From the NCBI GenBank assembly GCA_964627095.1, contig CAZVKH010000001.1:8451-72450 (forward strand): a DNA stretch of 64,000 nt, given 5' to 3'. A program made the position numbers and the translations under genes. The notes under the pieces are model-generated. The model did no database searches and was not told the origin of the DNA. It worked only from the letters and a program-made list of their open reading frames with translations. Of this stretch, positions 1 to 64,000 are shown one piece after another. The number at the start of each line of letters is the position of its first letter. Position 1 is the first letter of the stretch. Origin of the DNA: an uncultured Candidatus Saccharibacteria bacterium. GTDB taxonomy: Bacteria; Patescibacteriota; Saccharimonadia; Saccharimonadales; JAUPVS01.

Positions 1-849
1 AGACCTGTCGTACTGTATGAATCAGGCGATACTACTACCGAAAACATCTTAATGGCCGCTGCTTGTACACCTGGTGAAACCGTAATCAAGATGGCCAGCG
101 CCAACTACATGGTGCAAGACTTGTGTTTTTACTTGCAAAAAATGGGCGTCAAAATTAGCGGCATCGGTAGTAGCACCTTGCGCGTTCAAGGCTTGAAAGA
201 AATAAAAAAGAATGTCACTTACGCCCCCAGCGAAGACCCGGTTGAAGCCATGACTTTTGTGGCCGCCGCCATTACAACCGACTCCGAAATCACCATCAAA
301 AGAGTGCCGATAGAATTTATGGAATTAGAGTTATTGAAGCTGGAAAAGATGGGCCTTAACTATGTCATGACCAAGACCTACAAAGCCGAGAACGGCCAGA
401 CCGACCTAGTTGACCTAACCATCAAGAAGCACAATGGCAGCCTGATTGCCCCGCACGACAAGATTCACCCCAACATCTTCCCAGGCCTGAATATTGATCA
501 CCTGCCCTACTTTGTGCCCATCGCCGCCGTAGCCAAAGGTCGCACCCTGATTCACGACTGGGTTTACGAAGACCGCGCCCTGATGTATACCGAAATGAAA
601 AAAATTGGCGTCAGCGTCGAGCTAGCCGATCCGCACCGAGTTTATATAGAAGGTCCGACCCGCTTTAAGGCAGCCGACTTAGTTTGCCCCAGCGGTATTC
701 GCCCGGCCGTTATGATTTTGATTGGCATGTTGGCGGCTCCCGGTAACTCGATGCTACGTAACGTCTACACCATCAACCGTGGTTACGAAGATTTGGCCGA
801 TCGTCTGAATTCTTTAGGCGCCAAAATCACCGTTCTACACGAGCTATAG
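1..849 (+). CDS. murA: UDP-N-acetylglucosamine 1-carboxyvinyltransferase, C-terminal part (5' end lies outside the window)
   Basis: Frame 1 is open from nt 1. The translation (...VLYESGDTTTENILMAAACTPGETVIKMAS ... LIGMLAAPGNSMLRNVYTINRGYEDLADRLNSLGAKITVLHEL) matches the conserved MurA C-terminal domain. Confidence 0.85.
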   Translation, partial: RPVVLYESGDTTTENILMAAACTPGETVIKMASANYMVQDLCFYLQKMGVKISGIGSSTLRVQGLKEIKKNVTYAPSEDPVEAMTFVAAAITTDSEITIKRVPIEFMELELLKLEKMGLNYVMTKTYKAENGQTDLVDLTIKKHNGSLIAPHDKIHPNIFPGLNIDHLPYFVPIAAVAKGRTLIHDWVYEDRALMYTEMKKIGVSVELADPHRVYIEGPTRFKAADLVCPSGIRPAVMILIGMLAAPGNSMLRNVYTINRGYEDLADRLNSLGAKITVLHEL

Positions 850-850
850 A

Positions 851-877
851 AAAAGACACCTTTGAAGGTGTCTTGAT
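851..877. terminator. Bidirectional hairpin (AGACACCTT-TGA-AAGGTGTCT) between murA (+) and the tRNA-His/Arg/Gly cluster (-)
   Basis: A 9-bp perfect inverted repeat sits immediately after the murA stop and 3' of tRNA-His on the other strand. Flanking A/T runs are weak. Confidence 0.45.
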
Positions 878-883
878 AATTCT

Positions 884-961
884 TGGGGCGAATGATGGGG
901 ATCGAACCCACTACCTCCGGAACCACAACCCGGCGCTCTAACCAGATGAGCTACATTCGCC
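884..961 (-). tRNA. tRNA-His (anticodon GTG) with encoded G-1 and encoded CCA
   Basis: Manual cloverleaf fold: 8-bp acceptor stem (G-1:C73), D arm GCTC/GAGC, anticodon loop TTGTGGT, T arm GTGGG-TTCGATC-CCCAT, 3' CCA. Confidence 0.85.
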
Positions 962-1011
962 TTAAACAGGGGTGATTATAGCGCATTAGCGGCATAACAA
1001 CAAGCTGTACA

Positions 1012-1088
1012 TGGTGCCCCGGGTAGGACTCGAACCTACGGCCTTGAGCTTAGAAGTCTCCTGCTCTATCCAACTGAGCTACCAGGGC
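1012..1088 (-). tRNA. tRNA-Arg (anticodon TCT); anticodon stem contains two mismatches
   Basis: Acceptor GCCCTGG/CCGGGGC, D arm GCTC-AGTTGGATA-GAGC, anticodon loop CTTCTAA (identical to the E. coli Arg-UCU loop), T arm GTAGG-TTCGAGT-CCTAC, CCA encoded. The anticodon stem GGAGA/GCTCA has G:A and A:G mismatches at its ends. Confidence 0.65.
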
Positions 1089-1096
1089 ACATATGA

Positions 1097-1171
1097 TGGT
1101 GCGGGATACCGGAGTCGAACCGGTGTCCAAAGTTTGGAAAACTTTTATATTAACCGCTATACGAATCCCGC
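1097..1171 (-). tRNA. tRNA-Gly (anticodon TCC)
   Basis: Acceptor GCGGGAT/ATCCCGC, D arm GTAT/ATAT, anticodon stem AAAGT/ACTTT with loop TTTCCAA, T arm ACCGG-TTCGACT-CCGGT, CCA encoded. Confidence 0.85.
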
Positions 1172-1200
1172 CTAATCAGGGCTATTATACCAGAGATGAA

Positions 1201-3627
1201 CTAACCTCGCTCGTCGAGCGTAGCTAACAATTCGGGGGCATCCAGCAACAGTACCTGCCCTGGGCTGGCCGTACCGGCTAGCAGCCGTTGCGCCACGACG
1301 TTTTCTACCGACCGCTGCACAACTCGGCGCAAGGGTCGGGCACCCAAACGGGGGTCATAACCTTTGTCTACAAGTAGCGCCTTGGCGGCATCGGTCAGGC
1401 TAACCGAAATTTTACGGCTTGCCAGAGTCTTATTAATACTGCCCATTAACAGGTCGACCACTTGCATCAGTTCTGGCTTAGTAAGTGGACGGAATAATAT
1501 AATCTCATCAAAACGGTTAATGAACTCAGGACGGAAGACGTTAGCATTGATAAGCTCGTTGACCAGCTCGTCTTCGAACTGCTCGAGCTGCTGGCCCTGG
1601 TCTATGCGCGCCCGAATATTCTCGGCGCCGGCGTTACTGGTGGCAATAATAATTGAGTCTCTAAAACTGATCGGTTTATTCTGTGAATCACGCAACATAC
1701 CTTCGTCGAGTAATTGCAGAAGCAGGTTCAGTACGTTGGGGTGGGCCTTTTCAATTTCATCAAATAAGACCACACTAAAGGGTTGTTTGGCAATTTGGGC
1801 ACATAGACTATAGGGGTCGGTGGCGCCGGTCGCCAGCAATCGGTTGGTGTCGTCGGGGTGCGAAAACTCATTAAGGTCAATTCGCACAATGCGGTCTTGA
1901 CCACCAAAATAGACATCGGCTAACGCCTTAGAAAGCTCGGTTTTTCCAACCCCGGTTGGGCCCAAGAACAAGAAAGTACCAATCGGCTTCTTTTCGTTAC
2001 CAACGCCAGTGCGGGCGCGTCTTAAAGCATCGCTCACCAGCTTAACGGCGCGCGTTTGGTTGATCATTCGTTGGTGAATCTTGGCCTCTAAGTTCAAAAG
2101 GGTATCTTTTTCTTCAAAGGTATCGGCTGTCTGGACCTTAATATCGAAGGATTTTTCGACACCCTGCTGAACTGAGCGGGCCGTAACAAAATGCTGCTGC
2201 TCCGGAAAGCCACAGGCTACATCAAGCAGCTTGAGTGCCTTACCAGGGAAGGCCTGCTCATGGATGTAGCGTTCGGCTAACTTGTAGGCCTCTTTAATGG
2301 CTTGATTCATTAGCACGACGCCATGTTTACCTTCGATAATTAATGTTTGATCTTCGATTACCTGAATAGTCTCTTCTTCGTTCAGCGGATTGACCACCAC
2401 TCGGTTTAGCGACTGGGTAAAGCCTGGGCTGGTTTGGGCAATCCTTAGCCATTCCTGATTGTCTAATGCCAATATAATCTTAAGGGCACCGCCTTCTAGA
2501 ACTGGCATCAGTACGCTGGACAAGTCCACAGAACCAGTACCTTCCCTTAGGAATAGCTGGGCTTCATCCAAGAACAAGACAACGTTCTTGGCGTGAATCG
2601 CTTCGTTAAAAATATGGATTAATAGTTCTTCAAGCTCACCCTTACCCTTGGCATTAGCGATCAGGTGTGATGCATTCAGCTCAATTACCTGCTGGTAACG
2701 CAAGTTCTGGGGAACATTTTTGGAATCTTGCAGAAGCCGCTGGGCCATGGTGTAGACCAGGGTTGTTTTTCCAACCCCAACATCACCCACCAAGACAGCG
2801 TTACGGCGACCAGGTTGAGCTAGTAAATGGATAATCTGATCAATTGTTTGGGCACGGCTATCGACTGGACGACGCAAGATGCCACCAGATTGCAAACCGT
2901 TGGTTATATTAAAGCCAACGTGGTTCAAAACTGGTGCCCAACCAAAACTAAGATCGCGGCCGACACCCCCGTAATGCCGCTTTTCGCGTTGGCGGTCGCG
3001 CATCATCCGCATATGATGACGCCAACTTACACCTCCCAGCACATCGTCACTATCAAGCTGTAGCTGAGCCAGGTGATGCTCATAGTGCGGTATCGACATT
3101 ACCAACCCAGCCACCAGAACAGCCGAATCGATCCGATCACTCGAAGTTGCCCGCGCAACATTAAGAGCAGTCTGCCAAACAACCGATTCTTGGGAACTCT
3201 CGGTCGATGACAGATTCTGCAAAAACTCCGGACCAATCGCAAAACGGGACCCGTAGAAATAGGCGCCCTGTTCATTGGCGACAAGTTTAGCCAGTGCCTG
3301 CGGTGACATATTGGGCTGCATCTTGGCCAATAGGCGCCGGCTAAGGACATCACTGACATCGCTGACAGTTTCGATTGACGATATCGGCGGCAAGTCCTTA
3401 AGCTCGCCGTAGTACCAAAAAAGCGGCATGGCTAGAGTGCCACTTAGGGCAAATAGTATATGGGCAATCATCTGCTGCTCAAAAAACACCCCCCAGAACC
3501 AAAAGAATAATGACAATACCACCGCCAACCAAGTGATTAGCCGCACAGATTGGTTATCTAAAATCTTTCCAAAGCGGGCTTTGGTGGCACGTGGACTTTG
3601 CAAATTGCAGTGAATCGGTGGGTTCAT
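1201..3627 (-). CDS. Membrane-anchored Clp/Hsp100-family double AAA+ ATPase (ClpA/ClpC-like, no M-domain, no IGF/IGL ClpP loop seen)
   Basis: 808 aa. Two N-terminal hydrophobic helices, then two Clp_N-like repeats. AAA1 has Walker A GDVGVGKT and Walker B VVLFLDEA. AAA2 has GPTGVGKT, VVLFDEIEKA and sensor IIATSN. C-terminal ...GARPLRRVVQRSVENVVAQRLL is typical of the Clp D2 small domain. The ATG overlaps the stop of the upstream gene (ATGA). Confidence 0.8.
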   Translation of the reverse strand: MNPPIHCNLQSPRATKARFGKILDNQSVRLITWLAVVLSLFFWFWGVFFEQQMIAHILFALSGTLAMPLFWYYGELKDLPPISSIETVSDVSDVLSRRLLAKMQPNMSPQALAKLVANEQGAYFYGSRFAIGPEFLQNLSSTESSQESVVWQTALNVARATSSDRIDSAVLVAGLVMSIPHYEHHLAQLQLDSDDVLGGVSWRHHMRMMRDRQREKRHYGGVGRDLSFGWAPVLNHVGFNITNGLQSGGILRRPVDSRAQTIDQIIHLLAQPGRRNAVLVGDVGVGKTTLVYTMAQRLLQDSKNVPQNLRYQQVIELNASHLIANAKGKGELEELLIHIFNEAIHAKNVVLFLDEAQLFLREGTGSVDLSSVLMPVLEGGALKIILALDNQEWLRIAQTSPGFTQSLNRVVVNPLNEEETIQVIEDQTLIIEGKHGVVLMNQAIKEAYKLAERYIHEQAFPGKALKLLDVACGFPEQQHFVTARSVQQGVEKSFDIKVQTADTFEEKDTLLNLEAKIHQRMINQTRAVKLVSDALRRARTGVGNEKKPIGTFLFLGPTGVGKTELSKALADVYFGGQDRIVRIDLNEFSHPDDTNRLLATGATDPYSLCAQIAKQPFSVVLFDEIEKAHPNVLNLLLQLLDEGMLRDSQNKPISFRDSIIIATSNAGAENIRARIDQGQQLEQFEDELVNELINANVFRPEFINRFDEIILFRPLTKPELMQVVDLLMGSINKTLASRKISVSLTDAAKALLVDKGYDPRLGARPLRRVVQRSVENVVAQRLLAGTASPGQVLLLDAPELLATLDERG

Positions 3628-3998
3628 TTACCTACCCCTACTACCATCATTACCAAGCTAATCGGGAAGGCGAATGGTGCCAACGGCCACAAAGCAATAA
3701 AGATAACCCCGCTCAAAAATGCCAATAAGGCTACAAATAAACCTGTGAAGATGATGAAGCTGCGCGCAAAAAACCCGACAAAGCGTGAGATAACGTTATC
3801 CAAAAGAGCGTGCATCTGTACATCAATCGACCCACCGGCTTGGCTATAAGTTTGCTTAAAGGGCGAGAACCAAGTTTGTGCCAACGCTAAAATCGAAAAG
3901 GTTTCGTTGCACCACTTGAGCCTATCAACAATCGCTTTTTGCATCGCCCATTGCCAACCAGCACCGTACCACCAGCGGAGTCCAAGAAGAATGACCAT
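3624..3998 (-). CDS. Small integral membrane protein, translationally coupled to the Clp-like ATPase (start uncertain: GTG at 4094 or ATG at 3998/3944)
   Basis: Hydrophobic C-terminal half (…FIIFTGLFVALLAFLSGVIFIALWPLAPFAFPISLVMMVVGVGK). Its TGA stop at 3624-3626 overlaps the ATG of the ATPase at 3625-3627. The start called at 4094 is GTG and would overlap the divergent ATPase gene. Confidence 0.45.
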   Translation of the reverse strand: MVILLGLRWWYGAGWQWAMQKAIVDRLKWCNETFSILALAQTWFSPFKQTYSQAGGSIDVQMHALLDNVISRFVGFFARSFIIFTGLFVALLAFLSGVIFIALWPLAPFAFPISLVMMVVGVGK

Positions 3999-4055
3999 AA
4001 CCAGTATTGTATCAGATAGCGCCAGAGAGCACACTTCTTGATATACTATAGGAAC

Positions 4056-5894
4056 ATGAAAAAACTTATCCACTATTTCAAGACTTACAAACACTTGGGC
4101 ATCGTCATCCTAGCCATAATTATGGCCGGAGCACTCGACCTAGGTGGCTACGAACGCTATGCCAACATTGTTTTAGGCGTAACCGCTTCGTTATCGGTTA
4201 TTCCATTACTCCTAGGCATGGTTCAAGACTTACGGGACGGCCAGTACGGTGTTGATATCCTTGCCGCCACCGCCATCATTTCTTCGGTGGCTCTGGGTGA
4301 ATACTGGGCCGGTATTGTTGTCGTATTAATGTTAACTGGTGGTGAATCGCTCGAAGATTACGCCGAACACCGGGCTAAGACCGAACTCGATGCCTTGCTC
4401 AGCCGAGCACCAAAGAAAGCTCACATTCTAAAAGGCAATAAGGTTACTGATGTGCTGGCCAGCAAGGTTCAGACCAACGACAAGCTTATTATTAAGCCCG
4501 GTGAGTTGGTGCCAGTCGATGCCGTTGTCATCGAAGGTCATGCCAGTCTTGACGAATCTAGCCTAACCGGTGAAAGCTTGCCGGTCGAAAAACACGCTGG
4601 CGATGAGCTACTCAGTGGTTCGGTTAACCTGGATGGCGTTCTGACCGTTAAAGCACTGCGACCGGCCGCCGACAGTCAGTACGAACAAATCATTAAGCTG
4701 GTGCGCGGTGCAGCCAGTAACCAATCACCATTTGTACGCCTGGCCGATAAATATAGTATTCCCTTCACGATTGTTGCCTACACCATCGCTATTAGCGTCT
4801 GGGTGGCTTCAGGTGACCCAATTAGATTTTTGCAAGTAATTATTGTCGCCACCCCTTGCCCACTATTACTAGCGGCGCCAATCGCATTAATATCCGGAAT
4901 GAGCCGAGCAGCGCGTCACGGTATTATAATTAAAACTGGCTCGGCCTTAGAAAAACTGGCTCAAGTAAAAACTATTGCCCTCGACAAAACCGGTACGTTA
5001 ACGGTAGGTAAGCCAGTTGTTGGTTCGATCAAGACTTTCAATAAACATAGTCAAAATAGTGTCCTGTCAGCAGCGGCCAGCCTTGAACAGGATTCAAACC
5101 ACATTTTAGCCAAGGCCGTTGTTGCCAAAGCCAACCAGGCAAACATTAAGACCTCTAAGGTAAAGAGCCTGCGTGAAGAAGCTGGTTACGGGTTAAGCGG
5201 CCTGGTTAACCGACAGCCTGTTTTAGTTGGCAATGCCTCACTCTTGCTTAAGCACGACGTTGACCTACCCAAGAAACTCCAAGACATGGCGGCCACAACC
5301 GCCTTTGTCGCCATAGACGGCGTCCTGGCTGGTACAATTGAATTTACCGATGAAGTCCGCCCGGAGTCTAAGTCAACGCTTCAGAGGCTCCGTGATGCCG
5401 GTGTACAGCACATTCTTATGATCACCGGCGATAACGTTGCAAGCGCCAAAGCAATTGCCAAAAAAGTTGGCATAAAAGATGTTCGAGCCAACTGCTTACC
5501 AGCCGACAAATTAACTGCTGTCGAAAATATTACCAACCGACCAGTTGCTTTTGTGGGTGATGGCGTTAACGACGCACCAGTTCTGACAGCCTCGGATGTT
5601 GGCATTGCTCTGGGTGCACGTGGCTCAGCGGCGGCCAGTGAATCAGCTGATGTAGTAATTATGCTCGACGACTTTGGTCGAGTCGCCACATCTGTAGAAA
5701 TCGCCAAGCGCACCTTCTTTATTGCTAAGCAAAGTATCCTGATTGGCATTTTTATTAGCGTCGGCTTAATGTTAATTTTTGCCACCGGTAAATTTAAGCC
5801 TATTTATGGTGCTGCTCTGCAAGAAGTCGTTGACGTGGCGGTTATCTTTAATGCCTTACGTGCCCACGGTTCTTGGCGCAAAAAAACTAGCTAG
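4056..5894 (+). CDS. P1B-type heavy-metal-translocating P-type ATPase lacking an N-terminal metal-binding domain
   Basis: Motifs TGES (actuator), TPCPLL (TM6 PCP/CPx-like), DKTGTLT (phosphorylation site), GDGVNDAP (hinge), SNHILA (HP-like). The ORF-track start at 4038 is TTG. ATG at 4056 is preceded by TAGGAA. Confidence 0.8.
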   Translation: MKKLIHYFKTYKHLGIVILAIIMAGALDLGGYERYANIVLGVTASLSVIPLLLGMVQDLRDGQYGVDILAATAIISSVALGEYWAGIVVVLMLTGGESLEDYAEHRAKTELDALLSRAPKKAHILKGNKVTDVLASKVQTNDKLIIKPGELVPVDAVVIEGHASLDESSLTGESLPVEKHAGDELLSGSVNLDGVLTVKALRPAADSQYEQIIKLVRGAASNQSPFVRLADKYSIPFTIVAYTIAISVWVASGDPIRFLQVIIVATPCPLLLAAPIALISGMSRAARHGIIIKTGSALEKLAQVKTIALDKTGTLTVGKPVVGSIKTFNKHSQNSVLSAAASLEQDSNHILAKAVVAKANQANIKTSKVKSLREEAGYGLSGLVNRQPVLVGNASLLLKHDVDLPKKLQDMAATTAFVAIDGVLAGTIEFTDEVRPESKSTLQRLRDAGVQHILMITGDNVASAKAIAKKVGIKDVRANCLPADKLTAVENITNRPVAFVGDGVNDAPVLTASDVGIALGARGSAAASESADVVIMLDDFGRVATSVEIAKRTFFIAKQSILIGIFISVGLMLIFATGKFKPIYGAALQEVVDVAVIFNALRAHGSWRKKTS

Positions 5895-6541
5895 AATAAG
5901 GCTGTCTGTAAAACTACAGTAATAAGCAGGGGTACAAACAAGTTGTCGGTTCCAGCTACGGCTAGATTCTCTATAGCGGTGGCGGCCAAGGGTAGCCAGA
6001 TAAGTAAAGGCACAAGTGGCCAGGTCAAAACAGTCCCGCTAAGTATCACTGTGCCGGTTACTATAGTTAACGATAACGTAAAGAACATCAAGGTCCCGAC
6101 CAATGTCTTGGTGTAGTTACGAATACTGTATTTATGGATAATCCCGTACTTGGTGCCTACTATCGCTGCCAGACCATCAGCCAGAGACAGATGTAAAATG
6201 GCGGCTGTAAAGACTATTGGTTCTGGTGTTAACAGAGCCGTGACGCCTATTCCAATTGGAAAAAACAACTCTCCCCAGGTGCGACGATTAACGCTGTGAA
6301 CAGCATGAAAAATATGCTGTTGCATCGATATTATAATGACAGCCAAAAAGGCCAGGCTCATAAACTCTATTTCGCGCCAGGTTAAAAAATATGGCCAAAA
6401 GGCCACAAAGGTACCAACACCAATATGCACAAACTTGCGCGCCGACTCACCGCGCATAACTTTTAGGCGCCACAGTAGCTCAGAAACTGCCAGTATCGTA
6501 AACACCCCAGTTAAAGCTAACAGGAGTGGCACGTACTGCAT
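5891..6541 (-). CDS. Polytopic membrane protein, polyprenol/dolichol-kinase (CTP-dependent, CdsA-like/DUF92) family candidate
   Basis: 216 aa, about 6 TM segments, C-terminal ...ADGLAAIVGTKYG motif reminiscent of the CTP-transferase/kinase membrane family. Last gene of the tatA-tatC operon. Confidence 0.4.
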   Translation of the reverse strand: MQYVPLLLALTGVFTILAVSELLWRLKVMRGESARKFVHIGVGTFVAFWPYFLTWREIEFMSLAFLAVIIISMQQHIFHAVHSVNRRTWGELFFPIGIGVTALLTPEPIVFTAAILHLSLADGLAAIVGTKYGIIHKYSIRNYTKTLVGTLMFFTLSLTIVTGTVILSGTVLTWPLVPLLIWLPLAATAIENLAVAGTDNLFVPLLITVVLQTALF

Positions 6542-7516
6542 CTACTTATTGGGCCTAAGATCTAGGAAGTTAGCGCTTTGTAAGTTCTGTAACTGGCGTG
6601 GTGCAATGTCGAAGGTTGGTCGCTTAACATGAGTTGCAACCGAACGTCTCTGCAAGACTGGCTCAATAAAGGCCGGGCGGGGTGCTGGCTGCGGTGACAC
6701 CTTGGGGGCCGGTGGCAACTGTGATGGGTGTTTTCGGCGCTGTTCTTTGGCAGCAGCCTGTGCAGCGGCATACTTTTTGGCCGCCTTGGCCCGGCGATTT
6801 GCTTTTCGGTTAGCTAGATACACAAAGAATACCGACAAGTTATACAGCAGTATTATCGGTAGAGCGATTAGGAATTGCGTTAGTGGGTCGTAGGTAAATG
6901 GCAAAACCAGGGCCAGGGCCAAACTGCCGACAATAACGTGGCGCTCGTACTTAAGCAGCTTGCGCGGTGACATCGGCTTGATGTGGTTGATGAACAAAAT
7001 AAGCAAAGGCAACTGGAACAGTAATATAAACGTCAGTATGCAAGCCAGTGCGAAGTTAAGGTAGTCGTCGGCTGATATAAGCGGATTAACACCTGTGATT
7101 TCGACACCCTGAAAGAAATGCAAGGACATTGGTAAGGCGCCAAAATATGCAAAGGCGGCGCCGGCTACTCCTAGGGTCAAGGAAAGAAGCGTCACCATGG
7201 TAATAAGGCGGCGGGTGATTTTTTTACCAACAGCTGGTTCAATAAACGATATTATATTGTAGATTAGAGCCGGTATAGCCAGGGTTATGCCCAGGATAAA
7301 GCAGATCTTCATAATAAAGTTGAACCCACCAGCCGGCGTGGTGTAGTAAAGCTGCTGGTTGAGCGGGGCCGTCATAAAGACGATTAGCTGATCATGAAAC
7401 ATATAGGCCACACCGGCACCCACTAGCAATAGCAATGCTGGCCAGGTCAGCCGGCGACGCAGTTCCTGGACATGTCCAGAAAAAGTTAGCTTTGGTTCCA
7501 TGATCTGCCCATCCAT
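6542..7516 (-). CDS. tatC: Sec-independent protein translocase TatC (with basic/Pro-rich C-terminal tail)
   Basis: N-terminal LTFSGHVQELRRRL motif, six predicted TM helices, TatC-like topology. Confidence 0.85.
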   Translation of the reverse strand: MDGQIMEPKLTFSGHVQELRRRLTWPALLLLVGAGVAYMFHDQLIVFMTAPLNQQLYYTTPAGGFNFIMKICFILGITLAIPALIYNIISFIEPAVGKKITRRLITMVTLLSLTLGVAGAAFAYFGALPMSLHFFQGVEITGVNPLISADDYLNFALACILTFILLFQLPLLILFINHIKPMSPRKLLKYERHVIVGSLALALVLPFTYDPLTQFLIALPIILLYNLSVFFVYLANRKANRRAKAAKKYAAAQAAAKEQRRKHPSQLPPAPKVSPQPAPRPAFIEPVLQRRSVATHVKRPTFDIAPRQLQNLQSANFLDLRPNK

Positions 7517-7543
7517 CTCGAAGACCTCTCGTTTAGTTATGGA

Positions 7544-7726
7544 CTAGGCTTTTTTGGTGGCTTTTGACTTAGTAGCAGGCTCTGGTTCGTCGGCATCTGC
7601 AAAACCTTTGCGGATTTCTTTAGCCGACTGACCGACACTGCGTGCTAGTTCTGGTAGCTTTTTAGCACCAAACAGCAACAAAACAATCAATAAAACGATA
7701 ATTAATTCGTCTGTTTTTCCAAACAT
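7544..7726 (-). CDS. tatA: Twin-arginine translocase subunit TatA/E
   Basis: 60 aa: N-terminal TM helix ELIIVLLIVLLLFGAKKLPELARSVGQSAKEIRKG, then an acidic/basic tail. Confidence 0.85.
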   Translation of the reverse strand: MFGKTDELIIVLLIVLLLFGAKKLPELARSVGQSAKEIRKGFADADEPEPATKSKATKKA

Positions 7727-7799
7727 TCTTGTTGACCCTCCAAGAGTTATTATTTACAAGCATAATCATAGCAGGATTATGCTACTAAATAAAGCGTGA

Positions 7800-7991
7800 C
7801 TAAGAGCCTAAGATACTGCTTTTGACAGGGTTGCCGCCATAAGCCGACGAACCATAACCACTGGCCGCGCCCCGGCTCTGTTGACTGCTAGAGGTTGCGC
7901 CATGGTGCAATAAAGCCTTGATCATACCACTCACCCCGATTGCTGCTAAAAAGCCAGCACCAATATAACCAAGGAACTCTTTGCGGTCCAT
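7800..7991 (-). CDS. Small protein with a Tat-type (RK variant) signal peptide, first gene of the tat operon
   Basis: MDRKEFLGYIGAGFLAAIGVSGMIKALL… followed by a Gly/Ser-rich tail. ATG at 7991 is preceded by GAAAAGGAAA (Shine-Dalgarno). The longer ORF-track start at 8027 has no Shine-Dalgarno. Confidence 0.45.
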   Translation of the reverse strand: MDRKEFLGYIGAGFLAAIGVSGMIKALLHHGATSSSQQSRGAASGYGSSAYGGNPVKSSILGS

Positions 7992-8234
7992 TTCCTTTTC
8001 AAAAATTGCTTGTATGTGTTTATGCATATTTATTGTTTATTTAGTATTACTTAGGTTCATATTAGTGGTAATGGTTAGCCGATGTCAAGTAGTTTATGGT
8101 TATTTTGACAACTTCTTGCGGCGACGGTTTTTGAGCCATATATATAGAACTGTTAGGTTGTACAAAACTAAGGCGACAATTATTACTGTAAGCATGGTTC
8201 TATCATGATATAATTCCCCTTAAGTATACAGCTT

Positions 8235-8723
8235 ATGATTTATATACAACACACATTCAAGATGTTTATGGGCAAAGTTTCGGCCTCTATTGTGGTGTTT
8301 TTGTTTGTTGCTGGGATGGTTCTTACGCCGGCTTCTGCTTTGGCAGCCACTCCCGACTATAGTTGCGGGGCTTACGGTGGCAACGACTATAACAGTAACT
8401 GTCCAACCGACCCTAGTACCCCTAGCTCAAGTAGCAGTTCCTCTAGCAGCTCGACTGGCAGTAGTTCTAGCGACGGAGCGGCGGCCGACACGCCGACAAC
8501 TTCGGATACTACAACTACAACCGACGACAGCACCGCTATCGATACAAACGACAAAAGTTCTTCTACCACCAAGACAGCTGCCGAAGAAGAAGCTGGTACG
8601 TCTAATAGCAGCCGCTGGCTTTTGTTCGGCTTCTCGCTCTTTCTGCTCCTGCTAGCTCTATGGCTGATCTTCTTCTTGCTCAAGCGCCGCAAGCGCCAGC
8701 AAGAAGACAAACCAATGTTCTAG
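8235..8723 (+). CDS. Secreted Ser/Thr-rich low-complexity surface protein with C-terminal TM anchor and basic tail
   Basis: Signal peptide (…VVFLFVAGMVLTPASALA), poly-Ser/Thr linker, C-terminal hydrophobic segment plus KRRKRQQ (cell-surface anchoring architecture without LPXTG). Confidence 0.5.
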   Translation: MIYIQHTFKMFMGKVSASIVVFLFVAGMVLTPASALAATPDYSCGAYGGNDYNSNCPTDPSTPSSSSSSSSSSTGSSSSDGAAADTPTTSDTTTTTDDSTAIDTNDKSSSTTKTAAEEEAGTSNSSRWLLFGFSLFLLLLALWLIFFLLKRRKRQQEDKPMF

Positions 8724-8992
8724 ACGGTCGGCTGGCCGGACGTGAGCTGAGGCTGTTCAACGATTCTATCTATGCCTAGGTCCGGCATCATGTACGATAG
8801 TTCGTCTCGTGCAGTCGGTGGTAGATCTGGGCTAACTTGGGCCACAACCGCTAGGCCATCGTCGCTACGGTCGACGACAACTCTTACAGCACTAGATATA
8901 GCAGGCATTAGATCCCAAAGATCACACTCAGCTGTAACACGGGCTTGCTGGAAGGCCTCATACTCTTGATTAGTGATTCTTCGTTTTGACAT
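8720..8992 (-). CDS. Hypothetical protein (90 aa), leaderless, downstream of a TCATGCTTGCA-type promoter
   Basis: ATG at 8992. -10 TAAGAT and -35 TTGCAT lie directly upstream. No known domain recognised. Confidence 0.4.
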   Translation of the reverse strand: MSKRRITNQEYEAFQQARVTAECDLWDLMPAISSAVRVVVDRSDDGLAVVAQVSPDLPPTARDELSYMMPDLGIDRIVEQPQLTSGQPTV

Positions 8993-9023
8993 ACCAAAAA
9001 TCTTACAGCTACTCTGTTAGATA

Positions 9024-9035
9024 TGCAAGCATGAG
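9024..9035 (-). promoter_or_regulatory. Extended -35 motif CTCATGCTTGCA (minus strand) of the promoter for the 8720..8992 gene
   Basis: A 12-mer shared with 9541..9552 and 51888..51899. -35 TTGCAT, 17 nt, -10 TAAGAT, then 7 nt to the ATG. Confidence 0.5.
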
Positions 9036-9061
9036 CGAAATATGTTTTAAGATGTCTGGGC

Positions 9062-9508
9062 TTAGTCGAGTGCTCGGGCTTGCTGGATCTGTTGCATGAG
9101 GTGACATTTGTCGCCTCCCTCCTCAAAAATTTCACACGCCACCGGGCGCTCTTCGTAAATTCCGCAGTGCTCCCAGCCGTCTTGATCGGTTTCAAGATAC
9201 TTGCAGTCATTCAGCAATACGTACCGACCAAGATTTGCCGCCAATGGTTCGGTTGGTCGCTCAGGGTCAACATAGTAAGTTTTCATACCTGTTTCGGGGT
9301 CCCATTCAAGACCACGCGGATAGGGTGCATCCGGGCGAGCCTTTGGCGATGGCAAGGGAACCGTCAGAAACTTGTTACCCGGTCGAGTCATAAGGGCGAC
9401 TTCTTGAAATGTCAGATCGAATATTTCGTTAGCCCGGCAGCAAGCCGCTTGACACTCATTGCAGTCGTCAACTGGTTCAGATGAAATTTGGATTGGAATT
9501 CTGGACAT
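9062..9508 (-). CDS. YkgJ/UPF0153-family putative Fe-S/zinc-chelating protein (CxxCxxCC)
   Basis: 148 aa, N-terminal CNECQAACC motif plus further Cys residues. Leaderless start behind a TCATGCTTGCA promoter. Confidence 0.55.
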   Translation of the reverse strand: MSRIPIQISSEPVDDCNECQAACCRANEIFDLTFQEVALMTRPGNKFLTVPLPSPKARPDAPYPRGLEWDPETGMKTYYVDPERPTEPLAANLGRYVLLNDCKYLETDQDGWEHCGIYEERPVACEIFEEGGDKCHLMQQIQQARALD

Positions 9509-9540
9509 ATTCTACGATTATTGAGCCATCTACGGTCGTT

Positions 9541-9552
9541 TGCAAGCATGAG
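9541..9552 (-). promoter_or_regulatory. Extended -35 motif CTCATGCTTGCA of the promoter for the 9062..9508 gene
   Basis: -35 TTGCAA, 17 nt, -10 AATAAT, then 8 nt to the ATG at 9508. Confidence 0.5.
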
Positions 9553-9572
9553 AGAATTGGAAGCGACTGCCT

Positions 9573-9690
9573 GGCGGCACATTTCGTCGCGGGCTCGGTG
9601 CCAGCACCTGCGCGCGCTCCTCATGAGCGCACCTTCGACTACTGTCTGCTGCGCAGCCAAGTCGAAGAACCGGCGTCTTGCTCACTGGCA
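9573..9690. other. tRNA-adjacent conserved structured element, copy C (divergent; candidate ncRNA/cis element)
   Basis: Shares GGC-GCACAT…GCTCGG-[hairpin]-CCTGCGC…TTCGA with copies A and B. The hairpin arms GGTGC/GCACC covary with GGAAT/ATTCC. It lies between the terminator of tRNA-Pro and the promoter of the YkgJ-like gene. Confidence 0.4.
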
Positions 9691-9692
9691 AA

Positions 9693-9728
9693 GAAAAAGA
9701 GCCATCCTTATGGATGACTCATTTTCTT
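9693..9728. terminator. Bidirectional rho-independent terminator (A-run, GAGCCATCC-TTAT-GGATGACTC, T-run) 3' of tRNA-Pro
   Basis: 9-bp stem with one mismatch, flanked by AAAGAAAAA and ATTTTCTTT. Confidence 0.6.
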
Positions 9729-9805
9729 TGGTCGGGGTGAAAGGACTCGAACCTTCGACCTCACGGTCCCAAACCGCGCGCGCTAGCCAACTGCGCCACA
9801 CCCCG
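9729..9805 (-). tRNA. tRNA-Pro (anticodon TGG)
   Basis: Acceptor CGGGGTG/CACCCCG, D arm GCGC-AGTTGGCTA-GCGC, anticodon stem CGCGG/CCGTG with loop TTTGGGA, T arm GAAGG-TTCGAGT-CCTTT, CCA encoded. Confidence 0.85.
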
Positions 9806-9900
9806 AGGTGTTTAACGGAGAAGATTATAACTGACTCCAGAGGAAATTGCTAGGGTTACTATAGCCTGGGACGAATAAATATGGCATAATTAACGGTAGT

Positions 9901-10059
9901 ATGAAGTATGTGTCGATTTTCTTTACAATCCTGTTGATCTGGGTGGCGGTCATCTTAATGGCAATTACCCGTAACAACTCCACGGAAATCTTCCAGCTTT
10001 TCTTGGCCGCCATTGGCTCAACGGTGGTGTTGTTCTTGATCGGTTTCTCCAGAAAGTAG
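9901..10059 (+). CDS. Unlisted small two-TM membrane protein (52 aa) immediately upstream of ubiB
   Basis: ATG…TAG ORF (MKYVSIFFTILLIWVAVILMAITRNNSTEIFQLFLAAIGSTVVLFLIGFSRK), strongly hydrophobic. It ends 4 nt before the ubiB ATG. The listed antisense ORF 9825..10079 is probably spurious. Confidence 0.35.
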   Translation: MKYVSIFFTILLIWVAVILMAITRNNSTEIFQLFLAAIGSTVVLFLIGFSRK

Positions 10060-10063
10060 TTCA

Positions 10064-11614
10064 ATGAAGCAACAATCAATTGCAGCCATTAAACGGTATC
10101 GCACCAGACGACTGGCTAGCCTGGCAACCCGCTGTTACTATCTGCATAAACGTGGTAAAGACGAACAAATGGCCACCCTGCTCTGCGACGAACTGGTTGA
10201 TTTGGGCGGTGTTTATATTAAGTTCCTTCAGGGTGTATTGTTGCGTAGTAAGTTTTTACGCAAGTGGCAGAACCCGGACCGCTTAAAAATCTTCGAAAAT
10301 CTAGAAAGTGAGCCACTCGACATCGTCGCAGTACTGCGCCACGAGCTAAAGCCGGCTCAGTTAGAACAAATAACCATGGTTCAGCCGCAACCATTTGCGG
10401 CCGGTAGTTTTGGCCAGGTCTACTATGCCCAACTACACAATGGGCAACCGGTCATTATTAAGGTGTTACGCCCAATGGTCCGTGAACTCTTACGCTATGA
10501 CCTACGCCTACTATCGACCTTTAGCAAAAGCTTCTTTACCAAACTGTACAAGAACATGAATCTACAGGTTGATGAGGCTCTGAAAGAATTCCGTGAAGCC
10601 ACCCTGCGTGAAACCGACTACAAACACGAGGCCGGTTTTGCCGATGAGATGTACCGGGCCTACAAAGACAACCCCAAGATGGTGATTCCGCAAACCTATC
10701 TTGATCTGTGTACCGACAATATCATCGTCCAAGATTTTGTACCCGGGATATCGGTTGCTCAAGTCATTAAGCTCAAGGAACAGGGAGTGGACCCAGTCGA
10801 TTACGTTAAAGAGACGCTTGGCTCTGACTTAGACCTGCAATTGAGTACCTTGGGCTACGAATCAATTATGGGCATTTTCCACTTAGAACGCATCCAAGGA
10901 GACCCCCACCCTGGCAATATCCGTTTAATGGATGATGACCGTGTTGGCTTAATTGACTTCGGCATTAGTGCCAAGGCACCACCCGAAAAGGCCGCCTTCT
11001 TTGGTATGCTGCAGGCTTATGACCGCCTATTCAAAGGCTCACAGACGGCTGTTAATTTATTCGAGCAAGGTTTGCGCTTTTTTGTTAGTGACCTATACCG
11101 GGCCCTAAAGAAACTGGCTTCTATCTACGGCAAGGGTGATGACAAAGACTACTTAAGTGAAGTCAGCGGTATTGCCGCAAAGGCCTTTGCCGAGGTTACC
11201 GGGTCGGACATTATCGAGGCTAACTTTACCCAAGACAACTCGGCAATGGCAGTAATTAACCGGCTGGTAAATAAGGGAAATCGCTTTGGGCTGGTGATGC
11301 GCTTAGATGCCAGCGATATCTTACGGGCCGTTCAGACCTATACATCATTAGTTGGTAGCTTGGGACGCTATCAGCAAGTTGTGCCGCCCATTATGGACCG
11401 CGTGGTAACTGATGTACAAAAGCTCTACCCAGAAACAATTTCTGACAGCGATGACCAAATTTCGGTTGATGACGCGATTGATATAATTATGAAGTGGCTA
11501 GAGCGCGTCGCCGAACGCGACCCAGCCCTATTCCGTCAGTTAATGAGCAAAATTAAGACGGGCGGCCAAAAGGTTGTGCCCAAAGTAAAGAAAGAAGGAC
11601 CAGCCCATGCTTAA
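10064..11614 (+). CDS. ubiB: UbiB/ABC1 (ADCK)-family atypical protein kinase
   Basis: Glycine loop FAAGSFGQVY, catalytic GDPHPGNIRL and DFG-like IDFG motifs, 516 aa. Confidence 0.8.
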   Translation: MKQQSIAAIKRYRTRRLASLATRCYYLHKRGKDEQMATLLCDELVDLGGVYIKFLQGVLLRSKFLRKWQNPDRLKIFENLESEPLDIVAVLRHELKPAQLEQITMVQPQPFAAGSFGQVYYAQLHNGQPVIIKVLRPMVRELLRYDLRLLSTFSKSFFTKLYKNMNLQVDEALKEFREATLRETDYKHEAGFADEMYRAYKDNPKMVIPQTYLDLCTDNIIVQDFVPGISVAQVIKLKEQGVDPVDYVKETLGSDLDLQLSTLGYESIMGIFHLERIQGDPHPGNIRLMDDDRVGLIDFGISAKAPPEKAAFFGMLQAYDRLFKGSQTAVNLFEQGLRFFVSDLYRALKKLASIYGKGDDKDYLSEVSGIAAKAFAEVTGSDIIEANFTQDNSAMAVINRLVNKGNRFGLVMRLDASDILRAVQTYTSLVGSLGRYQQVVPPIMDRVVTDVQKLYPETISDSDDQISVDDAIDIIMKWLERVAERDPALFRQLMSKIKTGGQKVVPKVKKEGPAHA

Positions 11615-11795
11615 GGAATTCATCCTATTCATCAAATATCCCTACACAGCCGGCGTTATTGCCACCGTCTGGCTTGGTAGCGCCGTTTTAATGGCAATTA
11701 ACCATGACTTGCCAATTGTAGCCATGGTTATCATTAATATGGCTGTCAGCGTCGTTATCGCAGCCGTTGGCTTTACCGGCAGTAAAGAAGTTTAG
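11607..11795 (+). CDS. Small two-TM membrane protein (62 aa), start overlapping the ubiB stop (ATGCTTAA)
   Basis: Good Shine-Dalgarno AAGAAGGA 9 nt upstream, hydrophobic throughout. Confidence 0.4.
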   Translation: MLKEFILFIKYPYTAGVIATVWLGSAVLMAINHDLPIVAMVIINMAVSVVIAAVGFTGSKEV

Positions 11796-12595
11796 TCCTC
11801 TATAATCTTTTGAACCGGTGCAACGCTCAATGCTAAGCCGGTACTGGCATCAACCTCGACCACTAAGCCGTTCAACTGGAACGGCCCTTTGGTTTCGAGC
11901 TCATTGCGAGTCCGCAAACCATCACGCCAGCGCGGTATGACTGATTCTAGTGCTATGCCCAGGCTGCCGTGTAAAACTCCACACATACCAACATCACTCT
12001 GGTGGGCCGTTCCCTTGGGCAGAATCATGGCATCGGCCGTTGGAACATGCCAGTGGTCACCAACTACCAAGCTGACTCGGCCGTCTAAGTAATAGCCAAT
12101 TATGACTTTTTCACTACTAAAGTCACCGTGAAAATTAATAATCGTGGCTACTTTTTTATGGTCGGCTGTTTCTTCTAATATTTGGTCGATAACTTTTAAT
12201 GGGTTGTCGCTGGGCTTGTCGGCATCTTTGCCAACAATTGTACCCAGCAAACTAACCAGTAATATGTCACCGTGAGCTGTTTTTAAAAACTTGTAGCGTT
12301 GCCCCGGTGTGCCTTCGGGGTAGTTGGCCGGACGCACGACTGGTTGCTGTGGATCACTAAGATGATCAAATATGTCGTCGTTGTATAGCGTCCAGTTGCC
12401 CCCGGTAAAGCCATCGACACCAGCATGGCGCAAGCGCTCGTAATCGGTTTTATTCAAGCCCTTACCTTCAGTAACATTTTCGGCCTGCGCTATAACTACA
12501 TCAATTGAGTGTTCATGTTTAAGGTCGGTTAGTAGTTTTTCAACGGTCTTTATACCTGGCTCACCCATAATATCGCCGAGATAGAGTATCTTCAT
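11792..12595 (-). CDS. ymdB: YmdB-family metallophosphoesterase (2',3'-cyclic-nucleotide phosphodiesterase)
   Basis: MKILYLGDIMGEPGI… N-terminus and GDHWH metallophosphoesterase motifs. Sits downstream of rny, as in Firmicutes. Confidence 0.8.
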   Translation of the reverse strand: MKILYLGDIMGEPGIKTVEKLLTDLKHEHSIDVVIAQAENVTEGKGLNKTDYERLRHAGVDGFTGGNWTLYNDDIFDHLSDPQQPVVRPANYPEGTPGQRYKFLKTAHGDILLVSLLGTIVGKDADKPSDNPLKVIDQILEETADHKKVATIINFHGDFSSEKVIIGYYLDGRVSLVVGDHWHVPTADAMILPKGTAHQSDVGMCGVLHGSLGIALESVIPRWRDGLRTRNELETKGPFQLNGLVVEVDASTGLALSVAPVQKIIED

Positions 12596-12603
12596 AACTT
12601 GTA

Positions 12604-13203
12604 TTATAGCTCTAAGCCGTTTTGCTGCTTAAGAATTTTCTTAACGTCAGAAATAACTTGCTCGGGCGAAACCGCCTGAATAACATGAATTCCCCTACGG
12701 CGGGCGGGCTTAAGAAAGCGTTCTTGGTCGTCGATAAACACCACTTCGTCGGCCTGGCAGCCAAGCCGTTTTAAAGCTAGTTCGTAGATAGCGTCATCGG
12801 GCTTGGATAGGCCTTCTTCAAAAGAAAGTATTACCGGGTCAAAGTTATCATAGTGACCACCCGCCCGTAATAAGTCGGCACTGGTTTTGTACATATTAGA
12901 CAGGATGGCAGTTTTAAGTCCGGCTTTACGGATTTTGTCGGCCAAGCTATAGACCTCGGGGTGAGCTTCTAAGATACCGGAAGCTTTTAAAAAGTCAGTC
13001 GACAATATTGTGCGGCCCTGGCGGCGACTCAACTCAGCAAAGAATTCGTCGGTACTTAATTCGCCACTCCACAAGCCTTCGCGTAAATCTTCGATACCCA
13101 AGTTATCAGGGCTAACACCCAGCATTCGGGCTAGGCTCCCCTTAAAGTTTTTACCACCCGGCGAAAGGACGCCCCCGTAGTCAAACAATACCGCCTTTAT
13201 CAT
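12604..13203 (-). CDS. HAD-superfamily hydrolase (subfamily IA)
   Basis: N-terminal motif I (FDYGGVL), motif III K and DD motifs, 199 aa. Confidence 0.7.
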   Translation of the reverse strand: MIKAVLFDYGGVLSPGGKNFKGSLARMLGVSPDNLGIEDLREGLWSGELSTDEFFAELSRRQGRTILSTDFLKASGILEAHPEVYSLADKIRKAGLKTAILSNMYKTSADLLRAGGHYDNFDPVILSFEEGLSKPDDAIYELALKRLGCQADEVVFIDDQERFLKPARRRGIHVIQAVSPEQVISDVKKILKQQNGLEL

Positions 13204-13205
13204 GG

Positions 13206-14720
13206 CTACTTAGCGAACTCGACGGCGCGGGTCTCGCGGATTACGTTAACTTTAATGGTACCAGGGTACTGCATACTAGCTTCGATCTTGGTTGCAATGT
13301 CACGGGCTAACTTAATGGCGCTTAGGTCATCGATGTCTTTAGGTCGCACAAACACACGGACTTCACGGCCGGCGCTAATGGCGTAAGATTTCTCGATACC
13401 CTTAAAGCTGTTGGCAACATTCTCGAGATCTTTCATGCGCTCCACAAAGTTCTCGGCGCTAATATTGCGGGCACCGGGTCGTGAGGCGCTGACAGCGTCA
13501 ACCACGCGCACAATCAAAGCTTCGGTAGTGGTGGCTTCAACGTCATCGTGATGCTGTTCGGCAGCCAAGGCGACTGCTTCGGGCGCACCATATTTGCGTA
13601 GCATCTCACCGCTAATGTGATGGTGCTTGCCTTCCATCTTGTGCGTCATGGCCTTGCCTAGGTCATGCACCAATGCAGCGTACTTAGTGGTCTTAACGTC
13701 AGCGTTAAGTTCTTCGGCAATAATACCGGCCATATGCGCCATCTCGGTGCTGTGCTTAAGAACATTCTGGCCGTAACTGGTACGGAATTTAAGTTCACCA
13801 AGGAGCTCCAGAATCTCGCGCGGGATACCTATTACACCAACTTCGCGAGCGGCATCTTCGCCAGCGCGCACCACGTCTTTATGAACATTCTTCTGAGCCT
13901 TCTCGACAACTTCTTCGATACGGCCAGGGTGCACCCGACCATCTTTTAGGAGCATTTCTAAGGCTTGGCGGGCAACTTCGCGACGAACCGGGTCAAAGCT
14001 ACTAAGCACAACGTAACCAGGTGTATCATCAACCATAATGTCGACGCCAGTGGCGCGCTGCAAGGCTTGGATGTTGCGACCTTCCTTACCTATAATGCGG
14101 CCTTTCATTTCTTCATCTTCTAGTTTTAAGCTAGTAATGGTTCGCTCGGCAGTTACTTCGCTGGCCATGCGTTCCATGGCTTGAGCGATAATGCTACCGG
14201 CCTGCTCTTCGGCATCAACCTGGGCTTCCTTCTGCATTTTAGAAATCAAACCGATCAGGTCACCCTTAATATCACGCTCGGTCATTTGCATCAGCTTCTC
14301 GGCCGCTTCGGTCTTGGTCAGCTTGGCAATCTTTTCGAGTTTTTCTTGTTGCTTAACGCGCACCGCTCGAATTTCGTTTTTCAGCTCTTCGGCTTCGTCC
14401 TCGGCCTTACGCAAGTTTTCGTTGCGCTTGTCGAGGGCGTCGAGTTTTTTGTCTAAGGCTTCTTCGCGGTCGAGTAGGCGTTGTTCAATTTGCTTGATTT
14501 CGCGACGGCGTGTCTGTTCATCTTTGCGCGCCTCTTCGGCCACAGCGGCAGCTTCTTCGCGTGCCTTAGCCAGTTCTTTGTTGGCCTCTTTTTTAGCTTG
14601 CGCCAGCTCTTTAGAAGCGGCTTCTTTACTTGCACCAACTCTTTTTTGCGTCACAGCAGTGCTGGCACCAAAGCCTGCGGCTAATCCAGCCACAGCCAAT
14701 ACGATGGTAATTGGATCCAT
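13206..14720 (-). CDS. rny: Ribonuclease Y
   Basis: N-terminal TM anchor, long coiled coil, KH domain (GRIIGKEGRNIQAL), HD domain (…HSTEMAHMAGIIAEE…LVHDLGK…). Confidence 0.9.
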   Translation of the reverse strand: MDPITIVLAVAGLAAGFGASTAVTQKRVGASKEAASKELAQAKKEANKELAKAREEAAAVAEEARKDEQTRRREIKQIEQRLLDREEALDKKLDALDKRNENLRKAEDEAEELKNEIRAVRVKQQEKLEKIAKLTKTEAAEKLMQMTERDIKGDLIGLISKMQKEAQVDAEEQAGSIIAQAMERMASEVTAERTITSLKLEDEEMKGRIIGKEGRNIQALQRATGVDIMVDDTPGYVVLSSFDPVRREVARQALEMLLKDGRVHPGRIEEVVEKAQKNVHKDVVRAGEDAAREVGVIGIPREILELLGELKFRTSYGQNVLKHSTEMAHMAGIIAEELNADVKTTKYAALVHDLGKAMTHKMEGKHHHISGEMLRKYGAPEAVALAAEQHHDDVEATTTEALIVRVVDAVSASRPGARNISAENFVERMKDLENVANSFKGIEKSYAISAGREVRVFVRPKDIDDLSAIKLARDIATKIEASMQYPGTIKVNVIRETRAVEFAK

Positions 14721-14912
14721 GGTTATTCCTTTCTGATATGTGTTTGCAGATCAACGCTGATAATCGTTGGCCGGCAATCACTATCACTTCTTTAGCACGG
14801 CTTCTCGAACGCGGAAATCTGAAAATTCAATTAAAAATTACTTGAGGTGCGGATTTTGTTCCCAAAACTCTTAAAATCCTAAGCCTACTATACCCCCCAG
14901 TGACGGCTTTGT

Positions 14913-15305
14913 CTATTTGCGCGGCTTGGTTATATGGATTTCGCCACCATACTCTGGTAGCGCACTTTTTTCATTCTCACCAGCGACGAGTCTAGCGACG
15001 CCGTCTTCTTGCCAGCCAGTACCACCGGCTCCCACTACGGGGATTTCTAAGCCATAGGCCAGGGCATTGCCGACACTCATGCCAATTCGTAAGCCAGTAA
15101 AGCTACCCGGTCCCTTGTAGCAAACAATGCCACCGAGGTCTTTTTGGCTCTTATTATTGGACTTAAGCAGTTCGTCGATTTTACTATGCAGCGTCTCGGC
15201 TAGTTGACGATGAGCTTCCCAGGTCAGTTCGACTTTTGTCTCACCCTCAATTAGCAGAGCAACTTCGGCCTTAGGCTGGTCGGTCTTAATGGCTAGAACA
15301 ATCAT
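14913..15305 (-). CDS. tsaB: tRNA t6A37 biosynthesis protein TsaB (YeaZ-like, short form)
   Basis: GPGSFTGLRIG motif, 130 aa, 2 nt downstream of tsaE. Confidence 0.75.
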   Translation of the reverse strand: MIVLAIKTDQPKAEVALLIEGETKVELTWEAHRQLAETLHSKIDELLKSNNKSQKDLGGIVCYKGPGSFTGLRIGMSVGNALAYGLEIPVVGAGGTGWQEDGVARLVAGENEKSALPEYGGEIHITKPRK

Positions 15306-15307
15306 AG

Positions 15308-15766
15308 CTAGCTTAACCCTTCTGTCAAATAAGATAATTCATCAGCACATTTAATCTTTAGCTCACGACCATCGTCGTCGGTTTGGGTAATAGCAACTGT
15401 CAGACGTTTTTCTGGCAGTACATGCTGAACAACATCACCCCATTCAATCACAACTACACAATTCTTGTCAGTCAACACATCGGCTAGCTCATGCTCGATC
15501 AGGCCGGCTTGGGGCAGGCGGTAAAAGTCAAAGTGGTGCATCTCCTTGGAACCACTCTTGTAAACCTTGCTAATCGTAAAGGTTGGACTAGCCACCCGGT
15601 CGGGACTACCAAATCCTCTTGCTAAACCGCGCGTAAAGGTTGTCTTGCCTCCACCCAAGTCGCTAACTAGCTCAATTACCTCACCACCACGTAGATTGCC
15701 GCCGATTATCTCGGCAATATTTTCGGTTTGGTTAGCGTCAGCCGTCTTAATAACTTTCATGCTCAT
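15308..15766 (-). CDS. tsaE: tRNA t6A37 biosynthesis ATPase TsaE (YjeE)
   Basis: Walker A SDLGGGKTTFTRGL, 152 aa. Confidence 0.8.
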   Translation of the reverse strand: MSMKVIKTADANQTENIAEIIGGNLRGGEVIELVSDLGGGKTTFTRGLARGFGSPDRVASPTFTISKVYKSGSKEMHHFDFYRLPQAGLIEHELADVLTDKNCVVVIEWGDVVQHVLPEKRLTVAITQTDDDGRELKIKCADELSYLTEGLS

Positions 15767-15823
15767 TCATGGTAGCGTGATTTACCAACCGTCGGCAAGC
15801 TTATGCGCTATAATAGGGTAACT

Positions 15824-16348
15824 ATGTTGCAGTTGAGTAAAACATTGATGGATCGTCCTGTTATGAGTCTTCGTACCGGCGGCAGGGTAGCAACGGCAAC
15901 GGCGCCTATTATTAACCCTAATAACTTGAAAATAGAAGGTTGGTACTGCCAGGATCACTTTAGCAAGAATACCCTGGTGCTTTTAAGCCAGGATGTCCGT
16001 GACATAATTGGCCAAGGTTTGGTCATTAATGACCACGAAAACTTAAGCGAAGTAGAGGATTTGGTCAGGCTAAAAGACGTGCTGGACCTAAACTTTGAAC
16101 TCCTAGGCAAGCCAGTAGTAACTGTTAATAAGAAGCGCTACGGTAAGGTCAGTGACTTTGCGGTTGAAACAGAAACCTTTTACATCCAAAAAATTTACGT
16201 TAGCCAGTCGATTATGCGTAGCCTTAACGGCGGCAACTTAGGTGTAGATAGAAGTCAGATCGTTGAAATAACGCACCACAAAATTGTTATTCAAGATCCT
16301 CTTAAGCCCGTCAAAGCTTCGACTTCAACTGCTCCGGCCGTTGGCTAA
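15824..16348 (+). CDS. Hypothetical protein, tandem PRC-barrel-like domains
   Basis: The ORF-track start at 15803 overlaps a TATAAT box. ATG at 15824 is preferred. Sequence resembles YlmC/YmxH-type PRC barrels. Confidence 0.4.
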   Translation: MLQLSKTLMDRPVMSLRTGGRVATATAPIINPNNLKIEGWYCQDHFSKNTLVLLSQDVRDIIGQGLVINDHENLSEVEDLVRLKDVLDLNFELLGKPVVTVNKKRYGKVSDFAVETETFYIQKIYVSQSIMRSLNGGNLGVDRSQIVEITHHKIVIQDPLKPVKASTSTAPAVG

Positions 16349-16953
16349 TCTTCTACCGAATCATGTAGAGCGACTTTGATATCACCATAGTTGTAGCCCT
16401 GCCTTAATAGATAAGCGATAAGTTTTTGCGGATCTTGATAACGGCTCTGACTGCGTTTCTTTTCTATTACCTCTTTTAGAGCCGATGTTTCATCTCCCTC
16501 GTCTTCGGCCAAAGCGGCTTCGATGACCTCCTTATTAACATGCTTCTGCATAAGTTCCTGGCGTAGTCGACGCAGGGAAGTGGGCTTTAACAAGCGCCGA
16601 TTAGTAATCCAAGACTGGGCAAACTTAGCATCATCAATATAATCATATTCACTTAACTTGTTAAGTATATTATCGACCGTGGGGGAGTCATATTCTTTAC
16701 GCTTTAAATAATCTCTGACCTCCCACTCACTGCGTGGTCGCCTCGCAAGGTAATCCAGCGATCTCATAAATGCCTTGTCGAGCACGGCCGTCTGTTGCAG
16801 CTCTTCTAGCTCTTGCGTGTTGTAGTCTCGCCCAATCCTAATACCGGACTTCATTAACTCGGTTTCACTTAAACTGAATGAGTATTTGTCATCAACATAT
16901 ATTGAGTACCGACTTTTACGCTTTACCTGTTGCTTGATGTCAGTAATACGCAT
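16345..16953 (-). CDS. recX: Recombination regulator RecX
   Basis: Directly downstream of recA, 202 aa, helical repeat RecX-like sequence. Confidence 0.75.
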   Translation of the reverse strand: MRITDIKQQVKRKSRYSIYVDDKYSFSLSETELMKSGIRIGRDYNTQELEELQQTAVLDKAFMRSLDYLARRPRSEWEVRDYLKRKEYDSPTVDNILNKLSEYDYIDDAKFAQSWITNRRLLKPTSLRRLRQELMQKHVNKEVIEAALAEDEGDETSALKEVIEKKRSQSRYQDPQKLIAYLLRQGYNYGDIKVALHDSVED

Positions 16954-16971
16954 TACTGCGGGTGCCTTAGT

Positions 16972-18003
16972 CTAGGCAGCCTTCTTGGCAGAGGCTTCAC
17001 GAACCTGGGCAGCTATCTTGTCTAATACTTTAGGGTTGGCTTCTAGATACTTCTTAGCAGCTTCGCGGCCTTGAGCTATTTTCTCGCCGTTATAGGCAAA
17101 CCACGCACCACTCTTTTCGACTATATTGTCTTCGACAGCCAGGTCAAGAGTATCGCCACTCACGCTGATACCTTGGTTGTACATAATGTCGAACTCAGCT
17201 TGACGGAAAGGTGGGGCAATTTTGTTTTTAACAACCTTGACGCGCACGCGCCCACCAACAATCTCTTCGCCCTGCTTAATCTGGCTGATGCGACGAATAT
17301 CCATACGAACGCTGGCGTAAAACTTGAGAGCGTTACCGCCCGTTGTTGTCTCTGGGTTGCCAAACATCACACCGATCTTCATGCGGATCTGGTTAATAAA
17401 TATGACCGTTACATTCGACTTGTTGATAACACTGGTTAGCTTACGCAGGGCCTGGCTCATTAATCGAGCCTGCAAGCCCATGTGTGAGTCACCCATGTCG
17501 CCCTCAATTTCAGCACGCGGCACAAGTGCGGCCACTGAGTCGATTACAATTAGGTCAACGGCATTACTACGCACGAGGGTTTCAACAATTTCGAGGGCTT
17601 GTTCACCACTATCTGGCTGTGAAAGCAAAAGATTAGCTGTATCGACACCGATGCGCTTGGCGTAGGCCGGATCAAGGGCATGCTCGGCATCGATGAATGC
17701 AGCCGTGCCACCAAGTTTTTGGACTTCGGCGATGGCATGCAAGGTCATGGTTGTCTTACCGCTTGACTCTGGACCATAAATTTCGACAACACGGCCTTTG
17801 GGAATACCACCACCAAGTGCTAAGTCTAACGACAGGCTACCAGAAGGGGTGCACTCCACGTGAGTAGCGTGGGCTTCACCCAACTTCATGATTGCACCTT
17901 TACCAAATTGTTTTTCGATTGTTTCGACAGCGAGGCCTAAGGCTTTGGATTTGCCTTGACTGGCTGTATTGTCGGGTTTTTCTGAATTAGCTTTAACGGC
18001 CAT
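16972..18003 (-). CDS. recA: Recombinase RecA
   Basis: Walker [11 protein letters not shown]1/L2 loop regions. ATG at 18003 is preceded by GGAGGT. The ORF-track start at 18015 includes the Shine-Dalgarno. Confidence 0.95.
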
Positions 18004-18181
18004 GACTACCTCCACTTATGTTAGTGGGTAGTATTATAGCTTCCGCCCATGTTACTGACAATGAGTCGTATTTGCCACCTCTGTTATAAATACTAACTTT
18101 TAATTAAGAGTTAATATTACTCGTCATGCCCAACAAGCATAACGAATATGCTACAATAACGCCTAGGAATACATGTGTTGA

Positions 18182-18685
18182 ATGACTAAGAAGAATCTTC
18201 GTACCGTTAGCAGCAATCAGGATGGGTTCACCGTCCCTGAACTGCTTTTGATGGTTCTTATAATTATAATCCTGTCTGGACTTGTTCTGACCAACTATCA
18301 GGCCCAACGCGCCAAGCAAAGAGACAGCCAGCGGGTTCAAGACATTAACTTGATCGACAACAAGCTCGAAACCTACTACAACGACAAAAACGCCTACCCA
18401 GCCACCTTTTCTGCCCAAGACTTGTTTAATGTTGATGAAGCGGTCTTAAAAGATCCCGATGGCAAGATGATCGTTTTTCACCCAGCGGTGGGTGACTCGG
18501 TGGCGGCTCAGGCTGTTACCAACCCGAACGAAAAAAGTGCTTCGAGCTACCTCTACATACCTTATCCAACTGGCTGTACCAATGCTGCCAATAATTGCAC
18601 CGGTTTTGTACTTAAAACTTTCGTTGAAAAGCCCACCAGCACAACTCCCAACCCATACACCAAGGTTGGCATTAATAACAACTAA
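18182..18685 (+). CDS. Type IV pilin / pseudopilin (class III signal peptide)
   Basis: Prepilin cleavage/methylation motif …DG|FTVPELLLMVLIIIILSGL…, 167 aa. Confidence 0.7.
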   Translation: MTKKNLRTVSSNQDGFTVPELLLMVLIIIILSGLVLTNYQAQRAKQRDSQRVQDINLIDNKLETYYNDKNAYPATFSAQDLFNVDEAVLKDPDGKMIVFHPAVGDSVAAQAVTNPNEKSASSYLYIPYPTGCTNAANNCTGFVLKTFVEKPTSTTPNPYTKVGINNN

Positions 18686-19266
18686 CGGCGACGGTTTCTA
18701 GAAGGATCGCTGTCTAGATATTTTTGACGGGCGTCTAATACTACTTTGCCGTAAAAGTTTGGTCGCGGGCAGTACTTAAAGTTAAAGTTTGCCTGCTCAC
18801 CGGCGGTTTCTACAATCAGATTGCCAAAACCAAAAATAGAGGCAAATATGCCCCGCTGCTTGGCGGTCACATCTTCTACGTTTGCTAGTGATAGTTCCGA
18901 GACTTTGCGATTAAATAGACCGTGCTGTAATACCTGGGTCAGATTCTTATTGCTTATGATAAGTTTGCTCTGCCTATAAATGTATGTGTAAAGCATTAGT
19001 ACCATCCAAACAGCGATTGCAATCAAGCCAATCACCACCGACAAAAATAGACGTAATTGTGAAAGCTGTTCGTTAGGGAACATAATCGGCGCCAGGAGCA
19101 TTAGCATAAATGAGCCCGCCACAAAACCAACTCCAACTTGGCAGTAAACTACAATAAGCCCGAATGAATGACGCTTAACTTCATAAAGTAAGGTTTCGCC
19201 TTCACTAATACCTTCTATAGTATTTTCGACGGTGTCTGGTGGCAGTGGGGTATCTGGATTCATCAC
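18682..19266 (-). CDS. Membrane protein with bacterial PH domain (bPH_2 / YdbS-like)
   Basis: Two TM helices followed by a PH-like domain, 194 aa. Confidence 0.55.
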   Translation of the reverse strand: MMNPDTPLPPDTVENTIEGISEGETLLYEVKRHSFGLIVVYCQVGVGFVAGSFMLMLLAPIMFPNEQLSQLRLFLSVVIGLIAIAVWMVLMLYTYIYRQSKLIISNKNLTQVLQHGLFNRKVSELSLANVEDVTAKQRGIFASIFGFGNLIVETAGEQANFNFKYCPRPNFYGKVVLDARQKYLDSDPSRNRRR

Positions 19267-19271
19267 TGCTA

Positions 19272-20303
19272 TTATAGCAAGATTTCTTGTTCTTCAGGAG
19301 TGTCCGGAGTTTTACCTAGGTGCTTATAGGCCTTGCGTGTAACCTTGCGGCCGCGCGGAGTACGCTCCAGTAGCCCAATCTGCATAAGATAAGGTTCGTA
19401 AAAGTCTTCGATAGTAGAACGCTCCTCGGCTGTAAGGGCAGCTAATGTTTCGACACCAACTGGGCCACCTTGATAGTTGTCGATTATCGCCATTAAAAGC
19501 ATGCGGTCGGCTGGGTCAAGCCCCAGATCATCAACTTCTAACAGCCCCAGAGCTTGGGTACTAATTTCGGCGTCGATGATGCCGTCGCCATTAATGTCGG
19601 CGTAGTCACGTACTCGCTTTAGTAAACGATTGGCGATGCGCGGCGTAAGCCGAGCGCGTTTGGCTAGATCTTGGGCGGCGGCCTTATCAATCTTTATGCC
19701 AATGATCTTGGCGGCCCGTTCAATAATCTGCTGGACTTCGTCTGGAGTGTAGAACTCTAAGCGGTGTATCATGCCAAAACGATCACGTAGGGGAGCGGCC
19801 AAGGCACCAGTTCGGGTGGTGGCGCCAATAATTGTAAACTTGGGCAAATCTAAGCGCAGGCTGCGGGCGGTTGGGCCCTTACCAAGCATGATGTCGAGTT
19901 TGAAGTCTTCCATGGCACTGTAAAGAACCTCTTCGACCGAACGGTTCAAGCGGTGGATTTCGTCGATGAACAGAATATCGCCGTCCTGCAGGTTGGTTAG
20001 TAGGCTAGCCAAATCACCGGCCCGCTCCACAGCCGGGCCACTGGTGACGCGAATGTTGGCTCCCATTTCGTTGGCAATAACAGTTGCCATGGTCGTTTTG
20101 CCCAGGCCTGGTGGACCGTACAACAGAATATGGTCGAGCGGCTCTCCACGTTTGGTGGCGGCCGCAATCGCCAATTGCAAATTCTGTTTTAAACGCTTCT
20201 GCCCAATATAGTTGGTGAAGTCATGGGGGCGGAGTGTAATCTCTAACTCGGCCTCAATTGGGTCTTCTTCATCCTTGGTACTTACAATTCGTTCAATCGC
20301 CAT
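19272..20303 (-). CDS. ruvB: Holliday junction branch migration ATPase RuvB
   Basis: Walker [10 protein letters not shown], Walker B DEIHRL, 343 aa. Confidence 0.95.
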
Positions 20304-20304
20304 A

Positions 20305-20886
20305 TTATTTTCCGGTTAAGGCTCGTTTAATGCGATCCTCAGTTGGGATGTCTTGCGGGATGCCAGCTAGGGCAGTGGCAGCATCGGGAGCAGTGTAACC
20401 CAAGGCCATCAAAGCCTCGACAGCTTCGTCCTGCACCAAACTTGCATCCGACTGTAATATACCCAAACTATCTAAATCAACGCCAGCCAAACCAACTTTA
20501 TCTTTTAGCTCAACGACAACTCGTTCGGCGACACGTTTTCCAACACCGTTAGCTTGCTGAATGAACTTGGTATCGCCACTTGCTAGTGCTCGCCTCACCT
20601 CACCCACTGTGCCAATACTTAACATGTTAAGTGCCATTCGTGGACCAATGCCATTGACTGAAAGGAGTAGTTCAAACAAATTTTTAGTTTCTAGGCTGCA
20701 GAAACCGTACAGGTCGTAACTGCTCTCTCTTATGTGTTCGTAGATGTAGAGCTTGGTCACCTGCTCTGGCGTCAGCTTTCCAAAGTCTTCAGCCGTTACT
20801 AGCAGCCCATAGCCAACCCCGGCGACGTTTAGAACAACGACGTCTTTCAGTTTTTCGGATACAGTCCCCTCTAACGTTGCAATCAT
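20305..20886 (-). CDS. ruvA: Holliday junction DNA helicase RuvA
   Basis: [12 protein letters not shown]…, HhH motifs. ATG at 20886 chosen because the longer ORF would overlap ruvC. Confidence 0.9.
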
Positions 20887-20908
20887 ATGATACTTATTAT
20901 CGCATATA

Positions 20909-21382
20909 TTACCGTAAAGCGGTGCTACAACAGATGGCCGCTGCCAATGCATCGGCAGCATCGTCCGGTTTTGGTATTTCTTTTAGATTGAGTAGCATAC
21001 GCACCATCTCTTGAACCTGCTTTTTGTCGGCTTTGCCATAGCCAGTCAACGACTGTTTTATTTGCTGAGGCGTGAACTCGTGCAGTTCCAGGCTATGCTG
21101 CTTACCGCAGAGCAGAACTACGCCACGGGCCTGTGAAACACTCATTGCCGTTGTAACATTCTGGGCGAAGAAGAGCTTTTCTACCGACATAACTGTTGGT
21201 TGGGTGCTTTTGATGATCTCGTGCAGCTCGTCATAAATTGTACTTAGACGCTCGCTATCGGCCTGCTTAACTGGCGTTCGGATGACACCGGCGTCAACCA
21301 GCGAAAGCTTCCCTTGCTTACTGACTTCAACGACGCCGAAACCAAGAATACCGGTACCTGGGTCAATCCCTAAAATTCTCAT
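20909..21382 (-). CDS. ruvC: Crossover junction endodeoxyribonuclease RuvC
   Basis: MRILGIDPGTGILGFGVVE…, 157 aa. Confidence 0.9.
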   Translation of the reverse strand: MRILGIDPGTGILGFGVVEVSKQGKLSLVDAGVIRTPVKQADSERLSTIYDELHEIIKSTQPTVMSVEKLFFAQNVTTAMSVSQARGVVLLCGKQHSLELHEFTPQQIKQSLTGYGKADKKQVQEMVRMLLNLKEIPKPDDAADALAAAICCSTALR

Positions 21383-21401
21383 AGTAGTAGCATAGCAGAG
21401 G

Positions 21402-22928
21402 CTAGTTGGTTATTAGGCTTTTAATACGTTGCACCAGTCGGCTTATTTCTTGGCGGTATTCATACGCGCCGTAGCTAACGATGATTATCATGACAGCCCC
21501 GATGATTACTATGTGACCCTTGCGTGGAGCAACAGTTTTATCGCCCAGAACCTTACCTGTTGTCTTGGCCACAATTTTGCGGCAGCGGCCAGTAGTGGGG
21601 TTGCGCTCTTGGCCGGCCTCGCAGGCTTTTTGAGTGCTGGCAGTTTCGATTTTGCGACAACGATTGGTCGCTGGATTCTTTTCTTGCCCAACCGGGCAGG
21701 TAATGGCTGCTAAGACTGCTAGCTTGCGGCAACGGCCAGTTTCGGGATTACGTTCTTGATCAGCATTGCAAGCCACCAAAACAGCAGATTCTTCGTTAGA
21801 CTTGCAGCGTCCGGTGGCAGGGTTGCGGAACTTACCAGCTGGGCATGGTTCTGCCTCGCCTTGCTCGGTTTGCTGTGCTGATTCACTTACGAGTAAGTTT
21901 TCCAAAGCTGGCGTTGGCTGTTTGGTTAGCGCCCAGAATCCGTTTACCAAAGCCCAGGCTTCGTCATCGGATAGGGCTGGGTAATTAACTGATGTTGTTT
22001 CAGTTATAGTCTCGAGGGTTACCACACCGCCACTGTTACCCAACTGAAGAGCCGAGACTGAGTAGTAGACAGCCTTGTATTCGTGGGCCTGTATTGTGGT
22101 TTGTTCAGGAAAAATATACTCCTTGGTGGCCGTGCGAAGCTTGCAGCCATGTAGTGATTGAGTTTGGTCGGTTGGATTATATATTTCTATAAATTCGCCA
22201 AGTGTATCGTCGCCGGCTGGGTTGGGCAAAATTTCGTTAATCTGAATGCCCTGGCAAGTTGGCTGTGAACTCGTGGGTGGCGGCACCGAAGGTGGCAGAC
22301 TTGGTGGGGTTACGCTAACGCTATATATATTGCCACCTTGCGGTGTGGCCGGCTTATAATTGGCAACACCATCTGACTTGTTGTACAGACCATTGGTTGT
22401 TGGTCTTTGTAGCGTATAGCTAGGTCCCGCTACGGCCGACACCTTATCGCAGCCAGTAATAGTAGTCGCCGAGCCCCAAGCCACGCAGTCGACCATGGTC
22501 GTGCCGTTCATCAACCTAACATGTCCGCCAGACTTAGCTAGAAATCCAGAAGTTGATACATCACCAGCACCAAAGATACTATCTGGTGCAACCGGGTAAT
22601 ACCCGTCGTGCTCCCAGATTCCATGGCCATTACCGCTTATTTGTCCGGAAATTGTGTCGATAATTTGGGTGGCGGCAGCTGTGCCATTATGCGAAGCTGA
22701 CAGATATTCTAGTCGCCAACCGGTCATATTAACCGCTGCGCCCGTAGTATTTGTTAGCTCAACGAATTCCTGTCGTGGGTATTCTACCCCAGCGCTGTCG
22801 ATAAAGCCGGTCTGAACTTCGGTAATAAGAACTGATGGCTGGACGGCGCCAACTGGCGAAGCCATACACAGCTGTAAGACAACTAATGTAGTGGCGCCAA
22901 GGCTTAGTGCGGTTAGATATTTCTTCAT
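21402..22928 (-). CDS. Secreted protein with two lamin-tail domains, four tandem Cys-pair repeats and a C-terminal TM anchor
   Basis: Signal peptide MKKYLTALSLGATTLVVLQLCMASPVGA. LTD-like segments ITEVQTG…EFVELTN and QINEILPNPAGDDTLGEFIEIYNPTD. Four repeats C-x3-[QE][EK][RK]NPxT[GN]RC[RK][KS]. A TM helix follows. Confidence 0.65.
   Translation of the reverse strand: MKKYLTALSLGATTLVVLQLCMASPVGAVQPSVLITEVQTGFIDSAGVEYPRQEFVELTNTTGAAVNMTGWRLEYLSASHNGTAAATQIIDTISGQISGNGHGIWEHDGYYPVAPDSIFGAGDVSTSGFLAKSGGHVRLMNGTTMVDCVAWGSATTITGCDKVSAVAGPSYTLQRPTTNGLYNKSDGVANYKPATPQGGNIYSVSVTPPSLPPSVPPPTSSQPTCQGIQINEILPNPAGDDTLGEFIEIYNPTDQTQSLHGCKLRTATKEYIFPEQTTIQAHEYKAVYYSVSALQLGNSGGVVTLETITETTSVNYPALSDDEAWALVNGFWALTKQPTPALENLLVSESAQQTEQGEAEPCPAGKFRNPATGRCKSNEESAVLVACNADQERNPETGRCRKLAVLAAITCPVGQEKNPATNRCRKIETASTQKACEAGQERNPTTGRCRKIVAKTTGKVLGDKTVAPRKGHIVIIGAVMIIIVSYGAYEYRQEISRLVQRIKSLITN
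21576..21846 (-). repeat. Four tandem ~25-codon repeats encoding CxxGQERNPxTGRCRK modules inside the LTD protein gene
   Basis: CPAGKFRNPATGRCKS / CNADQERNPETGRCRK / CPVGQEKNPATNRCRK / CEAGQERNPTTGRCRK. DNA-level identity is moderate. Confidence 0.5.
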
Positions 22929-23045
22929 AGTGCAGCCATAGTAAAACGACCACAACAACAGCGTCAAAACTATCCAATTAACAGTTAATTAATAGTTAAT
23001 ATTACCCTATTGGACCTTAATTAAATCTAGGCGAATTATTAACTT

Positions 23046-23777
23046 TTAATTAGCTAGAAATTCTTCTGGAATATCAAAATTGACGTGCGTATTGCTAACG
23101 TCATCAATGCTATCAATGGCATCCATCAGTCGTAAAATTTTACCGGCGGTGGCTTCGTCTTCCACGGTAACGGTATTATTGGGAACATAGGTTAGTTCAG
23201 CTTCAGTAATTTCTAGGTCAGCCGCCTTAAGGGCATCACGAACCTTACCCAGTTCTTTGGCATCGGTGTAGATGACTGACTCGTTTTCTTCTTCCTGGAC
23301 ATCCTCAGCGCCAGCGTCGAGCGCAGTTAGCATTAACTCGTCTCCAACGCCATTAACCCGAATCATGCCTTTGTGATCAAACTGGAAGGCGACAGCGCCC
23401 TTTTCGGCAATACTGCCACCATGTTTACTAAAAGCCAGTTTTACTTCTGGATAAGTGCGGTTGATGTTATCGGTAGCAACCTCAACTAAAATGGCGACGC
23501 CACCTGGCCCGTAACCTTCGTAAAGTAATTCCTGAATCTGTTCGCCACCTAGTTTGCCGGAACCACGGTCAATCGAACGCTGAATATTGGCCACCGGCAT
23601 GTTTGATGCTTTGGCACGGTCAATTGCCAAGCGTAAGCTGAAGTTCATATCGGGGTCGGCACCAGCGCGGGCGGCCACTGCAATGGCATTACCAAGTTTA
23701 GTAAACAAAGCACCACGAGCGGTATCTTTGGCGCCCTTTTGACGTTTGATTGTTGACCACTTAGAATGACCTGACAT
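23046..23777 (-). CDS. yebC: YebC/PmpR-family DNA-binding regulator
   Basis: MSGHSKWSTIKRQKGAKDTARGALFTKL…, 243 aa. Confidence 0.9.
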   Translation of the reverse strand: MSGHSKWSTIKRQKGAKDTARGALFTKLGNAIAVAARAGADPDMNFSLRLAIDRAKASNMPVANIQRSIDRGSGKLGGEQIQELLYEGYGPGGVAILVEVATDNINRTYPEVKLAFSKHGGSIAEKGAVAFQFDHKGMIRVNGVGDELMLTALDAGAEDVQEEENESVIYTDAKELGKVRDALKAADLEITEAELTYVPNNTVTVEDEATAGKILRLMDAIDSIDDVSNTHVNFDIPEEFLAN

Positions 23778-23782
23778 ATCTG

Positions 23783-25207
23783 TTATTCTAGCACATTTTG
23801 GACGTTTCGGCGAACGGCAATTCGTTTGAGCAACATTACCACAATAACAATCGCACCATAAGCTATGGTCATACTATAGACATCTATGGAAAGTTCAGCG
23901 GCGGCATGCGGGAGCCGGCTAAATTGGGCCGAGATGTCGATCATGTAGGTGAGCAGGGTCTTGGCGGGCCAGGCCAAAAGCCCAGAAACCGGCAGCCACG
24001 ACAGAGGACCTAAACCGGCGATCAAGGTTAACAACATGGCTAGCGGCACCAATGGAACAACCAAGACGTTGGCAACAAGACCGATAATCGATACCCGGCC
24101 AAATATATACATGATTATAGGCACGGTCATAACTTGAGCTGACACGGTTTCGGTAACTAGGCTACCAAGCAGCTTGGGTGACTTACGCCGCAGCCCACTT
24201 ATAGCCGGGGCAATTACCAACACTCCAAAGAATGCCAGGAATGACAAGTACCAGCCAATGTCCGACCAAATATAGTATGGGTTCCAAGCAGCTGTAATGG
24301 CGGCAGCCAGAGCCAGTAGTAACACCGGCTTAAACTGACGACCATAATACCAAGCTAACAAACTTAGGCTGCTAACTAGTGCGGCTCGTATTATTGAAGC
24401 ACTTAGGCCAGTGAGCATTACAAACACCAGCATTAATGCGCTGGCTGCTACCACAATCTGAAACTTTGAGCCCTTCTGCAAAAGCTTGCGGACGGCCATG
24501 ATAATGATCGTTAGGTTATAGCCCGAAACAGCCACCAGGTGCGTTAAGCCGGTGACCGAAAGCTGGTCATTGACTTCTTTTGGGATGGTACTTCTCTGAC
24601 CCAATAATAAACCGGCTCCAAAAGATGCTTCGGGTTCGGGTATTGAAGACTGCAGGCCGGCAATAAACCGCCGCCGCACCACATCGAGCCGTGACTGATG
24701 GCGCTGCGTAACTTTAATGTTGGCAAAACTCATTCGAGCCTGGGCAGCACCGCGCGTGGGGCTGAGCTTACCAGAGACTTGTAGTTGATCACCGCGGTAG
24801 ACCATTGATTCACCGCGGCCCTCGACCTTGATCTTTCCAAGCAAAGCAACAGTTTCAGGCTGCCTAACAACAAGCTGGTTGGCATCAAAACTTAACATAC
24901 CTTTGTCGCTATATACGGCATCGGTTTCGGCCTGTGCCGTAACTACGACTGGCCTAGCAAACAATGACTTATAACGAGACAGCTGGTACATATAGGCAGT
25001 ACCCCTAAATAGCCCTAACTGGAATCCACAACACAATAGCAGCAAACAACTAAGCACATTCTGCCAACGATAAACTGCCGCCATGAAAACAAAACTTGCA
25101 GCCAGCAGCAAAGTTTGCCGATATTCAATTCGGCGGGCCGCCACCAAGCCAAGTAAGACAGCCAAGAAAAAGCCCACCAGTTGGGTGTTTTGTTTAAAGT
25201 AGTTCAC
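23783..25207 (-). CDS. comEC: DNA internalisation competence protein ComEC/Rec2 (competence domain only, no metallo-beta-lactamase domain)
   Basis: Polytopic; LSVTGLTHLVAVSGYNLTII competence-domain motif. Confidence 0.7.
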   Translation of the reverse strand: MNYFKQNTQLVGFFLAVLLGLVAARRIEYRQTLLLAASFVFMAAVYRWQNVLSCLLLLCCGFQLGLFRGTAYMYQLSRYKSLFARPVVVTAQAETDAVYSDKGMLSFDANQLVVRQPETVALLGKIKVEGRGESMVYRGDQLQVSGKLSPTRGAAQARMSFANIKVTQRHQSRLDVVRRRFIAGLQSSIPEPEASFGAGLLLGQRSTIPKEVNDQLSVTGLTHLVAVSGYNLTIIIMAVRKLLQKGSKFQIVVAASALMLVFVMLTGLSASIIRAALVSSLSLLAWYYGRQFKPVLLLALAAAITAAWNPYYIWSDIGWYLSFLAFFGVLVIAPAISGLRRKSPKLLGSLVTETVSAQVMTVPIIMYIFGRVSIIGLVANVLVVPLVPLAMLLTLIAGLGPLSWLPVSGLLAWPAKTLLTYMIDISAQFSRLPHAAAELSIDVYSMTIAYGAIVIVVMLLKRIAVRRNVQNVLE

Positions 25208-25241
25208 CTAGCCACATTACATGGCCAGTATTAAGAAGTTC

Positions 25242-26750
25242 TTAACTTTCGCTGAAGACTTTTTGGACTAATTCAAGTTGCCTTTGGTTAGTCGGATCAA
25301 ACTTAGCCTTAAATACTAGGTCAAGCATCGCCGGGTCGTTTTTATACTTTTCCCAAAATGTGACAACTCGCTGCTTACCCTCTAAGTATGCCAAGTCTTT
25401 GTTAAATGTAAGTAGGTGATGCTCCCCGTCAGAAAGTCTATCATCAACGCTGGTTGGCGTGCCTCTAAATATTCGAACGCAGCCCGCGTAAGTGTTGTTT
25501 TGAGCGGTAGAAATTTGTTTTTCAGTTGGCTCTTCGCCGCTTTGAGCTTTTATCAACACTCGTGCCCGCCAAAGTGTTTCGAATACCTTGCGAAAGTCAT
25601 TTCCTTCGTAAGCTAAACCGTAGGCTGCATATCGCTCCAGATTCGGTGCATCCCAACTCGTATCCTCACCTGTTGTTGCTTTCTCGCAAGTCGAAGCAAA
25701 ACCTTCTTCGAAAGTCAGGTAGTCACTTACTTCGCCAGGTTCGGCAGCCGTGTATAGCCCCGTCCCAACCACCGGAATATCTGTCTCGATGCCACTCATG
25801 GCCCGGCCAGCATGAACTATGTATTCGTGCACTACTTTACTTAACATCTCTTTTGCAGAAGAAATAGGACCACGCTTGCCACCAATTACTACAGCCATCT
25901 GTTCTGTTTCCCAAGAAAGTGCAGTCGCCGATGGGTCGATAAGCACTTGGATTCCAGAACTATTATCAGGGTCACGCTGTTGATGAATAAGACTAAAGAT
26001 AGCGTACATATCATCGACGGTAAAATGCTGTTCTTCCGTCGGTCTTGGCTTAACATTTTCGTCCCAATACCGTAATATAGTCGGCTCAAGATCTGGGTTA
26101 TCGCTCAAGACTTTCTCATCCAGATAATCGAGTAGTTCTTGAGGTAGTGGCTTAAGTGGCTCGGCATCATTACGCTTAAGTGGAGATACGACGATAGATT
26201 TGCCTGCAACTTCTACCACAAAGCCATGTTCTAGCTCTTGCTTGAGTTGTTGCCCAACTCCAACCAACTCCTTGCCATCAATCTGACGCCAAATTTCACT
26301 TACTACGCCAGCGTACAAGTCTTGATCGGGTTTGCCGTACAGCTGTTCGTTCAGGTTTTGAACATAGCTAGCCCGGCGATCAAGTTCGTCTTCTGACATC
26401 GTAAAGTGGCCATCAATAAGTTCTTTGGCGCTTAGCAACCAATACATCTCGGCCATTCGATAAGCTGCGCTGTCCCAAATTGCCTCTTTGGCAGTCTGGT
26501 CGGGCTGCGCCTCGGCTAGTTTTAGAACCTCACCCAGAACAGATATGCCATTTCTTAGTTCGTTTTCATCTAAAACTGGGTAATCAAGGGTGGGGTTAAC
26601 AACATCGCCTGCGAGAAAATCATCTCTTTGTTGAGCCCGCTCATCTTTGTCGCCCGCCAAACGTTTATACGACTGAAATGCGATTTCAGGAGTATTGAGA
26701 GGATGGAGTTGTTCGCGTAGCGAGACTCCTTCAAGAAGTATCTCTGACAT
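25242..26750 (-). CDS. Hypothetical protein (503 aa; possible DUF1704-like), leaderless
   Basis: ATG at 26750 (MSEILLEG…) directly follows TTATAAT. The longer ORF-track N-terminus would run through the conserved element and the tRNA-Lys terminator. Confidence 0.5.
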   Translation of the reverse strand: MSEILLEGVSLREQLHPLNTPEIAFQSYKRLAGDKDERAQQRDDFLAGDVVNPTLDYPVLDENELRNGISVLGEVLKLAEAQPDQTAKEAIWDSAAYRMAEMYWLLSAKELIDGHFTMSEDELDRRASYVQNLNEQLYGKPDQDLYAGVVSEIWRQIDGKELVGVGQQLKQELEHGFVVEVAGKSIVVSPLKRNDAEPLKPLPQELLDYLDEKVLSDNPDLEPTILRYWDENVKPRPTEEQHFTVDDMYAIFSLIHQQRDPDNSSGIQVLIDPSATALSWETEQMAVVIGGKRGPISSAKEMLSKVVHEYIVHAGRAMSGIETDIPVVGTGLYTAAEPGEVSDYLTFEEGFASTCEKATTGEDTSWDAPNLERYAAYGLAYEGNDFRKVFETLWRARVLIKAQSGEEPTEKQISTAQNNTYAGCVRIFRGTPTSVDDRLSDGEHHLLTFNKDLAYLEGKQRVVTFWEKYKNDPAMLDLVFKAKFDPTNQRQLELVQKVFSES

Positions 26751-26792
26751 ATACATATTATAACATAATAGAATGAGTTTTACGATGCCACT

Positions 26793-26890
26793 GGGGCAAC
26801 GCACATCTACGGCCTTGCTCGGAATGCATTCCTGCGCATGGCCTTGATGACCGAACCCCGGCTGCGCCGTTTGGGTTCTCGGCGCGTGCT
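26793..26890. other. tRNA-adjacent conserved structured element, copy A (candidate ncRNA/cis element)
   Basis: About 75 nt nearly identical to 53732..53806. Nested helices CATC/GATG, GGCC/GGCC, GGAAT-GC-ATTCC. Lies between the tRNA-Lys terminator and the leaderless 25242..26750 gene. Confidence 0.5.
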
Positions 26891-26891
26891 C

Positions 26892-26928
26892 CATGAAAAA
26901 AGCCGAACACAAGGTTCGACTGTTTTCA
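26892..26928. terminator. Bidirectional terminator hairpin (CATGAAAAAAGCCGAAC-ACAAG-GTTCGACTGTTTTCATG) 3' of tRNA-Lys
   Basis: About 17-bp imperfect stem containing A/T tracts. Confidence 0.55.
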
Positions 26929-27005
26929 TGGAGGGCCCACTGGGACTCGAACCCAGGACACCCTGCTTAAAAGGCAGGTGCTCTAACCGGCTGAGCTATG
27001 GGCCC
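26929..27005 (-). tRNA. tRNA-Lys (anticodon TTT)
   Basis: Acceptor GGGCCCA/TGGGCCC, D arm GCTC-AGCCGGTTA-GAGC, anticodon stem CCTGC/GCAGG with loop CTTTTAA, T arm CTGGG-TTCGAGT-CCCAG, CCA encoded. Promoter TTGACT-17-TAATGT lies upstream. Confidence 0.9.
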
Positions 27006-27078
27006 ACATAGATCAAGAATTGCCGAATTAACTTCTTACATTATCCGTATTTTTGCCAAAAAGTCAATGTTCGGCGCT

Positions 27079-27573
27079 TTAGCGACGGCGGCGTTGACGG
27101 CGTCGGTGATGCCGTGGGTGAGCCATCCAAAAGCTGGCTAAGCTAACAAACACGCCGACTACCACCACAAATTCTTTGCTATTCATTAGCAGTGTCCAAC
27201 CACTTAGGCTGGTAATGGTGTCTTGTGGGCCGCTAGGCAGCAGCGGTACGGCTAAGATCACGCCAACAATACCCAGGGCAATGGCTGGCAGAACATTAAC
27301 GAAAGTTTTAGGACCAGACATCGACTTGGTGGTAAAAATAGTGCTCAGGACGGCTGGTAAGACCAGTAGAGCAAACTGAAAGTACTGATTAACAACGTCG
27401 GAGTTATTGCCAATTGCTGAGCCAACTAAGCCGGCTTCGTTACCAGCAAACTGCACTAATACAGCGCCGGCGCAAAGGCTTAAAAAGACCACGGCGGCGT
27501 TTGCTCGAAGCAATAAAACCACCAAGACTGGGGCAGCAATCGCTACCAACAGAGCAATATTTTGCATTATCAT
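27079..27573 (-). CDS. Hypothetical polytopic membrane protein with Arg-rich C-terminus
   Basis: 164 aa, 4-5 hydrophobic helices, …HPRHHRRRQRRRR tail. Confidence 0.45.
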   Translation of the reverse strand: MIMQNIALLVAIAAPVLVVLLLRANAAVVFLSLCAGAVLVQFAGNEAGLVGSAIGNNSDVVNQYFQFALLVLPAVLSTIFTTKSMSGPKTFVNVLPAIALGIVGVILAVPLLPSGPQDTITSLSGWTLLMNSKEFVVVVGVFVSLASFWMAHPRHHRRRQRRRR

Positions 27574-27606
27574 GCGCCCATCATAGCATGAGCGGGTTGG
27601 TTTTGC

Positions 27607-28512
27607 TTAGGCGCCGACGCGGTCGCGCTTGCCGCGCTTGCTCTTGGCATTTTGTTCGACGTAGTCGATAATCTTGCCGGCAATATTGCGGCCGGTCACT
27701 TTTTCAATAGCAAAGCCAGGGCTGGCGTTAACTTCTAGTACTAATGGCCCGCGCTCGGAACGCATCAAGTCGACACCAGATATTGGCAGACCCATGGCCT
27801 TGGCGGCCCGTACGGCTGTCTTCTTTTCTTCGTCGGTCAGCTTAACCACCGTACCTTCACCGCCCTGGTGTAGGTTTGAACGGAAGTCATCATCTAGGCT
27901 TTGGCGCTGCATACTAGCTACAACCTTGCCATTAACTACAAAGGCCCGGATGTCGGTACCGGCCGATTCGGCCACAAATTCCTGCACCAAAAAGTTCACG
28001 CCTTCTACATAGAAAGCTTGCATTACCGCCTCGGCAGCTTTGCGAGTTTCGGCTAGTACGACGCCCTTACCGTGAGTACCGCGGGCCACCTTAATAATTA
28101 GTGGTGCACCGCCGGCTTGTTCAATTAAGTCCTCTACCTGGGCAGTTTCGCGGGCAAATACAGTTTTAGGGATACCAACGCCAGAACGAGCTAGAATCTG
28201 AGCGGCGCGCAGTTTGTCGCGCGTGCGGTTGATCGCTAGCGAACTAGCGGTACTAAAAACGCCCTGCATCTCGAATTGGCGCACAATTGAAGTACCGTAC
28301 TTGGTTAAGTTAGAGGCAATGCGCGGGATAATAACGTCGATGTCGTTTATTTCTTCACCTTCGTAACGCACGACTGGGTTGCCTTGTTCTAGAGTTACAT
28401 AGCACTTGGCATAGTTAATAACGCGGACGTTGTGGCCACGTTCTTCGGCTTCGGCCTTGATTCGCTTGGTTGAAACGTTATCAGGGCCCTTCGACAAAAT
28501 AGCTATGTTCAT
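27607..28512 (-). CDS. rimK: RimK-family ATP-grasp alpha-L-glutamate ligase
   Basis: ATP-grasp fold motifs, 301 aa. Confidence 0.8.
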   Translation of the reverse strand: MNIAILSKGPDNVSTKRIKAEAEERGHNVRVINYAKCYVTLEQGNPVVRYEGEEINDIDVIIPRIASNLTKYGTSIVRQFEMQGVFSTASSLAINRTRDKLRAAQILARSGVGIPKTVFARETAQVEDLIEQAGGAPLIIKVARGTHGKGVVLAETRKAAEAVMQAFYVEGVNFLVQEFVAESAGTDIRAFVVNGKVVASMQRQSLDDDFRSNLHQGGEGTVVKLTDEEKKTAVRAAKAMGLPISGVDLMRSERGPLVLEVNASPGFAIEKVTGRNIAGKIIDYVEQNAKSKRGKRDRVGA

Positions 28513-28521
28513 ATTCCGACC

Positions 28522-28935
28522 TTACTTATTTATTCTGTTTACGTCAACTAGCAAGTTATTCTTGCGGATAAAACGACGACCAATTAACACCGGCCACTTC
28601 ATCTCGCTGCGATCGGCCAAGGTTAATAGGATGTCGTATTCATTACCATCAAGAATGATTTTAGTATCTATGGCGTAACGACGCTCTTCGTGACCATTCG
28701 AGCTAGTGACGCGTTTTATGCGATATTCGTTTACGGCAATAACCTTTTCGGGATGGTCAAAGGGCGAAAAGTAGAGCGTTTTGACACCGTCCACCACTTC
28801 TTTACGAATGTTGGTAGCATGAAGCGCACCGGTGTAGGCACCGGTATCAATTTTGGCGACAACCTTAGTAATACCAAACTCTGGGAAGCTGGCTTTTTCG
28901 AAGGCACCAATAACTTTTTGCGGTTCTTTAGTCAT
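28522..28935 (-). CDS. RimK-associated retropepsin-like putative protease (DUF785 / 'ATP-dependent zinc protease' family)
   Basis: 137 aa, KIDTGAYTGALH motif (aspartyl-protease-like DTGA). Conserved partner immediately upstream of rimK. Confidence 0.65.
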   Translation of the reverse strand: MTKEPQKVIGAFEKASFPEFGITKVVAKIDTGAYTGALHATNIRKEVVDGVKTLYFSPFDHPEKVIAVNEYRIKRVTSSNGHEERRYAIDTKIILDGNEYDILLTLADRSEMKWPVLIGRRFIRKNNLLVDVNRINK

Positions 28936-29004
28936 AGTTATCCCACTTACGCTTAAACTATCTAAATTATAGCATATTTCTTTATATTTTTCAATACTTT
29001 GCGC

Positions 29005-29121
29005 CTATTTTGGGGCGCTGGCAACCCTGGCGTAAACCAAGACGATCGCTACAACCAGTATAACAAGCAGGAATATCATAAGTGGGATAAAGCCATCTTG
29101 ATTAAGCTTGAGCCGTTTCAT
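29005..29121 (-). CDS. Possible 38-aa single-TM micro-protein
   Basis: MKRLKLNQDGFIPLMIFLLVILVVAIVLVYARVASAPK. ATG at 29121 sits inside the palindromic divergent -10 region. Confidence 0.25.
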   Translation of the reverse strand: MKRLKLNQDGFIPLMIFLLVILVVAIVLVYARVASAPK

Positions 29122-29129
29122 GGTATAAT
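29121..29129 (+). promoter_or_regulatory. Extended -10 TGGTATAAT for the GGDEF gene, overlapping the reverse-strand extended -10 TGGTATGAT (near-palindrome GGTATAATCATACC)
   Basis: TGnTATAAT 38 nt upstream of the ATG at 29167. Confidence 0.4.
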
Positions 29130-29166
29130 CATACCAGAATCGACCAAATAAAAACGACAACAAACT

Positions 29167-30039
29167 ATGAGCCAAGATCAACCTCAACAACCTCAGGAAG
29201 CTCCAGCTGAGTATGCCGACGTCTGGCACCAGCTCGACCCAGGCACGAAACTGCTTTTGTCGGACCCCGAAGGCTTAATACCAGCCGAGCAGCCACCTTA
29301 TAATCCCGATCCACCAGAAAGTCTCGGTTTAATCGGCAGCGTTGAAAAAGATGCTTATAAATATGCCTATACAGCAGCTCGCGGACTAGTTGAAAAGGAT
29401 GTCTTGAAAAAAGAAAACCTAATAACCACCCAAGAAAGAGACCAAGCCCAACTGGCCGCCAAAGAGGCTCGTTACGAAGCCACACATGACAAGATGACTG
29501 GGTTTTATAATAGAGCTGGTTTTGATATAGCCTTACAGCGCATGATAGACACCAACCCTGATGCCGATATTGGCATACTATATATTGATATTGATAACTT
29601 CAAATCTATAAATGATTCCGAAGGGCATGATGGAGGTGACGCCTTCCTTAAGGAGACCGTTGCTTGGTTGCGAGAAGTCAATGATCACCCCGAGCAAACC
29701 ATGGACAGCCAAATCGATCCGGCCGAACAAGATATGATCATGGCTAGAGTCGGTGGCGATGAGTTAGTCATAGCTATAAACTACAGCCGGGTCAACCGGC
29801 CCATAGACGAAAGCGTCGAAAAACAACTGCTAACTGATCGCGACCGCTTATACAAAGGTTTTAACCAGTTCATGGAAAAACAACATTACTACCTACTTAC
29901 CGAATTCAATGTTGGTGTCTCAATTGGCGTAGCCCACTGGCGCCTGGGCATTGACCCAGATAAACTTGTTATTCGTGGGGATAAAGACATGTACCGTCAA
30001 AAGGCTATTAATAGACGTGGCGGTGATCGGCGTCGTTAG
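29167..30039 (+). CDS. Stand-alone GGDEF-domain diguanylate cyclase (GGDEL variant) with Pro/Gln-rich N-terminus
   Basis: …GFYNRAGFD…ILYIDIDNFKSINDSEGHDGGD…RVGGDELVI… (GGDEF-family fold; active-site GGDEL). Confidence 0.8.
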   Translation: MSQDQPQQPQEAPAEYADVWHQLDPGTKLLLSDPEGLIPAEQPPYNPDPPESLGLIGSVEKDAYKYAYTAARGLVEKDVLKKENLITTQERDQAQLAAKEARYEATHDKMTGFYNRAGFDIALQRMIDTNPDADIGILYIDIDNFKSINDSEGHDGGDAFLKETVAWLREVNDHPEQTMDSQIDPAEQDMIMARVGGDELVIAINYSRVNRPIDESVEKQLLTDRDRLYKGFNQFMEKQHYYLLTEFNVGVSIGVAHWRLGIDPDKLVIRGDKDMYRQKAINRRGGDRRR

Positions 30040-31133
30040 CGCCAAAAACCTTTTTTGTGGCCCTGACTTTTACCAAACTGTTCGAGTAAGTCCTTCTGTT
30101 CTTTAGAAAGTTTGTGTGGTGTTTCGACCACCAAAGTAACAATATGAGCGCCGCGGCCACCACCACGCATGTGCGTGACACCGTGACCAGATAGTTTAAA
30201 GTCGGTGCCACTCTGCGTACCAGCCGGCACTTTCATGCGGACTGGTCCATCGACAGTTTCTACTTCTATTTCGGTACCGAGGGCGGCCGCTACCATGCCG
30301 ACGGTTTCTTGGCTCAAAATTAGATCGCCTTCGCGCGTGAACTTTTTGTGGGGTTTAACTCGTACATCAACGTACAAGTCACCGGTTTCACCACGCCCCA
30401 TGGCGTTGCCTTGTTCGCGTAAACGGATGGTTGTACCATCGTCAATGCCGGCCGGAACTTTAATTTGCAGCTCGCGTTGTTTGTGCTGAGTGCCCTTACC
30501 GTGACAAACACTACAAACCTTTTCTGGAACCTTACCGGCACCATGGCAGGTTGGGCAAACGGCGGCTTGCTCGATATTACCAAAGATCGTTCGGACGGCC
30601 TGGCGAACCTGTCCGTGCCCGTTACAGGTTTGGCAAGTCTTTAGTTCGTGACCAGGTTCAACAGTTGTACCCTTACAGTGTTCGCATTTAACCTGGCTGC
30701 TATAACGAACGGTCACCTCAGTGCCAAAGACAGCTTCTTCAAAACTAATTGTCGTGGCGACACTAACGTCTTCGCCGCGACGACGCTGCCGGCCACCTTG
30801 CTGGCCACCACCAAAGAAACTACTAAAGATGTCGCCCAGGCCAAGATCGCCAAAATCAAAGTTCACATTTTGGCCTTGGCCACCAAAACCAGCAAACGGA
30901 TCACCGCCGCCACTCGCACCACCGACGCCAGCATGGCCAAACTGATCATAGCGCTGGCGCTTACCACCATCTTTTAGAACCTCATAGGCTTCGTTGACTT
31001 CCTTGAACTTGGCCTCGTCGCCACCACGATCGGGATGAAACTCAATCGCCTTCTTGCGAAAGGCTTTCTTGATTTCGTCATCGCTGGCCGATTTACCAAT
31101 GCCCAGGACTTCGTAGTAATCACGCTTGCTCAT
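30036..31133 (-). CDS. dnaJ: Chaperone DnaJ
   Basis: J-domain with HPD (KAIEFHPDRGGD), Gly-rich linker, four CxxCxGxG repeats. Confidence 0.95.
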   Translation of the reverse strand: MSKRDYYEVLGIGKSASDDEIKKAFRKKAIEFHPDRGGDEAKFKEVNEAYEVLKDGGKRQRYDQFGHAGVGGASGGGDPFAGFGGQGQNVNFDFGDLGLGDIFSSFFGGGQQGGRQRRRGEDVSVATTISFEEAVFGTEVTVRYSSQVKCEHCKGTTVEPGHELKTCQTCNGHGQVRQAVRTIFGNIEQAAVCPTCHGAGKVPEKVCSVCHGKGTQHKQRELQIKVPAGIDDGTTIRLREQGNAMGRGETGDLYVDVRVKPHKKFTREGDLILSQETVGMVAAALGTEIEVETVDGPVRMKVPAGTQSGTDFKLSGHGVTHMRGGGRGAHIVTLVVETPHKLSKEQKDLLEQFGKSQGHKKGFWR

Positions 31134-31286
31134 TATCACCTCGTCTTAGTTGGGTAGCTTCTATTATATTCCGAAAATTCAATTCTGGGTCGGCTGTTTC
31201 ATCCGGCGGTATTGTCGTATCTTGTAGATCCTGGTAATACTGAGTTACTCGCCGACCCTTTTCTTGTAGAGCATCATCGAATTCAC

Positions 31287-31601
31287 TCATGCCAACTCCT
31301 GTTCTAGCCAAGTCTGAGCATCTTTTGATAACTTAGTGACAGGAATCGATTGAAGGACAAACGTGTCATAACTATGCAACTTGGCAACTTCTCTTTCGAC
31401 CTTTTCAAACAGATCCTCGCGCGAGTCCATCACCAATAGAGTTTCGTGGTTATTGGCTTTTTCGCCCTTCCAAAGAAAGTGAGAATCTACCGAAACCTGC
31501 TTGGCGCAAGCTACCAACTTTAGGTCAAGTAAGGATTGAGATATCAAGTCAGCCTCAGCTCGATCTTTACAGGTTAACCAAAGTTGGCAAAAGCCTGGCA
31601 T
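31287..31601 (-). CDS. cutA: CutA1 divalent-cation tolerance protein, inserted between dnaK and dnaJ
   Basis: 104 aa, …LKLVACAKQV…SHFLWKGE…ETLLVMDS…HSYDTFVLQSIPV… CutA family pattern. Confidence 0.65.
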   Translation of the reverse strand: MPGFCQLWLTCKDRAEADLISQSLLDLKLVACAKQVSVDSHFLWKGEKANNHETLLVMDSREDLFEKVEREVAKLHSYDTFVLQSIPVTKLSKDAQTWLEQELA

Positions 31602-33520
31602 TATTTTTTCTTCTTGTCTTCTTTTTCGTCGTCGACGACTTCGCCTTCGACTGGTTCGTCTTTGTCGGACTTCTTGTCACCGTCTTCGGCTGGGGCTTCT
31701 TCTTTGGCAGCTTCTTCATAAAGCTTGGCGCCAATTGGCATAGTCTTGTCGGTTAGCTCCTTGGCAGCGGCTTCTAGGGCATCTTTGTCGGCCTTGTCGT
31801 CAGCTACAACTTTTTTAGCATCTTCAACGGCTTCTTCGATTACCTTCTTGTCGTCATCGCTAATCTTGTCTTTATTGTCGGCAATCATCTTCTCGGCCTG
31901 ATAGACAGAACTGTCTAGGGTATTGCGGGCATCAATTGCTTCGCGCTTTTTCTTGTCCTCTTCGGCATGAGCTTCGGCTTCTTTAGCCATTTTTTCGACT
32001 TCTTCTTTAGAAAGGCCCGAGCTGTTTTGGATAGTAATACTCTGTTCCTTACCCGAACCCTTGTCCTTGGCCGAGACATTCAAGATACCGTTGGCATCCA
32101 AGTTAAAAGTAACTTCAATCTGGGGAACACCGCGGGGGGCCGATGGAATACCATCGAGCACAAAACGTCCGAGTGACTTGTTGTCGGCGACCATTTCACG
32201 CTCACCTTGGACAACGTGGATTTCTACTTGTGGTTGGTTGTCGGCAGCAGTACTAAAGGTTTCGGACTTGCTGGTTGGAATTGTCGTGTTACGTTCAATC
32301 AGTTTAGTCGCGACGCCACCAAGCGTTTCGATACCAAGACTAAGTGGTGTTACGTCTAGCAAAAGCACGTCTTTAACGTCACCCTGCAAGACACCACCTT
32401 GAATGGCGGCACCAATGGCCACAACTTCGTCGGGGTTAACACCCTTCATTGGTTCTTTGCCAAAGATGTTCTTAACCTTTTCTTGAACGGCCGGCATACG
32501 GGTCATACCACCAACCAGAACAATGGCATCGATGTCACTGGCTTTTAGGCCAGCGTCTTTAAGGGCCTTTTCGCAAGGAATAGCTGTTTTGTCGATTAGC
32601 TCGCCAACCAAGCTTTCCAACTTAGAGCGAGTCAGCTTGTGCTCAAAGTGCTTAGGACCATCGGCGTCGGCTGTTAAGAATGGCAGGTTAATGTTGATTT
32701 CGTTAGTGGTACTAAGCTCGATCTTGGCCTTTTCGGCTTCGTCACGCAGACGCTGCATAGCAGCTTTGTCGTCGGTAATGTCTAGGCCGTGTTCTTTTTT
32801 GAACTCGTCGGCAAAGTAGTTTACTAAAACGCGGTCGAAGTCGGCACCACCTAGGTGAGTGTCACCATTGGTGGACTTAACTTCAAAGACACCGTCACCC
32901 AGTTCCAAAATGGAAACATCGAAGGTACCACCACCAAGGTCGTAAACGGCAATTTTTTCGTCTTTCTTACTGCCCTTGTCCAAACCGTAGGCTAAAGCCG
33001 CGGCAGTTGGTTCGTTGATAATACGCTTGACTTCTAAGCCGGCAATTTTACCAGCATCTTTAGTAGCTTGGCGCTGTGAGTCATCAAAGTAAGCCGGTAC
33101 GGTAATAACAGCCTCGGTAACGCTGTCGCCCAAAAAGCTTTCGGCGTCAGTTTTAAGCTTGCCCAAGATCATGGCACTAACTTCTTCGGGGCTGTATTCT
33201 TTGTCGCCCATCTTTACCTTAACGCCGTTACCAGACTTAACCATCTCGTAACCCATTAGCTTGATGTCGCGCTGAACTTCTTTGTCGTTCCAGTTGCGAC
33301 CAATTAGGCGCTTTACTTCGTAAATTGTATTGCCGGGGTTAGTAACTTGCTGGCGGCGAGCTACCTGGCCGACTAATCTTTCGCCATTTTTATTGACGGC
33401 GACGACTGACGGCGTGGTGCGCGCACCTTCTGAGTTAGCAATAATTTCTGGCTTACCAGCCTGCATAACAGCCATGGCTGAGTTAGTTGTTCCTAGGTCG
33501 ATTCCGATGATTTTTCCCAT
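31601..33520 (-). CDS. dnaK: Chaperone DnaK (Hsp70)
   Basis: [18 protein letters not shown]…, 639 aa, acidic C-terminal tail. Confidence 0.97.
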
Positions 33521-33536
33521 AATTGTGGTTCCTTTC

Positions 33537-33725
33537 TTAATCTGAGTACACTTGTTCGTTTAATTCTGCTGGCGTTGCTTCTGGCGGCTTTTGGGGGTGG
33601 GGTGGCCGGTGAGCATTTTTGTGTGCCTCCTGGGCGGCTGCGACATCTGGTCTTACGGGAGGACCGTCACCACCAAGCGCTTCGGCTTTAGCAATAAAGT
33701 CGGCCTGGCTTGCTATTTCGCTCAT
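33537..33725 (-). CDS. Small Pro-rich hypothetical protein between grpE and dnaK
   Basis: 62 aa. The ORF overlaps the grpE stop. Confidence 0.3.
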
Positions 33726-34207
33726 GTCTGACTCCCCTTTTGCATTGTTACCTTTACCATGGCATGGCGAATAACCGAGTCATTCAAGCAATAACCCGAC
33801 TGTAGCTCTTCGCTAACCACCTCTACCGCACCCTCGCCCAAACCATCGCCTTCGTCCATACTGACGGCTTCGTGAACGGTTGGGTCAAAGACTTCACCAA
33901 CCGTTTTAATGCGCTGTACACCCATTTGCTGTAAGGTGGACTCGAACTGCTTAACAACACCTTGGACGCCTTGTACGTAGCTGTTGTCGGCCAATTCAGC
34001 GGGCACATGCTTAAGGGCTCGTTCAAAGTTATCAATTACCGGCAATAAATCTTCGATGACCTGCACCTTAATATGGTTTTGCAAGTTAGCGACTTGGTCA
34101 CCATGCTGGCGGCGAACATTAATTACGTCGGCGCGTTCGCGCTGCAGGGCTTCGGTTAGTTCGGCAATCTGCTGTTGTAACTCAGCAACGGTTGGTTTTT
34201 TAGGCAT
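33722..34207 (-). CDS. grpE: Nucleotide exchange factor GrpE
   Basis: 161 aa, GrpE C-terminal beta-domain pattern. Confidence 0.9.
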   Translation of the reverse strand: MPKKPTVAELQQQIAELTEALQRERADVINVRRQHGDQVANLQNHIKVQVIEDLLPVIDNFERALKHVPAELADNSYVQGVQGVVKQFESTLQQMGVQRIKTVGEVFDPTVHEAVSMDEGDGLGEGAVEVVSEELQSGYCLNDSVIRHAMVKVTMQKGSQT

Positions 34208-34904
34208 ACAGCATCTCCTCTAAGGTGTTACCAGCGTGTTCCACCAAGCGCATAACGTCACGATATTGCTGGCGGGTAGGTCCCAGTACGCCAATATAGC
34301 TATGGTCGCTATACGGACTCCGGAACTTACTAATGATCAACGAGCAACGCGCACTGCGTCCAATTGGGTTTTCGCTACCAATATAGACGTTAAGCGGCTG
34401 GTTGGGGGCGGCTTCTTTCAGCCACGGCTCCAGGTTGTCCAGCAGCCTCGCAACTTGCTGGACCTGTTGACCATTAATAAACTCCGGCTGACCAAATAAG
34501 TTCGACAAACCACTCATGTATAACTGATCACCAATCGTGGCTATCCCCAAGTTATGAGTTAGCTCAACTAGGGTGTCAACAGTGTTACGAATCGCTCGTT
34601 CCGGTAGGCCGCTGCTAGTAGCTCGGGTTTCCAGGGCTTTAGAGGCTCGTTCGGGTGTTTTGTCGGGGTTGTCGTTGGCCAGAGCGTTTACGTAAACGCG
34701 GTAACCTTTGTCGGTCGGTACACGGCCGGCACTGGTGTGGGGCTGTGAAATGTAGCCCATGCGCTCTAGTTCGGCCATTTCGGCGCGGATAGTGGCCGAA
34801 GAAACACCAAAAACTTTGGCCATTAAACTAGAACCTACCGGACTGGCAACCTCGGCATACTGTTCCACAATAGCGGCTAGTATTTTCTGCTGTCGTTCTG
34901 TCAT
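34200..34904 (-). CDS. hrcA: Heat-inducible transcription repressor HrcA
   Basis: MTERQQKILAAIVEQYAEVASPVGSSLMAKVFGVSSATIRAEMAELERMGY…, 234 aa. Confidence 0.9.
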   Translation of the reverse strand: MTERQQKILAAIVEQYAEVASPVGSSLMAKVFGVSSATIRAEMAELERMGYISQPHTSAGRVPTDKGYRVYVNALANDNPDKTPERASKALETRATSSGLPERAIRNTVDTLVELTHNLGIATIGDQLYMSGLSNLFGQPEFINGQQVQQVARLLDNLEPWLKEAAPNQPLNVYIGSENPIGRSARCSLIISKFRSPYSDHSYIGVLGPTRQQYRDVMRLVEHAGNTLEEMLYA

Positions 34905-34925
34905 ACCTACAGATATGATAGAAAA

Positions 34926-34952
34926 TTAGCACTCACAAGTCAAGAGTGCTAA
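34926..34952. promoter_or_regulatory. CIRCE operator (TTAGCACTC-N9-GAGTGCTAA) overlapping the hrcA promoter (-35 TTGACT / -10 TATCAT)
   Basis: Perfect 9-bp inverted repeat with a 9-nt spacer, 22 nt upstream of the hrcA ATG. It overlaps the cmk stop codon. Confidence 0.9.
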
Positions 34953-35524
34953 TTAGCTTTTTTAAGCCAGTCTTGGTAACCCTTTAAAACAAGCTCTCGG
35001 ACTTGTTCTAGACTGTTAACTGCCGTATCAATAACCAGATCATAGTTACTCATGACATATGGATCAATGCCATAAAGTGCTTTATAACGGCGTGATTCGC
35101 TATCCAGTCGTTTTTGCAATAATTTAGCGTATTCACTAGGGTCGCGCTCAATATTCTCGCTAGCCAAACGAGCATCATCCATACCTTTAAGAATACGCTC
35201 GGCGGCAGTTTTTAAGTCTAGGTCTAGAAAAACCTTAAATGAATCTGGCATCCAGTGCCAAGCGGTGCGCGAATCTAGCACCAACTTATCGCCAGTATTG
35301 TTAAGTTCCTGTAAACGACCGTCGACTTTCCTATCGATATCGGCGTTGTCTTCGGCTGACAGGTTGGCTTGCAACACATCAACCCCATTCTCGCGGGCAA
35401 TTGCCCGAAATAAATCACCAGAAGAGAAATGATCATAACCAAGTGCGGTCGCAACTGCTTTGGCAGTACTCGATTTACCGCTGCCCGGTCGACCGGCAAT
35501 AGTTATAATCATCTTCTTTGTCAT
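34949..35524 (-). CDS. cmk: Cytidylate kinase-like P-loop NMP kinase
   Basis: MTKKMIITIAGRPGSGKSSTAKAV… The ORF-track N-terminal extension was removed. Confidence 0.7.
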   Translation of the reverse strand: MTKKMIITIAGRPGSGKSSTAKAVATALGYDHFSSGDLFRAIARENGVDVLQANLSAEDNADIDRKVDGRLQELNNTGDKLVLDSRTAWHWMPDSFKVFLDLDLKTAAERILKGMDDARLASENIERDPSEYAKLLQKRLDSESRRYKALYGIDPYVMSNYDLVIDTAVNSLEQVRELVLKGYQDWLKKAN

Positions 35525-35570
35525 TGACCAAGTATATAATAGAGATGGAGAGCAAACAAAAGGGGAATAC

Positions 35571-36020
35571 ATGAAAGCACTGAACTTCAGTTTACAAGAT
35601 CAAGACGACCAGACACATTCTTTACAAGATTACCGCGGCCAGTGGGTGGTGATTTATTTCTACCCCAAGGATGACACGCCGGGTTGCACCACCGAAGCTT
35701 GCAGTTTTCGGGATGAATACGATTACATCAAAGAGCATGGCGCCGTGGTATTCGGCATCAGCAAAGACAGCGTCGCCAGCCACAAAAAGTTTGCCACAAA
35801 ATACAACCTACATTTTCCGCTACTTAGCGACGAGTCACTAGATACCATCAAGGCCTACGGTGCTTATGGCGAGCGGAGCATGTACGGCAAAAAGTACATG
35901 GGCATTATCCGCTCCACCTTCTTGATTAACCCAGATGGCGAGATCGTTAAAGAGTACCCTAAGGTAACTCCCAAGGATCATGCTGTTCAGATCGTAAAAG
36001 ACTTAGTCGCGCTTCAGTAA
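35571..36020 (+). CDS. bcp: Peroxiredoxin Bcp (AhpC/TSA family thiol peroxidase)
   Basis: …VVIYFYPKDDTPGCTTEACSFRD… ATG at 35571 with AAGGGG Shine-Dalgarno. Confidence 0.8.
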   Translation: MKALNFSLQDQDDQTHSLQDYRGQWVVIYFYPKDDTPGCTTEACSFRDEYDYIKEHGAVVFGISKDSVASHKKFATKYNLHFPLLSDESLDTIKAYGAYGERSMYGKKYMGIIRSTFLINPDGEIVKEYPKVTPKDHAVQIVKDLVALQ

Positions 36021-37784
36021 AACAGTGAAGGCTTCGGCCGGGATATCAACTTTACCAAAGCGTTTCATGCGCTTCTTTCCCTTAGCCTGTTTGGCCAGCA
36101 CCTTCTTTTTGCGCGATACGTCACCGCCATACAAACCAGTCGTGACGTCTTTACGGAAGGCGCTGATGTCTTCGCGGGCGATAAACTTACCGCCAATAGC
36201 AGCCTGCAAGGCCACCTGAAAGTTCTGGCGCGGGATAACTTCTTTAAGCTTTTCAACAACTTCCCGACCCAGTCGCTGGGCTTCGCTGCGGTGCACCATA
36301 ATACTTAGGGCGCTGACAATTTCGTTGGCAACATAAAAGTCCAGTCGTACCAGATCTTCGGCCCGGTAGTTGTCTAGCTCGTAGCTAAACGAACCGTAGC
36401 CACTGGTAACGCTCTTGAGCTGATCATAAAAGTCGGTTAGTAGGTTCGCCAAAGGTGCCTCGAATGACACCAATGCCAACTGGGCATCAACGAATGACAG
36501 ATTCTTTTGCTGACCGCGCTTACTAACAATCAGCTGGATAACGGCACCGACATAGTCTTTAGGCACGACAATCTCACCCTTAATCCAAGGTTCGCGAATT
36601 TCGGCTATCTTGGCGGGATCTGGTAAGTCGGCGGCGCTTTTTATACTTAATTCTTCGTCATTTAACAGGGTTATCTGGTAGTCGGTCGAGGGATTGGTTA
36701 CTACCAAGTCAAGATTGTACTCACGCTCCAGGCGTTCGCGCACAATATCCATGTGTAGCAGGCCCAAAAAGCCAACGCGCACGCCAAAACCCAACACCGG
36801 TGAGTTTTCGAGCTCGAACTGCAAGGCCGAGTCACTTAAACTTAGCTTTTCAATGGCATCTTTGAGCTCTTGGTAGTATTCGTTCGACTCGGGAAAGAAA
36901 CCAGCATACACAAACGGCTTAACGTCTTTATAGCCAGGCAACGATTGTTCGGCCGGACGTTTAGTTAGCGTAACGGTATCACCAACGCGGGCTTCACGCG
37001 TGCTCTTGAGGTTGGTAACGATGTAGCCAATCTCGCCGACTTCGAGCTGCTTATTGGGAGTCATCCCTGGAGTTAGAGCGCCGACTTCGAGGGCAATGCC
37101 TTCAGCGCCGGTGGCCATCATGGTAATTGGGGCGTTCTTAGCAACGTCGCCGTCGACTAGACGAACATACAAGATGACACCGCGGTAGTCATCGTAGTAG
37201 CTATCAAAAATTAAGGCCCGGGTGGAGTCGGTCATGCCGCCGACGGGTGCCGGTACTTCTTCGATAACCTTTTGTAAAACGGCTTCGACACCTTGGCCGG
37301 TTTTGGCCGAAATATGCAAAATCTCTTCGGCTGTGCAGCCCAATAGCGCAATAACTTCGGCGCTCACCCGATCCACGTCAGCCGCTGGTAGATCAATTTT
37401 GTTAAGTACCGGGATAATCTTGAGGTCGGCCGCCATAGCCAAATAGACGTTGGCCAGTGTTTGCGCCTGGATACCCTGGCTAGCATCAACCACCAGAATC
37501 GCCCCTTCGCAGGCTTCGAGGCTGCGCGAAACTTCGTAACTAAAGTCAACGTGCCCAGGAGTGTCGATGAGGTTAAGCTGGTAGCCCTGATAGTTCATCC
37601 GCACTGGGGCCAGCTTAATGGTAATACCCTTTTCTCTTTCTAGGTCCATCTTATCGAGTAACTGGGCTTTCATAGCCCGCTTCTCGACCGTTCCGGTCAA
37701 TTCCAATAGACGATCGGCCAAGGTCGATTTACCGTGGTCAATATGGGCAATTATGCAAAAGTTTCTAATCTGTTCTTGATCCAT
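36003..37784 (-). CDS. lepA: Elongation factor 4 (LepA)
   Basis: IRNFCIIAHIDHGKSTLADRLL…, C-terminal LepA-specific domain. Confidence 0.95.
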   Translation of the reverse strand: MDQEQIRNFCIIAHIDHGKSTLADRLLELTGTVEKRAMKAQLLDKMDLEREKGITIKLAPVRMNYQGYQLNLIDTPGHVDFSYEVSRSLEACEGAILVVDASQGIQAQTLANVYLAMAADLKIIPVLNKIDLPAADVDRVSAEVIALLGCTAEEILHISAKTGQGVEAVLQKVIEEVPAPVGGMTDSTRALIFDSYYDDYRGVILYVRLVDGDVAKNAPITMMATGAEGIALEVGALTPGMTPNKQLEVGEIGYIVTNLKSTREARVGDTVTLTKRPAEQSLPGYKDVKPFVYAGFFPESNEYYQELKDAIEKLSLSDSALQFELENSPVLGFGVRVGFLGLLHMDIVRERLEREYNLDLVVTNPSTDYQITLLNDEELSIKSAADLPDPAKIAEIREPWIKGEIVVPKDYVGAVIQLIVSKRGQQKNLSFVDAQLALVSFEAPLANLLTDFYDQLKSVTSGYGSFSYELDNYRAEDLVRLDFYVANEIVSALSIMVHRSEAQRLGREVVEKLKEVIPRQNFQVALQAAIGGKFIAREDISAFRKDVTTGLYGGDVSRKKKVLAKQAKGKKRMKRFGKVDIPAEAFTVLLKRD

Positions 37785-37826
37785 TTGTCTTGCAGTATAA
37801 CAGAGGTCAACAGATATGGGTACTGT

Positions 37827-39416
37827 CTACTGGATTTTGACCGTACCTAGAACTATCTTTTTGGCCTTATCAACAATTGGCCGAACTTCTTCCAATCCGA
37901 ATATCCAAGAAACCGTGATGTGAACCATTAATGTAACTAATGAAATTGTTCCAAGCTTAACACCAAGCGTCACAAAACCTCGGTCTACTGTGGTTAACGG
38001 CAGTAGCGATATCATCATAAAGGCGGCTACCAGCGAGAATCCAGTGACGGCAATGATTTTGAAAATACCACCCCAGAAGTATTTATCAATAAGTTTTGGA
38101 TCACGCACCACCATCACCACAAATAGCAGCGCTACCTCGGCAGTTGCCACAATCGACTGAGCCAGAGCCAGGCCGGAAACCCCGTAAGAATCGTTGCGAG
38201 CCAGCGTAAAGGCTAGATATATGTTAAGTGCGATGGCGGCAATCGAACCAAGCAGCGGCGTTACCGTGTCCTTCTGAGCATAGAAGTATCGCGATACCAT
38301 GGCATAGATTGATCTAAAGAAGATGGCAACAACCAAGAAGCCAAAAATCAGGGCCACTTGTGGTGCCAGATTACCAAATATCAGACGCGCCAAGTAACCA
38401 CGCGCAAAGTAAGCTACAACGCAGACCGGCATCAGCAGCCAAATCATGGTACGCAAAATGCTGAGGAAGTCTTTACGGAATAGGTCAGGGCGGCCTTGAG
38501 CCAGGCGTTCGTTTAAACGCGGAAAGGCAGCGGTGGCGATTGAACTACCCAGCAGCATGATTGGCACGTTCATAAGGGTAACAGCATAGCTATAGTTACT
38601 AATTGAACCAATCCCTAGGTTATTGGCGCGGTTCAGCTCAACAACAGTATTAACCTGGTCGATACCTTGGTCCAGAGATCTGGGTGGCAGCTGCCGTAAA
38701 ACATGCCGAAAATCATTGTTCTTAAAGAATATTTTGGGAGTGTACTTAAATTTAAGTCCCGCCATACCCATCCAAGAAACGATCAGTTGTAATATACCAC
38801 CAATTACAGCGCCGACGGCCAGGCCAACGATACCCATACTATCTTTAAATATGTAGATACTCGCAATCACCGAAGCGTTATAGATAAGTGGGCCTATTGC
38901 GTAGAAGAAGAAACGACCAAAGGTCTGCTGCACGCTAGTGACGATTCCAGCCAGAGTAAAGAATAATGGGTTCAACGAAATTAGCCGCAGCATTAGTACG
39001 GCTTCGTTCAAGTTTTGCTCAGGTAATTTTGGATAGAGCGCGCTGATGAGTGGCTGGGCAAACACGAACAGAATCACCGCCACGATTACCATGGCGATGG
39101 TTAGTAAGTTTATGATGCTGCTTGTTATTGCCCACAAGTGCTTCTTGTCGCCAGCCTCGAGCCGTTCGGCCAAAACCGGCATAAAGGCCACACCCAAAGC
39201 ACCTGCGGCAATAGTGTAAAAGAAGAAATCTGGAATCTGGAAGGCCGCAAAGAAAGCATCGGTTGAGCCAATTTGTGACGGTGCATTCCAGTTGGCGCTA
39301 ACTAACCGGTTGCGCAAGAAACCAAGTAATTGACCAGCCAGAGTAACCACGAATAGCAATGTGGCGGCACTGCCAAAGCTAACGCGCGAGTTGGCACGGT
39401 TCTTGAGTTTATTCAT
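37827..39416 (-). CDS. murJ: Lipid II flippase MurJ (MviN)
   Basis: 529 aa, 14 predicted TM helices, MurJ N-terminal pattern. Confidence 0.85.
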   Translation of the reverse strand: MNKLKNRANSRVSFGSAATLLFVVTLAGQLLGFLRNRLVSANWNAPSQIGSTDAFFAAFQIPDFFFYTIAAGALGVAFMPVLAERLEAGDKKHLWAITSSIINLLTIAMVIVAVILFVFAQPLISALYPKLPEQNLNEAVLMLRLISLNPLFFTLAGIVTSVQQTFGRFFFYAIGPLIYNASVIASIYIFKDSMGIVGLAVGAVIGGILQLIVSWMGMAGLKFKYTPKIFFKNNDFRHVLRQLPPRSLDQGIDQVNTVVELNRANNLGIGSISNYSYAVTLMNVPIMLLGSSIATAAFPRLNERLAQGRPDLFRKDFLSILRTMIWLLMPVCVVAYFARGYLARLIFGNLAPQVALIFGFLVVAIFFRSIYAMVSRYFYAQKDTVTPLLGSIAAIALNIYLAFTLARNDSYGVSGLALAQSIVATAEVALLFVVMVVRDPKLIDKYFWGGIFKIIAVTGFSLVAAFMMISLLPLTTVDRGFVTLGVKLGTISLVTLMVHITVSWIFGLEEVRPIVDKAKKIVLGTVKIQ

Positions 39417-39472
39417 CGTTTCTAATTATAGGTACAAGCGCCCTAATTAGAAACCTTGTTTTTTAGTTGCGG

Positions 39473-41356
39473 CTAGTAAAGAGCGGCTTCGGTAGGCATC
39501 TTAGCGCCTTTTAAGATTTCGATGACTTCGGGGGCATCAACCGTCTCTTTTTCGAGCAAGGCTTTCTTGAGTGCTTCTAGCTTGTCTTTATTTGACTTAA
39601 TGACTAGCTTGGCGCGACGGGCGGCTTCGGATATCAATGACTCAATTTCATCGTCAATAATCTTGGCGGTGTCTTCGGAGTACTGACGTTCGTGCATTAG
39701 TTTGTCCATCATAATACCTTCATCGGTGTGGAAGACTTGGTTGCGCAGCTTACCGCTACCCATACCTTGGTTAACAATCATGTCGCGCGCTAGGTCGGCG
39801 GCGGCTGGGAGGTCTGAACCAGCTCCAGTGGTAACGTGATCAGGCCCGTACATAATTTCTTCGGCAATGCGGCCACCCAACATACGTGCCAGGACGTCTT
39901 TAAATTCAACAATGCTGTGATAACTTTTATCTTCGGGTGGGATAGACCAGGTGACACCGCCGGTACCGCCTCGGGGGATAATCGTGACCTTGTGAATAGG
40001 ATCGCTGTCCGGCAAGATGTGACCGACAATGGCGTGGCCGGCTTCGTGGTAGGCCGTCATTTCTTTTTCTTTTTCGCTCATAATCTTGCTCTTGCGCTCG
40101 GGGCCGATGGCAATCTTTTCAAAGGCACCAGTTACATCGGATTGAGTGATTTCTTTTTTGTTATGGCGGGCAGCCAAAATGGCGGCTTCGTTAGCAATAT
40201 TAGCCAAGTCAGCACCAGACGAACCGGCTGATTTTGCGGCTAGGGCATCGAGGTCAACCGACTTAGACAGTGGTTTCTTTTGGAAATGAACTTTTAGGAT
40301 AGCTTCACGGTCTTTGCGATCGGGCAAACCAATATTAACGCGCCGGTCAAACCGACCAGGTCGTAGAAGAGCTGGGTCAAGTACATCGGCGCGGTTGGTA
40401 GCGGCTAAGACAATGACGTTCTGGCCTTGTTCAAAGCCGTCCATTTCTACCAAGATCTGGTTAAGGGTTTGTTCACGTTCGTCGTGTCCACCACCCATAC
40501 CAGAACCACGCTTACGCCCCACGGCATCAATTTCATCAACAAAGATAATACATGGTGAGTTCTTTTTGGCTTTAGCAAATAAGTCACGGACGCGGCTGGC
40601 ACCGACACCAACAAACATTTCAACAAACTCAGAACCAGAAATACTAAAGAAGGGCACGTTGGCTTCGCCGGCGACAGCTCGGGCCAACATCGTCTTACCG
40701 GTACCAGGAGGCCCCACTAGTAATACGCCCTTAGGAATCTTGGCACCAACGCCTTCGAACTTTTTGGGGAACTTTAGGAATTCGACGACTTCTTCGAGGT
40801 CTTGTTTGGCTTCGTCGCTACCGGCAACTTTTTTAAAAGTTACCTTATCTTTTTCGTTGCCATACAAACGAGCCTTGCTCTTACCAAAGCTCATTGCTTG
40901 GTTACCCTGGCCTTGGGCGCTACGCAACATAAAGAACAGTACACCGCTAATTAATATGACTGGCAATATACCGCTTAATAGTGATACCCACAGGCTACCA
41001 GTATTAGGATCGGGTTGCGGGTTAACGGTTAGGCCTTCGACGTCCTTATTCAGCCCCTGGTCGTAAATGCTTGAGCCGGCTTCTTTATAGGACTGTTCGG
41101 TAGGCTTATCTTGATCTTTCTTAGTGACAAGCACTTCGTTGCCCTTGATAGTTAGCTCTTTAGTTTGGCCGGCATTGGCTTCTTCGACCACCTTAGACAA
41201 GGGAACTTTGGTGAGTTTGCTCGGTTGATTGTAGGCAGCAAAAACTACCATACCAAACAAAATAATTATGGCCACTAAAGCTAGGTTTTTGAGGCCACGC
41301 TTACCGGCGCTCGGCTTTTGGGGGCTACGAGAATTTCGAAAAGGTTTTTTATCCAT
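39473..41356 (-). CDS. ftsH: ATP-dependent zinc metalloprotease FtsH
   Basis: Walker [18 protein letters not shown] zinc motif. Confidence 0.95.
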
Positions 41357-41393
41357 GTACGTATTCTAGTATATCTTCTTGAAAGGCAGAAAT

Positions 41394-42278
41394 CTAGCGG
41401 TCTGGTCGACCGAGTGCTAAGTGCTTAGCTTGAACGTCCAAGTAGTAGCCAGCACTGATATCGGCCCGCTTGTGGGACTGGTAGGTCTTAGCTGCCACCA
41501 CCAAGCGCTCCAGTGTTTTTTTATCAAATTCGACTTGATGTGAGCGCAACCAACTTGCCAAAACCTCTTTGGCAACATTGTGCGGTAAATGCACAAACCA
41601 TGCTCGGTCAATCTTGTCGGTGGCTGGCTGAATATGAAGTTGTACCGCCAGAAGTTGTTCCAACTCTTGGTTGGTGCGATGGGCCGACTGGATGTGGTCT
41701 AAAAGTTGCTGCCGCTGCGCCGCCGTAAACTTGTTGGTAATGTTTTGGCGAACATAGTTACGCAAGTAGGTATCATCCGAATTGGTACTATCTTCGCGCC
41801 ATCTGATATTGTGCGCCTGGGCGTAGTCTTTAATCTGTTGTTTATCGTAACTAAGTAAAGGGCGGACTACAACATCGGTGCTTTTGAGCGAACTTAAACC
41901 CCTGCGGCCAGTTCCGCGCAGCAAGTTAATAATGGCTGTTTCGAGCATATCGTCTTGATGATGAGCGGTAATAATTGACTGAGCGCCAGACGCTTGCCGC
42001 ACCTTATGCAAGAATTCATAACGCGCCCGTCGTGCCAATGCTTCGCTGGCGCCAGCGCCAAGTTCACCCTTGTGGTAGGCAAATGGTATCTGGTGAGAAC
42101 GTGTTACATCCTGGATTAGCAGACGATCCTGATGGGAATCATCACGAATGCCATGGTCAAAATGCGCCACTGTAATGCGTACATCCGGCTGCTGGCGCAG
42201 AATATCAAGTAGTACCATTGAGTCGACACCACCCGAAACAGCTAGCACGTAGTGGCCGCTAGGGACATGAATATTCAT
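41394..42278 (-). CDS. tilS: tRNA(Ile)-lysidine synthetase TilS
   Basis: PP-loop SGGVDSMVLL, 294 aa. Consistent with the tRNA-Ile2(CAT) gene at 57212. Confidence 0.85.
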   Translation of the reverse strand: MNIHVPSGHYVLAVSGGVDSMVLLDILRQQPDVRITVAHFDHGIRDDSHQDRLLIQDVTRSHQIPFAYHKGELGAGASEALARRARYEFLHKVRQASGAQSIITAHHQDDMLETAIINLLRGTGRRGLSSLKSTDVVVRPLLSYDKQQIKDYAQAHNIRWREDSTNSDDTYLRNYVRQNITNKFTAAQRQQLLDHIQSAHRTNQELEQLLAVQLHIQPATDKIDRAWFVHLPHNVAKEVLASWLRSHQVEFDKKTLERLVVAAKTYQSHKRADISAGYYLDVQAKHLALGRPDR

Positions 42279-42313
42279 ACTCCTATCTTATCAGGTGTGC
42301 TATAATTTGCATT

Positions 42314-42874
42314 ATGTCAGAAATATTGGCTGGATTCGTTGGCAACCCCAGTTCGGGCAAGTCTCGCTTAACCTCGCATTTGTCTACCACACTGGAGATT
42401 CCTCGAGTTACCGGGTCGGACATTATCAAAGGCTGGGCCTTAGAACGTGGCGTGTCTTTAAACAAACGCCCCGACTTTACAGCTTTTCAGCTTAGAATGC
42501 GCCAGGAACTTGGGCCGAATTGTCTAATGCAAGCGATGCTTACTCATCGCAACGAGGCCGGCCTGATTATCGATGGTCTTAGAAACATACAGGACTACAA
42601 TATGTTTAAAGAAGAGGGCGGACTAACTATCGCCACCTGGTGTCCACTAACCGAAAGGTTTAGACGCGCCCAAGAGGATGGCGATCAAAAAAATGCTATT
42701 TGCTCAATCGAACAATTCCAGCAGGCCGAGGCAGTCGAATATGCCGACGCTAGCCTCGTCGGACAGCACACCGTAACAATAATGCAGATGGCCGATGTCT
42801 CAGTTGACGCCTCCAGCCCCCTTGACAGGGTTCGGGCTGAAGTTGAAGCACTCTTGCTAGCATCTGCCAGCTAG
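42314..42874 (+). CDS. Hypothetical P-loop NTPase / kinase-like protein
   Basis: Walker A GNPSSGKS. TATAAT 8 nt upstream (near-leaderless). Confidence 0.45.
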   Translation: MSEILAGFVGNPSSGKSRLTSHLSTTLEIPRVTGSDIIKGWALERGVSLNKRPDFTAFQLRMRQELGPNCLMQAMLTHRNEAGLIIDGLRNIQDYNMFKEEGGLTIATWCPLTERFRRAQEDGDQKNAICSIEQFQQAEAVEYADASLVGQHTVTIMQMADVSVDASSPLDRVRAEVEALLLASAS

Positions 42875-44172
42875 TTACTTACTTGGCTGGGCGAACTGCC
42901 CCTTGGGTAGACAACCAGATCCTGGCTCGATTTTTCCCAAGCTGCTTGGATCGGCGCCAGTACGCGCCAGCTTTCTAGCACCTCATCACTAGTAGCAAAC
43001 AGGGTGTGGTCGGACTTCATGGCGTCAACAAAGACGCGTTCGTAGGCATCGGCCAGACGGTCTTCAAAATGATGCTTGTAGTGGAAAGATAGCGGGTGCT
43101 GTTCAATTTGCCAGGCATAGCCCGGTTTCTTAACCCACAACCCTACACAAACCGCTTCGTCGGGCTGAATTCGTAGGGTTAGTAAGTTGGCTTCGGTATT
43201 GCCTTCGCCTTTGTAGGCGACACGGATTTCGGTGTAGTCGTCATCCATCGACTTGCCGGTGGTAAGCTTGATTGGCATTCCCTCCCAACGAGGATCTTTG
43301 GACTCCAACTGAACCGAAACAAAAGTTTCGACATTGCTGTCAGGGTTTTTTACTTCATCTTTATAGCCATCGTACTGGGCGCGCACGGCTTTAGTAGCTG
43401 GCACCAATTTTTTAAGTGCCTCGCGGCGTAAGCGCGGAATGCTTTTCCAGTCATCAAGCTTTGGTAGCTCCATAAGAGTTAAGGCAAGGAGTTGCAAAAG
43501 ATGGCTTTGCACCAAGTCACGCAAAGCACCGGTTTGTTCATAAAAGTGAGCCCGGCCTTCTATACCAATCTTTTGGCAGGCCACTACCTCTATATTGGCA
43601 ATGAATTCACTGCTCCAGGTTTGGGCAAAGACCGGATTAGCCGACCGGAAAACTACCAAGTTTTGGGCCATTTCTTTGGCCAGATAATGATCGATTCTAT
43701 AGACCTGGTCTTCTTTAAAATGCTTGTCGAGATCTTTAACCAGCTTTTCTGCCGAAGCCAGGTCGGTTCCAAATGGTTTTTCTAATAACAGCTTGGTGTC
43801 GGTCTTTTCGGCTAGTCCGGTTTGGCCAAGATGCTCAATCACACCCAAGGCGGCACTGGGCGGTACCGACAAATAGAACAGTCGCTGAGCCGAACCACCT
43901 AATGATCGTTCGATACCTTCTAGCTGTGTGGCTAGATTGTGATAATCTTGCTTGCTATCTAGGTCCATCTGACGCAGTTCAAGGTGGTGCTCCCAAAATT
44001 CGTCGGCGTCTGGAGCGACATCAGCTAACTTAAGATGGCGCCGTGATATACCAATGATGCGAAAAGCCTCGGGCAGAGCCTTGGCCTGAGCAATCTCGCG
44101 AATCGCTGGCAGTAACTTGCGCTGAGCCAGATCGCCGCTAATACCAACAATAACTAAAATGGTTGGTTTCAT
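42871..44172 (-). CDS. zwf: Glucose-6-phosphate 1-dehydrogenase
   Basis: GISGDLAQRKLLPA NADP-binding motif, RIDHYLAKE active-site motif. Confidence 0.9.
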   Translation of the reverse strand: MKPTILVIVGISGDLAQRKLLPAIREIAQAKALPEAFRIIGISRRHLKLADVAPDADEFWEHHLELRQMDLDSKQDYHNLATQLEGIERSLGGSAQRLFYLSVPPSAALGVIEHLGQTGLAEKTDTKLLLEKPFGTDLASAEKLVKDLDKHFKEDQVYRIDHYLAKEMAQNLVVFRSANPVFAQTWSSEFIANIEVVACQKIGIEGRAHFYEQTGALRDLVQSHLLQLLALTLMELPKLDDWKSIPRLRREALKKLVPATKAVRAQYDGYKDEVKNPDSNVETFVSVQLESKDPRWEGMPIKLTTGKSMDDDYTEIRVAYKGEGNTEANLLTLRIQPDEAVCVGLWVKKPGYAWQIEQHPLSFHYKHHFEDRLADAYERVFVDAMKSDHTLFATSDEVLESWRVLAPIQAAWEKSSQDLVVYPRGSSPSQVSN

Positions 44173-45071
44173 TTATTTAACTCGTGTCCGCCAAATTTAT
44201 TACGCATCGCCGCGAGTAATTTAGTAGCAAAGTTAGTTTCGCCTTTTTGCGAGGCTAGTCGCACATCAAACGAGGTCTGAATCGCTGGCAGTGGAATACC
44301 CAAATCTTTAGCCGTTTCGAGTGTCCAACGGGCTTCGCCCGACTCGGCCACAAAGCCGTCGATGCCGTCTAGGTTGGGGTTTTCGGCCAAGGCTGCCTGC
44401 GAAAGTTCATTAAGCCAAGACGTTACCACGCTATGGTGCTGCCAAACGTTGCCGGCTGCTGCCAGGTCAAGATCTTTGTAGGCACCTTCTTTAAGCATCC
44501 GGTAGCCTTCGGCCAAACTTTCCATCATGCCGTATTCAACGGCGTTATGGACCATCTTAACGTAGTGACCAGAGCCACTCGGACCAAAATGGAAGTAAGC
44601 GCCTTCTGGTTGCGCTAGGGTTTTAAGGACTGGTTCAATTACAGCCACGCCGGCTTTGTCACCACCGACCATCATCGAAAAGCCGTTTTGGTAACCCCAA
44701 ACGCCACCACTAGTACCAACATCAAGCAATAACGAACCTTGGCTAGCTACTAACTCGGCCCGTTTTTGCGTTAAGCGGAAGTCGGAATTACCACCGTCTA
44801 CCAAGACACTTCCCTTAGGTACCAACTTAAGCCAATCATTAATTGTTTCGTCCATAATCTCGGCCGGTAGCATAATCCACAGCACCACCGGCTCATCACC
44901 AAAGGCAGCCACCACATCTTGTGGGCTCGGGGCAGTAGTTGCACCGTAGCCAACGGCTTCATCAATTGGCCCTTGACTACGATTATGAGCAATTACCTCG
45001 TGACCATTTTCACTTAGCTTGCGAGAAATTTGCATACCCATGCGGCCTAGGCCAGCGATTGCGATTTTCAT
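44169..45071 (-). CDS. gnd: 6-phosphogluconate dehydrogenase (decarboxylating), short YqeC-like form
   Basis: MKIAIAGLGRMGMQISRKL… Rossmann N-terminus, 300 aa. Confidence 0.85.
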   Translation of the reverse strand: MKIAIAGLGRMGMQISRKLSENGHEVIAHNRSQGPIDEAVGYGATTAPSPQDVVAAFGDEPVVLWIMLPAEIMDETINDWLKLVPKGSVLVDGGNSDFRLTQKRAELVASQGSLLLDVGTSGGVWGYQNGFSMMVGGDKAGVAVIEPVLKTLAQPEGAYFHFGPSGSGHYVKMVHNAVEYGMMESLAEGYRMLKEGAYKDLDLAAAGNVWQHHSVVTSWLNELSQAALAENPNLDGIDGFVAESGEARWTLETAKDLGIPLPAIQTSFDVRLASQKGETNFATKLLAAMRNKFGGHELNK

Positions 45072-45730
45072 ACGGTGTCTCCTGTTTGGTCATTAAAAAT
45101 TGTGAGCTTGGGAACTTGTTTAAGGGCTTGGGCCGGCTGGTCGGTAATTGGTAAATCTTGCTGAAGTCGCTCTAGTTGAGGAAGCTTGGCCTCGCCCATG
45201 GCATAGACTACGGCCTCACTAAGTGCCGCTATGGCCGGTGCCGTCATGGTAATTCTTTGGTAATCGCCGTTATCAAATGAAGCCGCCCATTCGGTGGCAG
45301 TAACGGCTGGGCTACCCGGAATAATACCGGCGGTGTGGCCATCCGGACCAATCCCAAATAGACCAACACAGTAAGCCGCACCTTGGCAGAATTCTTGAAG
45401 GTGCTGAGCATATTCAGTGGTTGTTTGGCTACGATCATGGCCGTGTAAAACTGGTACGGCGGTGGCGCCTGGCAAGTTAAAGCCAGCGTCTTTGAGCTGC
45501 TGCCAATTAGAATCACTATGCCCCACCGGGCCAAAACGTTCGTCAGTTAAGGTGACGGTAAGATTTTCTAGGTTGGCGTCTTGGAGTCTTTGAGATACCG
45601 CTACGGCTACGGCAATGGCTGATCCACCCGGAACCAACCAAAGCACCTTACCCTCGCCCAGCTTTTGACGAAACACCCCCGCCAGGTAAGTGACAACCGA
45701 TTCATCATTGGTGACTTTGTACAGCTGCAT
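45068..45730 (-). CDS. pgl: 6-phosphogluconolactonase
   Basis: NagB/RpiA/CoA-transferase-like fold signature …LVPGGSAIAV…, 220 aa. First gene of the pgl-gnd-zwf operon. Confidence 0.75.
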   Translation of the reverse strand: MQLYKVTNDESVVTYLAGVFRQKLGEGKVLWLVPGGSAIAVAVAVSQRLQDANLENLTVTLTDERFGPVGHSDSNWQQLKDAGFNLPGATAVPVLHGHDRSQTTTEYAQHLQEFCQGAAYCVGLFGIGPDGHTAGIIPGSPAVTATEWAASFDNGDYQRITMTAPAIAALSEAVVYAMGEAKLPQLERLQQDLPITDQPAQALKQVPKLTIFNDQTGDTV

Positions 45731-45757
45731 TGTGTACTCAGTATATTACAATGAGGC

Positions 45758-46373
45758 TATGAAACTAGCGGTTATTGGGGCAAACGGTAAAACCGGTCGC
45801 GTGTTTGTACGGACCGCCCTAGAATCCGGCCATACTGTTACGGCCGCCGTCCACCGTCACAATTCCCTACCCAGCCATCCAAATCTTGTCATTAGGCAGG
45901 TTGACGCCACCAAGCCGGACGATATGAACGACCTGGTAAACGGTCAAGATGCCGTGATTAGCCTAATCGGTCACGGCTTAAAAACTCCACCCAATGTTCA
46001 GACTGACGCTATCAAGGCGATCGCCAAGGCCATGACTAAAAACCAAAAGCTAATCAGCCTCACCGGCACTGGTGTGCGCCAACCAGGTGACCACATTGCA
46101 ATCTTTGACCGTCTACTAAACGAACCCCTGGCATTAGTTATGAAAACTATGGTTCAGGACGGGCGTAATCACCTGGCCGCCCTGGAACAAAGCCAAGTAG
46201 ATTGGACAGTGCTGCGTGCTCTAAAACTAACCAACCGGCGCAAACATAGCTTTCAGCTGCTAGTAAACGGCCCGGCAAGATTATTTGTGTCACGAGCCAC
46301 CGTGGCTCAGGCCATTCTTGATGTTCTAAAACAAAAAAGTTTCTCGCGCCAAGCACCAATTATTGGCAAATAA
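45758..46373 (+). CDS. NAD(P)H-binding NmrA/SDR-like oxidoreductase
   Basis: MKLAVIGANGKTGRVFVRTAL… ATG at 45758 with GAGG Shine-Dalgarno. Confidence 0.65.
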
Positions 46374-46390
46374 TCAGGTACACTAAAGCC

Positions 46391-46834
46391 ATGAAAACAA
46401 TCACTATTTGTTCCAGCGCTGCTTTCTACCGTGACGTCATTAAGATTAAAGAAGAGCTGGAAAAGCTTGGTGTACACGTAATAGTGCCCAAGACTGCCCT
46501 GCGCATGCAAAAGAATAATGACTACGAAGTCAGCCACTACAAAACCTGGATGGCCGATGCCAACGACTACCACAAAAAAGCCGAACTAATGATGAGCCAC
46601 TTCGAGGAAATCGATAAAGGTGGTGCTATCTTGGTAGTTAACAACACTAAGCACGGAGTAGAAAACTACATTGGCGGCAACGTTCTAATGGAAATGGCCT
46701 TGGCCTTCTTTCAGAAAAAACCAATCTTTATTCTTCATGACATACCCCATGAATCACCTCTTATCGAAGAAGTCTTGGGGGTTTTACCAATCACACTAAA
46801 GGGCGATATCAAAAGCCTCGTTAAGCAGCTTTAA
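46391..46834 (+). CDS. Nucleoside 2-deoxyribosyltransferase-like (Rossmann NDT/YtoQ-like) protein
   Basis: 147 aa, MKTITICSSAAFY… pattern typical of NDT-like proteins. Confidence 0.4.
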   Translation: MKTITICSSAAFYRDVIKIKEELEKLGVHVIVPKTALRMQKNNDYEVSHYKTWMADANDYHKKAELMMSHFEEIDKGGAILVVNNTKHGVENYIGGNVLMEMALAFFQKKPIFILHDIPHESPLIEEVLGVLPITLKGDIKSLVKQL

Positions 46835-46896
46835 CTAAGACCACTGCCAGATTTCCGTCATGCCATCACTATAGCAAATAGGCTATACTGTTAGGA

Positions 46897-48018
46897 GTGA
46901 CTAAGAAACCGCGACCAAGTAAAAAACAAGGATTTGCCAGCCTCGGGCTGGTGGTTTTACTTTTGGTAGCCGGTGCAATTTTTTATCAGTTAGCCGTATC
47001 AGCTCCACGCACCCCTAAACTTCCCGAACCATCATTAAAGGCTTTGGCCAAGGAAAAGAACATTGAGCTTGGTAACTTTGCGATCGCCAACCATCTTGAT
47101 GTTAAGCCCTACACCGACATCCTAACGTCGCAGTTCGACTTTGCATTGGCCGATAACACCCCCAACTGGTACTTCACCGATGGCGGGTTACGACCAACCG
47201 AAAGTACCTATAACTTCGTCCAGATGGATCAAGTAGTTAACTTTGCGAAAAGCAATAACATGCCGGTTCAAGCCCACCACTACGTTTGGGGTGAAGAAAA
47301 GTGGCTGCCAGCTTGGCTAAAAGACGGTAACTACACTAAAGAGCAGCTGATGAAGCTCTTGCAGGATCACATTACAACTGTTGGTCAGCGTTACAGTGGT
47401 CAGGTTCGCGAATGGACGGTGGTCAACGAACCTTTCACCCGGCAACAACACCTGTTTGACCTTAACGACTGGTGGGCCGATAACATCGGTGATCAAAGCT
47501 ACATTGATCAATCGTTCATTTGGGCTCGCCAAGCTGACCCCAAATCTAAACTAATCATTAACGACTTCAATAACGAAAGCATTAACGATACTTCTAACTT
47601 GATGTACGACTACGTTAAAGGGGCGTTAGCCCGCGGCGTCCCAATTGATGGCGTTGGCATGCAGATGCACATTGATGGTGGCCATCCACCAACCAAGGAT
47701 GAGGTTATTTCCAATATGAAGCGTTTCGGTGCCCTTGGTGTGCGCGTCTATGTTACCGAATTCGACGTCAATATGAATGATGTCAAAACCAATGCCGCCG
47801 GCAAAGATGAAATTCAGGGCAATATTTATTACGAAATGATGCGGGCTTGTATTGAATCAAAAGTTTGCGACAGCTTTGCCTACTTAGGAATTACCGATAG
47901 CGAAACTTGGTACAACTACATCGGACTAGCCGACCCCCGACCACTGATGTTCGACAAGAATTACCGACCAAAACCAGCCTTTTGGAGCACACGAGTCGCT
48001 TTAGAACAGCAAGACTAG
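46897..48018 (+). CDS. Glycoside hydrolase family 10 endo-1,4-beta-xylanase with N-terminal TM/signal anchor
   Basis: Catalytic motifs WTVVNEPF (acid/base Glu) and YVTEFDV (nucleophile Glu). Confidence 0.8.
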   Translation: MTKKPRPSKKQGFASLGLVVLLLVAGAIFYQLAVSAPRTPKLPEPSLKALAKEKNIELGNFAIANHLDVKPYTDILTSQFDFALADNTPNWYFTDGGLRPTESTYNFVQMDQVVNFAKSNNMPVQAHHYVWGEEKWLPAWLKDGNYTKEQLMKLLQDHITTVGQRYSGQVREWTVVNEPFTRQQHLFDLNDWWADNIGDQSYIDQSFIWARQADPKSKLIINDFNNESINDTSNLMYDYVKGALARGVPIDGVGMQMHIDGGHPPTKDEVISNMKRFGALGVRVYVTEFDVNMNDVKTNAAGKDEIQGNIYYEMMRACIESKVCDSFAYLGITDSETWYNYIGLADPRPLMFDKNYRPKPAFWSTRVALEQQD

Positions 48019-48551
48019 AATAGCTCAGTGTTCTTGGTGCTATAACGTGACTCTAAAGTATAGGTGCCGTCTTCTTCTAAGTTTGTCTGTAGAGTGTATT
48101 CGTCACACTCGATACAGCCTTCCGGTCCAACTGTGTATTCGTAGGCAGCCCCTTTGGGATCGGTCTTAGGATAAACACCGCGCAGCTCACTCAGTTCATT
48201 TGGATAAAAGCCGTACTGGCGGTGGTAATTTTCTAGGCGAACTTGCAGGGTCTGCACATCGCGGCGACGCTCGTCGTTACGGGCCTCACGCATTAAGTAA
48301 GGCCAGAAAGCTATGATCATACCAACAATGACAATTACGATGATGCAAATAACTAGGTTCATTATCCAGCCAATCCTAGAGATTACTGGTGAATTACCAG
48401 CTTTTTTGGCCTGGCTAGCACCAACTAATCCGACAATAAAACCGGGCAAAGACAACCCAAATAATGCTAAACCAAGACTAACTAAACCAAGTACATCAAC
48501 CGGTTCATTTTTGGGTGCATGGGCAACTGGAGTGGTACTGTCTTTTGTCAT
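48015..48551 (-). CDS. Membrane protein: DUF4190-like N-terminal TM domain fused to a pseudopilin/GspG-like C-terminal domain
   Basis: …VQTLQVRLENYHRQYGFYPNELSEL… resembles the T2SS/T4P pseudopilin globular domain. Confidence 0.4.
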   Translation of the reverse strand: MTKDSTTPVAHAPKNEPVDVLGLVSLGLALFGLSLPGFIVGLVGASQAKKAGNSPVISRIGWIMNLVICIIVIVIVGMIIAFWPYLMREARNDERRRDVQTLQVRLENYHRQYGFYPNELSELRGVYPKTDPKGAAYEYTVGPEGCIECDEYTLQTNLEEDGTYTLESRYSTKNTELF

Positions 48552-48585
48552 AGTAGTTTCCTTATTTATGACAACAGTATATCAG

Positions 48586-49128
48586 CTACTTAAGCTTATT
48601 AAGATGGCGCAAGCCTAATAGCACCAACAGCCCCATAACACCGGCTCCAATAAAGGCGGCCACAGCGGCGTAGTAGGCGATCATACCAAAGGTCCAGTAA
48701 GCGTAGCCGTCACCCAACAAAATTCCACGCAGGGTTTCACCTTGGAACAAGCTCTGCTTTTGAGCTTGCAACTTAGCGTTAGTAGGGTCCTTCATAGCTT
48801 CGGCACTAACTTCGGCGTAGGTTTTACCACCAGCAATATCATCAAGATGCTTACCAATGTAGTCATTGGCGTATGCCTTAGCCTTAGGTCCGTCATCCAC
48901 CTGTTGTCCAGCGTACTTTTGCAAAGTTGGGTACTTGGCCGGATCCAGTGCTGGGCTACCCTTGGCCGGGAAGTAAATTTTTTGAGCCGAAAGTTCGTTG
49001 CGCACGTTGGTAGTAGCGAAGTTGTAGGCGTAGAAAGATAGACTACCGACGGCCAGTAGTACGGCTGTCATAGCAGCGCCCAGTAGTATAAATACTTTAT
49101 CAATTGTTTTACGATCTGATTTTGCCAT
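48586..49128 (-). CDS. Hypothetical membrane protein (N- and C-terminal TM helices)
   Basis: 180 aa. Confidence 0.45.
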   Translation of the reverse strand: MAKSDRKTIDKVFILLGAAMTAVLLAVGSLSFYAYNFATTNVRNELSAQKIYFPAKGSPALDPAKYPTLQKYAGQQVDDGPKAKAYANDYIGKHLDDIAGGKTYAEVSAEAMKDPTNAKLQAQKQSLFQGETLRGILLGDGYAYWTFGMIAYYAAVAAFIGAGVMGLLVLLGLRHLNKLK

Positions 49129-49188
49129 GTTTATTCCTTTTTACTGCCCTACCTTAGCATTCTTAGCGCTTACGTTTTGTGATTTGAA

Positions 49189-49398
49189 TCACAGTTCGGG
49201 CTCGGGCGTATCCTTCCTATGCAGTATCAAGTAGAGTATTGGCAATAAGCCGGCGGTATTTAGAACTAGCATACACATGAACCAGCCAGTTTGATAACGC
49301 CGGGCTGACCGCCACAGACCGATTCCTTTCCATACGACATCCCAAAGTGCCACTGCAACTATTACCATTGCCCAGCCTAGCGATAATGAATTGTCCAT
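49189..49398 (-). CDS. Small two-TM membrane protein
   Basis: 69 aa, hydrophobic. Confidence 0.35.
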   Translation of the reverse strand: MDNSLSLGWAMVIVAVALWDVVWKGIGLWRSARRYQTGWFMCMLVLNTAGLLPILYLILHRKDTPEPEL

Positions 49399-49422
49399 TT
49401 TTACCTCCTTGTTGGTAGTTTT

Positions 49423-49815
49423 TTATACAATCCGGGCTAACTTGCGCAGCTCTTTGCGGTGTGAAAAACGAGGATTGTCGGTAATAACTTCGCGGGTCGG
49501 GATTATCCGCCCGCGCAACTTGTGGTCGTTCGGCAAACCACTCAGTAACAAATAGCCCTGCCAGTAACGGCCGCCAACTTCTAGTTCCAGGTGGGTCAAA
49601 TCAGAGGCATAGGCTTCATCTTCGACTTCGTACAATCGATAGCGCCCCAAGCCAAGCACACAGTCTGACTTATGAGCGTTATGTGAAGTTACTAAAATTT
49701 CACCGATTCCCTTAGCGTCAACCCAGGCAAATACCTTTTTGTCTAAATATAAAACTTTGGTGTGATGCTGGGTTTCGATAAGCTTATAGATGCCGTTAGC
49801 GCGTAACCGTATCAT
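49423..49815 (-). CDS. Hypothetical protein (130 aa)
   Basis: Overlaps the upstream gene by about 20 nt (operonic). Confidence 0.4.
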   Translation of the reverse strand: MIRLRANGIYKLIETQHHTKVLYLDKKVFAWVDAKGIGEILVTSHNAHKSDCVLGLGRYRLYEVEDEAYASDLTHLELEVGGRYWQGYLLLSGLPNDHKLRGRIIPTREVITDNPRFSHRKELRKLARIV

Positions 49816-50278
49816 GATGTCCCTCGTGGTTTAACTGCTCGAGGCAACGTAGTTCGATGTATTCCGAGAAGTTGTTGGCACAACGCTCATTAAAAGTTCG
49901 GATCTTAAAGTCTTTAACACGGGTATGTAAGACAACCGTACTACCCCAACCAGCATGCGAGTAATTAATACCGCTCACAACGTCATAGGTAACCTCATCT
50001 TCGTTGACGAACAGTGGTTTTTTATCAAGGTAGATGATTCGCCTATCGGTCGCTACCAGGATCACAAAACCATCTAAGTTCTGGCCATAAACAAGGCCGC
50101 CAATATGCTCGTCGGCATGAACAATACTGGGCAAGTAACGGCTGGCGCCGTGTAGCAAACCAACCCGCGTCATACCTAGATCTTTAAGCTCTTGTATAAT
50201 CCGCCGACGGTGGTTCGGCATTTCTTTATTGCTGACATGTAGGTTGCGGTTATCCTTGGTGGCTAAAGCTGTGTACAT
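49796..50278 (-). CDS. Hypothetical protein with bacterial PH-like domain
   Basis: ATG at 50278 (MYTALATK…). YLPSIVHADEHIGGLVYGQ…GFVILVATDRRIIYLDKK resembles bPH_2. Confidence 0.4.
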   Translation of the reverse strand: MYTALATKDNRNLHVSNKEMPNHRRRIIQELKDLGMTRVGLLHGASRYLPSIVHADEHIGGLVYGQNLDGFVILVATDRRIIYLDKKPLFVNEDEVTYDVVSGINYSHAGWGSTVVLHTRVKDFKIRTFNERCANNFSEYIELRCLEQLNHEGHHDTVTR

Positions 50279-50360
50279 AATGGCCGTCCTCCTGCTTACA
50301 GTAAAGCAGTTGCCAAGCACCGTTACAGTGACACTAGTCAGTTGTTGCGTGTGATACCAA

Positions 50361-51005
50361 TCACAGCTTGAGTTTTTGCTCGATGGCCGGCAAATCTGTC
50401 ACGATAATTGCCTGGCTATTCACCTCTACCAAGTTAAGGTCTTTGGCTTTGTGCAATTCTCGGCTGACGGTTTCGCGTGATAAACCAGTGCGCGCCGCCA
50501 GGTCACCTTCTTTAAGTGGTAATTGGTAGGTGCTAGTTTTGACTTTTAGGCCAAGCCGATGGCACTCAATAACCAGCTCGTACAGCAAGCGCGTTTGGGC
50601 GCTGCCCGACATCAACTGAACTAGACGCCCCAGTAGACCATCGGTGCCTTGATATAAACGCGCCAGTAGGTCGTACATAACATCCGGGTTGTCCTTTACA
50701 AACTTAACTGCAGCCGTGGCCGGGACAATATGTAGTTCGGTGTCTATTTCGGTTTTAAAGAAATACTTGTTGGGTGTTTTGTTTATAGCCCAAGACATTG
50801 GGAAAAAAGCTGGAGGTTTAAAAACATTAACAATTACTTCTTCGCCGCGGTAAGAAACATCGTACTGGCGAACCCGGCCTTTGGTGACATAAAAAATATG
50901 CTCCGGCTCTTCACCGGCAAACACCAAAATCTGGCCTTTTGGGTAGGTGCGTTGCGGGTAGGTTCTAAAAAACTGGTCAATTTTACTGGAAACTGCGGAA
51001 GTCAT
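50361..51005 (-). CDS. Crp/Fnr-family transcriptional regulator
   Basis: cNMP-binding domain plus C-terminal HTH (RETVSRELHKAKDLNLVE). Confidence 0.8.
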   Translation of the reverse strand: MTSAVSSKIDQFFRTYPQRTYPKGQILVFAGEEPEHIFYVTKGRVRQYDVSYRGEEVIVNVFKPPAFFPMSWAINKTPNKYFFKTEIDTELHIVPATAAVKFVKDNPDVMYDLLARLYQGTDGLLGRLVQLMSGSAQTRLLYELVIECHRLGLKVKTSTYQLPLKEGDLAARTGLSRETVSRELHKAKDLNLVEVNSQAIIVTDLPAIEQKLKL

Positions 51006-51038
51006 ACTGTCTTCCTCCTACTCTGACTATAGAACTGT

Positions 51039-51854
51039 TTAGGCTGTCTGGCAATCAGGAGTGGCTGTTGCCAACCAGGCAGCTAATGACGTATTAAACG
51101 CTTCTTGCTTGATAGCCTTAGTATCTTCGCTGTAATTATCGAAGTCTGTTGGCTGTACTATGGCAAAAGCACGATTAATATACGCCGACCGGTCTGCAAG
51201 ATAACGCTTAACCGGAACATACTCGTCAGACCTCTCCATGAGAGCCACCACGTGGCCGCCGACTACGTCAGCAACAAGCCAGCGAAGCCCCAGCTCACAG
51301 TCGGTTGCCGTGTCGTTAACAACATGCTCGGAAGCCCGTATCGCTGTTCTTAGGTAGCCGACCCGCTCAACTGTGTTGAAGATTCTCCCCAATTTAGTGT
51401 GGTCATCAAAGACCACTTCTTCGGCGGCCTCAAAGATTAAGTCGGCCAAATGAGGCTGTTGTTGGGCGACATCTTCTATAATCTTGCGCAAATGGCCACG
51501 CTCTTGCGCCTCGTCTTGGATTGTTTTGTTGCTGTAAGTAATATCCCCAACAATCACTTCGGCCCAGTCATGGATAATGGCAGCAGCTTCTAGTACCTGC
51601 TCTTCGTGTGGCGTCATTAGCCCAGGCTGATCGCGACGCAAATTACGGTTCATAGCCCGGGCAATTCCTCGCGTCAGCGGCATGTGCAAAAGGTTGTTAA
51701 CGTCTGCGCCAAGTAGCTCTTGCCAACGTTCGTTAGTTACCCCTTCGGGCATGTAACGTTCGTAACGAACACGGGTCGCCAGCTCCTGTCCAAGATCAGT
51801 GGCGGCAAAGGCGTTGTGGATGTCCATGATGTTGGGTTGAATTTCGGTGCTCAT
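51039..51854 (-). CDS. Hypothetical HD-domain-like phosphohydrolase, leaderless
   Basis: ATG at 51854 (MSTEIQPN…). …AAIIHDWAEVIVGDI… HD-like motif. TCATGCTTGCA promoter upstream. Confidence 0.45.
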   Translation of the reverse strand: MSTEIQPNIMDIHNAFAATDLGQELATRVRYERYMPEGVTNERWQELLGADVNNLLHMPLTRGIARAMNRNLRRDQPGLMTPHEEQVLEAAAIIHDWAEVIVGDITYSNKTIQDEAQERGHLRKIIEDVAQQQPHLADLIFEAAEEVVFDDHTKLGRIFNTVERVGYLRTAIRASEHVVNDTATDCELGLRWLVADVVGGHVVALMERSDEYVPVKRYLADRSAYINRAFAIVQPTDFDNYSEDTKAIKQEAFNTSLAAWLATATPDCQTA

Positions 51855-51887
51855 ACTACTTTCATAGTCCTGCTTGGCTATTAATAT

Positions 51888-51899
51888 TGCAAGCATGAG
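51888..51899 (-). promoter_or_regulatory. Extended -35 motif CTCATGCTTGCA for the 51039..51854 gene (overlaps the ATG of the divergent thioredoxin gene)
   Basis: -35 TTGCAA, 17 nt, -10 GACTAT, then 9 nt to the ATG. Confidence 0.45.
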
Positions 51900-52407
51900 C
51901 ATAATAGTTTTAGGCTATACTTATAGGGTGAATAAAAAACTTTTGTTGGCCATTGCCGTAATAATCGTCGTCATAGGTGCTGGTGTTATTTACTTGCTAA
52001 CCAGTAGTGAGCCAGAAAAAGCCATGGAAACAGTTACTGATCAGTCGACAACCACGTCTACTAGCCCGACCACGCCCCCTCCAGTTACTGACAATTCAAA
52101 ACCCGGCGCCTACATTGACTACACCAGCTCGGCAATTTCTCAGACTTCGGGCACAAAACTACTGTTCTTTCATGCGCCGTGGTGCCCCCAATGTCGCGAT
52201 CTCGAAGACAGCATTAAGCAGGATGGCGTGCCAGACAGTGTGACAATTATTAAGGTCGACTACGACAGCAACCAGGCCCTCCGCCAAAAGTATGGCGTAA
52301 CCCTACAGACGACCGTGGTTAAAATTGATGATAACGGTAACTTGATAGATAAGTTTGTCGCCTATCAAGAGCCTAGCCTGGCGGCTGTAAAGCAACGACT
52401 GTTGTAA
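51895..52407 (+). CDS. Membrane-anchored thioredoxin-like protein (TlpA/ResA-like)
   Basis: WCPQC active site. N-terminal TM anchor. The ORF-track start at 51874 is TTG. ATG at 51895 preferred. Confidence 0.6.
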   Translation: MSIIVLGYTYRVNKKLLLAIAVIIVVIGAGVIYLLTSSEPEKAMETVTDQSTTTSTSPTTPPPVTDNSKPGAYIDYTSSAISQTSGTKLLFFHAPWCPQCRDLEDSIKQDGVPDSVTIIKVDYDSNQALRQKYGVTLQTTVVKIDDNGNLIDKFVAYQEPSLAAVKQRLL

Positions 52408-53147
52408 TGGCGCTATTGATTCTTTCATTTATCGCCGGTGTACTCACCATTGCGGCACCCTGCGTACTACCGTTGTTGCCGGTTATTGTCGGCGGTTCAT
52501 TGGTAGAGAATGACGAAGAAAAATCTACCCGTCAATGGTTGCGACCGTTAGTTATCGCTCTAAGTTTAGCCCTGTCGGTGGTTAGCTTTACGCTGCTTAT
52601 TAAAGCCACGACCGTTTTACTGGGAGTGCCACAAATTGTCTGGCAAGTTGTTTCGGGACTGATTGTGATTGCCCTAGGTATTAATTACGTCTGGCCTAAA
52701 GCTTGGGAAGTTCTGTCGGCCCGGTCTGGGTTATTTACCACTTCTAACGCCGCTTTGGGTAAGGCCTATAAACACAAAGGCCTGTGGGGAACCGTCTTAA
52801 TTGGCGTGGCGCTGGGTCCAGTCTTTAGTAGTTGTAGCCCAACTTACGCTCTGATTGTGGCGACGATTCTACCGGTTTCATTTGCGCAGGGTCTGATTTA
52901 CCTAATTGCTTATGCCTTGGGTATGAGCATCACCCTTTTACTAATTGCCTACCTGGGTCAGGTTTTCTTGAGCAAATTGCGTTGGTTGAGCAACCCCAAC
53001 GGCTGGTTTAAGAAATTTATTGGGATTCTTTTTATTACAGTTGGCATCTGTGTACTGTTTGGCGTCGACAAAAAAATCCAGGCCTACGTGCTTGAAAAAG
53101 GCTGGTACGACCCAATTAGCAATATCGAGAGGCGCCTCAGTAACTAG
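52407..53147 (+). CDS. ccdA: Cytochrome c-type biogenesis / thiol-disulfide transporter CcdA (DsbD family)
   Basis: Six TM helices, conserved Cys in TM1 (IAAPCVLPLLP) and TM4. Confidence 0.75.
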   Translation: MALLILSFIAGVLTIAAPCVLPLLPVIVGGSLVENDEEKSTRQWLRPLVIALSLALSVVSFTLLIKATTVLLGVPQIVWQVVSGLIVIALGINYVWPKAWEVLSARSGLFTTSNAALGKAYKHKGLWGTVLIGVALGPVFSSCSPTYALIVATILPVSFAQGLIYLIAYALGMSITLLLIAYLGQVFLSKLRWLSNPNGWFKKFIGILFITVGICVLFGVDKKIQAYVLEKGWYDPISNIERRLSN

Positions 53148-53181
53148 ACGCTCTAAATTATAAGTATATAATAGGCTTATT

Positions 53182-53715
53182 ATGTCAACTTTTGAACAAG
53201 AACGTCGTTCCCAGATGATCGATATTGCTACCTACCGGCAGATTAAGGAAATCGGCAAAGGCTTGGTGACTTTGTCGGGCGTGGCGTTTTCGGAAAAGCC
53301 CGACTATGACCTTGACCTTACTATAAGCCGCATCACCGACGAAACTTTTGGCGTATTCCCACAAATGGGTTACAAAGTTCGCGTGGCAAGCAAACAAACA
53401 CCGGAGGCAAACCACGAAAACCTATTAATTACCGTCAAAGGTTTTGGAGTAGTCGATAGCGAAGGTGAGCTACTCTACAGACGCAAAGTCGGGATAACAG
53501 TTATCGACCAAGAAGTTAAATATTCGTGGGTAGACCTTTTACTACCGCGTGATGGCAAAACACCAGAGAGAGCTCAGCCACAGAGTCAACTAGAGGCTGG
53601 CATCCGCGAACACTTTGAAGCATGGGAGCATGAAATCAGTGGACGACAATTTTACCTCGACCCGGAAAGCGCCCAAATGCTGATGGCCGAAATTCAGGAA
53701 ATCGCCGAGCTCTAA
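53182..53715 (+). CDS. Hypothetical protein (177 aa)
   Basis: No recognised domain. Its stop is followed directly by conserved element copy B. Confidence 0.45.
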   Translation: MSTFEQERRSQMIDIATYRQIKEIGKGLVTLSGVAFSEKPDYDLDLTISRITDETFGVFPQMGYKVRVASKQTPEANHENLLITVKGFGVVDSEGELLYRRKVGITVIDQEVKYSWVDLLLPRDGKTPERAQPQSQLEAGIREHFEAWEHEISGRQFYLDPESAQMLMAEIQEIAEL

Positions 53716-53731
53716 GGCTTTTGGCGGGGCA

Positions 53732-53830
53732 GGGCAACGCACATCTGCAGCCATGCTCGGAATATATTCCTGCGCGTGGCTTTGATGACCGAACCTGGGC
53801 TACGCCCGACGGTTCAAGTCTTCTCTGTGA
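53732..53830. other. tRNA-adjacent conserved structured element, copy B (candidate ncRNA/cis element)
   Basis: About 75 nt nearly identical to copy A. Helix 2 covaries (AGCCA/TGGCT versus GGCC/GGCC). Palindrome GGAATATATTCC. Confidence 0.5.
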
Positions 53831-53833
53831 CCA

Positions 53834-53868
53834 AGAAAAAAGACCCTTCTTGTGAAGAGTCTCTTTTC
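53834..53868. terminator. Bidirectional rho-independent terminator (A-run, GACCCTTC-TTGT-GAAGAGTC, T-run) 3' of tRNA-fMet
   Basis: 8-bp stem, AAGAAAAAA upstream, TCTTTTCTT downstream. Confidence 0.6.
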
Positions 53869-53943
53869 TTGGTAGCGGGGGCAGGACTCGAACCTGCGAC
53901 CTCGTGGTTATGAGCCACGCGAGCTGCCACTGCTCCACCCCGC
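53869..53943 (-). tRNA. Initiator tRNA-fMet (anticodon CAT)
   Basis: 5' CGCGGGGTGGAGCAG identical to E. coli tRNA-fMet. C1 is unpaired with T72. Anticodon loop CTCATAA. CCA encoded. Confidence 0.85.
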
Positions 53944-54024
53944 GTCGAGTTGAGCAAGCTATAGCATACCAGATGAAAGCTACTTATACAACATCGGTGG
54001 GAAATGTGGTAGAGTATCTTCACT

Positions 54025-54726
54025 ATGACCGATATGCTCGCTCCTTCAGCCGAAGCCGAAAAATTGCCAACAGATGACCCGACAACCATACTAGCACTTG
54101 AAGCACGCGACTTATTACTCGCCGCCAGCCAAGCCGAACCGGGCAGCCCGGATGAGGTAGCCGCCCTAGAGGAAGCCAATAGTCGCTTTAGCGAGCTGGT
54201 TAGCGAAACCCAGGAATTCCTTACCAAATTTGCTCTGAGCCGCCCCCACCCCAGGCATTTTGATGTGCAAGAAGTAGTCCAGGAAACCTACGCCCGAGCC
54301 TATAAGGGTTTACATAATTTTAGGGGTGACGCCAAGTTTTCTACGTGGCTATTTTACGTTTTGCGCAGCTGTACTGATAACTACTGGAGACGCGAGGCAC
54401 GTCACAACAATCAGCCCCTACCCGAAGAAGACGGTTCAGATCCATCCTTGGTTGGTAGTATTGCCGTGGTGTCATCATTAGATACTGGCGAGGTCGACAG
54501 CTTTTTGGACTACAGTAGCCTTTCGCCGGAACTAGAAGCAATGCTGGCCACTTTAAGTCCCAAGCAACAACAAGCTATTCGTATGCATGACGTAATGGGA
54601 CAAACCACTAAAGAATGTGCCGCGCAACTAGGTGTTAGTGAAATTAGTTTTAAGATGAACGTACACCGGGCTCGCCATAACCTACGCCGCGAATTCCCCG
54701 ATGCCAGAAACTGGTTAGAAGAATAA
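54025..54726 (+). CDS. ECF-type RNA polymerase sigma factor with ~55-aa N-terminal extension
   Basis: Sigma70 region 2 (…YARAYKGLHNFRGDAKFSTWLFYVLRSCTDNYWRR) and region 4 (…QQQAIRMHDVMGQTTKECAAQLGVSEISFKMNVHRARHNLRREF). Confidence 0.8.
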   Translation: MTDMLAPSAEAEKLPTDDPTTILALEARDLLLAASQAEPGSPDEVAALEEANSRFSELVSETQEFLTKFALSRPHPRHFDVQEVVQETYARAYKGLHNFRGDAKFSTWLFYVLRSCTDNYWRREARHNNQPLPEEDGSDPSLVGSIAVVSSLDTGEVDSFLDYSSLSPELEAMLATLSPKQQQAIRMHDVMGQTTKECAAQLGVSEISFKMNVHRARHNLRREFPDARNWLEE

Positions 54727-54728
54727 TC

Positions 54729-54756
54729 TTGACAAATTAGCAACTTCATGTATAAT
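54729..54756 (+). promoter_or_regulatory. Near-consensus sigma70 promoter TTGACA-16-TATAAT (with upstream TG)
   Basis: TTGACA at 54729-54734, TGTATAAT at 54749-54756. Confidence 0.7.
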
Positions 54757-54814
54757 ACTTAGTGTTGTCATGACAAAACAAACAACAAAATAAAACAACA
54801 GGAAACTACACACA

Positions 54815-54898
54815 ATGAAATCACAACTCGCCTACGAGTTCGCCCAAACCCAAGATCAGGCAGTTTCACAATTTGACGATCTAATCTCATCTTTGTAA
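54815..54898 (+). CDS. 27-codon ORF (MKSQLAYEFAQTQDQAVSQFDDLISSL) between its own promoter and terminator; micro-protein or small-RNA gene
   Basis: Shine-Dalgarno AGGAAA 8 nt upstream of the ATG. Bounded by a consensus promoter and an intrinsic terminator. Confidence 0.35.
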   Translation: MKSQLAYEFAQTQDQAVSQFDDLISSL

Positions 54899-54924
54899 AC
54901 CTACTCGATCAAACTCCCATAAAA

Positions 54925-54956
54925 GAGCCCTTTAAGCGCAAAGGGTTCTTTTTATT
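54925..54956 (+). terminator. Rho-independent terminator (GAGCCCTTT-AAGCGC-AAAGGGTTC + TTTTTATT)
   Basis: 9-bp stem including one G:U pair, followed by a T-run. Confidence 0.7.
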
Positions 54957-55034
54957 GCCGTTCGCCTTTCAGCTAGCTGGTCAACAGAGGCAAAACATGG
55001 TATATTCACTGCTGTCCATGTAACAAGTTTATAG

Positions 55035-55111
55035 GGCGGCGTAGCTCAGTTGGTTAGAGCACAGGACTCATAAGCCTGGGGTCACAAGTTCAAATCTTGT
55101 CGCCGCTACCA
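55035..55111 (+). tRNA. Elongator tRNA-Met (anticodon CAT)
   Basis: Closely resembles E. coli elongator tRNA-Met (…GTTGGTTAGAGCAC…CTCATAA…GGGGTCACAAGTTCAAATC…). CCA encoded. One A:G mismatch at 31:39. Confidence 0.75.
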
Positions 55112-55167
55112 AACTTATTTGATATCGCTTGTGTTTAACCCCGTTTGGGGTAATAATAAACGGTATT

Positions 55168-55842
55168 ATGGATATGGATCTTAAACCCCCGACGCAGCCC
55201 AAATATCAGCTTAAGGAAACTCCGCCACCCGGCGCAACGCCACCTGAACCGCAGATGGACGACCCCTTTAAAGTTGATCCGCCACCACCCGAACTAACCG
55301 TACCTAAACCAAAGAAAAAACGCAGCGGCAAAGCTAAAAAGGCTTTGCTGGTTATTTTAGTATTGGCTCTGCTTGGTGCGGCCGGCTATGGTATTTACTA
55401 CTGGCAACACCAGCAAGTCGACAAACTAGCTAAAGAAAACCAGGCTCTAACCGCCCAACTAGCTGCCGCCAATAAAAAAGCTAGTGATGCCGAAGCCGAG
55501 AACGCCAAGCTTAGCGAAGCAGCCACCCCGCCAACGGCCGATACTTTGGTAATTACGGCTGCTACCGCCGATTGCCAGGCCGAGGTTGACCCAGCCACTA
55601 AGAAGGCTTTGGTATACACCCAAGGCACGCAAGGCACTGACAAAAAGAAAGTGCTGTATTCGACTGATAAGACCTTTGCCAAGGTTAGCGCTACCTGTGC
55701 TGCCACCGCTAACGCCACCGAGCCAGCCACGCTGTACTATGCTAAATTAGCCGGTACTACCTGGACGGTCATCTATGCTGACACCGCCGAGCCCGACGCC
55801 GACGTAACTGCTTTGTACGCCATCCCAACTGAATTCAAATAA
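55168..55842 (+). CDS. Single-pass membrane protein with Pro-rich N-terminus and Ala/Thr-rich extracytoplasmic domain
   Basis: The ORF-track start at 55129 is TTG. ATG at 55168/55174. TM LLVILVLALLGAAGYGIYYW. Confidence 0.5.
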   Translation: MDMDLKPPTQPKYQLKETPPPGATPPEPQMDDPFKVDPPPPELTVPKPKKKRSGKAKKALLVILVLALLGAAGYGIYYWQHQQVDKLAKENQALTAQLAAANKKASDAEAENAKLSEAATPPTADTLVITAATADCQAEVDPATKKALVYTQGTQGTDKKKVLYSTDKTFAKVSATCAATANATEPATLYYAKLAGTTWTVIYADTAEPDADVTALYAIPTEFK

Positions 55843-55843
55843 A

Positions 55844-55876
55844 AGAACCGGCCTCTGGAAGCCGGTTCTTAATTTT
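55844..55876. terminator. Bidirectional terminator AGAACCGGC-CTCTGGAA-GCCGGTTCT + TTAATTTT
   Basis: 9-bp perfect stem between convergent genes. Confidence 0.7.
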
Positions 55877-55891
55877 ACGTTAACTCTTTAA

Positions 55892-56296
55892 TTAAGAGTC
55901 TTCGCGTAGCTCGCCACCATGAACGATCAATGCGTAAAGCACCAATACGTCGATCAGGATGGCAGCGAGTGACCAGACTGGGTAGGCTGGAATAAACGCC
56001 ATGCTAGTCAGCAATGATACAGTTGTCACGATAACGGCAACGATGCGACCAAACAAGTGGCCCGAAAGTACCGAGAAACCAGCGAACAATAGAATCATCG
56101 CCAAAACTAGTTGACCCCAGCCCCAAGCTGTAAAGTTAAAGACTGCTAGGTGCTGTTCGGTAACAACGTAGAATGAACTACGAGTTAATGAAACGATGCC
56201 CAGGAATGCCTCGAAAAAGGCGCGCACGATCAGAAGTATACCGGCAAAGTATACCCAGCCGACCCATCCAGATGGTTGTGTTGTTGGTTTAGCCAT
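55892..56296 (-). CDS. Hypothetical four-TM membrane protein
   Basis: 134 aa. Confidence 0.45.
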   Translation of the reverse strand: MAKPTTQPSGWVGWVYFAGILLIVRAFFEAFLGIVSLTRSSFYVVTEQHLAVFNFTAWGWGQLVLAMILLFAGFSVLSGHLFGRIVAVIVTTVSLLTSMAFIPAYPVWSLAAILIDVLVLYALIVHGGELREDS

Positions 56297-56361
56297 AAAA
56301 GCCCTCCTTAGTTGATGATTAAATCATCTCGCTTACTGGAATTTTTGTCAAGGAAGTTGCC

Positions 56362-56676
56362 TTAACGCTTATGCTTTTCAGTATGAGATTCGGCACGGGC
56401 TTGCATTTTTTGACCACGCTTCTTTACAAAGGCGTTTATAAAGGCACCAAAAATAGCAATTCCTAGCAGAATGTAGATGGTCGTAAATAACTTACCGGCA
56501 TCGGTTTTGGGCGTAATGTCGCCATACCCAACAGTGGTTAGGGTGACGATGCAAAAATAGTAGGCATCGACCCAGCCCCACTTTTCGACAAAGTGATAGA
56601 AAGCCATGCCAACCCCCAACACTGCGAAAGTAATGGTTAGTAGTAGCCTGTACATATAGCGGTCAAGTGGGTTCAT
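56362..56676 (-). CDS. Minimal two-TM potassium channel (pore domain only, TVGYGD selectivity filter)
   Basis: 104 aa: TM1, pore helix, TTVGYGDITP, TM2. Confidence 0.75.
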   Translation of the reverse strand: MNPLDRYMYRLLLTITFAVLGVGMAFYHFVEKWGWVDAYYFCIVTLTTVGYGDITPKTDAGKLFTTIYILLGIAIFGAFINAFVKKRGQKMQARAESHTEKHKR

Positions 56677-56691
56677 TGGTTTCTCCTGTAA

Positions 56692-57150
56692 TTATTTATC
56701 TGTCTGGCGATGTTGGAAAAAGTCCATCCAGGCTTGAAAGTTGCGCTGGAAAGTCGATACTACCACAGCTGGCTGAGCGGCCTTATTTTGCTCTTTGGAC
56801 ATATCAACAGTGTTGGCCAGCGCCACCCGCTTGGGCACCAAAACCAGTTTTTCATTAGGGGCGGCCTTGCCGAACTGGCGCCGGGCGGCTAGTTCCAGGA
56901 ATTGGTTGGTATTGTAGTACTGATTGGCTAGCTTTTGGTTATTATTCTGGAGATCCAGCACCTGGTTTTCTTGCTGTATAGCCGAGATTTGCTTTTGCAG
57001 GCCGTAGTTAGTCTGAATAGCCGAGATTGTACTCCAGCTTACTAACAGGGCAATGCCGGCAAAGATTAAAAGCCCCACCACGCGCACGTCTTGGAGTTGC
57101 TTAAAATAGGGATGGTTTTGGATATTTTTGATTTTACTGTTCATGAACAT
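56692..57150 (-). CDS. Septum-formation-initiator (FtsB/DivIC)-like single-TM coiled-coil protein
   Basis: N-terminal TM followed by a Gln/Asn-rich coiled coil. 152 aa. Confidence 0.4.
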   Translation of the reverse strand: MFMNSKIKNIQNHPYFKQLQDVRVVGLLIFAGIALLVSWSTISAIQTNYGLQKQISAIQQENQVLDLQNNNQKLANQYYNTNQFLELAARRQFGKAAPNEKLVLVPKRVALANTVDMSKEQNKAAQPAVVVSTFQRNFQAWMDFFQHRQTDK

Positions 57151-57211
57151 TTTTATTATACAATCCTTTGCCCAAAATCTGCTATACTCACTCTGTTAAT
57201 ACCACGACCAC

Positions 57212-57287
57212 GGGGGTGTAGCTCATCGGTCAGAGCAGGCGGCTCATAACCGCTTGGTAGATGGTTCAACTCCATCCACCCCCACCA
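57212..57287 (+). tRNA. tRNA-Ile2 (anticodon CAT, lysidine-modified type)
   Basis: Anticodon arm GGCGG-CTCATAA-CCGCT-TGGTA closely matches E. coli tRNA-Ile2 (GGCGA-CTCATAA-TCGCT-TGGTC). tilS is present in the window. Confidence 0.7.
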
Positions 57288-57291
57288 AATA

Positions 57292-57326
57292 TCATGCTTG
57301 AGCTTACACCGTTTAACCTCTATACT
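57292..57326 (+). promoter_or_regulatory. Promoter TCATGCTTGAGC-17-TATACT for the 57359 gene (fourth instance of the TCATGCTTG motif)
   Basis: -35 TTGAGC with the upstream TCATGC extension, -10 TATACT. Shine-Dalgarno GAGAGGG before the ATG. Confidence 0.45.
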
Positions 57327-57358
57327 AACTAGCAATAGGTAAAAGAGAGGGTTAACGC

Positions 57359-58408
57359 ATGGCTAGACTACCAGTTCCGGGCGGCGATACGGGTACATGG
57401 GGCACTGTACTCAATGACTTCTTAGGGGTAGCACATAATAGCGACGGCACGCTGAAGTCAATCACTTCGGCTACCGTGTCAGATTTTTCCGAAGCAGCCA
57501 TCGACGCTGCCGGTAGCGCCATGACAGCAGGTCCGGGCGTTTCTGTAACTGTCGACGATAACGCCAACACCATCACTGTTGGTAACGTCCGAACTACTAA
57601 TGTGCAAACTGCCAGCTACACACTGGCCTTAACCGATGCATTTAAGACCGTCCAGTTTGATGCTGCCGGTAATGTTTTCCCTACTCTTACCATCCCGACC
57701 AACGACGTTATACCATTTGCAATTGGAACGGTAGTTTATGTCACTCACTTAGCTACCGCCCGCTATACCACTGTAGCCGCTTCTGGAGGTGTTACACTGC
57801 AAGCTCCTAGCGGTCTTTCGGTTGGGCCAAAGCAAACCCTAACTCTGCAAAAAACCGCCAGCGATACCTGGATTGTTACCAGCGCCATCAGTGCCAGTGA
57901 CCCAGGCGTACTTCACGAAGTTGGCGCCTTGCCACCGGGTTACTCGCATCTTGGTACAGTTTCAACACTTAGCCTAAATGGTCAGATTTGGGTTCCTTTC
58001 GAAATCCAGTCGCCAATGGCGATGCCGGCAATAGTCATAAGGGTCACCACTGCCGTACCCGGATCACAGTTTAACCTGAGTATCTATCAGTGTGATACTT
58101 CTTGGACGGCTGCCTCATTTATTGGCACCATAATCAACCAGACGGCTGTTACCGGACTAAATACTATTACCCCACCGGCCACTACACTGCCACCAGGGCG
58201 TTATAGTATAAAGCTACGTTATTCTGACCTTTCGGCTATCGATATCCGAGCCATTAACTGTGCTCCGCCTTTCGTGGATCCCAGCATTGGTGCCACCGCT
58301 GGTGTCCAAAAACTAACCGGCTCATCTGGTAGTAACGACTGGACCGCTGCCACCTTAGCGACCGGAGGCTTTCAGCTCCCTTTCTTCTTCAGCCAACGGG
58401 CTCTGTAG
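57359..58408 (+). CDS. Thr/Gly/Ala-rich hypothetical protein, phage minor-tail/tail-fibre-like N-terminus
   Basis: MARLPVPGGDTGTWGTVLNDFLGVAHNSDGTLK… No signal peptide. Beta-rich repeats. Confidence 0.45.
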   Translation: MARLPVPGGDTGTWGTVLNDFLGVAHNSDGTLKSITSATVSDFSEAAIDAAGSAMTAGPGVSVTVDDNANTITVGNVRTTNVQTASYTLALTDAFKTVQFDAAGNVFPTLTIPTNDVIPFAIGTVVYVTHLATARYTTVAASGGVTLQAPSGLSVGPKQTLTLQKTASDTWIVTSAISASDPGVLHEVGALPPGYSHLGTVSTLSLNGQIWVPFEIQSPMAMPAIVIRVTTAVPGSQFNLSIYQCDTSWTAASFIGTIINQTAVTGLNTITPPATTLPPGRYSIKLRYSDLSAIDIRAINCAPPFVDPSIGATAGVQKLTGSSGSNDWTAATLATGGFQLPFFFSQRAL

Positions 58409-58443
58409 CACCTCCGGCGGACACACCGCCAGATGTTCCATCA

Positions 58444-59388
58444 ATGCAGCTCGTTGGCTCGAATCCATTCGCGCTTACGCAACCTTCGGGTGCGCGTGGT
58501 CTTCATACGCTTATGCCGTTTGGCAGTAAGCTTTACGCCGGTTTTGGTGACTGGATTTCGAATACCGGTCCGGTTGAAATCACTTCTTGGAATGGCTCAT
58601 CTTGGACTAGCGAATTTACTGCCAAAACGGAAAGTATAGTTCGCTACCGAGTTTTGAACGGTAAGCTGTTTGTACCTTATATCGACCCACGCACCAGTTA
58701 TCACAACGACTTTGCCGTTCTGGAATCTGGTGGCTGGACCGAATATCGAACTGGATCAGGGCCAAACGAAGCCACCTTACACACCTTTGATATGACATAC
58801 TTTGGCGGTCAATACTGGGGGGCCGGTGCCGCCACCGATGACAATAAGGCGTCGGTTTACCGCAGCGCCGACTATACATCCGGTGGATCCTGGACTCGTT
58901 CCAACTTTGGCACACCGAACGGCGAAGATCGTATCTATACTATCTGGCAAGCCGATGGCAATTTGTACTGCCGCTTCTCGACCGGGCCTGGTGTCGTTTT
59001 CTTATGGAATGGCTCGGCGTGGGTAGACTCCGGCCTATCCAACACCAACGCACCCGGCTGGAACACCGAAACTTTTGGTACCAAAACTGCCTACACCAAT
59101 GCCTTTAACGGCGGTAGTGCCGACAAAGTCCGCACCTTCGACAGCACTAATGGCGTCCAAACCTGGGATAACGCCGGCAACACCTATGCGCTGTGTGTCA
59201 GTGGTAGTTACGTATACGCCCTGGCCGACGCCGGTACGGCCTTTAAGCAAGTTCTCCGCTCCACCGACCTCGTAACTTGGACACCAATCGCCCTGCCACC
59301 GTCTGACTGCGAAAGCATAGCTATTTGGAATAATACCGTCTACGTTGGTACCACTAGCGGCGCGCTATACAACTATGCGCTTAGTTAG
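58444..59388 (+). CDS. Hypothetical Trp/Gly/Thr-rich beta-propeller-like protein
   Basis: 314 aa, repeated W/G/T motifs (…SWNGSSWT…, …GGWTEY…, …LWNGSAWVD…). Confidence 0.45.
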   Translation: MQLVGSNPFALTQPSGARGLHTLMPFGSKLYAGFGDWISNTGPVEITSWNGSSWTSEFTAKTESIVRYRVLNGKLFVPYIDPRTSYHNDFAVLESGGWTEYRTGSGPNEATLHTFDMTYFGGQYWGAGAATDDNKASVYRSADYTSGGSWTRSNFGTPNGEDRIYTIWQADGNLYCRFSTGPGVVFLWNGSAWVDSGLSNTNAPGWNTETFGTKTAYTNAFNGGSADKVRTFDSTNGVQTWDNAGNTYALCVSGSYVYALADAGTAFKQVLRSTDLVTWTPIALPPSDCESIAIWNNTVYVGTTSGALYNYALS

Positions 59389-59950
59389 CTCGGGCTTTTT
59401 GCAAGACCTTGGCCCACCACACCAAGTTGTCCATCAGCTTCTCAGGGCTAGAGCCTCGCAAATTTCCTTCGCTAAAGTTGCCTTCTTCGTCAAAAGCACC
59501 CCAAACGTCAATCACCTTGACTGAAGTACCTAGTAGCGGCACCATCCCAATTTGGGCAACCACCGGCACAAGATGCTCTAGTGTAGCCGAGCCACCTAGG
59601 GCACCGTAGCCAACAAAGGCCACCGGCTTACGGGCCCACTCGTTATACAAGTAATCTATAGCGTTCTTTAGGCTGGCTGGATAGCCATGGTTATACTCGG
59701 GTGTAACAAAAACATAGCCATCGAATGAATCAATAAGTTTTGACCACTTCTTGGTATGCTCTCTTTGATATTGTTGCATCGAAGCCAAATTTGATTCATC
59801 TAGAAATGGCAGATTAACATCAGCCAGGTCGATTAGCGTAAACTTAACATCCGGCGTGTCAGAAACTTGATCAACAAACCAGTCGGCAATTTTACGACCG
59901 ACACGGGAAGGGCGGGTAGAGCCAACGATAACGGCAATTTTTAAAGTCAT
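59381..59950 (-). CDS. NADPH-dependent FMN reductase (flavodoxin-like fold)
   Basis: MTLKIAVIVGSTRPSRVGRKIADW… FMN_red family. Confidence 0.75.
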   Translation of the reverse strand: MTLKIAVIVGSTRPSRVGRKIADWFVDQVSDTPDVKFTLIDLADVNLPFLDESNLASMQQYQREHTKKWSKLIDSFDGYVFVTPEYNHGYPASLKNAIDYLYNEWARKPVAFVGYGALGGSATLEHLVPVVAQIGMVPLLGTSVKVIDVWGAFDEEGNFSEGNLRGSSPEKLMDNLVWWAKVLQKARAN

Positions 59951-60028
59951 GGGTGTGTAACCTTTCGTTAATTTTCTATATCGCTATAAATTGTATAGTA
60001 ACTTACTATACTTTGTAAAGCCTGAAGT

Positions 60029-60379
60029 GTGCGTTATACTGCTAGCATGAATCCTGCCATCGAAAAACATCCTGGCTGTATCGAAAATACTTTAACCATC
60101 CTCGGCGACAAATGGACTGCCTTAATTGTGCGTGACCTCTCTTCTGCCAAAGCCCGCTTTGGTGACCTCGAGACCTCTTTGGCTGGTATCAGCCCGCGTA
60201 CCCTGAGCCAACGCCTCGACAAACTAGAAAAAGAAGGCATTGTAATTAGACGCCTCTACTGCGAGCGACCACCACGTTACACCTACGAACTAACTAGTAA
60301 GGGGCTGGAACTTCAAGAAATTCTAGTCAAGATGTCCGAGTGGGGTGACCGCCATAACTGCCAAAAGGGTATCGCGTAG
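60029..60379 (+). CDS. HxlR-family winged-helix transcriptional regulator
   Basis: …ILGDKWTALIVRDL…GISPRTLSQRLDKLEKEGIV… Divergent from the FMN reductase gene. Confidence 0.8.
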   Translation: MRYTASMNPAIEKHPGCIENTLTILGDKWTALIVRDLSSAKARFGDLETSLAGISPRTLSQRLDKLEKEGIVIRRLYCERPPRYTYELTSKGLELQEILVKMSEWGDRHNCQKGIA

Positions 60380-61291
60380 CTCGTCAACATTGTTAGCGGC
60401 CATAAAACGCTCGCGGAGTTCTTTGGCGCCATCAAAGCCGTTAATATAAACCTTACAGAATTTGTTAAGGGTATGAACTTTTCTTTCATTATTTTGCCAG
60501 GTTTGGGCGAACAGCTCGATATGGCGCTGGAACAACTCCATCTTTTGCTGCTTGGTCATGTCTACCCACGGACTTTGCTGAGCAAACACATAGGGGTCTT
60601 CAAAAATACCACGGCCGATCATAATTCCATCCAGCTTATACTCCTCTGCCTTTGCCAAGGCCTCTTGGCGCGTTAGCACATCGCCATTACCAACTAGTAA
60701 GGTGGCGGGGGAGAGCTGGTCACGCAACTCGCGGATCTGGTTGATAACATCCCAGTGAACCGGCACCTTAGACATTTCTTTAGTGGTCCGACCATGTATA
60801 GTTAACATGTTAAGTTTTAAGCTTAGCAGAAATTCTGGCCAGGTAATGTCGACTTCATTAAAGCCAATCCGGGTTTTTACCGAAACGGGGAAGTCTTCCC
60901 CGGCGGCTTTTTGGACAGCCCGGATGATCTCCCCTGCCGCTTCCCTGTTATTAATTAAGGCGCTGCAGCAGCCATTCTTAACGACAGTCTTGTCGGGACA
61001 CCCCATATTTATGTCCACCCCAGCAAAGCCCATTTCTTTAAGTTCCAGAGTAGTTTTGTAATAATTATCGGGGTTTTTACCCCATAACTGGGCAATAATT
61101 GGCGTTTCTTGGGCAGTAAACTGCAACTTGGGGAGTAGCTTTTCCCGACCCGGACTTTGCAAGCCATCGACGTTAACAAACTCGGTAAAATAGAGGTCGG
61201 GTGGAGCGGTACTAGCCACTACCTGACGGAACACGCTGTCGGTGACATCGTCCATGGGGGCTAAAACTAGGAAGGGCTGCGGTAACTGCAT
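60323..61291 (-). CDS. dus: tRNA-dihydrouridine synthase
   Basis: TIM-barrel Dus family (…LAPMDDVTDSVFR…CPDKTVVKNGCCSAL…). 3' end overlaps hxlR by 57 nt. Confidence 0.8.
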   Translation of the reverse strand: MQLPQPFLVLAPMDDVTDSVFRQVVASTAPPDLYFTEFVNVDGLQSPGREKLLPKLQFTAQETPIIAQLWGKNPDNYYKTTLELKEMGFAGVDINMGCPDKTVVKNGCCSALINNREAAGEIIRAVQKAAGEDFPVSVKTRIGFNEVDITWPEFLLSLKLNMLTIHGRTTKEMSKVPVHWDVINQIRELRDQLSPATLLVGNGDVLTRQEALAKAEEYKLDGIMIGRGIFEDPYVFAQQSPWVDMTKQQKMELFQRHIELFAQTWQNNERKVHTLNKFCKVYINGFDGAKELRERFMAANNVDELRDTLLAVMAVTPLGHLD

Positions 61292-61300
61292 CGCTCTAGT

Positions 61301-62098
61301 TTATTGGTACTTACGTAGTTCTTGCAACACATTACTTTGCGATGTCCGCAACAGACTGTCGCGGCGCTGGGCATACTCTAAGGTATGCTCAGTGTATCTC
61401 AACCAGTGTCGTGTTCGCTGATTGCCGTCACCATGCAAACCAAATAAAACGACCGTTAAGGCTCTTTTGGCCATAACGTGTTCATCAACCGACCAGCCCA
61501 GCCGTTTACCAGCTACTCCAATCATATTGCCAATAGTGTCTTTGGTTTGCACTACTTTAGGGTATAGTTTATCGGCGCGATAATGGGCCCGACCGCCACT
61601 TCTAGCCTCTTTGGCGACAACTCGAACACAATCGACTTCGGCCTGTATGGCCGCTCGGCGATCTTCTAGTTTAACGACACGACCTTCAAGCCCTTCCCTA
61701 GCCTTACGCTTCTTAACGGCTTCAACAAGATGTGGGCGATTCTGATACTCACTTTCGGCGCGAGCCCTAATTCGCTTGGCCAGCATGACTGGACTACTAA
61801 CAATCGCCTTGTAGTCATCGGCCGGGAAAACCAATCCGCGCCAAGCGTTATCGACATCATCATCATGGGCATTGCCGGTATACAAAGCTAAGCGAATGTC
61901 TACCGGATCAATTATTGCCAAGTCCTCGACAGCCGTTGCCCCCATGGCTTGGCGACTAGTTTCGGTATCGCTTAAAACATTCAACAGATGACTGAACGTA
62001 ACTGGCTGTTCCCAGTCAATTCCTAACTCATGCCTTGGCTGGGTGCCTTCGAATGGAAGTGGTCCCTGCCCCACCCCGGGATGTGTTGCTTGTGCCAT
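61301..62098 (-). CDS. Hypothetical protein (265 aa)
   Basis: No recognised domain. Basic, Arg-rich. Confidence 0.4.
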   Translation of the reverse strand: MAQATHPGVGQGPLPFEGTQPRHELGIDWEQPVTFSHLLNVLSDTETSRQAMGATAVEDLAIIDPVDIRLALYTGNAHDDDVDNAWRGLVFPADDYKAIVSSPVMLAKRIRARAESEYQNRPHLVEAVKKRKAREGLEGRVVKLEDRRAAIQAEVDCVRVVAKEARSGGRAHYRADKLYPKVVQTKDTIGNMIGVAGKRLGWSVDEHVMAKRALTVVLFGLHGDGNQRTRHWLRYTEHTLEYAQRRDSLLRTSQSNVLQELRKYQ

Positions 62099-62103
62099 CG
62101 CTA

Positions 62104-62472
62104 TTAACCAAGCAGCCTTCGGGCGGCTGCTACACCAGCTCTGCCAATATCAATTTCGTCTTTACCGGGACGCATATAAGCATCATGCCCGATTGGTTTA
62201 GGTGGTCCTTTTACCATGTCTTCAGGTCCAAGTTGATCGGATGTTTTTGCAGGTTTGGGTTCTGCCGTATCAACACGAGCAACTGGAGCCTGCTCAGCAG
62301 CCAAATCTTCGTCACGACTAGCGACTATACCAGCCGCTCGGGCAGCTTGTTCGCGATATGGGTCTTTAAACTCTGGCTGTTCGGTAGGTGGCGTTGTATC
62401 TGCAGACATTCCAGAGGGCGCTTCGGACGGAGCTTGAGGAGTGGGATCAAACAATGACGGCTGATCGTTCAT
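62104..62472 (-). CDS. Hypothetical Pro/Ala-rich low-complexity protein
   Basis: 122 aa, predicted disordered. Confidence 0.3.
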   Translation of the reverse strand: MNDQPSLFDPTPQAPSEAPSGMSADTTPPTEQPEFKDPYREQAARAAGIVASRDEDLAAEQAPVARVDTAEPKPAKTSDQLGPEDMVKGPPKPIGHDAYMRPGKDEIDIGRAGVAAARRLLG

Positions 62473-62520
62473 ACGCCAAATATACCATGTGTGTGTAATT
62501 TTTACAATTATGCGGTGGGG

Positions 62521-63633
62521 TTATTCCCAGCGGAAAATGCGGAAGGCAATGAAGTATATAATTACCGTCCAAGCTGCCATCAAGCCAAGTTGTGGTCCTA
62601 GCTCTAACAAAGTCTTGCCTTCGGTGGCGATTAAACGAATGCCCTCGATAACCGGTGTTAGCGGCAAGAATGACGACACCGTTTGCAGCCACTCGGGCAT
62701 TAAGAAGCGCGGGAAAAACGTGCCCGACAAAAATAACATCGGAAACACCACAATGTTAGACAGTGGTGCGGCCTGCTGCTCGTTCTTGGCCCAACCACCC
62801 AGCGCCAGGCCAATGCCTAAAATCATGGCAATACTAAATACTAAAAACAGGGCCAAAGCCAAGTAGTTGCCAACCACATTAAGATCAAATACGACTATGG
62901 CGACAATAAACATCAGCGCCATGGTCATCATGCCAACCACGCTTTGCGAAACAACGTTAGCTAAAAAGTACTGCCAAACCCGTAGCGGCGTGGTGTGCAA
63001 GCGGCGCAGTACGCCCTGCTTTTTAAGCTCCGGAAAAACGTTAACTGGGCCAAATATGCCAATACCGATAATCGAAAAGCCTAGTAAGCCAGCAAAAGTG
63101 TAATCGAATTGGCTGAGCGCTTGTTCATTAATCTGCTCGGCCTTAACTGTGAAAGGTGTTGGGGCTTTGACAAACTGGCTATTCAAGCCCTGGAATTGGG
63201 ATTGCAGAATAGACGTTAGGGCTTGGCTGGCTTGTAGGTTGTTTTGGGTATAGTAGACCACGGCCTGGCCGCTTGGTAGCTCACCACTTTGCTGCCCAAA
63301 ACTAGAAGGCAAAATTATGGTGGCGTCTAACTGGCCGCGTGTCATCTTTTCTTTGGCGCCGTCCAGCGAAGTTACATCAGTGCTGACTTTGTAAATCTGG
63401 GCCTTGCCAATCTGTTCGGTGAGCTGCTTAGCGTAGGGCGAGTCGGACTGATTTATAACCGCCACTTTAAACGAAGTGTCGTTGTTTTTGCCAAAGATTC
63501 CGCCAAAAACAAACAAGAATATCAACGGGAATGCAAAGATGAAAAACAGCGAGGTTTTATCACGAAAAGCCCGCCGAATCGCCACCTTAGCAAAGACTTT
63601 AACAGGCAGCAACGACTGTTTCAGGTTGCTCAT
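62521..63633 (-). CDS. ABC-2 type transporter permease
   Basis: N-terminal TM plus large extracytoplasmic loop, then five C-terminal TM helices (ABC2_membrane architecture). Confidence 0.8.
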   Translation of the reverse strand: MSNLKQSLLPVKVFAKVAIRRAFRDKTSLFFIFAFPLIFLFVFGGIFGKNNDTSFKVAVINQSDSPYAKQLTEQIGKAQIYKVSTDVTSLDGAKEKMTRGQLDATIILPSSFGQQSGELPSGQAVVYYTQNNLQASQALTSILQSQFQGLNSQFVKAPTPFTVKAEQINEQALSQFDYTFAGLLGFSIIGIGIFGPVNVFPELKKQGVLRRLHTTPLRVWQYFLANVVSQSVVGMMTMALMFIVAIVVFDLNVVGNYLALALFLVFSIAMILGIGLALGGWAKNEQQAAPLSNIVVFPMLFLSGTFFPRFLMPEWLQTVSSFLPLTPVIEGIRLIATEGKTLLELGPQLGLMAAWTVIIYFIAFRIFRWE

Positions 63634-63635
63634 GG

Positions 63636-64000
63636 CTAGTCCTTCAGGTCCTTGCCGGTAAGATCAATAAATACGTCCTCGAGGTCGGCTTGCTCAACAT
63701 GCTTTGCCTTTTTAAAGCCACGTTTTAGAAGTTGCTGGACAAGGTTTTTGGGCGTGTCTAAGGCGATGATTTTGCCATTATCCATAATGGCAACGCGATC
63801 ACACAATATCTCGGCCTCTTCCATATAGTGCGTAGTTAAAATGACTGTGACGCCACTATCACGAGTCTTTTTGACCAAGTCCCACAAATGACGGCGAGCT
63901 TGGGGGTCCAACCCAGTGGTGGGTTCGTCCATAAAAAAGACTTTAGGCTTATGTACCAATGAGGCCACAATGCTAAAGCGTTGGCGCTGGCCCCCCGACA
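63636..64000 (-). CDS. ABC transporter ATP-binding protein (C-terminal part; 5' end beyond the window)
   Basis: LSGGQ signature (SGGQRQRFSIVASLV) at the window edge, Walker B FFMDEPTTGLD, H-loop TTHYMEE. Confidence 0.8.
   Translation of the reverse strand, partial: SGGQRQRFSIVASLVHKPKVFFMDEPTTGLDPQARRHLWDLVKKTRDSGVTVILTTHYMEEAEILCDRVAIMDNGKIIALDTPKNLVQQLLKRGFKKAKHVEQADLEDVFIDLTGKDLKD

What the first reader, a model, noticed from the sequence alone, without database searches (positions are those of the whole stretch)
54025..54956. ECF sigma factor followed by a stand-alone consensus promoter, 27-codon ORF and terminator
- Immediately after the ECF sigma gene stop there is a textbook sigma70 promoter (TTGACA-16-TGTATAAT).
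- A 55-nt A-rich leader follows, with AGGAAA 8 nt before the ATG.
- The ORF encodes MKSQLAYEFAQTQDQAVSQFDDLISSL.
- A strong intrinsic terminator closes the unit. The whole unit is 230 nt.
- Anti-sigma factors normally sit directly downstream of ECF sigma genes. Here there is no membrane anti-sigma. Instead there is this acidic amphipathic micro-protein. It could be a soluble mini anti-sigma or an unrelated micro-protein, or the transcript itself may be a regulatory small RNA.
- The sigma factor also has an unusual 55-aa acidic N-terminal extension.
Basis: seen in the sequence. Interest (0 to 1): 0.5.

Follow-up and report, generated by a model that had tools for sequence, protein, structure and literature searches.

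The report
Conserved Saccharibacteria microprotein gene beside sigma
The 230-nt unit is a real, strongly promoted gene for a 27-residue protein; it belongs to a large, unnamed family of micro-genes in Saccharibacteria that usually sits next to methionine tRNA genes, and its position beside a sigma factor here is a lineage-specific accident rather than a sigma/anti-sigma pairing.

Summary
It comprises an ECF-type sigma gene (54025-54726), the only perfect sigma70 promoter in 64 kb (54729-54756), an A/C-rich leader, a 27-codon ORF (54815-54898) and a strong terminator.

A promoter-pattern scan of metagenomes found the same architecture in 79 promoter instances, encoding 59 distinct peptides of 26-35 aa.
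- The peptides share a gapless 22-residue core with an invariant Glu and Asp.
- Codon-position bias and dN/dS of 0.07-0.40 in the window's subgroup show that the ORF is under protein-level selection.
- No Pfam, NCBIfam, PADLOC, PHROG, PDB or Rfam family matches.

Among the unbiased hits a sigma gene is adjacent only on the contig already known as L006. The closest peptide relatives have the unit directly beside a divergent tRNA-Met(CAT) gene with initiator-like features. tRNA-Met is the only tRNA type found near units.

About 30% of units carry a second, basic micro-ORF (MLIQDI..P..), which the window has lost.

The anti-sigma and pure-sRNA readings are therefore not supported; the 'unrelated microprotein' reading is. 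The peptide's function is unknown.

Two side findings remain unexplained. A perfect, Watson-Crick-only palindrome lies just after the promoter. The sigma gene is hypervariable: 32% aa identity between strains whose neighbouring genes are 83-90% identical in DNA.

The parts
54025..54726 (+). ECF-type sigma factor gene. It is a neighbour, not functionally tied to the unit. It has an extra N-terminal helix and is probably expressed from its own promoter as a near-leaderless mRNA (TAGAGT 8-9 nt before the ATG).
   Evidence: Pfam r2, r4_2 and ECF. AF2 model and Foldseek hits to SigH, SigE, CnrH and SigW. The allele in L018 is only 32% identical.
54729..54756 (+). Consensus sigma70 promoter with an extended -10: TTGACA, a 16-nt spacer ending in TG, then TATAAT. 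The spacer motif AAAnnAGCAA is shared with relatives.
   Evidence: 12/12 match, unique in the window, 0.04 expected. The same pattern was found in at least 120 metagenome stretches.
54765..54776 (+). Perfect 12-nt palindrome TTGTCATGACAA at about +2 to +14 of the transcript. In relatives its sequence varies but it stays a perfect palindrome.
   Evidence: 97.7% Watson-Crick, no G-U pairs, and the innermost adjacent pair is always complementary.
54777..54814 (+). A/C-rich, G/U-poor leader with a Shine-Dalgarno-like AGGAAA at 54800-54805.
   Evidence: the composition and an SD-like purine run recur in 79 units.
54815..54898 (+). 27-codon microprotein gene (ORF1 family): MKSQLAYEFAQTQDQAVSQFDDLISSL.
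   Evidence: Family alignment with invariant E8 and D21, codon-position bias and dN/dS 0.07-0.40. It is the single copy in the window.
54920..54956 (+). Intrinsic terminator: a 13-pair hairpin plus a T-run.
   Evidence: 58 of 63 family units end in the same way.
53870..53944 (-). tRNA-Met(CAT) with initiator-like features (C1 opposite U72), divergent from the locus. In the closest sigma-less relatives it lies 67-81 nt from the unit's promoter.
   Evidence: The initiator assignment rests on reading the acceptor stem.
55035..55111 (+). tRNA-Met(CAT) downstream, with its own promoter-like site (TGGTCA, 17 nt, TATATT with TG).
   Evidence: It recurs downstream of many units.

Best explanation
The unit is a stand-alone, very strongly transcribed gene for a 27-residue soluble microprotein. 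It is one member of a large, unannotated family (ORF1 family, 26-35 aa). The taxon is Saccharimonadales (Candidatus Saccharibacteria, Patescibacteria); this assignment rests on the names that sources give to close homologues of the neighbouring CcdA/DsbD gene, and was not checked for the metagenome contigs.

Shown:
- The transcript has the layout of a high-output gene: a perfect extended -10 promoter, a palindrome right after the start site, an unstructured A/C-rich leader, a Shine-Dalgarno sequence, the ORF and a strong terminator.
- The peptide, not just the RNA, is under purifying selection.
- The family's usual home is beside tRNA-Met(CAT) genes.
- In about 30% of units the ORF is followed by a second, very basic micro-ORF (MLIQDI..P.., 26-44 aa). 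This second ORF is often only 1-14 nt downstream, which suggests translational coupling. The window's lineage lacks it.
- The ECF sigma gene lies between the divergent tRNA-Met promoter and the unit's promoter only in some lineages.

Inferred:
- The peptide is not the sigma factor's anti-sigma.
- It is made in large amounts and acts in trans as a short amphipathic helical protein. Its invariant Glu and Asp and its hydrophobic stripe dock on a conserved partner. That partner was ancestrally the co-translated basic peptide, and possibly a housekeeping machine such as the translation apparatus, given the tRNA-Met synteny.
- The biochemical function itself is not established.
For: Anatomy.

Taxon.

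Family size and architecture:
- 79 of 130 promoter instances carry the palindrome, A/C-rich leader, SD and micro-ORF; they encode 59 distinct peptides.
- 58 of 63 units end in a terminator.

Coding selection:
- A gapless 22-residue core with E8 and D21 invariant.
- Pairwise differences at codon positions 1/2/3 are 0.53/0.37/0.67.
- dN/dS is 0.07-0.40 among the window, L026, L051 and L091. For two further pairs (L026-L091 and L051-L091) no ratio could be computed because synonymous differences were saturated (pS 0.88 and 0.75). The median is 0.47 over 276 pairs.
- In L026 the ORF keeps 27 codons, its start and its stop at 77% nucleotide identity.

Independence from sigma.

The peptide is identical beside sigma alleles that are 32% identical. 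The ORF is 84/84 identical while neighbouring genes are 83-90% identical.

tRNA-Met is the only tRNA type within about 1.5-2 kb of the units, and is present near at least 27 of 64.

Second micro-ORF: 19 of 64 units.

Helical, amphipathic character:
- AF2 single-sequence model: one helix, pLDDT 93.6.
- Hydrophobic moment of the C-terminal 16 residues: 0.39 against 0.24 for shuffles.

No known family matches. Some members are present as unnamed proteins in the public collection.
Against: - There is no direct evidence of transcription or translation: no RNA-seq, Ribo-seq or proteomics.
- Between the window, L006 and L018 the ORF has no synonymous change at all, although neighbouring genes differ by 10-17%. 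This hints at an added nucleotide-level constraint or recent recombination.
- The structure model comes from a single sequence of a 30-mer and carries little weight. Most family members have Pro-Thr in the middle, which argues for two elements rather than one helix.
- Net charge ranges from -8 to +4 across the family, so no simple electrostatic mechanism is conserved.
- The partner-binding and housekeeping role rests on synteny and expression signals only.
- All six alleles of this particular sigma subfamily that were found do lie next to a unit. Some functional linkage in those lineages is therefore not excluded.
Confidence: 0.72

Rival explanations
1. The peptide is a soluble mini anti-sigma factor. 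It binds and holds the adjacent ECF sigma factor inactive.
For: It lies immediately downstream of an ECF sigma gene that has no classical anti-sigma partner. All six alleles of this sigma subfamily found here have a unit next to them, either downstream (window, L006, L018, L026, L033) or upstream (L027, L030).
Against: - 67 of 68 units found independently of sigma have no sigma-like ORF within -3 to +3.5 kb.
- The nearest peptide relatives, L051 and L091, have tRNA-Met directly upstream.
- The peptide is 100% identical next to sigma alleles that share 32% identity.
- There is no anti-sigma domain, no Cys or His, and no Pfam or NCBIfam hit.
- The unit has its own housekeeping-type promoter and is not co-transcribed with sigma.
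Confidence: 0.04
2. The roughly 190-nt transcript is a regulatory small RNA. Either the ORF is incidental, or the RNA is dual-function as well as coding.
For: - The size, the strong promoter and the terminator are typical of an sRNA.
- The ORF and 5' UTR are as conserved as the tRNAs between the window and L018 (84/84 and 51/52), while neighbouring genes are 83-90% identical.
- The palindrome and the CAAACA repeats in the leader are conserved.
Against: - Frame, length and residues are conserved with many synonymous changes at greater distance.
- There is no Rfam hit.
- The body of the RNA is not significantly structured (z = -1.72).
- The leader is conserved in composition rather than sequence.
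- The palindrome shows DNA-type symmetry: no G-U pairs, and the central adjacent pair is complementary.
- Non-coding only: about 0.03. An extra RNA role on top of coding: about 0.12.
Confidence: 0.12
3. The ORF is a cis-acting leader peptide whose translation controls read-through of the terminator into the downstream tRNA-Met gene, or ancestrally into the second micro-ORF.
For: A short ORF followed directly by a terminator, with a co-oriented tRNA-Met downstream in the window and in several relatives.
Against: - The tRNA has its own promoter-like site.
- In several units the next gene is convergent (L069, L106, L123), and in others it is unrelated.
- No alternative antiterminator pairing is evident.
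- The peptide sequence is conserved along its whole core and has no runs of regulatory codons.
Confidence: 0.04
4. The peptide, with the basic second peptide where present, is exported without a signal sequence. It acts outside the cell as a membrane-active or signalling peptide on the host bacterium of this epibiont. This would resemble phenol-soluble modulins and delta-toxin, or leaderless two-peptide bacteriocins.
For: - It is 26-35 aa, amphipathic and lacks a signal peptide.
- It has very strong expression signals.
- Ancestrally it forms an adjacent pair of co-expressed micro-ORFs.
- The episymbiotic lifestyle of Saccharibacteria is background knowledge.
Against: - No transporter, immunity or processing gene is consistently nearby.
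- Net charge is not conserved, ranging from -8 to +4.
- The invariant Glu and Asp and the order-wide conserved chromosomal position look more like a housekeeping protein than a weapon.
- There is no PADLOC or PHROG hit.
Confidence: 0.1

Closest known systems
Stand-alone bacterial microprotein genes (sORF-encoded proteins of 50 aa or fewer, such as Sda, MciZ and SpoVM)
   Same: Own promoter, Shine-Dalgarno sequence, ORF of 26-35 codons and own terminator. The peptide is under purifying selection. It is missed by annotation: no gene is called at this position in the NCBI record behind L018.
   Different: There is no sequence relationship to any described family. It is not hydrophobic or membrane-spanning, unlike many known small proteins. 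It is conserved across many lineages in a fixed neighbourhood with tRNA-Met genes.
Dual-function sRNAs that encode a peptide (RNAIII/delta-toxin 26 aa, SgrS/SgrT, SR1/SR1P)
   Same: A transcript of about 190 nt with a strong promoter and intrinsic terminator that carries a peptide ORF of about 27 codons. The peptide is predicted to be an amphipathic helix, like delta-toxin. Nucleotide conservation between close strains is unusually high.
   Different: No base-pairing seed or conserved RNA structure was found apart from the terminator and a DNA-type palindrome. There is no Rfam match.
ECF sigma / anti-sigma gene pairs
   Same: A small gene sits directly downstream of an ECF-type sigma gene.
   Different: It is a separate transcription unit with a housekeeping promoter. 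It has no anti-sigma domain. The small gene occurs without sigma in nearly all loci and does not change when the sigma allele does.
Leader-peptide attenuators (TnaC, ThrL and similar)
   Same: A short ORF followed within about 20-30 nt by an intrinsic terminator.
   Different: There is no regulated gene downstream in the same unit in most loci, no alternative pairing, and the peptide core is conserved as a folded unit.

Membership tests
Anti-sigma factor cognate to the adjacent ECF sigma | Genetic coupling: the gene co-occurs with its sigma gene across genomes, usually in one operon. | tested here: not met
   Only 1 of 68 independently found units has a sigma-like ORF nearby. L051 and L091 lack it. 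The unit has its own promoter.
Anti-sigma factor cognate to the adjacent ECF sigma | A recognisable anti-sigma domain (class I ASD, zinc-binding HxxxCxxC, or another described fold). | tested here: not met
   No Pfam or NCBIfam hit at E up to 10. There is no Cys or His in the peptide.
Anti-sigma factor cognate to the adjacent ECF sigma | Physical binding to sigma regions 2 and 4. | not testable with these tools
   Complex prediction and binding assays were not available.
Sequence-conserved sORF-encoded microprotein | Reading frame, start and stop are conserved, with purifying selection on the amino acids. | tested here: met
   60 distinct ORFs, a gapless 22-aa core, E8 and D21 invariant, dN/dS 0.07-0.40.
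Sequence-conserved sORF-encoded microprotein | A ribosome-binding site at the proper distance. | tested here: met
   An SD-like purine motif lies 4-16 nt upstream of the start in 79 units. This was a selection criterion, so the test is partly circular. In the window, AGGAAA lies 9 nt upstream.
Sequence-conserved sORF-encoded microprotein | Detected translation product. | not testable with these tools
   There are no expression data.
Trans-acting small RNA (Rfam family or new) | Sequence or structure conserved independently of the reading frame. | tested here: not met
   The frame is conserved. There is no Rfam hit. The RNA body has z = -1.72. The leader is conserved in composition only.
Leader-peptide transcription attenuator | A regulated gene downstream in the same unit, with alternative terminator/antiterminator pairing. 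| tested here: not met
   Downstream genes are convergent or unrelated in several loci. No alternative pairing appears in the fold.
ECF (group 4) sigma-70 family, for the neighbouring gene | Only regions 2 and 4, with an ECF-like fold. | tested here: met
   Pfam r2, r4_2 and Sigma70_ECF. The best Foldseek hits are SigH, SigE, CnrH and SigW. An extra N-terminal helix of about 35 aa is atypical.
Phenol-soluble-modulin / leaderless bacteriocin type peptides | A strongly amphipathic helix plus a dedicated exporter or immunity genes. | tested here: inconclusive
   The hydrophobic moment is moderate, 0.39 against 0.24 for shuffles. There is no recurrent transporter or immunity neighbour.

The most novel reading that the evidence does not exclude
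The ORF1 microprotein, ancestrally co-translated with the basic MLIQDI peptide, is a so far unrecognised abundant core component of Saccharibacteria cells. It could be a small subunit or regulator of the translation apparatus linked to methionine or initiator tRNA, or an exported effector used on the host bacterium. Its expression would be switched through the lineage-specific perfect palindrome at the transcription start, which could be a methylation or operator site that differs between lineages.
Probability: 0.15. Interest if true: 0.75.

Novelty: new member of a known kind. Interest (0 to 1): 0.5.

Why it matters
Saccharibacteria have genomes of about 1 Mb and depend on a host bacterium, so almost every retained and strongly expressed gene is informative. 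This 84-nt gene appears to carry the best promoter in a 64-kb stretch. It is conserved in many lineages, it is below the length cut-off of common gene callers, and it has no name or family. It is a concrete, testable candidate for an overlooked core protein of this phylum.

The work also removes a tempting mis-annotation as a mini anti-sigma. It exposes two further puzzles at the same locus: a sigma factor that differs radically between related strains, and a promoter-proximal palindrome that changes sequence but never loses perfect symmetry.

Tried and rejected
- Rfam at gathering and at permissive thresholds: nothing but tRNAs.
- Synteny through the CcdA/DsbD neighbour worked only for the closest relative (L018). 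Relatives at 75-79% identity have a different downstream context.
- Pfam, NCBIfam, PADLOC and PHROGs gave nothing for either micro-ORF.
- PDB profile searches:
  - ORF1 gave only insignificant hits, with ribosomal protein bS6 best at E = 0.42. I judged this a chance match of two short segments that are not adjacent in the bS6 fold.
  - ORF2 gave nothing.
- phmmer of a 30-aa window translation against 1.84 billion representatives returned only a TPR-repeat protein at E = 4e-4. I take this as similarity of helix pattern, not homology.
- I considered resemblances recalled from memory: the RpoZ N-terminus, the Spo0E 'SQELD' motif, double-glycine leaders, and RiPP precursors (PqqA, MftA, graspetides). 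I did not pursue them. The defining residues or partner enzymes are absent, and these comparisons are not tool results.
- I considered that window 54899-54925 is a remnant of the second micro-ORF. I dropped this as unconvincing: there is no hit with the ORF2 profile.
- The viral contig scan found two promoter matches, neither of them a unit.
- Literature searches found no description of this family.

Full report
**What is in the window**

The region reads as described.
- An ECF-type sigma gene runs from 54025 to 54726. Pfam finds Sigma70_r2 at residues 58-126, Sigma70_r4_2 and Sigma70_ECF.
- Two bases after its stop comes TTGACA (54729), a 16-nt spacer ending in TG, and TATAAT (to 54756). This is a 12/12 match. 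It is the only one in the 64-kb window; 0.04 are expected by chance.
- Next come a perfect 12-nt palindrome (TTGTCATGACAA, 54765-54776) and an A/C-rich leader with AGGAAA at 54800-54805.
- The ATG at 54815 opens a 27-codon ORF that ends at 54898.
- A 13-pair hairpin with a T-run follows (54920-54956).
- Without the terminator the RNA is not unusually structured (z = -1.72).
- Rfam finds only tRNAs.
- The locus is bracketed by tRNA-Met(CAT) genes at 53870-53944 (-) and 55035-55111 (+). A third lies at 57212-57287.

**Whose genome**

Close homologues of the neighbouring CcdA/DsbD gene are named by their sources as Candidatus Saccharimonadales, Saccharibacteria or Patescibacteria.

**Close relatives**

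The sigma protein itself is almost an orphan: one homologue at 92% identity, and the next at about 30%.

The syntenic locus L018 is an NCBI MAG whose CcdA is 96% identical. It has the same order: tRNA-Met(-), sigma, unit, tRNA-Met(+).
- Its sigma is only 32% identical in protein.
- Neighbouring genes are 83-90% identical in DNA.
- The micro-ORF is 84/84 identical, the 5' UTR 51/52, and the tRNAs 100%.

A more distant locus, L026, keeps the whole unit at 77% nucleotide identity. It has the same 27 codons, start and stop, six conservative replacements and several synonymous changes: MKNQLAYEFVQTSDQSVSQYDELISSL.

**A large family**

The promoter, including its spacer (TTGACAAAnnAGCAAnnnnnTGTATAAT), is shared by three levels of relatives. 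I therefore used it for the single metagenome scan.
- Of 130 promoter instances in all held sequence, 79 are followed by the same layout: a palindrome at a fixed distance, an A/C-rich leader, an SD and a micro-ORF. They give 59 distinct peptides of 26-35 aa.
- The peptides align without gaps over a 22-residue core, roughly [LMF]x[YF]E[LF]xx[TS]x[ND]xx[IV]xx[IFV]Dxx[LI]. Glu8 and Asp21 (window numbering) are invariant.
- Differences at codon positions 1/2/3 are 0.53/0.37/0.67.
- dN/dS is 0.07-0.40 within the window's subgroup, for the four pairs where it could be computed. The median is 0.47 over 276 pairs.
- 58 of 63 units end in a hairpin plus T-run.

This is a protein-coding gene family under purifying selection, in its own transcription unit.

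**Not tied to sigma**

Among the units found without using sigma as bait, only one has a sigma-like ORF within -3 to +3.5 kb, and it is the contig already known as L006.

In the nearest peptide relatives the promoter of the unit starts 67-81 nt from a divergent tRNA-Met. These are L051 (MKNQLAYEFVQTNDNSVSQFDELISSL) and L091. That tRNA-Met has initiator-like features, and no gene lies in between. In the window's lineage the sigma gene, with its own short promoter, occupies that spacer.

tRNA-Met(CAT) is the only tRNA type detected near any unit, and is present near at least 27 of 64.

The six alleles of this sigma subfamily that I could find do each lie beside a unit, downstream or upstream. 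These loci were found through sigma, however, and may all descend from one insertion at this site.

Taken together, the peptide is invariant beside sigma alleles that are 32% identical, it has no anti-sigma domain, and it has its own housekeeping-type promoter. I therefore reject the anti-sigma reading (about 0.04).

**A lost partner**

In 19 of 64 distinct units, and in L033, ORF1 is followed by a second micro-ORF of 26-44 aa. It begins MLIQDI..P and is very basic. It often starts 1-14 nt after the ORF1 stop, which suggests translational coupling. The window has no such ORF.

**What the peptide might be**

No Pfam, NCBIfam, PADLOC or PHROG family matches either peptide.

PDB profile searches give nothing significant. 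A scan of 1.84 billion representatives gives only a TPR repeat at E = 4e-4.

A few members exist as unnamed proteins in the public collection. No gene is called at this position in L018.

A single-sequence AlphaFold model is one helix with pLDDT 93.6, which is weak evidence.

The C-terminal half is moderately amphipathic: hydrophobic moment 0.39 against 0.24 for shuffles. Net charge varies from -8 to +4. Most members have Pro-Thr-[TS]-[ND]-[EQ] in the middle, which looks like a helix cap.

My inference, not shown by any tool result, is an abundant cytoplasmic microprotein that docks on a conserved partner through its hydrophobic stripe and the invariant Glu and Asp. That partner was ancestrally the basic second peptide, and perhaps the translation apparatus, given the tRNA-Met synteny. 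An exported, host-directed peptide (about 0.1) and an additional RNA-level role (about 0.12) remain open.

**The sigma factor**

The AlphaFold model has mean pLDDT 79. It shows an extra N-terminal helix (residues 19-36, pLDDT about 97) packed on the first helix of region 2. The best structural matches are ECF sigmas. Compared with typical ECFs the extension is about 35 residues and acidic. Its extreme divergence between related strains is striking and unexplained. The boundaries of the divergent stretch lie at the start codon and about ten codons before the stop.

**The palindrome**

About 50 of 64 units have a perfect even palindrome of at least 8 nt, at a fixed distance (most often 8 nt) after the -10 element. 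There are many different sequences, including TTGTCATGACAA, TTGATGCATCAA, TTGTGATCACAA, TTGTAGCTACAA, TTACTCGAGTAA and TTGAAGCTTCAA.

On 36 aligned sequences, which I chose from those that show the palindrome, the six pairs are 97.7% Watson-Crick. There is not one G-U pair, and the innermost pair of adjacent bases is always complementary. An RNA hairpin does not require that. A protein operator would not be expected to vary in this way. I leave it unexplained. Methylation sites that differ by lineage, template-switch 'perfection' of a hairpin, and RNA dimerisation are possibilities.

**Verdict**

The gene is a new member, in effect a new family, of a known kind: sORF-encoded microproteins. I found no description of it in the literature.

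Noticed in passing
window 54025-54726; L018 8442-9107; L026 4001-4690; L027 746-1438; L030 751-1455; L033 141-860: The sigma gene is hypervariable. Window and L018 alleles share 32% aa identity, while neighbouring genes are 83-90% identical in DNA and the flanking tRNA and micro-gene are about 100% identical. Divergence starts at the start codon and ends about ten codons before the stop. L027 and L030 likewise share identical upstream DNA but carry different alleles (230 and 234 aa). All alleles keep an extra N-terminal helix (conserved T.LAWEA..LL...PGS).
   Followed up: partly
window 54765-54776 and the same position in about 50 of 64 related units: A perfect even palindrome lies right after the transcription start. 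Its sequence differs between lineages but it stays perfectly Watson-Crick symmetric: no G-U pairs, and the central adjacent bases are always complementary. The central tetranucleotides (CATG, TGCA, GATC, AGCT, TCGA, CGCG) resemble methyltransferase or restriction sites.
   Followed up: partly
L027 566-663; L033 1052-1153; 19 of 64 metagenome units (for example L065, L084, L098): A second conserved micro-ORF family follows ORF1 in many loci. It is very basic, 26-44 aa, and begins MLIQDI..P. It has two subtypes, one ending ..HRIKVH and one ending ..GR.I.IV.A. It often starts 1-14 nt after the ORF1 stop. It is absent from the window and has no known family.
   Followed up: partly
metagenome loci L047, L048, L052, L092, L109, L121, L133 (promoter hits): The same promoter pattern, with the conserved spacer AAAnnAGCAA, also drives what appear to be leaderless genes. 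Their ATG lies about 7 nt after TATAAT, and the products begin MTTIEKP.. or MSTIEKIRPQAPKEFN.R.QDHG. The pattern also drives tRNA genes (L103, L147). It may be a general strong-promoter consensus of the clade.
   Followed up: no
window 53716-53869 versus L018 3409-8135: Relatives with 96% identical CcdA carry an extra block of about 4.7 kb between the 177-aa gene and the tRNA-Met. The block holds six genes, including an inositol monophosphatase-like gene, a peptidase S51 and a methyltransferase, and the window lacks it. The 177-aa gene itself is poorly conserved (about 69% DNA identity over part of it). The whole neighbourhood is plastic.
   Followed up: partly
L006 about 1-380 versus window 53538-53908: In contig WBZX01059626.1, similarity to the window begins inside the anticodon loop of the tRNA-Met gene. 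Upstream of that point the sequence is unrelated and G+C-rich. L027 and L028 also show a truncated tRNA-like fragment downstream of sigma. This could be an integration junction at the tRNA or a chimeric assembly.
   Followed up: no
window 53870-53944 (-), 55035-55111 (+), 57212-57287 (+): There are three tRNA genes with anticodon CAT within 3.5 kb. The first has a C1/U72 mismatch typical of initiator tRNA. Which of the other two is elongator Met and which is tRNA-Ile2 (lysidine) was not determined.
   Followed up: no
upstream neighbours of units in L037, L043, L060, L066, L069, L077, L089, L093, L111, L145, L151: A divergently transcribed gene for a small RRM-type RNA-binding protein (..KLFVGGLPF..KGFGFVEF..) is the most frequent protein-coding neighbour of the unit. 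It is present in at least 11 of 52 upstream neighbours.
   Followed up: no
window 55129-55842: The listed ORF starts at a TTG, but relatives and the sequence suggest the real start is the ATG at 55169 (MDMDLKPP...). The product has a proline-rich N-terminus, one transmembrane helix and an extracytoplasmic domain. This is an anti-sigma-like topology, but no anti-sigma domain was detected.
   Followed up: no
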